Positions 1 to 47,533 of a stretch of DNA of 47,533 bases are shown in pieces; the stretch's first letter is position 1, and the number at the start of each line of letters is the position of its first letter. Made by a program: the position numbers and the translations under genes. Below the pieces are notes generated by a model, which was not told where the DNA came from, ran no database searches, and was given only the letters and a program-made list of their open reading frames with translations. The stretch is from Dimargaris cristalligena (lineage: Eukaryota). Location: contig ML002286.1 of assembly GCA_003614675.1 (NCBI GenBank), forward strand, positions 1 to 47,533, written 5' to 3'.

Positions 1-66
1 TTCTCACATATATTCGCCCATACACGTATTATGTAAAACCTTATACAGCTGGTTTGAATTTCATCC
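1..66 (-). mobile_element. Partial MITE cut by the window edge, same family as 46988-47123
   Basis: Reverse complement of 1-66 (GGATGAAATTCAAACCAGCTGTATAAGGTTTTACATAATACGTGTATGGG...) aligns with the left end of the insertion at 46988 (GGGTAAAATTCGGCCCAGCTATATAAGGGTTTATATTATATGTGTATGGG). It is flanked by ATAT at 67-70, as that insertion is. Confidence 0.75.
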
Positions 67-164
67 ATATATTATCTGACTGGCGCCCGGTACCCCCGGT
101 GTTACAGTATTAACAGTATCAACCGCCACTGGTGTTTGTCTACTACTTGCGTCAAATTTTAAAC

Positions 165-3100
165 AGGCGGGATACAGCTGTTCTGGGTTTTGTGGAGATA
201 GTTTTGCAGCGCTCGACCAAGGGGAGCCTGCAATATAATGTGCGAATACTTAATCGTGTATGATAATTATAAGTGTGAACTTTCAGTTCGGATGCAGTAT
301 TATATTAAGATATAAAGATCCCCGGATGATGTGTGTAAATTCCGGTATATAGTCTGGGTTCTTCTTTGATACCTACTTTCAGTTATATCCCGAAACTGTG
401 GCCTTTCTGATGGGTATTGCCGTATTGCCCTGATTGGGGCTACTCATAGGTTACCATTACCCACCACACGCCCTGTGGAGTATACTCGATATACATGTGG
501 GTACCCAATTAACTTTGTCTGCACGTTAATCCCAGATAGATGAGCGGATATGTTTTTTTTTTGAATGGGTCGCCCTAGCACTGCCATTTATTCAAATAAT
601 AAAAAAAACAGCATGTTTATTATTTGTGTCCACGGATATATCAGCCTACTTTTGGCTAATGGAATACACTAATCGGTAAATAAAGGATAATCATAAAGAT
701 ACGAAGAGAATATAGGCATAAACGAGAAGCAAAATGCCCCTTGGGGCTGTGTTGCTTAATGATCACGGTCGAGGTGCGGTGCCACTCTTTTGACCACTAG
801 CCATATTGGGGGTAGGAAACAAACACATGGTCCATGTCGTCGCCTTCGGGGAACATAAATGATTCGGGAAGACCAAGGGTGGGATACATGGCCGCAAAGT
901 CATCTAATTTCCCAATTACCTCACGCAATGTCCCGTTTGCAATAGCTTTCTTGAGATTATGACACATCTCCACCAGTTTCTCCGGTTCAACGGAACCACA
1001 TTCCACTGGAGTCATCATGTTTTCGATAGCCTCAAACTGATTCATAAACAGAGCCCAGTACGCCCGCTTCACGATATACGTCCACCAATGCGACTGGGGA
1101 AATTGGAGCAGTTCGGCCAGTTCCTGCGCCATCCTAGCGCGGTTGTGAAGCAGCAGGTTGGTTATTAGGTCCGTCCAGAGCGGCAATCCCGTGAAATCAG
1201 TCCATTGGATCACTTCACTAGTATTTGGTGAACGGTAGCGTTCGCAGCCCCGCCCGCTGGCGGGTATTTCGATCTTCTTATTATCCGATGGGGGAGTGAA
1301 ACTGGCCAGCGCCTTGCGAATAAAGTGTAGTACCACTTCGGGACGCCGACCCAAGGCAATGCTCACTAGATACAGGGATTCACGACCTTCCTCCCGGCTC
1401 AGGGTGGACCAAGTATAACCCAAAACCTTCCGCCACTGTTCATCCGACTGGGTATAAAAACGGAAGTCATTTTGGAATGCGAAATGGGACATATGATTGC
1501 CGGGGTCGGCCTGGATTACGGGCCACACTTGCTGGAAATTGTCGTTGTCTAGGAGGTCGTCAATCAGCTCATATAAGAACTCTTCCATCTATAAATGGTA
1601 GTAGAGGTCGGTTATAGCAGGTCCGTAGAGTTGTGTTAGCTTCTAGTACAACATTTCAATATAAAAATACATATTGACGTTGGCCCGCCCCGTAAATATA
1701 TTCGTAAATCTATCTAACAAAGTGCGCTACTTACGTGATTGCTAAATTGACGGCATAAATGTTTTTGGCGCAAACCTATCGCGTCGACCTTTCTAGACCT
1801 TGGGATCGGGATAATTAGGCGTGGCTGCGAGGCCCCGCTATTCGGGTCCGAGTCGGCGGCGTCCACTGATTCCGATTTCACTTCATCGACCGAACTAAGG
1901 GGAGGTACTAGCAACGGCTCCACCGTGGCCGGGTTATCCAGGCGGGATTTTTTCGGTAGAGAACCAATCCCTCCAACACTGCCACTGGCTGTATACATAT
2001 CATTACCATCGGTAGCAGCATTCGCGTCCGCGAATAGTTCCGGCGATTCGGTATCCATATCAATATCATCGTCGTCCAAGTACATGGCCCAATTATGGCG
2101 TTTCCGGCTGAGCCCGGGACCCGTCGGCTCCACGGGGGCTGTTGCTGACCCTACACTGGAGGAATGGGCCGAAGGCGACTCGTTCGGTGACCAACCATTC
2201 AGTTGGGGAAAGGTATCCCAATTCAGGGGGTCTTCTGTATCATTGTCGGACGGGGGTGAGGTAAGGTTTGGGTCACTGAGCAAGGCATCCGGTAGAGTGA
2301 GTTCGGGGGGGTTCCCAAGGTAATGCTCCGTGGGTTGGAGGTTAGCTTCTACTTTGCTGGCCTGTATGACTTGGGCAAGGTGAGTCGACGAGACTAGAAG
2401 GGTAGCATAGGTAAGGATTGTTGAGCGCATATTGGCGGTGGGTTTCGTAAAGAGAAAGGGCACGTGTGGGGGGTTGGATAATGGTGGCCGTGGTCGTCAG
2501 TTGACTGAAATGGTTCGGTAGAAACAGTGGTTTCTTTCTATACGTGTTGATTGTATAGCCAACTGTCTGTCGGTAGGCAATTAGTAGACTGGTCTGGTAA
2601 ATGAAGGAAGTTGGTCCAGAAAGAATGGGCAACGTGGGAAGGACAAATGAAACAATCCGACTTGGAGTAGATTAAACGCCGAGCACACGCGATAATGGCG
2701 AAAATACGGGCTAGAGTAAGTAGTGTATATAGTAGATTATCTGAAGCTACCTGCTATATATGCAGCGTAAACGTAAATAGGGTGTTCGAAATACATCTCC
2801 CTACTTCAAGAGGGGGGGGTTGCCTTTATGTATACCTACTCGCCCCTACAAACGAGCAGAAGCTTTTCCTCGTCGCTGAGAGGGAGCTGTATAAATTATT
2901 GGTAGGTAAGAATACAAGGCCCTTCCCTAATCAAGTACGCCTAATCTTTGGCCCATCGCCCTTTACGAATGTAGGCGGGAGTGGAGGAATGGGCAGGGGC
3001 GGGGTCGTTGGTAGTACAACCCCCTTCTAGCCAGCTTATCGCTCATTGATACATTGGTCGACGTGGCCCATTAGGTAATACAGAGCTAGTGTTCAACAAC

Positions 3101-4384
3101 GGCCGATAAAGACGGGGGAGGTTGAGGATAGGTACTCCATTGGCCGTGGTAGATTATACAATATATATATTGTTTATTGCTATCACGTCTACAACTTCCC
3201 CTTCCCATTTTATATGCCCAGATGGATTTAATATTCGGCTCGATAGAAAACCCCAGTGCGCTATAGTATAGAGAATACTGGGGAGCGGCAGGCTCAGTCC
3301 AGTTATATAATAATAAGAAACGCCGGTTGAGCCAACCTGATTTAATTAACGAAAAATTTACATATTTTTCATGGGGTGTACCGTGTATTCCATTGCATTC
3401 TCAATTTTCTTGGCACATAATTTAGTCCAATTGGTCACTTGCCACTTCTGGCTTTCGGTGACCTTGATACTCAATAAAATACCTCCTCCTATGAATTATT
3501 ATGGTGCTCTAAATCCTACAGAGAGGGGAAGGGGGCTCCCTCCAGCCTGACTACGTGATACTAACCCAACTGCGGCTGTCTTCAGGGTTAAGTGGGATAG
3601 CGCACTATTGGCAAATACTAGTAACAAAGGGAGGACAAAGCCCTTTTACCAACTCACCACTAGGTATTTTTTTGGTAGTGTGGGGGTTTCGGAGGACACG
3701 ATTGATAATGGGGAAATTGTGTAATGTAAAATGTAGTGGAAGTACCACTTATAGTATAGAACGCGTGGTTAGCATGCCCAAAAAGTGAACCCTTATCTCC
3801 CCGACATAATATCTGTCGCCCTTTCTACAGCCACCTATTATAGATCACAGGCCCTGAAGAATGTTAATTAAATAGACGGTGGAGCTGTATATTTAAATTT
3901 ACATGATGGTAGGGGTCAATAACCGTAGGCATTACCCCCCCATTAAAAAGGGCCAGCGACTAGACCCCCCCCCCCCCCGCCGCCTCTTTCACAAGCAGGC
4001 GCGGGCTGGGTCCATTTCGTCAATTCGGGCCGCATATTAACACTCCAGACAAGGCAAGGGAAAATAAGAGCGGGGAAGGGAATACTAGACCCGGCTATTA
4101 GGAATGTGACGATGAATAATGAATTACGGCGGGGCGAAAAAGGTGGAACTGGGGTAGGGTGGGCTGCTACAAAAGCTCTACGTCATCCCAGAATGGACCC
4201 GAAGGTCCGAAAGAGGGCGAATATCCGCCCGAAGCCGAGTTACAAGGGCGGAGAGCCAAGGAAGGGGGTGTAGTTCCTGGCGGCCCTCCCCTCCCACCCA
4301 GGCTTGGGTGATTTCTCCAACGGGGGACGCGGTATCAACTGCCACTGATGTCTCCCTACAGCCTGGGTCAAATCATAGATAAAT
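165..4384. repeat. Tandem segmental duplication, unit 1 (boundaries approximate)
   Basis: Colinear with 4385-8700 over the gene, intron, 3' flank (about 430-540 vs 4555-4670) and about 1.9 kb of upstream non-coding DNA (2430-4350 vs 6753-8640). A boundary motif resembling GGATACAGCTG..CTGGGTTTT recurs near 170, 4385 and 8678. Confidence 0.9.
797..2430 (-). CDS. Orphan secreted protein, copy 1 (495 aa); exons 2430-1735 and 1588-797
   Basis: Start MRSTILTYATLLVSSTHLAQVIQAS looks like a signal peptide and is shared with copy 2. Phase-0 intron 1734-1589 has a GTAAGT donor and TAG acceptor and joins two long ORFs. Intron position and exon 1 length (696 nt) are identical in the paralog. No recognisable domain. 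Confidence 0.85.
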
Positions 4385-5051
4385 GAGATGCAGCTGGCCT
4401 GGGTTTTAAAGAGATGGCAGTGTAACTCTTTGCAGTCCGCCTTTCGGCGCCTGCTCCTCCGGAAGGCCGGGTGATCATTTGACCTCCCAGCAGCTGGTGC
4501 CTATTTGCGGCTACAGTCTGAAATTGTGACATTCCTATCAGATATTGCCACACTGCACTGATTGGGGCTATTCACAAGGTGCCGTTGCTTTATATACACC
4601 CAGTGGGGTATACATGATATAGGCATGGGCGCCCAACCAATATTACCTGCATGTTAACCCCAGATAGATTATCGGTACGTCATTTCCGGTATGTCGTCCC
4701 AGCACTAGAACTCATTAAAATATGTAACACTACGTTTACTATTATGTATAATCATGATCCTGCCATTAGACTGGCTGGGTAAGTCATGGGGACCTAATGA
4801 ACCCATTCATTAATATTTAGGTGTGCTGATAAAACTATTGTGATCCATCAAATGACATTCCTCAGTGCATTAATAAAATAATAATTAACACGTCTGTTAA
4901 TCTATTGTCGGTCGTTAGGATCTACTGATTGAAAAATAAATTGTATTGGGCAGGACATGACGAGAGAAGAGGCATGGATGGAAACGGAATACCCATTGGG
5001 AAAGAGCAGTCTAATCACTACTATGGAGGTACACCGCTACTCCTTTGGCCG

Positions 5052-6753
5052 CTAGCCCCACTCGGGGAAAGAGACAAAAACATAGTCCATGTCGTCGTCA
5101 TCATCGTCATCGTCATCGTCATTATCGTCGTTGTCGTCAAGGTCATCGTCGTTTTCGGGGAAAATAAAATCTCCAGGCAGGCCCAGGATGGGATACAATG
5201 CCGAAAAGTCATCATATTTCTCAAAGACGCCTCCCAATGTCCCGTTGACCATAGCCGCGTTTAGGGTATAGCACAGTTCCACCACTTTTCCCGGTTCAAC
5301 CGATCCACATTCCACCGGGGCCATCATATTCCTGACGGCCGTCTCCTGATCCATAAACAGGGCCCAGTACGCCCGCTGTACCATAAACGTCCACTGATTC
5401 AACTGGGACCATTCTAGCAGATTAAAAATTTCCTGCGCCAGCTCGACGCGGTTATGCAACAGTAGGTTGGTCGCCAGGTCTACCCAGAGGGGTAATTTCC
5501 GGAAGTTGGCCCATGAGAACTCTTCACTCATTGTACTGAGGTGGCAGGCTCGGCTGTTCTGCCCATTGGTGGGTGACTTCTTTACTGTTAGCATCTGTTT
5601 CTGCTCAGGGGTAAAGCCGCCCAACGCCTTGCGAATAAGATGTATGGCGACTTCGGGACGCTCGCCCAAAAGGATAGCCAATAGATTCAGAGATTTGCCA
5701 CTCTCCTGCAGGTTCAGCGTACTCAAAGTATAGCCCGAAACCCGCCGCTGCTGCTTTCCCCACAGGCCGTAAAAACTGATGTCGTTTCGGAACGCTAAAT
5801 AGGACATATAATTACCCGGATCGACTTCGATTATACGCCGCGCTTTCTCAAAATTGACGTTATCCAAGGAGCCATAAATCAGGATTTCCAATAGCCTGGC
5901 CATCTAAAGAAAATTTGAAGTTAATAGGTCAGCCATATCAAGCCCAAAGGGTTTCGTTAGTTTCCAGTACACTCTTTAAATAAAATTATATATATATATA
6001 CGTTGGCCAGCCCCGTAAATCTATTAATATATCAAACTATTAAAGTGTGCCACTTACCTTACTGATAAATAGACTGCAAAAATGCTGTTTGAGCAGGCTC
6101 ATCTCGACCTTCTTGACCTTTGGAACCGGGATAATTTGGTGCGGCTGCGAAGCCTGGCTATTCGAGATTGGGTTGGCAGCATCGACTGGCACTAAATTCT
6201 CGGCATCAATCGAACTAAGGTGAGGAGGGGCTTGTATCGGCTCCACCATGGCCAAGTTATCCTGGCGGGGCTTTTTCGGTAGAGAGCCAATACCTCCCGC
6301 ACTACCGCTGGGGGCATACATATCAGTACCATCACCAGCAGCATCGTCACTCGCCAATAGCTCCTGTAACTCGGTATACACGTTAATGTCGTCATCGTCC
6401 AAGTACCTGGTCCAGCTTTGGCGTTTCCGGTTGAGTGTGGGACCCGTCAGCTCCACAGGGGCTGTTGCTGACCCTACACCGGGATGGTGAGCCGAAGAAG
6501 ACCCGTTGGTCGACCAACCATCCTGTTGGGGCCGGTTATCCCAACCCATGGGGTCTTCTGTATCATTGTCGGATGGGAATGAGGTAAGGTTTAGGTCACT
6601 CAACAAGGCATCCGGTAGAGTGAATTCGGGGAGGTCTCCGAGGTCATGCTCCGTGGATTGGAGGCTGGCTTCTAATTTACTGGCCTGTATGACTTGAGCA
6701 AGATGAGCCGACGAGACTAGAAGGGTAGCGTAGGTAAGGATTGTTGAGCGCAT
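5052..6753 (-). CDS. Orphan secreted protein, copy 2 (515 aa); exons 6753-6058 and 5903-5052
   Basis: Paralog of 797-2430. Phase-0 intron 6057-5904 (GTAAGT...TAG), signal-peptide-like start, and a C-terminal poly-Asp expansion. Confidence 0.85.
5091..5153 (-). repeat. GAY trinucleotide tract encoding poly-Asp in copy 2
   Basis: Encodes NDDDLDDNDDNDDDDDDDDDD; copy 1 has only GDD at this position. Confidence 0.9.
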
Positions 6754-9146
6754 ATTGTTGGTGATGGTTTTTCGGAAGGAGAAATGATACGAGTGGGGGA
6801 TATGCTACTAGCAGTGGTCGTCAATTAACTGAAGCTATTCGTTAGAATCAAAAAAATATTTCTATACGCGTTAAATTTATAACCAACTGCCCGTCGGTAG
6901 GTAATTAGTAGACTGGTCTGGTAGTCAAAGGAAGTGATACCGGAAATATAGGACGGTGTGCGGAGGAGGGAGTAAATGGTCTGGGGTAGAGTATAATAAA
7001 TACTGGGCACACACGATAATGGCGAAAATACAGGCCAAAGTAAGTGATTTATACAGCGAATCATCTAAAATTATCTGTTATACACACAGCATATACATAA
7101 ATAGGGTGTTCGAAATATATTTATATAATTCGCGAGGGGGCAGGGTTGCCTTTATGTATACCTACCCTCCTCTACAACCGAGCTGGCGCTTTCCCTCGTT
7201 GTTGAGAAGGAATTTTATGATTTAACGGCAGGTGTGAGCACAAGACCCTTCCCTAATTAGCCAGACCTAATCTTATGGCCCATCGCCCTTTTTAAAAATG
7301 GGCGCAAGTGGGGGAATGGACAAAGAGGGGGTGGTAGCACAACCCCCTTCTAGATGATTTAATGTTCATATATTCATCGAGCAGTTGGGCCACTAGGCGC
7401 TAGGGGGCTAATGTACAAAAACAACCCAGAATGAAGGGATGGAGGATGGATATTCTATTTGCCGCGGCAGATTATATAATGTATGTATATAACGTATATA
7501 TTCTCGTCACTTTTAAAGTCTCCCCTCCCCGATATATAGACCCAATTTAGTTTAACATTGAGTTCGACAGCAAAGCCTCAATGTACTCTGTAATTTAGCG
7601 CATTGGGGAGAAGCAGGCCCAGTCCACCTACATAATGGCAAGAAACCCCGGCTGAACCAAACTGGCTTGATTGGCGAAAAATGCACACATTTATCGTGGG
7701 GCGTACCGTTGATTTCTTTTAATTCCCAAACTTATTGGCATAATAACCCTTGCCGCCTCTTGTTGCCAGTGGCCTTGATATTCAACAAAATGCCCCCGTC
7801 TGTCAAGTACGATGGTGCCTTAAATCCGATGGAGAGGGGAGGGGGCTCCTCCCCCCACCTTGGCTATGTGACACTAATCCAACTGTGGCTGGCTTCAAGA
7901 TACAGTGGATTAGCGCACCATTGGCTAGCGGTAGTAATGCAAGGAGGACCAAGCCCTTTCACGCACTCCCCACTAGGTTTTTTTCTTTTGGGCGGCGGGG
8001 GTCGACGCCACTCCGTACAGGTTTCTATTGAAAATAGTAAAAGCGTGCGGCGTGTAGGGTAAAATAGGCACTACCCATATTATAGGGCACATGATTGGTA
8101 TGGCCAAAATATGGGCCCTTATATCCCTGATATACAATATCCGTCGCCCTCTCTACACCACCACTTATAGACCACAGGCCCTGAAGAACGGTAACGAAAT
8201 AGCTGGACTGTTTATTTAAATCTACATGGTGGCAGAGGGCAATATCTGTAGGCATTATTCCCCCCTTGGATGAAACCAGCGACCCGACCCGCATTTTTCG
8301 CGAAAAGGGGTGGGCCGAGTCCATTTCGTCAATTCGAGTCGCATATTAAACCTCTGGACCGGGCGGGGAAGGGAGTACTAGACCAGGCTATTAGGAATAT
8401 GGTGATGAATATTGAATTATGGCGGGGCGAATCGGGTAGAAGAAGAATTGGGTGGACTGTTACAAAAGCCCTCTGCCATCCCAAAATGGACCCGAAGTTC
8501 CGAAAGAGGGTAAACTTTCGTCCGAAGCTGAGGTAAAAGGTTGGAGAGCCAAGGGAGGGAGAGGCGAAAACTAGCAAGCCCTTCCCTCCCACCCAAATTT
8601 GGGAGATTTCTCTAACGGGGGAACACGGCACCGGTCCTACTGTTTACTGCTTGAGTCACCTGATAGATAGATGGGTGGGATACGGCTGTGCTGAGTTTCA
8701 GGGAGAGAGTATAGTAAATGTACTATGCTCTATTTAGGGACCGTCTGTTTCCAGCTGGCTTGACCCTAAGGAAGGATTTGGGAGAGGCAATTTCCCTGAG
8801 CCAGCGTTGCCATATACTGTCTGCGGAGTATTTATTTTCCCCCATACACCCCCCAGCAAGACTGCCCCCAGGTGTATTGTATACCCTCGGACACACTCAT
8901 CTCTTTCCCTTCCGTCCTAGTGAATTCCTTTACTATTGTCTTATCCTTTCCTACCAATTAGACCCCAGCCGTCTTCTCTTCTAAAAGCAACGGCTTGTTC
9001 ACCTTGAACTGCCCCCCAGGTTTGCGCTCATCGCCCAACTCCAGTGGTTCTTCCGACCTGCCCCGCATTCTTCCCAACCCGGTTCATACTAAACCCTCCA
9101 CTGCTAATCCGCAGCTCTTAATCCCTCCCCCCATAGATTCGTCATC

Positions 9147-10090
9147 ATGGCTACTGGTAAAGTACCCCCTAAACTATCTCTATATCTACCTGCGTATTTC
9201 TAGAGTGGTCCATGTCTACGGAGTATAACGCATGCCTCCCATATCGGGTGTCTTGTTATGGTGCTTGGACCCAAGTGACCTCGGGACGGGCAGCCCTGAG
9301 ACAACAAAGTCATCCCCCACACTTCCTATATAGCCCTGATACAACCGGCACCCGGCATTTGATAAGATACCCTTCCCCCTTGTATTTGGTCTCGTCCGGG
9401 TAGAGGGTGCGTCGGCCAAGTAGGCCAAGTGCGGGCGGGACCAAAATCCAACTCAGCGGGCCTTGTGCCAGGGTCTATGGCTGAAAAGCATGCACTGTGA
9501 TCGCCAACAAGCCCCACCCTCTATCCCAACAGCCCTTGCCATTCATAGTTTTATCACCGGGAAGGTGGTGATCAAACTGTTCCGGATTCCACTGACCCTA
9601 TTCACCAACTAAACGATGCATTCCCCCCGCTAACCCTCACTTATTTATGTGCGACATTGACTGCATTGGCCCCTATCCTTTAGTTCCACGCAATTTCCGC
9701 CTACTGGAAGAACTCGAGAAAGGCGAAAAGGGCATCGGCGACGGAAGCTGCAGCTACGGTTTAGCCCGCATGGACGATATTACGCTGACCGACTGGAACG
9801 GTACCATTATCGGCCCCCCACACTCCCAACATGAAAACCGTATCTACAGTCTCCTGATCCACTGCGGGGAACATTACCCGGCCCAGCCCCCGCGCGTCCA
9901 ATTCATCTCCCGCATCAATTTGCCCTGTGTAAACCAGGAAAACGGGGTCGTGAATCCGGCACGCCTCGCGTGTTTGCACGGTTGGAAGCGCAACTATACC
10001 ATGGAAACGCTGTTGGTGGAACTCCGTCGTGAAATGGCAGCCCCCAATAACCGGAAATTGACCCAACCCCCCGAAGGCGCTACTTTTTAA
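9147..10090 (+). CDS. MMS2: Ubiquitin-conjugating enzyme variant Mms2/UEV1 (138 aa); exons 9147-9156 and 9684-10090
   Basis: VPRNFRLLEELEKGEKG, WNGTIIGPP and ENRIYSL are Mms2 signatures. A 10-nt first exon ATGGCTACTG, a GT donor, GCTAAC branch near 9629 and TAG at 9681-9683 give MATVPRNFR. The first exon is inferred. Confidence 0.92.
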
Positions 10091-11122
10091 TGGTCATCGC
10101 TTGTTTGTTTCTTTCTCGCTTCAGCTGTACCTTCGGTCCGAAAGAGAAAAGGAAGAAGCTGCCGTAATGGTAGTAGTTAACTATAATCGTTGGCTGTTGT
10201 TACCATGTGTTCATCTTTATTCCATTTTTTTTATATATTATGTTCGCTTTCATTGAACTCTCCACACCTCTTTATTTTTATTTACACATACTTCACCCAA
10301 TGGGTATTATAAATTTCTCTGGCACTTATACGTGTGTAGATTTTCCACTAGCCCTGAATTTCCGCATTCTTGAAATCCTTTTTTTTTTTCATTTGGAGGG
10401 TATGTTTTAGGTGGGCTCGTGCCCTACCCGATACTTATAAGCCGTATTTCGTACGCCGCCTTTCCTAACACTAAGAAAAATAAGTTTTAGTCTATACAAA
10501 CCGATCCAGTCATTGGGATAGTCACCGCATCGTTTGGCCTAACATTTCCCAATTATACAGATTCGGAGGAGGCTTTTATACAATCCACCACCCCAATAGC
10601 CCACATAGGACTCATGGATGGTTGACTAATTGGACCTGCTAAGCCGCCGTTCAGCTAGATGACTTGTGGGGTGGACTGACTATCATATGCCCTTTAAGTT
10701 CTTGGAAATAGGCCAGCCTTTGTATCTACCATGTATTCCGAACTCTAGCCCACTGGCACTGACCAGGGTAGGGTGACGGACTTTCATATGATGTTAAATA
10801 AGATGCTTTGGGTAGTGTAATTTAATGTGATATCCGGGGATCAGGCGATATGTCATCGCCCAAGTACCCCACATGTGGCAGTACTATATAAAATACAAAT
10901 ATTTCAATCCATTTTCCCCTATGGCACTAAGCCCACCATCTAGCCCTTAACAGCTTACAACGATGATGCTCACGTGAACAAGCTACCCGAACTGAAAAAA
11001 TATAAACGTATAATTAATTTTATAAAACTATAGGCTGTTGAAATAGTTATTATATACATATAACCAACTGTCTAACAATCACCACCCCCTCAGATGCCCC
11101 GTGCTACGAACAATAGCAGGGC

Positions 11123-13633
11123 TCAGATACGCCGCAAATTAGATAGAGCAGGCAACAATATGTCAAAAGCCTGGTTGAAATACTCTCGGAGCCGATTAGC
11201 CGAGTTCGGGTTCATACCGAAGCCAACAATGTCCGACGCATCGGGAGAGGACGTCGGGTCGCGTAGCGTAACGTCGCTTGCGACGCCCTCATCGGTAGAA
11301 TCCGCCGGAATGAGCGAGTCTTTGGGGTCCTCCGCCCAGCGAATAGAAGGGGTCTTTTGGACCGAACTGGTCGAACAATACTGACAGCAAGACCGGCCCG
11401 GCACTAATTGGTAATGTACCTGAAATGCAACGTCACCGATGCGGATTACATCCAGATGCTTAAGGTACCTTGACGAAGGCCGAGAAGAAGCAGAAGAACG
11501 AACATCTCGGCGGGCGGAGAAGCCTAGAGCCTCCGCTGCTGCTGCTGCCTCTGAATCATCAGAGTCGGACCGATAACGCCGAAGGGGAATATCATTAACC
11601 CACACATCTGTTCGGTAACTGGAGTTCTGGATACAGTAAAACGGCTGGCAATCCGAAGCCGCCGGGGACACCAAAGAGAACCAACCAGTAGGGGGGCGAG
11701 AGCGAAGAGGAGCGGCGTAGGCGTCACCGTCATTGGTATCGGTATTGGTGGGCATTGAGGGGGAGGGCGGACGATGATTACAATGGTGACGGTTATGATT
11801 ATAATTATGATCATGATTATGGGATTCTGGTGATTTATCCCTCCAATCAGGGGACGGTTGGAAGCGGGTGCGGGAGGGGGCGGGTCGATGATGCCGCGAC
11901 CACTCTTCTGACGGCCGATCCCAATTCGATGAACCAGCCTGTTCATCTGGGGACTGCCTATGATGGGACCACGTTCCGGGCGGCTCCTGTGGATCAGAGA
12001 AGTGTTGGGCTGATCTGTTGTTATACCGTTCGGAGGGAACTGGGGGCCGCTCCAATGGTGGAGTTTGAAGTCGAATTCGAATTCGAAATGGAGCTGGAGC
12101 CGGGCCTGGGTCCGGGTATAATGGACCCGCATCTTCCATCTCAACGTCATTAAATTCGAAGACTTCCCCCCCGGTAGGTCCGGAATTCCAGGGGGTGGAA
12201 TCATCGTCGGAAACGCCGGCCATCGAGACGTCGTCGGACTGCATGGCCTCCGTACCCGACACCTGGTTACCCCCGTCCCCACCCCAAGCGGTAAACCCAC
12301 CTCGGCGCGAGGGGGATGAGGCACGCTGGGGTCGGTCGTTGGGTGCCGGCCTATCATCAGAAGGATGCCACCCATTTTTATTATCCCCGGCGTATTGGTC
12401 CGCCGTACCAAACCATTCAGCAGCGGGGGAAGGGTATGGCTGATTAGTAGGGAACTGGAACGAACCATCACCCATCGACCTGGATTGCTGTTGCGCATTA
12501 TGACCCCACGAGTTATTATCACGGCGATTAGGGTAATAAGCGCTGTCGTCCCTGTTCCTATCCCCATCTCGGTCTCGGTCTCGACCTTGGTCTCTGTCCC
12601 TATCATCATCGTCATCCCAACGATTGTGGTTGCGGTCGTGAGCGTGAGCGTGAGAGGATTGTGGTCTCGCGGCCTCTCTTTCTCTCTGGTTCTCTCTCTG
12701 TGACTGGGACCGGCTCAAGGGGAGGTCATTCCAGGCACCTCTATATCCAGACGAGCCCCAGTCGGGCCCCGGTCCGGAATTTCGGTTCGGATGAAATGAC
12801 GACCGATCGGACGGAACGAAATGGGGATGGTGGTTTCGGGGACTTTTACGGGACCCATGGGTGGGTCCGAAGGAATGGTGGTCATGACCGCCATCCCCAT
12901 TAGAACCGAACTCGCCCCAGGAAGGCCGCTGCCGATCCTCCGAGCTATAATCCCGAGATTCCCGTTCATGGGGGGGCGACGAATAATTATGGTTATTAGA
13001 GAAACTACTACGTCGGCTTCGGGTAGGCGTTGGGTAGGGTCGGTGCCGGATGGACTCTGGATACGAGCGGTGGTGGGGATGGCGGGAATGCGGGGCCAAA
13101 GAGGGTTGGTGGTGGTGGTTGGCACTGCTGCCCCACGTTATGAGCGGCAAGTCTCGGATGGCCGCTGATAGGGAAGACGAGGGGGTGGCACAGCCCAACC
13201 CGCCTAGCATACCCGACGAGCTCAGGTGGTGGAAAGGGGCCGCGCCACCGGAGACGGCGTAAGTCGACCACGGCTGGTCCAAAACGTACACTTGACCCGC
13301 CGGGAGCTGCTCTCCCCCCAACTCGACCAGGTGCATCGGGGTGTGCAGACGAGTCGGTAGCCGGGACTGGACCCGTTGGTAGTCAGGAAGAGGGTTGACA
13401 AGGCGGCGGCGGTGGGTTGGGCCAACATAATAGGATTCGTCCAGCCGTTGGAGGTCCAGGGGCAAAAGGTAACTCCTGGACCGGTTCCATATATAATCGC
13501 GCCCGGTGTTGGGGTGCCTTAGTACCTTAACGTCGGGGTTAGAGTAGACGCCATGCGACTCCCACTGTCGGTAGTCCTGGTCCATGGTCGAGGAATAAGA
13601 ATTGTACGAGTCGCCGCGAGGTGAATATGCCAT
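11123..13633 (-). CDS. 836-aa largely disordered protein with degenerate AGGF1-like FHA segments and a CxxC motif
   Basis: Long intronless ORF. VWVNDIPL...YLKHLDVIRIGDVAFQVH...CCQYC resembles the FHA C-terminal strands and the CxxC that follows them in AGGF1. The centre is R/S/D/H/P-rich low-complexity sequence. Confidence 0.7.
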   Translation of the reverse strand: MAYSPRGDSYNSYSSTMDQDYRQWESHGVYSNPDVKVLRHPNTGRDYIWNRSRSYLLPLDLQRLDESYYVGPTHRRRLVNPLPDYQRVQSRLPTRLHTPMHLVELGGEQLPAGQVYVLDQPWSTYAVSGGAAPFHHLSSSGMLGGLGCATPSSSLSAAIRDLPLITWGSSANHHHQPSLAPHSRHPHHRSYPESIRHRPYPTPTRSRRSSFSNNHNYSSPPHERESRDYSSEDRQRPSWGEFGSNGDGGHDHHSFGPTHGSRKSPRNHHPHFVPSDRSSFHPNRNSGPGPDWGSSGYRGAWNDLPLSRSQSQRENQREREAARPQSSHAHAHDRNHNRWDDDDDRDRDQGRDRDRDGDRNRDDSAYYPNRRDNNSWGHNAQQQSRSMGDGSFQFPTNQPYPSPAAEWFGTADQYAGDNKNGWHPSDDRPAPNDRPQRASSPSRRGGFTAWGGDGGNQVSGTEAMQSDDVSMAGVSDDDSTPWNSGPTGGEVFEFNDVEMEDAGPLYPDPGPAPAPFRIRIRLQTPPLERPPVPSERYNNRSAQHFSDPQEPPGTWSHHRQSPDEQAGSSNWDRPSEEWSRHHRPAPSRTRFQPSPDWRDKSPESHNHDHNYNHNRHHCNHRPPSPSMPTNTDTNDGDAYAAPLRSRPPTGWFSLVSPAASDCQPFYCIQNSSYRTDVWVNDIPLRRYRSDSDDSEAAAAAEALGFSARRDVRSSASSRPSSRYLKHLDVIRIGDVAFQVHYQLVPGRSCCQYCSTSSVQKTPSIRWAEDPKDSLIPADSTDEGVASDVTLRDPTSSPDASDIVGFGMNPNSANRLREYFNQAFDILLPALSNLRRI

Positions 13634-13903
13634 GTTGAAAGAAAATAAATTGGAGAAGTTGATACTGGGCAGCCTTTTTTTTGACGGTAAGTTGAAAAAT
13701 GTTAAACATTGGTAATCTTGAGGAAATGTGAGTGGTGGTATTACTCGAGGTTCAATTAGTAGTTATTCCTAAGCAATGAGTATACTTGTCAAGTCCGAAG
13801 ACCTGGGCCAGCCCCCGAGATTAAATACTTTCCCCCTCCCTGGAAGAATCGGGCCATAGGTCACACAGCCCATATACATGGAAATACGAACAAATGAAGG
13901 TAG

Positions 13904-13926
13904 ACACACACACACACACACACACA
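13904..13926. repeat. (AC)n microsatellite
   Basis: About 11 AC units seen directly. Confidence 0.95.
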
Positions 13927-15015
13927 ACGGGACCCGTTGATAATGAATTCGATACCATTGTTCCGAAGCCATCTTAAAAGAGACTTCATAAATGAAGGTC
14001 TTATGGAGATCGGTGGCATGAATCTGACCCATGAATCAACCACTATCCCTCCCTTAACAAGCTGCTCTTCAATTTCAAACAGGCACATGGTGCACATCAC
14101 CACGATTCAAGGAGGATATGTCTCCTTTAACCGGATTTGACTCGATTGTTTACCGGAGGTTTGCAAGCTAGTCAAAGGCATTAATAGTACGTACTGCCAA
14201 AACGCAACAAAACCATCGGAAAATAAGTAAATGGCCGCTTTGTGCTTAAAGGTGAGATGGTCCATGCTATAGGACCCCCTCTCTTCCTCTGCTTCCATTG
14301 AGCTTCACTTGGTAAGAGGGGGGGGGTCAATAGGCCCCCTCTAATGATATTTATGAGGTTTTATTCGGCAAGTACAAAAAAACAGCCTTTATATTGGACA
14401 CACAAAGACAATGGTTATGCTGGTGGTGATTCCGGATTATGGGAAGGGCGATCAGGAACGCGAATGGGAGATAAAATGAGTGGGAAAGCGAGATAAATTT
14501 CGCAGCACGAGACGAGTGGGCGATGCCCGAAGGAGGGCGTGTGCTTCAGTGTGAAGCGATTATAATGAATTATATAAAATTAAAGAGAGAAAAACAAAGG
14601 CGGGCCACAGTACTAAAGCCAATACCCATCCCTTCAATTAAAAGGGGTCGGGAGTATAAAAAATAGACGGCAAACCCGCGGGGTTGGTGGTATATATGTA
14701 TGTATATATATAATATATGTGAATAAGTGTCGCATAACTAGGTAAAGCCGGATAGGAGGAGTTTTCCAGTGCGGGACAGGAGAGTACCCCGGGGCAATTA
14801 CAGTAATCAGCCAGTACCAGGTCCCCCGTATATGGGAGGCGAAGACTACAGAGAAAGAAGTGGGGATCAAAAAAGATACAACACCGCACACTGACTCTTT
14901 CCCCGATTTAGCTTGTCGCCCCACACTGGAGAGGCAAGGAATACAGGCAATCTACAAATAATTAGGTGAAAAAAAGCACAAAGGTGAGAGGAGGAGGCGC
15001 GCAAGAAAAAATCAT

Positions 15016-15708
15016 TTAAGAACGACCGAGAATATCGTCCCGCGACTGCTCGGCCACCGCCAGAATCAACTCAGTGTAGTCGTCGGGCACCCCACAGTCG
15101 ATGAAGGCCTTCCGCCAGTTCTCGAGGATAGCGTCAAAGTGGTAGTCCTTCAGGTCCACCATACGACGGTGCGCCACCCGCATGCCCGTGGTGTTGTAAG
15201 GCGTACCCGCGATGGCGTGTTTCAAAAACTTCAATTGCATGTTGCTCAGCCGGGTCCGATCGGTACTCCGGAAGTAATGGCGCACCCGATCGTCGGCCAG
15301 GCAGTACTCGTAGATCTTGTGGACGACGGTGGCCAGGAGCTGTTCGTCCAGATTGGCCAGCAGGTGCTGGCGCATGGGGGAGGACGCCGTGGGTCCGGCG
15401 CTGCTGGTAATGCCCAGTTCGCTGGAAATGTGGGAGTTGCTGGCCGGGGCCATGGTGGTCGGAGAAATGGGAGCCGCGGCGGAACGGTTATTATGGTCCT
15501 CCTGCTGGTGGTGGTGGTGGCTGCTGTGCGACTGGTGGTTGTTGCTGTGGTTGTTGGTCTGGGGGGCGGCCGCCGAGGAGGAAGAGCCAGCGGACGCCTG
15601 GTGGTTGTGGGAGGAAGATTGCTCCTTCATTTCAGCCTGGTTGGACTGATCGGACTCCTGGAAGGCGGTCTTGCCCTTCTTCTTACGACCGAAACATAGG
15701 GAAAACAT
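15016..15708 (-). CDS. Group I truncated (2/2) haemoglobin with a ~110-aa N-terminal extension
   Basis: VVHKIY(B10)..LADDRVRHYF(CD1)..RL(E7)SNMQ(E11)LKFL..MRVAH(F8)..HFDAI matches the trHbN/GlbN pattern. The N-terminus MFSLCFGRKKKGK is followed by a S/H/N/Q-rich linker. Confidence 0.9.
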   Translation of the reverse strand: MFSLCFGRKKKGKTAFQESDQSNQAEMKEQSSSHNHQASAGSSSSAAAPQTNNHSNNHQSHSSHHHHQQEDHNNRSAAAPISPTTMAPASNSHISSELGITSSAGPTASSPMRQHLLANLDEQLLATVVHKIYEYCLADDRVRHYFRSTDRTRLSNMQLKFLKHAIAGTPYNTTGMRVAHRRMVDLKDYHFDAILENWRKAFIDCGVPDDYTELILAVAEQSRDDILGRS

Positions 15709-18700
15709 TCTGGTAGGAATATTAAACTTAAAAGGCGAGAAAAGATGATTTAAGGGGGAAAATAAGAAGCAATAAAGGGACTCTCGGATAGTCTATATAA
15801 GGAAAAGCCGAGGGAAGCGAAATTGAAAAAAGACCAATGGAAATTAATAGGTAGGGGAGGAACGAGTTTGAGTATTGGGGGAGGGGGGATTAAGGAAAAA
15901 TTGGTCGGGTCAAATAATAGACGAGTGTCACACTACTGCAACTACTGGTGGAAGAATATATCCACAAGGTGTGGTGGTACGCACGTTGCTTTCTCACTTG
16001 CTGTGGCAAAGAGAGACTGGGGGGTACGCGGAAGTTGGGTAAAGTATTATACACAAATAGCGGGCGTCTGTGCAATAACCGGCTGACAGCTGAAAACACC
16101 CTATTATTAATGAAAGATAAAGAAGCCGACTATGACGCTCAATATGAGTAACCGTATAATGTTCAGGACACTTCGTTGGTTAACCAGGTATGTTGGTGGA
16201 AACGTCCAGCTTATTAAGACCAGCAGAATACCAATGAAAAACCCAACGGGTGACGAATAGCCAGCGAAGAATCAAGGATTCGATCAATTAGAGGACGGGC
16301 CGCTACAAGCCGTAAGCGGGGGGTGAGACAAAATCAAGGTGTAATATATTGAAGAGACCAACGAAATTGAGCCAAAGGAGCAGGGCTTCAATCGAACTAT
16401 CATAAATTATGGGGAAACGGAGATGAAAGCACAAATTGTAGAACAGACCTAAAATGAAACAAGCGTGAACAGGCAAGCGGGGGCGGGCAAATAGGGCTTT
16501 TAAAGCTCCGTTGTTGGGCTTCACTCCATTAGAAACATAGACATGCACCAGTGTTGTACACCGAGCAGCAGCTACCCTCACGAAAAGGAGCCTGCGGCTG
16601 TCCAACCCTTGGGGAATCTCCCCCCGTAAATGGACGGAGGTAGCAGGTTTGGGGGAGTTTTTCTATATATTATAAGCCAGCTGAAGTAGCCTTTGTGGGC
16701 CAATAGTATCACCGTAATTGGGAGCGTTATCCACCCTCCTCCACATGTGGATTGGCGCCCTTTTAGACTCCCGATATATACCAAAAAAAGATTGGCATTC
16801 TATAGCCCAAAAAAGCGGACCAGTCCCCACGACACACACCTCCTTGTTCCTACTGTGGTTGGGGGGAGAGGCGAGGCGCGGGTTTCTGGAGTGCGGTTGG
16901 ATAGAGTTGTGGTGCACACAGCCTTGGTGGCCATTTCTGCGGAGCTCGGGGGGACACTGTTGGAAAATGCCTCCCGCTGTACCAAGAGGTGCACTGTTGT
17001 TTCAGGCTTCAGCAACCACTATTTATTCGTTACCACACTTCAACAGCCCCCAGGGATCTACGCCAACTTCCGAACTCCACAACACATTGCTCTCTAACTA
17101 GACTGAGAGAGTAACAACGCCGTTGCACTATTGGGGAGGTGGCCGGTGGTTGTGTGCTTGTGGACATAAGGAGCGACTCTCTTCTGCTGGAAGAGATGCA
17201 GCTGCGCCTTCTCTTTCCTCCTCCTCCTCCTCGACAGTGTTCACCACCCGCTCTTTAATATGATAAGGGAATAACTGCAGGTTGGAAATACCAGCCCTGC
17301 GTGGCTGCCGCCCACTGTTTTGGCTACATACGGTGGCAGATGACCGCCTCCGCCTTGCTTTAAAGCCGTTACCCCTGGTTACCGACCCCCTGTTGGCGAT
17401 GGTGTTCTGACCTCCACCGCCGCTGCTACTTAACCCGTCCCTCAATTCCTAATGCTGTCTAGCCCTATCATTTGCACAAAAAAGCCTGCCAAGACAACTA
17501 TTACTAGGAAAGAGGTTACTTCGACCGTTACCTCATCTTTCCTGGTCTGCTGAATCCCCGATGTAGGCTGTAAAAGGGCTTCTCAATCAAAAGCCGACGG
17601 TAGTTTTGGTGTCTTTGGGCCAACCCAGGCCCGAAGGCTTCTCAATAACAACAATAAGCCCCCCCTCTCCCCCTGAAGCAGGCTAGTGTGAACGAAACTA
17701 AGGTCGCTTGCTTCCTGGCTTCGGTGATTGACCAGAATGGATGCCGTATTATTTAGAAAAATTTGCATCAGCAAATAGGTCATTAATCCTTGTTAGGCCA
17801 CCTACTCCCCTCCTGCATCGGGTGAATCCTTGGACAGTACACATTGGCTAGAAGATAAAAAGTCGACTAACCCAACCCGACTGACTCCGCAGGTCCTCTG
17901 TGGTTCGTAGGATGGGAAGGGCAATCTAAAAAAAATGTATATAGTATTTGAAGAAGAAAAAAAGAAAATAATAGATAGTCTGACAGGCCACTCCGATGGT
18001 AACATCCGAGGTAGTACAATGGTTCATTGGAGCCTCTTCTCTTTTAGCACAACCGAAAAACAGTATAAAGTGTTCCCCTCGTAAATGGGGCCCTTGGTCA
18101 GAGTTCGACGCTGCCGGCTGGTAGGTAAAATACCCAAGTTTAAAAATTGAGTATATTCAAGACTACTAGGGTTGGGCGGGTTAGGGCAGAGTGCTCTCTT
18201 AATTGATCAGATAGCCCCCCAACCCCTCATATATTACATTTTCCCCTTTGTTTACAAACCCGGCCACATTGGCATTACTCAGTGTACCCCAGTTGATTTC
18301 ACCCAAACTTCCTTTTCCAGCCGGAAATAACTAATTGGTTAGATTGGGACTTAATATATATATAATCTAGAGTGTGTACCACATTATGTTGCAGTGATTA
18401 GCCCTAGTGACCTGTTTTAAACCCGCAACCACTGTAAGTCGGAGCATCACAGCCACATGCCTCAGTCGTGGGTATCGCTTAGTCTCCCCCATTGCCTTTA
18501 CTGGCTGACACCTTGACTATCAGACAGCTCGAATAATATAAAATATACCGAACAATCGAAGGATATATAACAATATTCTTTTGGCAATTATAGAATCACT
18601 CCTTATTCAGCCCCACTATTACCCCAGCATCAGTGCCAGCCATTTCCCGAAAGGCCTAGAGATTTTCCCTCTGCATCTCCCACTAACTGAATGCCCTAAT

Positions 18701-19142
18701 ATGGGCAGATTCAAACTGAACTGAATAGTATTATAAATAACACATTTATGGGAAAATAGATGATGTATCTTTATAAAGCAGTACTGCCTTTTGCCTTGCT
18801 CTTATTTTTTTTTACTTTGGTATACAGCCCATTAAACCTCTCCCATATAGTGGTTGACTACTGAAGGTTTCACTATCTGGGTTTTACCCCAATACATTGG
18901 TCTATTAGTCCCAATATAGGGTGGTTTTTGGGGTTTCACAGATATGTTCCATTACCTGTATTTAAGAATACCTCTAAATTGACAACAGAGGTACCTTAGT
19001 ACCATCCCACCCATATCCACAACATACAGAAAAGTCACTATTACCCTACTGGCCCTTGCATAAAACTAGAAAATATAAAAATATTCATATTGTTTGTTGG
19101 GATGGCTTAAGGGGGGGGGGGCATGTGATTACTTATTGATAG

Positions 19143-19727
19143 TGTCACTCAGGTTAACCACTCTTAGTCCAGCAAGAGTCCCAAGGATAGGCTTCTAATG
19201 GTAGATGGGGCTCAGGCTCAGCCAAGCAGGTTACTATTATTAGGTAGGGGTACAGTACTAACTAATAAAGGCTACAAATACAGGTGCAGGCAAGAGGTGT
19301 GCAGTAAGTACACTTACTGGTCAATACAAGGGCAGTGAGCATATATAGAGTTTATTGGGATAAACTAGGGGGTAAGAATAAGCTAAAGAATCTAACTGGG
19401 CCCTAATGGGGCCCAGTTATATATATGCAGGGACAACTCCAGAGGAAGGCCCCAGGGGAAGAATACTACTAAGATTAGGGTATGGTGAAATAGGCCAACC
19501 AGATAGCTGTTAGGATCTAGAAGACTCTGATGGTAACCAGAAGAGTCTTTGGATTAGCACTTGAGTAATTAGTGTAAAAAGGTAGAGTCCAGAAGGGGAA
19601 TGGTTATATAATATAGGATAATCCCATAGTACTGGGGGTGGTCATGGGAAGGTTAATATGGCACTATAAGGCCTAATAGGGATAGACATTAATGTGTCCA
19701 GATTAAGGCAGTTTAAATGGTCTAACA
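19143..19727. mobile_element. Solo LTR (585 bp)
   Basis: TG...CA termini, perfect 5-bp target duplication GATAG (19138-19142 and 19728-19732), and homology to 45427-45982 and 46475-47196. Confidence 0.92.
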
Positions 19728-22281
19728 GATAGTATGCATTTAATAGAAGTAGTTTTGTCCTAGCCTAGTATGGGCATGTCTAATAGAACATACATAGTGT
19801 ACTTCAAAGTATCTGCATATTTTCAGAGATGGGCAACTTCCTATTGTGTAATTATTTTCTAGCCTGTCTAGTGATGAGATGACACATTCAGTAGCTAGAG
19901 CACCAAGAAATGAAATGGATTAACCTTAGCCTTCAATTGTGAGACACTACATACCCCTAGTTAATACTAGTGAGCCCTGTTCAATGTTCATCCTTTCAGT
20001 TGTTTGCAACAAAGAGAACATTGGTGAGGGATATGGGTAAGTGAAGCACCAAATGGGGTGACATTTCTTAGGTCAATGAGTATAATCATTTAGACATACT
20101 CATTAGAGGAGGTGTATATATGGTATCATATTTCTAATACTCTGCTTGAAAATATCCTCCTTAATTAGCGTCCCTGAACGCCCAAGTGCCGGCTGGTCTA
20201 TGTTTCTATGTTCAAAGTAAACCCTGTACAATAATTATATAGCCAGTACGGCATACCACTTGCCACTTCTGTAGTGATTTTCTAATAAATTGGTATATGG
20301 TGCTTTCACATACATACATTTGTGAGATCGTAGGTACAAGTATATCCACGCCAGGTTATTTTCCCAGATGTGGTTTCACCGCCGGTTCCTACTAACGCAA
20401 TCCTGATGGCAATGAAGTAACTTTGAATGTGGCCTAGTCTACATCACAAAGGGAAGATACCTAAGTTTTAGCATAGCGCTGCACATCTCTCTATTACAGC
20501 TGCCCGTCAAATAAAATAATGCATTGGTATGGGTGAGTATAAGCGGCTCTCTGGTACTCACTAGATGGTATATATAGTGATGTTTAAAGGCTGCGCCTGG
20601 CATTGTCCAATTCCTACAGCCTATTGTCAATATATGTTTGATTGCGGAGAGTCATATAGCATCCGTACCCGTTTAAGAGTGAATGTGGTTAATAAGTTTA
20701 GGAATTAGTAACCAGACAACCCATACCTCCTTCACTTCAGATTAGGACACATAATGCCCCCAAGTCTTGCCAAGTGGATGGCGAACCCTGCCAAATGAGT
20801 ATGTTTGACTATATTGCACTTCTGCTGAGAGTCCTCTATTATGTATTCGCTCTCATGACTAGGTAGTACGGCCATACTTTAGTTTGGTAAGTATGAATGG
20901 TCTTCCCATACGAACCGGTAGCACAAGAATCAAGTCGCATCCAACTAAAGAAATATACGTGAATATCCCGACTATAACCCGGCAACTCATTAACACTGGA
21001 GCTCCAAATCTACCCCAACTGTATTTACGTGGAATAGGGATTCTTTTATTATTATCATAAACTGGTTTGACCTAACACAAACAGGTTGATGGCGAATGGT
21101 TTTGGTGGGTATGGGTATTGCATACCCATGAAGTACTATTGTTGCTGGTGTTATTTACCCTTTGTGATTATTTCGGGATGACCATATCCATGGACTCCTG
21201 ACGAGTCTTATAAACTGACCTATGTTAAGAGAGCAACGGGTGAACAGTGCCACCTGTGTATGTGCTACATGGGAGCTGTGACTCGTTGGAAAAACACCAA
21301 CCCTTATTTTCACTCTTGGCAAGATCTATTCTCGCGGAAATGACTCTTTCCCTTCTACCCACTTTACCGGTCCCTACCAGGATACCTATTTGGCAAGTCC
21401 TAATTTATCGTGCACCCATGGGAAATCAAACAGCGCGGTTGGGTTAGGGCTAGGCCGTGTCTGCGTTGCGTCAAAGCCATCCACGGGGTGTTTACCTTAC
21501 CGAATTCACCTACTTTCACCCACTGTTCCTCTCCATTCCGGCTGTTTTGGCATCCCTGGGTCCTCGCTGTTCCAAATATATGGTCATGAGTTTCAGTTCC
21601 GCTTCGCACGCCTCCTCAGCTATTTTTAAATGTCTAACCTTCTTCAGAAGACGGCTGGCATTAATCAAACCGACGAAACCAGCTACAGAGACATAGTATC
21701 AAGGTTGGCTCGGCCTAATACTACAGTAAAAGTGAAAATGTGAGCTAAGGTGCCAGACTTACCCGTGGTGGATCAGCTTAATCCTAAAGGCTGGACACGG
21801 GTGCAATATGCCCCCCCCCCCAACCGGGACTACTTTCCAAATCAACTTGTTGTCCCCACACCCTTATTCGCACATACCACACTGTAAAAATAGCTGACTC
21901 ACGCGTTCCCAGGAATTGGGAGGTAGCCGTGTGATGCTCCCAAAATAAACTGATTAGCCGACATGGACGTGACTCGCGAACACCGTGAACCTTTAATCGG
22001 TTCACATGGTAGTCCACCCTTACATATGTAACTGGGTGGGGTTCAATGATTTTTGTTAGGCGTACTGCACAGCAATGCTAGATCACGGGCTGGCTGCATC
22101 CCGGAGGAATAGTCAGTATCCACCTCAAGTGAGGTCATATTGTATTCTTTAATAAGTGGTATTGACCATGGCATAGATGCTGGGAAAATGGGTCGCAAAG
22201 GTTGAACTGGGGTAGAATTCCTCCTATTCAGGAATAATGGCCTATATCCCTCCCCACATTGGACACCTATTCGGAGGGCTT

Positions 22282-22289
22282 TATAAATA
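22282..22289 (+). promoter_or_regulatory. TATA box of the 4xCBM18 gene
   Basis: TATAAATA about 220 bp upstream of the ATG, followed by a C-rich leader. Confidence 0.55.
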
Positions 22290-22500
22290 GGGCAAGGACG
22301 GACCTCGAGTTTCCAGTCATTCAAACCTCAACACCTCCTTATCCACCCCTGCACACCCTTAGCCCAGATCCCATCTACACTCTACCATCATCCCCGTCAC
22401 TTTCACATACTTGTGTGTTTATAGCGACTACTTTACAGCTTATTAGTACAATTAATCATAATATTCAACCCCAGTTTACTCCAACTCCACCCTATTCACC

Positions 22501-35395: not shown

Positions 35396-36872
35396 TCGGG
35401 GCGTAACTTTCCCGTTTAACAAAAACAGTCCCCTTCACCACCTTGACTGGCATTGTGTCTTTTTGCGAAGTCATCAGTGTGTTTTCATTGCTTGTTTTTC
35501 TTCGTTTTTTGGATTTTTATTATTATAGTAATGCCTAACCTCACTGATCTGAACAATTTATATATTTATATAGATTAGAACCGGGTTTTTGAAACATACC
35601 TATATATCTGCTAACGCTACTATATTGTTTTTTATTTTTATTTGTCGTACCTCACCCCTTGGATTTACACTCCTTGTGCCGGCGGCCAGTCCTAAATATC
35701 CGCTGCTGCCGAGATTCACTTACTTAGCTTCCCCAAATGAACAGTACTTCTCAGCCTTTGTTTTCATTATTTTCCCTCTGCGTTATTCTTTTTCACCTAT
35801 TCGAACCCCTTCATGTGCATAAACCAGTATAATAGCTATGTAAACCAGTTTTTGATCAGTCACCGACCACTTTGTTTGGTTTTATTGTTTCGAGTCGAGG
35901 AAGTAAATGAAACCGGTTATCGCCTGACTGTACTTGCTGTTGCCAGCCGCATTACAGCATTGCGGCGAGTCATTTATACTGGCTTTAGCCAATCTAGATA
36001 CCCCCCTCTGTTCCATCATCACGGCCATGCCTAATGTCCCTTTGAATTATGCAGAAGCAACTCCAACTTATACTGATTTCACTCTTTATAAATCAGTGAT
36101 TAAACGGTACTTGGGTCGTTCATCTACCCTTTAACGGGTTGGTGTGCTCGTTCCTGACCAGACACAACCAGTTCATTATTTTTTATATTAAACATAGCCG
36201 GGTTCCTTCAGCAAAATATACTCTACTATAAATTGTCACCATTATCACCCAGGGTCTCTTTTACATTTTATTCAAAATCTTATGCCACTTTATTTCACCT
36301 GAAGTGTTAAATCCTTGGTAGTATAAAATAATCTAGCCTGTTTACTATTTTAACCCAGATGGCAATTTAAATGATCAATAGCCCGAATCCATCGACTCCA
36401 TCAAAGTAAAGTGATATGGTCCCGTTTTTTGGTGATGGGAAGTTAGATGGGAAGGCAGGAGAGGGATATGGCGTAAATCTTACGCCCGTGACGGGGTGAA
36501 CATCATTGCTACTGTAGCAGTCCTCTCCCTGTGACACTCCACTCTATTCTACTCCGTCCACCACCCGGCGGGACTGTTTTAGTTGGTTTCAGCTGGTGCT
36601 TTAGGACCGGGGGTTTCAATACTATAGAGGGTCGCTCACCTTTATGACACCGTTTTGTCCGTCGTCTCTTCCCTCTTCCCACATGCACGCCGTTATTATA
36701 TACATTCTATAGCTACCGTTTTCTTGTCCAAAGCCCATCATCCTTTCGACTGCCCGGATCACCTCCTATATCTTTATTATTATTATTATCGCACCACCTG
36801 CCTGCTTTTCCTTATTTCTCACCCGCCAAATCCCACCAATCCGTATCGTATATCACACGCGCGTTACTCACC

Positions 36873-39149
36873 ATGGCTTCCAGCACGACCGCCAAGCTTG
36901 CCCAATACCCCGCCAAGGAGCATTGCCGCCAAGTGGCCCAGCGACTTGGGGCCACTCAGGGGGTCATTTACTTGAAGGGATTCAATACCCCTATGAAGGG
37001 CCAGGCGGATACGGTAAGCTGTAATATCCCCCGAACCTCTCCTATTGGTTGTTCGACATGGTAGTCGCTTGTTTTTATCACGCCTACTAAGCCCTGACCT
37101 CGATTATCGAAGGGTCAATATGGTCGAACCCAACTGAAGTCCCGGACTAGTAGGGCTTACATACCCACCGAACGATGACTCGGGTTGGTACCGAGTATTT
37201 CGCTGGTATTGCGCATTATCGTATAATGCCTAAAGACGGGGTTTGGGACTATTAGTAAGCCTGGGGCGGCGTTTTGGCCATATTATACCGTGAGAACCTT
37301 TTTATATCGTCACAACTAGCCAATAACCAATTATATTTAATTATATATATATATATATGTTTGACAATTATTGTAAATGCCACGAATTACACAATCGATT
37401 TATAGGAGTTACCGTTTTACCAAGACCCCAACTTCTATTACCTGGCCGGGGCCGCGGAACCCGGTCTGACGTTCACCTTCGATATTGCCACCAACCGAGG
37501 TACCCTGTGGGTCCCTAAGATGCATGACGATGAGGTCATTTGGGTCGGCGAACAAGGTAGGTTCCCGCTTTGGTTTATATGGTGATCAGCACCACGCACT
37601 ATTCCTCAATTTGCCCTATCCAATTGATTTTTTTTTCGACAGCCCCCCTGAATTAGTTTGACCTCATATTTCTGTTTGCGCTCCGGCTATGTAAATTGAT
37701 GATATCGCCAGAATCGCTTGCTGAACTCCGGGCCAAATACCCCGTGGACGAAGTGGAATTCAGCCACGGTATTACCGACTGTATATCCACCTACAAGTCA
37801 ACCACGATTTTTACCATGGACTACGAAAACGGCCAGGAGCTGGCGGCTTTCCAGTCGGCCGTTGATAAGACGAAACTTAAACCGTAAGTAGCTTTAAATG
37901 TGTCTATTCAATATCATGGGTCGCTCTATTGGCGGATCTTGTGTAAATGGCAAACTGACTACAGTAAAATATCACGGTTTAAAATCGTTACTTAATACCG
38001 ACATTTTTCACCGTACCCCAGACTAGTATTAATTACGTTGGCATTGTATTAATGACCCTCCTATGGCATATTCCTTCTTTAGATGCATCGAGGAATCGCG
38101 CATGTTCAAGACCCCCGAGGAAATCACTATCATGCGCAAGGCCAACGACATTAGTAGCCATGCCCACGCCAATCTCATGCGCTTCGCCGAACCCGGTATG
38201 AACGAGCGCGAACTCTACGCCAAATTTACCTTTGAGTGTGCCCGCCGCGGAGGGATCAGCCAGGCCTACGGCGGTATTGTCGGCCGTGGCACCAATGCGG
38301 CCATCCTCCATTATACCAAGAACGACGCCGATCTCCGGAATCTCCACGACGTAGTGTTGGTCGATGCCGGCTGTGAGTACCAAGGCTACGCCTCGGATAT
38401 CACGCGGGTTTTCCCCGTGGGCAAGAAATTCACCCCCGAGGCCCGGGCCATTTACTCACTCGTGCTGAAGATGCAGAAGGTAAGTTGAACAGGGGAGTAT
38501 AACCCGCGTACCTATTTTTAGTCAATATGTATTATTCTCGGTAATATTATATGTTATCCCTAAATATGGTTGACCCCTATCCTCGCCTTTTTTTTTAAAT
38601 AATAATAATAATAATCATGGTATTAACATTCATATTATTATTTATTTTCGGGTTTTCTTTATTATTGATATGGTCCAGACTGCCCTACACCACATTTCCC
38701 CCGGGGTTCAATGGGAGGATCTTCACCGGGAGGCCATGCAAGTCTGTGCGCAAGGCCTGCTTGAGCTAGGTATTCTGCAGGGCGACCTGGCAGATATCAT
38801 TGCCCACCATATTCCAGCAGTCTTCTTCCCGCACGGACTGGGACACAGTATCGGTTTGGATGTGCATGATGTGGCCGGATATCCCGAGGGCGTAGGTCGC
38901 ATCCCGGAGCCCGGCATCCGTTACCTGCGGATGCGGCGTCGCCTGGAGCCGGGGATGGTCGTGACCGTCGAGCCCGGGTGCTATTTTGTGGGCCCCCTGA
39001 TTGCCGAGGCCCTGCAGAATCCGGACCAGGCCCAGTTCATTAACCAGGAAGTGCTCGACCGCTACATGTCAGTGGGCGGGGTGCGCATCGAAGACAGCGT
39101 GGTCGTGACCAAGTTCGGACACGATAACCTAACGACGGCCCCCAAATAG
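36873..39149 (+). CDS. pepP: Xaa-Pro aminopeptidase/prolidase (M24B); exons 36873-37013, 37406-37556, 37712-37883, 38083-38479, 38679-39149
   Basis: PFYQDPNFYYL, DAGCEYQGYASDITR, PHGLGHSIGLDVHD, TVEPGCYF and GGVRIED motifs. All four GT-AG introns keep frame (443 aa to the TAG; homology continues to the TAA at 39191). Confidence 0.92.
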
Positions 39150-40707
39150 ATCGAAGAGGTGGAGGCTTTGCGCCTGGAATCGGCCGCCTAATGGTAGTAC
39201 CGGTTTTCGAAGTGGCCTTGTGAGAGTGGTCTGTATAGCGCACTTCCCCAGGAGGAGAGAGGGGGGCGCTACCGGTAATGTGATTTGTACGGGGAAATAC
39301 CATTTTTACTCTGGGCAATTATTCGTAATAAATACAATCTATGTTCTTAAGAGCTATGAAGTCTGTCTGGTAAGGCTCATTTAGCTGAGGTTATAATCTA
39401 TTGATGGACCTCGACAATTGATTTTAATGTGGGGTTTTCCGAAGAGGGCTAACTAAGGGGCGGGATAAAGAAATAAGACTATTCTAATTAGAGCTGCTCC
39501 CTGCCCCCCTCTTCTCAGTGGCCTGCCCAACGGAAGCGTGCCATTAGGATAGAGTCACGTGATGTTAATTGTGGTCAGAAGCTGAATCCGTAATAGTTCG
39601 GGTTGGGGATGGATGAGGAGAGATTAAGCGGGATTCCGGAGGTTAATCACTAGGCCGGGTTGTGCCTAATTAAATGGTGCGGAACTAGGCGTATAGATAG
39701 GGAAATGGGGGGAGGGGGTTACATAGTTAAAACGAAGGTCCATCGTTTCTTTGGTCTTGGTGGACCCAGCAAAGTATTATAGGAGGGAGGGGGGCGTTGG
39801 GGGTAAAATGACTGACCACAGGGCCCCATAGCCCCAGCTCATAGAGAAGACACAAGTGGTTGTAGTTGTAGCTGTAGGCTGGTTAGCTACCAACCCACCC
39901 AGCGTAGAGACCACTCACTCGCCTAATCGAAATCAAGTTTGCGTATGTCATTGTAGAGATTCTCCTTTGTTTGTGAGTTGTCCACCCACACCCCCCTTCG
40001 CATCCAGTGGTTTTAGATCCGATTTGTTTTATCCCTTCCCCCCTTTATATTTTATTGCCCAATCTTTATTTCTATCGCCGCGTGCGGAAGTCTCCCTGTT
40101 CTCTTCCCCCATTAAACGTCGTATATCCAGAGGGTAGGTCGCACAAGTCACTTCCCCATTAGCCGCTTCGAATCCGGCCCTCACGGTCTGTAGGGTAGAA
40201 GGGTTATCTGGAGGGCGTTGAATCCCCACTCCCCTTCATTCAAGGTTATAGAGGGCTCCTTTGAATCCAGCTGCCGATTCGCGGAGTCGTTCCTGCTTTT
40301 ACCTTGTCTCTTGGGATGAATCACCAGGTGCCATGTGGGTATGGAGGTCTCCCTGGATTAGCACTGTATAGGCAGTCGTAACCCGTACCAGGCATCTCCA
40401 GGACCGATGATCACCGTCACCTACTCCCCGAATTCTCTTCAACTTTGAGCCAAGGCTTCCGGTGAAGTCAGGCCTAATATCCCTGCGACTCCCTTATTCG
40501 GGGCTGCCGGGGTGGTTTGGGAATGGAACGGCCCTGGGGTAACTTACATGTCAGCCCCGACCAGTCCGGGGTGTCTACACCTATCTAATCGGCTCAGTTG
40601 ATGCTATCTATCTCCCTATATCCTACTAACCCACTGAATGATTTCGTATTCCAAATTATCCTCATGACCTGTAATCCTTCCCGCATCATTTAGAATCATT
40701 TATTATC

Positions 40708-41891
40708 ATGTTTGCCAAGACCCCTCTTGCCGCCACTCTGAAGCGCGTTTCGCAGCTTTCGGCCGGCCGGGCCCTGCCCGCCCGTTTTGTGTCCACTCAG
40801 GCCGCACCCATCGCCGCCAAGGCCCCGTGGGGTAGTTCCCTGGCCACCGCGGCCGCTTTTGCCGCCGGTGGTACTGCTCTGACCATGTACTACTTGGAGC
40901 AGCACACCTCCCACGCCAACATGGCCGACGAGGGTCTGCACCCCCCGGCCTACCCCTGGGCTCACCGCGGTCTCTTCGACACCTTCGACCACGCCAGTAT
41001 CCGTCGTGGTTACCAGGTGTACAAGGAGGTCTGCGCCTCGTGCCACTCCCTGGACCGCATTGCCTTCCGTAACTTGGTGGGTGTCAGTCACACCGCCGAT
41101 GAGGCCAAGACCCTGTGCGAAGAATTCGAGTTCCAGGACGGTCCCGACGAAAAGGGCGAAATGTTCACCCGGCCCGGTAAACTGTCCGATTACATGCCCG
41201 CCCCCTACCCCAACGAGGAGGCCTCGCGTGCCGCTAACGCCGGTGCCTACCCCCCGGATCTCAGTCTGATCGTCAAGGGCCGTCACGGTGGTGCCGACTA
41301 CATTTACGCCCTGCTGACCGGGTACCACGAAGCCCCGGCCGGTGTGGAAGTGCGGGAGGGACTGAACTACAACCCCTACTTCCCGGGTGGTGCCATTGCC
41401 ATGGCCCGTGTGCTCTTTGACGAGCTCGTCGAATACGAAGATGGTAGGTTGGCATTTTATCCATCATTATGTAGCACTGCCTATTACTAGTGCCAATTGC
41501 TCTATGGTTTGATTATATTATTGTTTTTAAAAGAGATAGCCACGTCTCTGGACCATATTGAGATGACGCCCCGAGGAGTTGCAACTGTGTTATCATTCAA
41601 ATCATTATTTCTAACGATTCACTATTACCTACACGTTGTCATGATTTATGGTGACTTTGCTGGGGCCTCCCTACAGGTACTCCCGCCACCTCTAGCCAGA
41701 TGGCCAAGGACGTGACCACTTTCCTGGCCTGGGCCTCCGAGCCCGAGCTGGAAGAGCGCAAGCGCACTGGTGCCAAGGCCCTGATCCTGTTCGCCACCCT
41801 GTTCGGTTTCTCGCTTTGGCTGAAGCGCTTCAAGTTTGCCTCGCTTAAGTCCCGCAAGCTAGTATTCCGTCCCCCTCCCAAGTCCCACTAA
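40708..41891 (+). CDS. CYT1: Mitochondrial cytochrome c1 (316 aa); exons 40708-41443 and 41677-41891
   Basis: Bipartite presequence, DHASIRRGYQVYKEVCASCHSL heme motif, PPDLSL, YNPYFPGGAIAM and a C-terminal TM anchor. Phase-1 intron GTAGGT...CAG with a CTAAC branch. Confidence 0.97.
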
Positions 41892-42720
41892 ACCGGTTTT
41901 CCCTCGTTCGCCGTGCTCATCCCAACCCCCTTAAAGGTGTTCCCTTTTCGTTGCTGGCCCTACCGTGGAATACCGTGGTCCCTCTCTTTATTTTCTATAT
42001 TAAACATGTTCATTTTTTTCAACCAAATATTTAACTACTGGCTTGCTTCCCCTCTCTTTCCCCCCCCTATTTCCCGTATCTGGGTGAAAAGAAAGCGGAA
42101 ACTAGACCGGATATTCCATTGGGACTTTTTAACGGAGTGGGGGGGGGGGGAGAATGTCCGATTTTTCTTTCATGGCCAAGTGCGTTGCTTGGCCGCATCG
42201 GAGCTACTTAGATACGGATTTGCGCCTGTCCCCCGACAAGCACATCCGTGCGTTCTCATCTACATCCATGTGGACATTTACTTGACTACAAAATCGTCGC
42301 TCCTAGAATAAATTAGTCAATTCCGTATACTTTCAATTGATGTAGCTCCCCAATAATACCGCCCGGCCATTAGCTAGTTTGGAGAATGTGACTTGGCGGA
42401 TTTTATGGGAAGGTCTTAGTAGGAATGGTACCCGACTGCCAGGGGTTCGTGTCCGCATCAAGTTTTATCTATCTGGATAAAGGAGTCGCCATTAGCCTCA
42501 TGTATAATTAAGAATAGTTTATTGGTATATCGGCAAATCAGGCGGATAAGAAATAATTGAAAATAAATCTAGTGACAATATCATTTAGGTGAAGCAATAG
42601 TAAGCATGGGGAGAAGGGGGAGGGTAGACCAACTTTGGCGGGACTCAGTCTTTACCCCCTGTTTGCATATCACACGGCCCCCATCTGATATGATTACGGA
42701 TAATTTAGAGTCTAGTTGAC

Positions 42721-43170
42721 TTAAACAAACTGCCAGGTGGCGGGGATGCCAGAGTCGTTGGGTCCCGCTCCCAAGGCGAGCATGGCGGCCTTGGTGATCA
42801 AAATTTCGTTATCGGTACAGCCCATGCACTTGTCCGTCACCTGTACTGTGACGGTCTTGCTCCCGGCCTTGAGCACCACGTGCTTGTTACAGATGGGGTC
42901 ATTGTTGGGATTCCCACCTGCCTGGAAATAACTGGCCTTGACGGCCGCGACCAGGTCGCTGGGGCCGTAGATTCGACCACAGGACCCCATGGCTACAATC
43001 TCTTCGACCTTGCGGGCGATGCCGTTGATTTGGGTCACGGTGGCTTGGTCGTCCAGCAAAACTACGTTTTCGGTCGAGGCGATGGGGTTCATGGCGGGCA
43101 CGGTGGCGGCGTAGGCGGCCAGCAGAGTAGAGAGGCCGAGGGTCAGAGCGGGAATCGCAACGCGAACCAT
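42721..43170 (-). CDS. Secreted RlpA-like double-psi beta-barrel (loosenin/expansin-like) protein, 149 aa
   Basis: Signal peptide MVRVAIPALTLGLSTLLAAYAA; GSCG, DLVAAV, NPNNDPICNK and VTVQVTDKCMGC motifs. Start placed at the ATG at 43170 rather than the upstream TTG. Confidence 0.9.
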   Translation of the reverse strand: MVRVAIPALTLGLSTLLAAYAATVPAMNPIASTENVVLLDDQATVTQINGIARKVEEIVAMGSCGRIYGPSDLVAAVKASYFQAGGNPNNDPICNKHVVLKAGSKTVTVQVTDKCMGCTDNEILITKAAMLALGAGPNDSGIPATWQFV

Positions 43171-43329
43171 GGTGGATATTGGGGTTGGTGTAAAATCAGT
43201 AGTTGGTGAGGGTGGGTTCAATTGGCGTGATGGTCGACGATCAGAAGGGCGGTCTTAGTATAGGAGTTATTGGGGTGAGTTGAGAAGGAAAGGGTGGTGT
43301 TGGTTATTGTTGGAGGGCCACCGTGCGAC

Positions 43330-43337
43330 TATTTATA
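43330..43337 (-). promoter_or_regulatory. TATA box of the RlpA-like gene
   Basis: TATAAATA on the minus strand about 160 bp upstream of the ATG. Confidence 0.5.
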
Positions 43338-45426
43338 TTTTGACCAGTCGGCTGTTTTCTTCTTTGGTAAATGTAAGTCAAGCTTCCCATTGCTTCCTGT
43401 GATTCAATATAAAGAAAGGGGGTGGGTGAGTCACTCGTCTACCCTGATGACGTTTAGACCGGGATAGATGTGGTCTTGGTAAAACATCAGGGGTTTTTTC
43501 GCCAGACTTAGCGTAATTCTGTTAATCTGTGGAGGGGGGCGGGATTCCGTAATTAGTTAGCCCGGTATTCAGTCCGGGATACGGGGAACATTAGGTCCCT
43601 GATTTCCAAACACAATATGGAGTAAGTTGTTTATGCGCGTATGTGGGAATGTGGCGTACATTGCATTGCCACCAACACTATTTTTAACTTAGTTGGTACA
43701 CTAATAAAGGCCCCTGGTTAAATCATGCCCGGTCTTGGATTCCGCTGGCGTAGGAATGAACTCACTGCGGTGAATGGGCTCAACTGGTTACCCGGAGTCA
43801 TATGTAAAAATACACACTTTGATAGATTGTTGAGCCCGGGTGCCATCGTGATCAGAGCCCCGCTCTACACTGATTGGCCCATTCTATCCGAATGGTAACG
43901 CGGCCCTACTGCCTAATGTGCGGGAAAACCCCAGCTCTGATCTATCGCTTGAGCAGCCGACAAAATACACAATTTATTAATCGGGGTTACATTCTGAAAC
44001 AGCCGCCGATATATTCATGAATATGCTATCATTTAGCTTTCGTGAGTAAGGTCCGTGGTGGGGGGTTGGCCGAGCAGACCGGGTCCCTCTACAGCCCTTG
44101 ATTTTCCCCGACCTGTGGTATTCACTGATGGTCTGCTGAAATAGCGACCCGACGAAGACATGCATAGCAGTACCACCAGGTTCATCAGCTGCTCACATAT
44201 TTTTAGATTTGACCAAATACAGGTGATTCCTTACCACCCCGAAAGCTTACCAGCAGTGGAGCAGGCCCACATGTTCATTGGCCCTGCTTCAACTAGGCAA
44301 TTCAGTGATACATTTCTAATAAAATACCGATAGGAATGCGCGCAAGGCACACCAGTGTCAGACGACAAGCGGTGGAGGTCTTCCAGAAGAAGGAGCATTG
44401 TGAGGGGTACAATAAACATCCGAGAACTGAAATCGGACCCAAGAAGACCAAGTGGTTGTCAAGGGTTATTAAGCATCTAAATATAGGCTGCGATTGGTGT
44501 CATAATCGGCTATTATAGCACTGAACGGAAATAGGCATGCGGTCCAATAGGATCTGGCTATTTAATATATTCGCTGTACAGGGTATTGCGTATACTTATA
44601 TTTAGAACCATTGACTAAATTATTATACCCCGGGTGTTCTATTTTTCCGGACTTGATTCCGTGGTGGCAGTCTTTTTTTATTACTGGTCTCTACAGTTAC
44701 GTATAGCTGTCCCTAATAAATGAGAGCGCGAAAATTCCCCTGATTGGTCTAAATGACCGTTATATCAGACTCGATCGCATATCATTATTTAGCAGAGGGT
44801 ACATTTAAACAATGCATGTTCGTATTTGTTTACTTGGGATAATCATCCGCAGAGCTTTGGGTAGTTATTGAAACATTATTTCCCCTCGTTTTCTTTAGAA
44901 TAGTTCAGCGCAACTATATACAGGTTTAGAATAATATTCTAGATATGAATCGATCGGTGATCAGTGATTCAATAGTAAAGCCCACCAAAATACCCATAGT
45001 CTTGGTCATATTATCAGGGCGAGTGTCTCGTATATTTTAGTGCATATATATATATAGAAGTCCTTCTAAATAGGTTGTGATGTATCAAATTTATACTAGA
45101 AACATGGTTCATTTATTGAGTCCGGTATGGATATACATCTTATCCCTGCATAGGTTAGCTTCAATTAACCTGAGAACTTCGCACCTTCCATTTGCCCTGC
45201 CACCATATTTCCAAGGTCCCACCAAAAACCCCAGCTACACTAATACCAATAAATGTATGCAATGCTAGATACCACCTCATTCCATTATGGCCAACCCGAC
45301 TTTCTGATGAAAATAGTACTCGGCTTTTGAATTTTTAGAGGGTTGGCTATTCTTTCATAACCCTCCAATTGATAAGTAGGCAGGCGACGTCTGGGAGTAT
45401 GCAAACCAACAGTAGAAGCTAAGAGG

Positions 45427-45982
45427 TGTCACCCGAATTAACCACTCTTAGTCCATCAAGAGTCTCAGGGATAGGCTTCTAACGGTAGGTGGGGCATTGG
45501 GCACAGCCAAGCGGGCTACTAGCATTAGGTAGGGCTGATACTAACTGAATAAAGCAAGTGTCACTATGTATGCGGGGGACATGCACTGATGCACACTTAC
45601 TAGTCAGTATGGGGGGTGAGTGTATATAGGGTTTATTGAGGTAAATTAAGGGGTCAGAATAAGCTAAGGTATTAACTGGTCCCCATGGGGGCCCAGTTAT
45701 ATATACACAGGGGACTACTCCAAGGGAGGTCTCGAGGGGAAACTACATAACTAAGATAATAATAGGGGGGGGTGGTCCTCATATGAGTGGAGGCTTCCAT
45801 GGGAACTGGAAGATACTAAGATCACCTAGGAGTTAGTAGTGCAACCTCTGGGGGGTCCAGCTGGTGGGTGGGTATATATAATGTCCGGCCCCATTAGGAC
45901 CGGGGGTACAATATGACACTATACGGTCTGCTATGATGGCAATCATTAGCAGATATATTAGGTTGGATTAGGAGGGGCGACA
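45427..45982. mobile_element. Solo LTR (556 bp)
   Basis: Termini TGTCAC...GCGACA, perfect 5-bp target duplication AGAGG (45422-45426 and 45983-45987), homologous to 19143-19727. Confidence 0.93.
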
Positions 45983-46474
45983 AGAGGTAACATTCCTGCC
46001 ATACCCAGCCGATCACTGCTCTACCTCCCCTTTTATAATCCCAGGTCTATAGCCCAAATAGAAAGTATATCACCAACCCAATTATGCTATTGCTTGATAT
46101 TTTGTACTGGGAGGCATGACTAGGCTTAATCAGGTCTTGATGTTAATGGTAAATTGATGTCTATTTGTTTGCCCCATTCTTAGCCAACCATAGAATACCT
46201 ATCTGCTTAGTACCAAATTTTACCATCTCCACATACTCTCTTTCACTCTACCTCCATTTCTTTCTTCCACTAATTCATTCATTCATATGATAGTAACCCT
46301 GCCCAAAGAATACTGTCCTTTAGCTTACTCCCAAGGTAAGTCCCACTGGTCTCTCCTTTTCCCTTCTGTAACACATGTGCAATAGGCTTAAAATAGTTCA
46401 CTTGGGGGGAAGAGCAGACTCCTGTCATTCTCTATGCTTTATAAATATCTAACAAAAATAGGGTTCATCATATG

Positions 46475-47196
46475 TGTTGCCCGGGTTAACCACTCTTAGT
46501 TTGTCAAGAGTCCCGAGGATAGGCATCTAACTGTAGGCAGGGCTTAGACTTAGCCAAGTGGGCTACTAGCATTAGGATGGGGGTGTAGTACTAACTAATG
46601 AAGGACAGATGCAGATAAATGTCAGGGATGTATAGCAGGCATACTTACTAGTTAGTATAAGGGAGGTAAGTATATATAGAGTTTATTGGGGTAAACTAAG
46701 GGGGTAGGAATAAGCTAAGGAATTGAACTAGTCCCAGGAGGGCCTGGTTATATATAGGGGGATGGCTCCAGAGGGAGGTCCCAAGGGAAATGTTACTAAG
46801 GCTAAGGTACAGATAGGTAAAGGGCCCAACCAGATGGCTTTGCATCGGGAAGACTCTCATGGGAACTGGAAGAGTCTTGGATTAGCAAGGGGAGTGTTTG
46901 GGGTGTGAATTATTGAGGTCATAATGTTTAAGTTATATAATAAATGATGACCCATAGTACCAGCAGTGACTATGGGAGGGTTAATATGGGTAAAATTCGG
47001 CCCAGCTATATAAGGGTTTATATTATATGTGTATGGGAAAATGTATGGGAAATATATTTTTAACTAGTAATATTGGCCAAATCTAATGGATTTTTCATTA
47101 TACAGCTTGGATGAACTTCTCCCATATGGTACTATAAGGCCTAATAAGGACGGGCAATTGTTAGGACTGGATTAAGCTGGATTAGGGAGGCTGGCA
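46475..47196. mobile_element. Solo LTR (722 bp including a nested MITE)
   Basis: TG...CA termini, near-perfect target duplication ATATG/GTATG, homologous to the other two LTRs apart from a 140-bp insertion. Confidence 0.88.
46988..47123. mobile_element. 136-bp MITE nested in the solo LTR
   Basis: Absent from the LTR at 19143, whose empty site reads GGTTAATATGGCAC. ATAT is duplicated at 46984-46987 and 47124-47127. Imperfect ~26-bp terminal inverted repeats run GGG...CCC. Confidence 0.85.
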
Positions 47197-47533
47197 GTAT
47201 GCAAGTGTAGTAACATGGCCCGGGGATCCGGGAGGGTTCAGCATGGCCCTATCAGGTTGAAGGGCACCAGACCATGAGGAGGAGGCCAGAAACAACCGTT
47301 CAAGTGGAGAGCGGGGATGGGATGGAGAGGGCGGAGGAGACACCTCTGGGCTCTCAGTGAACTGATGCTTCAAGCGGAATATAGGGTTTACTTAAATCAA
47401 ATAACTATTATAAAAATTGGTAATTCATTTCATTTTTTAAGAAAGAATGAAATAATATTTATATATATATGTAAATCGAACTTAAGGACCGTGGCTACTT
47501 TTCCTTCGCTCTTCAATGGCCTTGTAAAATTAA

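Follow-up and report, generated by a model that had tools for sequence, protein, structure and literature searches.

A tandem pair of orphan genes encoding probable secretory-pathway proteins in the mycoparasite Dimargaris cristalligena

Introduction

Haustorial biotrophs such as rusts and powdery mildews carry lineage-specific candidate secreted effector proteins (CSEPs), which constitute a class and not a sequence family, and orphan families of candidate secreted proteins are common in biotrophic fungi. Some effectors, including the oomycete Crinklers and certain rust and smut proteins, combine a signal peptide with a nuclear localization signal (NLS). Motifs for translocation into the host (RxLR, dEER, LxLFLAK, Y/F/WxC, and CHxC) are expected in the first 100 or so residues downstream of the signal peptide. 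Other fungal secreted proteins, such as the alpha-factor precursor and the Kex2-processed repeat proteins, are pro-proteins processed by Kex2/kexin.

Dimargaris cristalligena is described in the available portion of PMC9866270 as a haustorial mycoparasite of Mucorales, in agreement with the fungal host that an initial annotation of the DNA studied here had considered plausible. As far as their available text extends, the genome papers (PMC9866270, PMC6784888) approach the molecular basis of Dimargaris parasitism by way of CAZymes, proteases, and secondary metabolites. The terms "secret", "effector", and "SignalP" occur 0 times in the available text of PMC6784888, as does "SignalP" in that of PMC9866270, and a literature search found no published study of Dimargaris effectors. 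We analysed a 47,533-nucleotide stretch of D. cristalligena DNA (the window) that contains two adjacent genes which the initial annotation had put forward as candidate host-nucleus effectors.

Results and Discussion

Gene structure and tandem duplication

The two genes, each with two exons, lie on the minus strand at 2430..797 (gene A) and 6753..5052 (gene B), and the features previously described for both were found within 797..6753. Their spliced products are P0001 (gene A, 495 aa) and P0005 (gene B, 515 aa), both of which already stand in GenBank as a "hypothetical protein" of Dimargaris cristalligena. Exon 1 of gene A (1735..2430, minus strand, 232 codons) is identical to P0001 residues 1-232; it comprises a signal-peptide-like start (codons 1-24, nt 2359-2430) and an acidic, Pro/Ser-rich region with the basic clusters RKR (2098-2106), KKSR, and RSRK. 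The phase 0 intron of 146 nt (1589..1734, minus strand) has a GTAAGT donor, a CTAAC branch-like site, and a TAG acceptor, and its removal reproduces the public 495-aa model exactly. Exon 2 (797..1588, minus strand, 263 codons plus stop) encodes a Trp/Leu-rich domain, predicted to be all-helical, and an acidic-hydrophobic tail. In gene B, exon 1 (6058..6753, minus strand, 232 codons) shows 66% identity to its counterpart and is followed by a 154 nt intron (5904..6057, minus strand) at the same position and in the same phase; the two introns are 73% identical. Exon 2 of gene B (5052..5903, minus strand, 283 codons plus stop) shows 49% identity to that of gene A and contains a poly-Asp/Asn tract that is encoded by a hexamer microsatellite (5092-5150).

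The gene pair arose when a 4.3-kb unit, non-coding DNA included, was duplicated head to tail in direct orientation. The first unit (116..4327) holds gene A with flanking non-coding DNA and is directly adjoined by the second (4332..8622), which holds gene B; both units are supported by blastn of the two halves and by repeat families D1-D10. The blocks 116-199, 392-547, 781-842, and 837-4327 of the first unit are matched by 4332-4415, 4520-4675, 5036-5097, and 5146-8622 of the second, and the units are 71.6% identical over 3552 blastn columns. No further copy of the unit was detected when 701-4400 was compared with 8701-47533 by blastn, and tblastn with P0001 and P0004, a third family member, revealed no additional gene copy in the whole window. 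Scans for Rfam families, tRNAs, and tandem repeats in the window or the repeat unit returned nothing except the poly-Asp microsatellite. A short element common to both units, GGCCCATCGCCCTTT, is not dispersed (4 matches in the window versus 1.9 expected).

Coding status and extent of the family

Both genes have been selected for an open reading frame. None of 20,000 simulated neutral copies diverging at p = 0.274 was still open (mean 12.3 stops per copy). Length differences between the genes leave both frames open; in the alignment of the upstream intergenic DNA, gap runs were a multiple of three in only 3 of 19 cases. The dN/dS ratio between genes A and B was 0.46 (exon 1, 0.47; exon 2, 0.43). 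Overall, the coding sequence (p = 0.274) has nevertheless diverged as much as the intergenic DNA (identity 0.729), so the protein sequence is only weakly constrained.

That the genes are annotation artefacts or decaying, functionless duplicates is extremely improbable. Such an origin would agree with the orphan status of the family, with a pN (0.23) close to the non-coding divergence (0.27), and with the low mean pLDDT of the AlphaFold models (42 and 52). Against it, both genes keep an open frame some 500 codons long, an outcome never reached by the neutral copies; the frame of the third paralog is likewise open; pS exceeded pN throughout the sliding windows; and intron position and phase are conserved. 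The same sequences also occur in two independent D. cristalligena assemblies, which agree except for the lengths of Asp/Asn tracts and one substitution, located in the third paralog, over the 360 residues compared. Contamination by host DNA was considered and is unlikely, given that the genes are present in two independent assemblies and that no relative was found outside D. cristalligena, including in Mucorales.

The third paralog, P0004, is encoded on another D. cristalligena contig and shows 28-32% identity (tblastn) to the exon 1 region of genes A and B past residue 24. In its JGI model, P0003, translation begins at an internal Met and the N-terminus is missing. HMMER searches over 1.84 billion representatives gave two matches, both members of this family. 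When P0001 residues 1-232 were used to search for other carriers of the N-terminal module, only A and B were retrieved at E values up to 10; the third paralog was not among them, being represented in the clustered database by its truncated model. Two metagenome scans yielded 428 and 304 pattern stretches, and tblastn confirmed none of them. The family thus consists of three paralogs, all from D. cristalligena, with no relative elsewhere in the databases searched, and the proposal that it is orphan and undescribed held. Species-specific here means not found elsewhere, as database coverage of other Dimargaritales (Dispira, Tieghemiomyces, and other Dimargaris) is uncertain. We conclude that the family is new and lineage-specific and that its members are probably secretory-pathway proteins.

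A signal-peptide-like N-terminus

Residues 1-24 are invariant at 20 of 24 positions in the three paralogs, whereas the following approximately 200 residues are strongly divergent; conservation of this kind next to an otherwise 28-32% identical exon 1 indicates that the N-terminus is functional. An Arg at position 2 precedes a stretch without charged residues that runs from residue 3 to His17. Among 8-residue Kyte-Doolittle windows, ILTYATLL has the highest score (1.9); across the three paralogs, the best 8- and 11-residue windows score 1.9 and 1.6-2.05. Signal peptides have a positively charged n-region ahead of an uncharged hydrophobic core of about 7-15 residues, and are typically cleaved where small residues occupy positions -3 and -1, about 15-30 residues from the start; all three proteins offer candidate sites of this type after residues 14, 15, 16, and 24 (VIQA|S or VIQA|N). 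The N-terminus thus shows the three parts expected of a cleavable signal peptide, in line with the signal-peptide-like start described in the initial annotation. A CBM18 chitin-binding neighbour, a bona fide secreted-type protein, has a similar start, MVKVIPILVTLTAVLATLTMA. Counting against secretion, the hydrophobic core is short and moderate, and is interrupted by Thr, Tyr, and Ser.

Beyond the N-terminus, no other 19-residue hydropathy window exceeded 1.33, judged by the usual cut-off for a membrane window of this length, and hence no membrane segment was seen. The same hydropathy scan revealed no further hydrophobic segment that could serve as a membrane or GPI anchor, and none of the three paralogs ends in KDEL/HDEL or PTS1.

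We also considered whether the proteins act inside the parasite, for example in association with its nucleus or chromatin, with the hydrophobic start serving as an anchor or a weak organelle-targeting peptide, or being neutral. Nuclear proteins typically combine acidic disordered regions with short basic clusters and with poly-Asp tracts. The moderate core (1.9 over 8 residues), the low cysteine content, and the JGI model P0003, which dispenses with the N-terminus, point in the same direction. The near-invariance of residues 1-24 beside a divergent remainder of exon 1 is at odds with this account. Furthermore, one Arg followed by an uncharged core of 10-12 residues and then small residues is a layout closer to that of a cleaved signal than to that of a 20-residue anchor; an Arg-rich amphipathic presequence is a poorer match as well, since residues 1-27 contain only 2 Lys/Arg. 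We consider an intracellular role unlikely.

The spacer and its basic clusters

In gene A, residues 25-232 (208 residues) contain 32 D+E, 15 K+R, 24 P, and 37 S+T. The spacer carries three N-glycosylation sequons each in A and B and none in the third paralog, and the proteins are long (495-515 aa) with a low Cys content (4 Cys, 3 of them invariant); both observations count against secretion, and by length and Cys content the products of genes A and B differ from many small, Cys-rich fungal secreted proteins.

The sequence motifs quoted in the initial annotation were all present (SRKRH/NRKRQ, LPKKSRL/LPKKPRQ, PRSRKV/PKVKKV, and DDMDHVFVSYPQYG/DDMDYVFVSFPEWG). It had further held that the basic clusters are conserved between the copies. 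A and B each have three clusters of at least three basic residues in five; only 0.05% of 20,000 shuffles for A and 0.035% for B contained that many, so the clusters are real and non-random in these two proteins. This conservation did not extend fully to the third paralog, which retains two of the three clusters, a number reached by 6.9% of shuffles, and in which the LPKKSRL/LPKKPRQ stretch is deleted.

The model built on these clusters proposed that the proteins, once secreted, pass into cells of the Mucorales host and, by means of importin-alpha NLSs, reach the host nucleus, where the helical domain and acidic tail would alter host transcription or chromatin. We regard this model as very unlikely. 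It is consistent with the signal-peptide-like start, the non-random clusters of A and B and their partial retention in the third paralog, and with an orphan, tandem-duplicated, and fast-evolving family in a haustorial biotroph. Each paralog also has one match to K-K/R-x-K/R (KKSR at 160 in A, KKPR at 160 in B, and KRNR at 132 in P0004); at least one such match arose in 3-5% of shuffles. However, the consensus match is not conserved in position: it lies at cluster 2 in A and B, the stretch deleted in P0004, and at cluster 1 in P0004, where KRNR fits the pattern whereas RKR of A and B does not. The clusters comprise only 3-4 residues each in strongly acidic surroundings, and no bipartite NLS pattern was found in the three paralogs. 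A regular-expression scan of the three paralogs for the RxLR, dEER, LxLFLAK, Y/F/WxC, and CHxC motifs was also negative, and our literature search found no publication on translocated Dimargaris effectors. Like the Crinklers and other nuclear-targeted effectors, the family has a putative secretion signal followed by short basic clusters; unlike them, it lacks LxLFLAK, RxLR, and other uptake motifs, and its NLS-consensus position varies among paralogs.

Were the model correct, the helical domain and a conserved D-D-M-x-x-hydrophobic-F-V-S tail would engage a nuclear target of the host, and the three paralogs would be the first recognisable host-translocated effector family of a zygomycete (Zoopagomycota) mycoparasite, directed to the nucleus by basic clusters, an outcome to which we assign little probability. 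The proteins look secreted, but their entry into a host cell or its nucleus is conjectural, and "host-nucleus effector" is a label that we doubt strongly.

The best-conserved cluster, the first, contains a KR dibasic pair (residues 110-111 in A and B and 132-133 in P0004), and these sites align in a conserved block, GPxLxRxR..W..L.DDD. This pair may suit kexin cleavage of a secretory-pathway protein at least as well as nuclear import; the flanking residues differ among paralogs, and the kexin reading draws on the dibasic motif alone. In common with Kex2-processed pro-proteins, the family has a signal-peptide-like start, a spacer, a conserved KR (LSRKR, LNRKR, and SLKRNR), and an acidic run. 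It differs from them in having a single putative site and no repeated peptide units, and the P4 residue in A and B is not the usual aliphatic one.

The C-terminal domain

The C-terminal domain of gene A contains 8 W in 263 residues and appears novel: none of the Pfam, PDB-sequence, or fold comparisons yielded a meaningful relative of exon 2. A match of exon 2 to a housekeeping domain had been set beforehand as a ground for abandoning the effector proposal; no such match was found. The only Pfam hit was to DUF6988 (E = 0.01; 16 bits, where the cut-off is 27), for one of the five members scanned, and no Pfam repeat family appeared in these five up to E = 10. A PDB sequence search with the exon 2 domain gave a best E of 1.2. 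The AlphaFold models reached a mean pLDDT of 42.4 with 2 sequences and 51.7 with 5 sequences; in the latter, exon 2 is predicted to be all-helical with stacked hairpins, moderately confident only at residues ~130-240. Foldseek comparison of this low-confidence exon 2 model with the PDB gave no match at E <= 0.001, the best being generic helical-repeat proteins at E >= 1.3, and VIA-align gave Z scores of at most 6.2 over 52-160 residues, below the stated noise level for helical models. Comparison of domain residues 1-100 with 125-245 gave no internal repeat (hhalign probability 0.2%). Protein Atlas returned no usable feature for P0001 residues 233-495 (model pLDDT 0.35, structural matches with TM <=0.36) and a single match for P0004 residues 213-495, at a score of 0.76, below the lead level. 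The predicted stacked hairpins resemble TPR, PPR, HEAT, and TOG folds, but the structural matches of exon 2 lie at the noise level for helical models (Foldseek E >=1.3, VIA-align Z <=6.2), without a Pfam or internal repeat.

The idea that the acidic tail acts like an activation domain was drawn from its composition alone and is so far unsupported. The tail is not kept as an aromatic-acidic activation motif, a further point against a function in the host nucleus: the W occurs only in B, and the third paralog ends in DGARH. Two other motifs were considered for the tail and rejected. An Atg8-interacting motif after acidic residues is present only in gene B, and an Arp2/3-type acidic-Trp motif would require a Trp, which only B has.

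Proposed secretion and comparison with known effectors

We favour, at about even confidence, a family confined to D. cristalligena that is secreted through a signal peptide and possibly cut by kexin, with the helical domain released outside the parasite. The proteins would enter the ER by way of a cleavable N-terminal signal peptide, probably cut after residue 15/16 or after VIQA at 24. The spacer of ~200 aa, acidic and rich in Pro/Ser/Thr, is probably disordered and glycosylated. In the late Golgi, a kexin-type protease may then cut at the dibasic site (RKR in A, RKR in B, and KRNR in the third paralog, followed by W and an Asp run), which would free the all-helical domain of ~260 aa with its conserved acidic-hydrophobic end outside the parasite, plausibly at the haustorium-host interface. 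We infer the secretion, the processing, and any role in parasitism from these features.

The family resembles CSEPs in its signal-peptide-like start, lack of a known domain, restriction to one lineage, and tandem duplication, as well as in its relaxed constraint (dN/dS 0.46), its N-terminus being the most conserved part, and a producer that feeds via haustoria. It differs from them in having no sequence or fold relation, a larger size (495-515 aa), few cysteines, another fungus as the host, and three members only. On present evidence it is one further orphan candidate secreted protein family, for which the label "candidate effector" is reasonable. Experiments on fungus-fungus biotrophy could sensibly begin with a family that is duplicated, fast-evolving, species-restricted, and probably secreted.

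Entry into the secretory pathway could also lead to retention in the ER, Golgi, vacuole, or cell wall of the parasite, with the poly-Asp tracts serving, for example, in low-affinity cation binding. The signal-peptide-like start would serve this fate equally, and B and the third paralog have long Asp runs whose lengths vary between the two assemblies. We find retention quite unlikely, since the proteins have neither a KDEL/HDEL ending nor a further hydrophobic segment suited to a membrane or GPI anchor, A has almost no poly-Asp tract, and the family is not conserved beyond one species, whereas housekeeping lumenal proteins normally are. In gene B, the poly-Asp/Asn tract is 10 residues shorter in the model from the second assembly.

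Gene structure and duplication

Genes A (2430..797) and B (6753..5052) were both composed of two exons on the minus strand. In gene A, a 146 nt phase-0 intron (1734..1589; GTAAGT donor, CTAAC branch-like site, TAG acceptor) separates exon 1 (2430..1735, 232 codons) from exon 2 (1588..797, 263 codons plus stop). The exons of gene B, at 6753..6058 (232 codons) and 5903..5052 (283 codons plus stop), flank a 154 nt intron at 6057..5904. The spliced products exactly matched the D. cristalligena "hypothetical proteins" P0001 (A, 495 aa) and P0005 (B, 515 aa), which were 66% identical in exon 1 and 49% identical in exon 2. All motif strings quoted for the two genes in the initial annotation were found in these sequences.

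Using blastn, the genes were placed in two head-to-tail 4.3-kb units (116-4327 and 4332-8622) showing 71.6% identity across 3552 aligned columns, all non-coding DNA included. The rest of the window contained no additional copy, and the unit held no Rfam family and no tRNA; its only other recognizable content was a poly-Asp-coding hexamer array at 5092-5150. This array, a TCGTCA microsatellite of 9.8 copies (minus strand), encodes the poly-Asp/Asn tract upstream of the gene B tail. The tract was 10 residues shorter in the second assembly (P0002 versus P0005), and the Asp run of a third paralog showed a comparable length difference between models. Apart from these tract lengths and one substitution in the third paralog (360 residues compared), the models from the two assemblies were identical.

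Selection on the paralogs

The Nei-Gojobori dN/dS between A and B was 0.46 overall (0.47 in exon 1 and 0.43 in exon 2) and remained below 0.65 across all 60-codon windows. The coding sequence (p = 0.274) had diverged as far as the intergenic DNA upstream (identity 0.729) and the intron (0.733). We regard the reading of A and B as non-functional frames as extremely unlikely: when gene A was randomly mutated in silico at p = 0.274, the frame stayed open in none of 20,000 copies, which acquired 12.3 stops on average. Of the 19 gap runs in the intergenic alignment, only 3 had lengths divisible by three, whereas both coding frames are open despite every length difference. A and B are real genes, and the dN/dS values, simulation, gap pattern, and match between coding and non-coding divergence indicate that their proteins are maintained under weak constraint.

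Synonymous divergence was uneven, with dS in exon 1 (0.43) about half of that in exon 2 (0.81) and a minimum of 0.23 over codons 1-60. The pattern might be due to gene conversion affecting the 5' ends of the copies.

N-terminal region and basic clusters

Residues 1-24 read MRSTILTYATLLVSS(T/A)HLAQVIQA, with 20 of 24 positions invariant among the three paralogs, whereas the following ~200 residues were just 28-32% identical to the full third paralog, P0004. This segment has the anatomy of a cleavable signal peptide: a single Arg precedes an uncharged core whose best 8-residue Kyte-Doolittle window is 1.9, and small residues provide candidate cleavage sites after 14-16 and after 24. The signal peptide proposed initially is thus borne out as anatomy, from which we infer that the proteins quite likely enter the secretory pathway. 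Hydropathy and motif scans of the paralogs detected neither another hydrophobic segment nor an ER-retention ending or PTS1. Residence in the parasite's own secretory pathway, which would call for the same N-terminal anatomy, is unlikely.

Residues 25-232 are acidic and Pro/Ser/Thr-rich, with conserved islands (LLSD, GPxLxRxR..W..L.DDD, SGSxGGIGxLP, and IIPxP...V). The three basic clusters of A and B in this region were non-random, being reached in 0.05% of shuffles for A and 0.035% for B. A pattern scan found one K-K/R-x-K/R match per protein and no bipartite NLS in A, B, or P0004. In A and B the match lies in cluster 2 (LPKKSRL/LPKKPRQ); in P0004, where the stretch containing cluster 2 is deleted, it lies in cluster 1, which reads SRKRH/NRKRQ in A/B. 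The initial proposal of effectors directed to a host nucleus is therefore weakened by the third paralog, and we consider it very unlikely, although the observation behind it was confirmed and the proposal is partly supported in that the family is orphan, undescribed, and probably secretory. A non-secreted protein of the parasite, such as a nuclear acidic protein, is a less likely reading that would suit the acidic composition. The KR pair of cluster 1 is kept in all three paralogs and, if the protein is secretory, can be read just as naturally as a putative kexin site.

Exon-2 domain and family range

The C-terminal Trp/Leu-rich domain encoded by exon 2 gave only a Pfam match to DUF6988, under the cut-off and in one of five members, and the best PDB sequence match had E = 1.2. 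AlphaFold predicted an all-helical fold with low confidence (mean pLDDT 42.4, then 51.7), with only residues ~130-240 at pLDDT 55-85. Foldseek with this low-confidence model returned nothing at E <= 0.001, and the VIA-align hits to TPR, PPR, TOG, and HEAT-like hairpins reached Z of at most 6.2, a level that the tool classes as background for helical models. The domain showed no sign of an internal repeat. The tail has a conserved core, D-D-M-x-x-hydrophobic-F-V-S-(Y/F); neither the aromatics that follow nor the long Asp run is conserved among paralogs.

A HMMER profile of the domain retrieved two entries from 1.84 billion representative proteins, P0001 and P0003, the latter being a truncated model of the third paralog, whose full form (P0004, 495 aa) lies on a different contig. 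When 5.8 billion clusters were searched by word index, exon 2 (longer proteins), whole P0001, and P0001 residues 1-232 recovered A and B only, and scans of metagenome contigs yielded no confirmed member. The claim of an orphan, undescribed family holds, relatives being found only within D. cristalligena in the protein and metagenome searches. The three-paralog family is best described as having no match outside this species in the searched libraries, which falls short of proven species specificity.

Proposed mechanism and comparison with known effectors

Our preferred reading, to which we give about an even chance, is that these are pre-pro-proteins whose novel helical domain is released outside the parasite. 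The protein would enter the ER co-translationally and lose its signal peptide, the acidic, probably glycosylated spacer would transit the Golgi, and the conserved KR might be cut by kexin. From there the helical domain would reach the outside of the parasite, plausibly at the haustorial interface, given that D. cristalligena is described in PMC9866270 as a haustorial parasite of Mucorales. The analysis shows the gene structure, the selection, and the N-terminal anatomy, whereas secretion, such processing, and any role in parasitism are inferred.

Among known protein classes, the nearest counterparts are the lineage-specific candidate secreted effector proteins of haustorial biotrophs. The family shares with them a signal-peptide-like start, orphan status, gene duplication, relaxed constraint, and a conserved N-terminus but differs in size, cysteine content, family size, and kind of host. 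A scan for established uptake motifs (RxLR, dEER, LxLFLAK, Y/F/WxC, CHxC) found none in the three paralogs. For nuclear effectors combining a signal peptide with an NLS, the motif is present, but the assignment fails on the one further feature examined, its position, which is not conserved across paralogs. A term search of the PMC6784888 main text found no mention of secretion or effectors, and passages of PMC9866270 cover CAZymes, proteases, and secondary metabolites, noting CBM18 genes in Dimargaritales; a literature search on Dimargaris secreted proteins and effectors found no paper on Dimargaris effectors. We regard the family as new but of a common type, candidate secreted proteins, and its interest as modest so far.

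Neighboring features

A secreted-type protein at 22462-23187 (+) carries four CBM18 chitin-binding domains (PF00187, E 1.7e-28), Pro-Asn and Gly-Thr linkers, and a clear signal-peptide-like start similar in style to that of the A/B family. According to Reynolds et al. (PMC9866270), CBM18 occurs almost only in mycoparasitic Dimargaritales. An 879-codon open frame at 11126-13762 (-), without a Pfam match, encodes a probably largely disordered product in which His, Arg, Ser, Pro, and Asp/Asn are highly enriched and form runs such as RDRDQGRDRDRDGDRNRD. Ordinary housekeeping neighbors on the plus strand are a ubiquitin-conjugating enzyme fragment (9596-10087), an M24 metallopeptidase split over two ORFs (38033-39146), indicating an intron, and cytochrome c1 (40675-41487).

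Directly upstream of a velvet gene (~34232-35181), ~3.5 kb at 30500-34000 (+) are strongly pyrimidine-rich (C+T 0.63-0.72, GC skew down to -0.38, AT skew -0.36), with 3 ATG versus 35 CAT triplets at 31001-33000. The two ORFs downstream of this tract encode Velvet-factor domains (PF11754, E 4.5e-16 and 4.5e-36).
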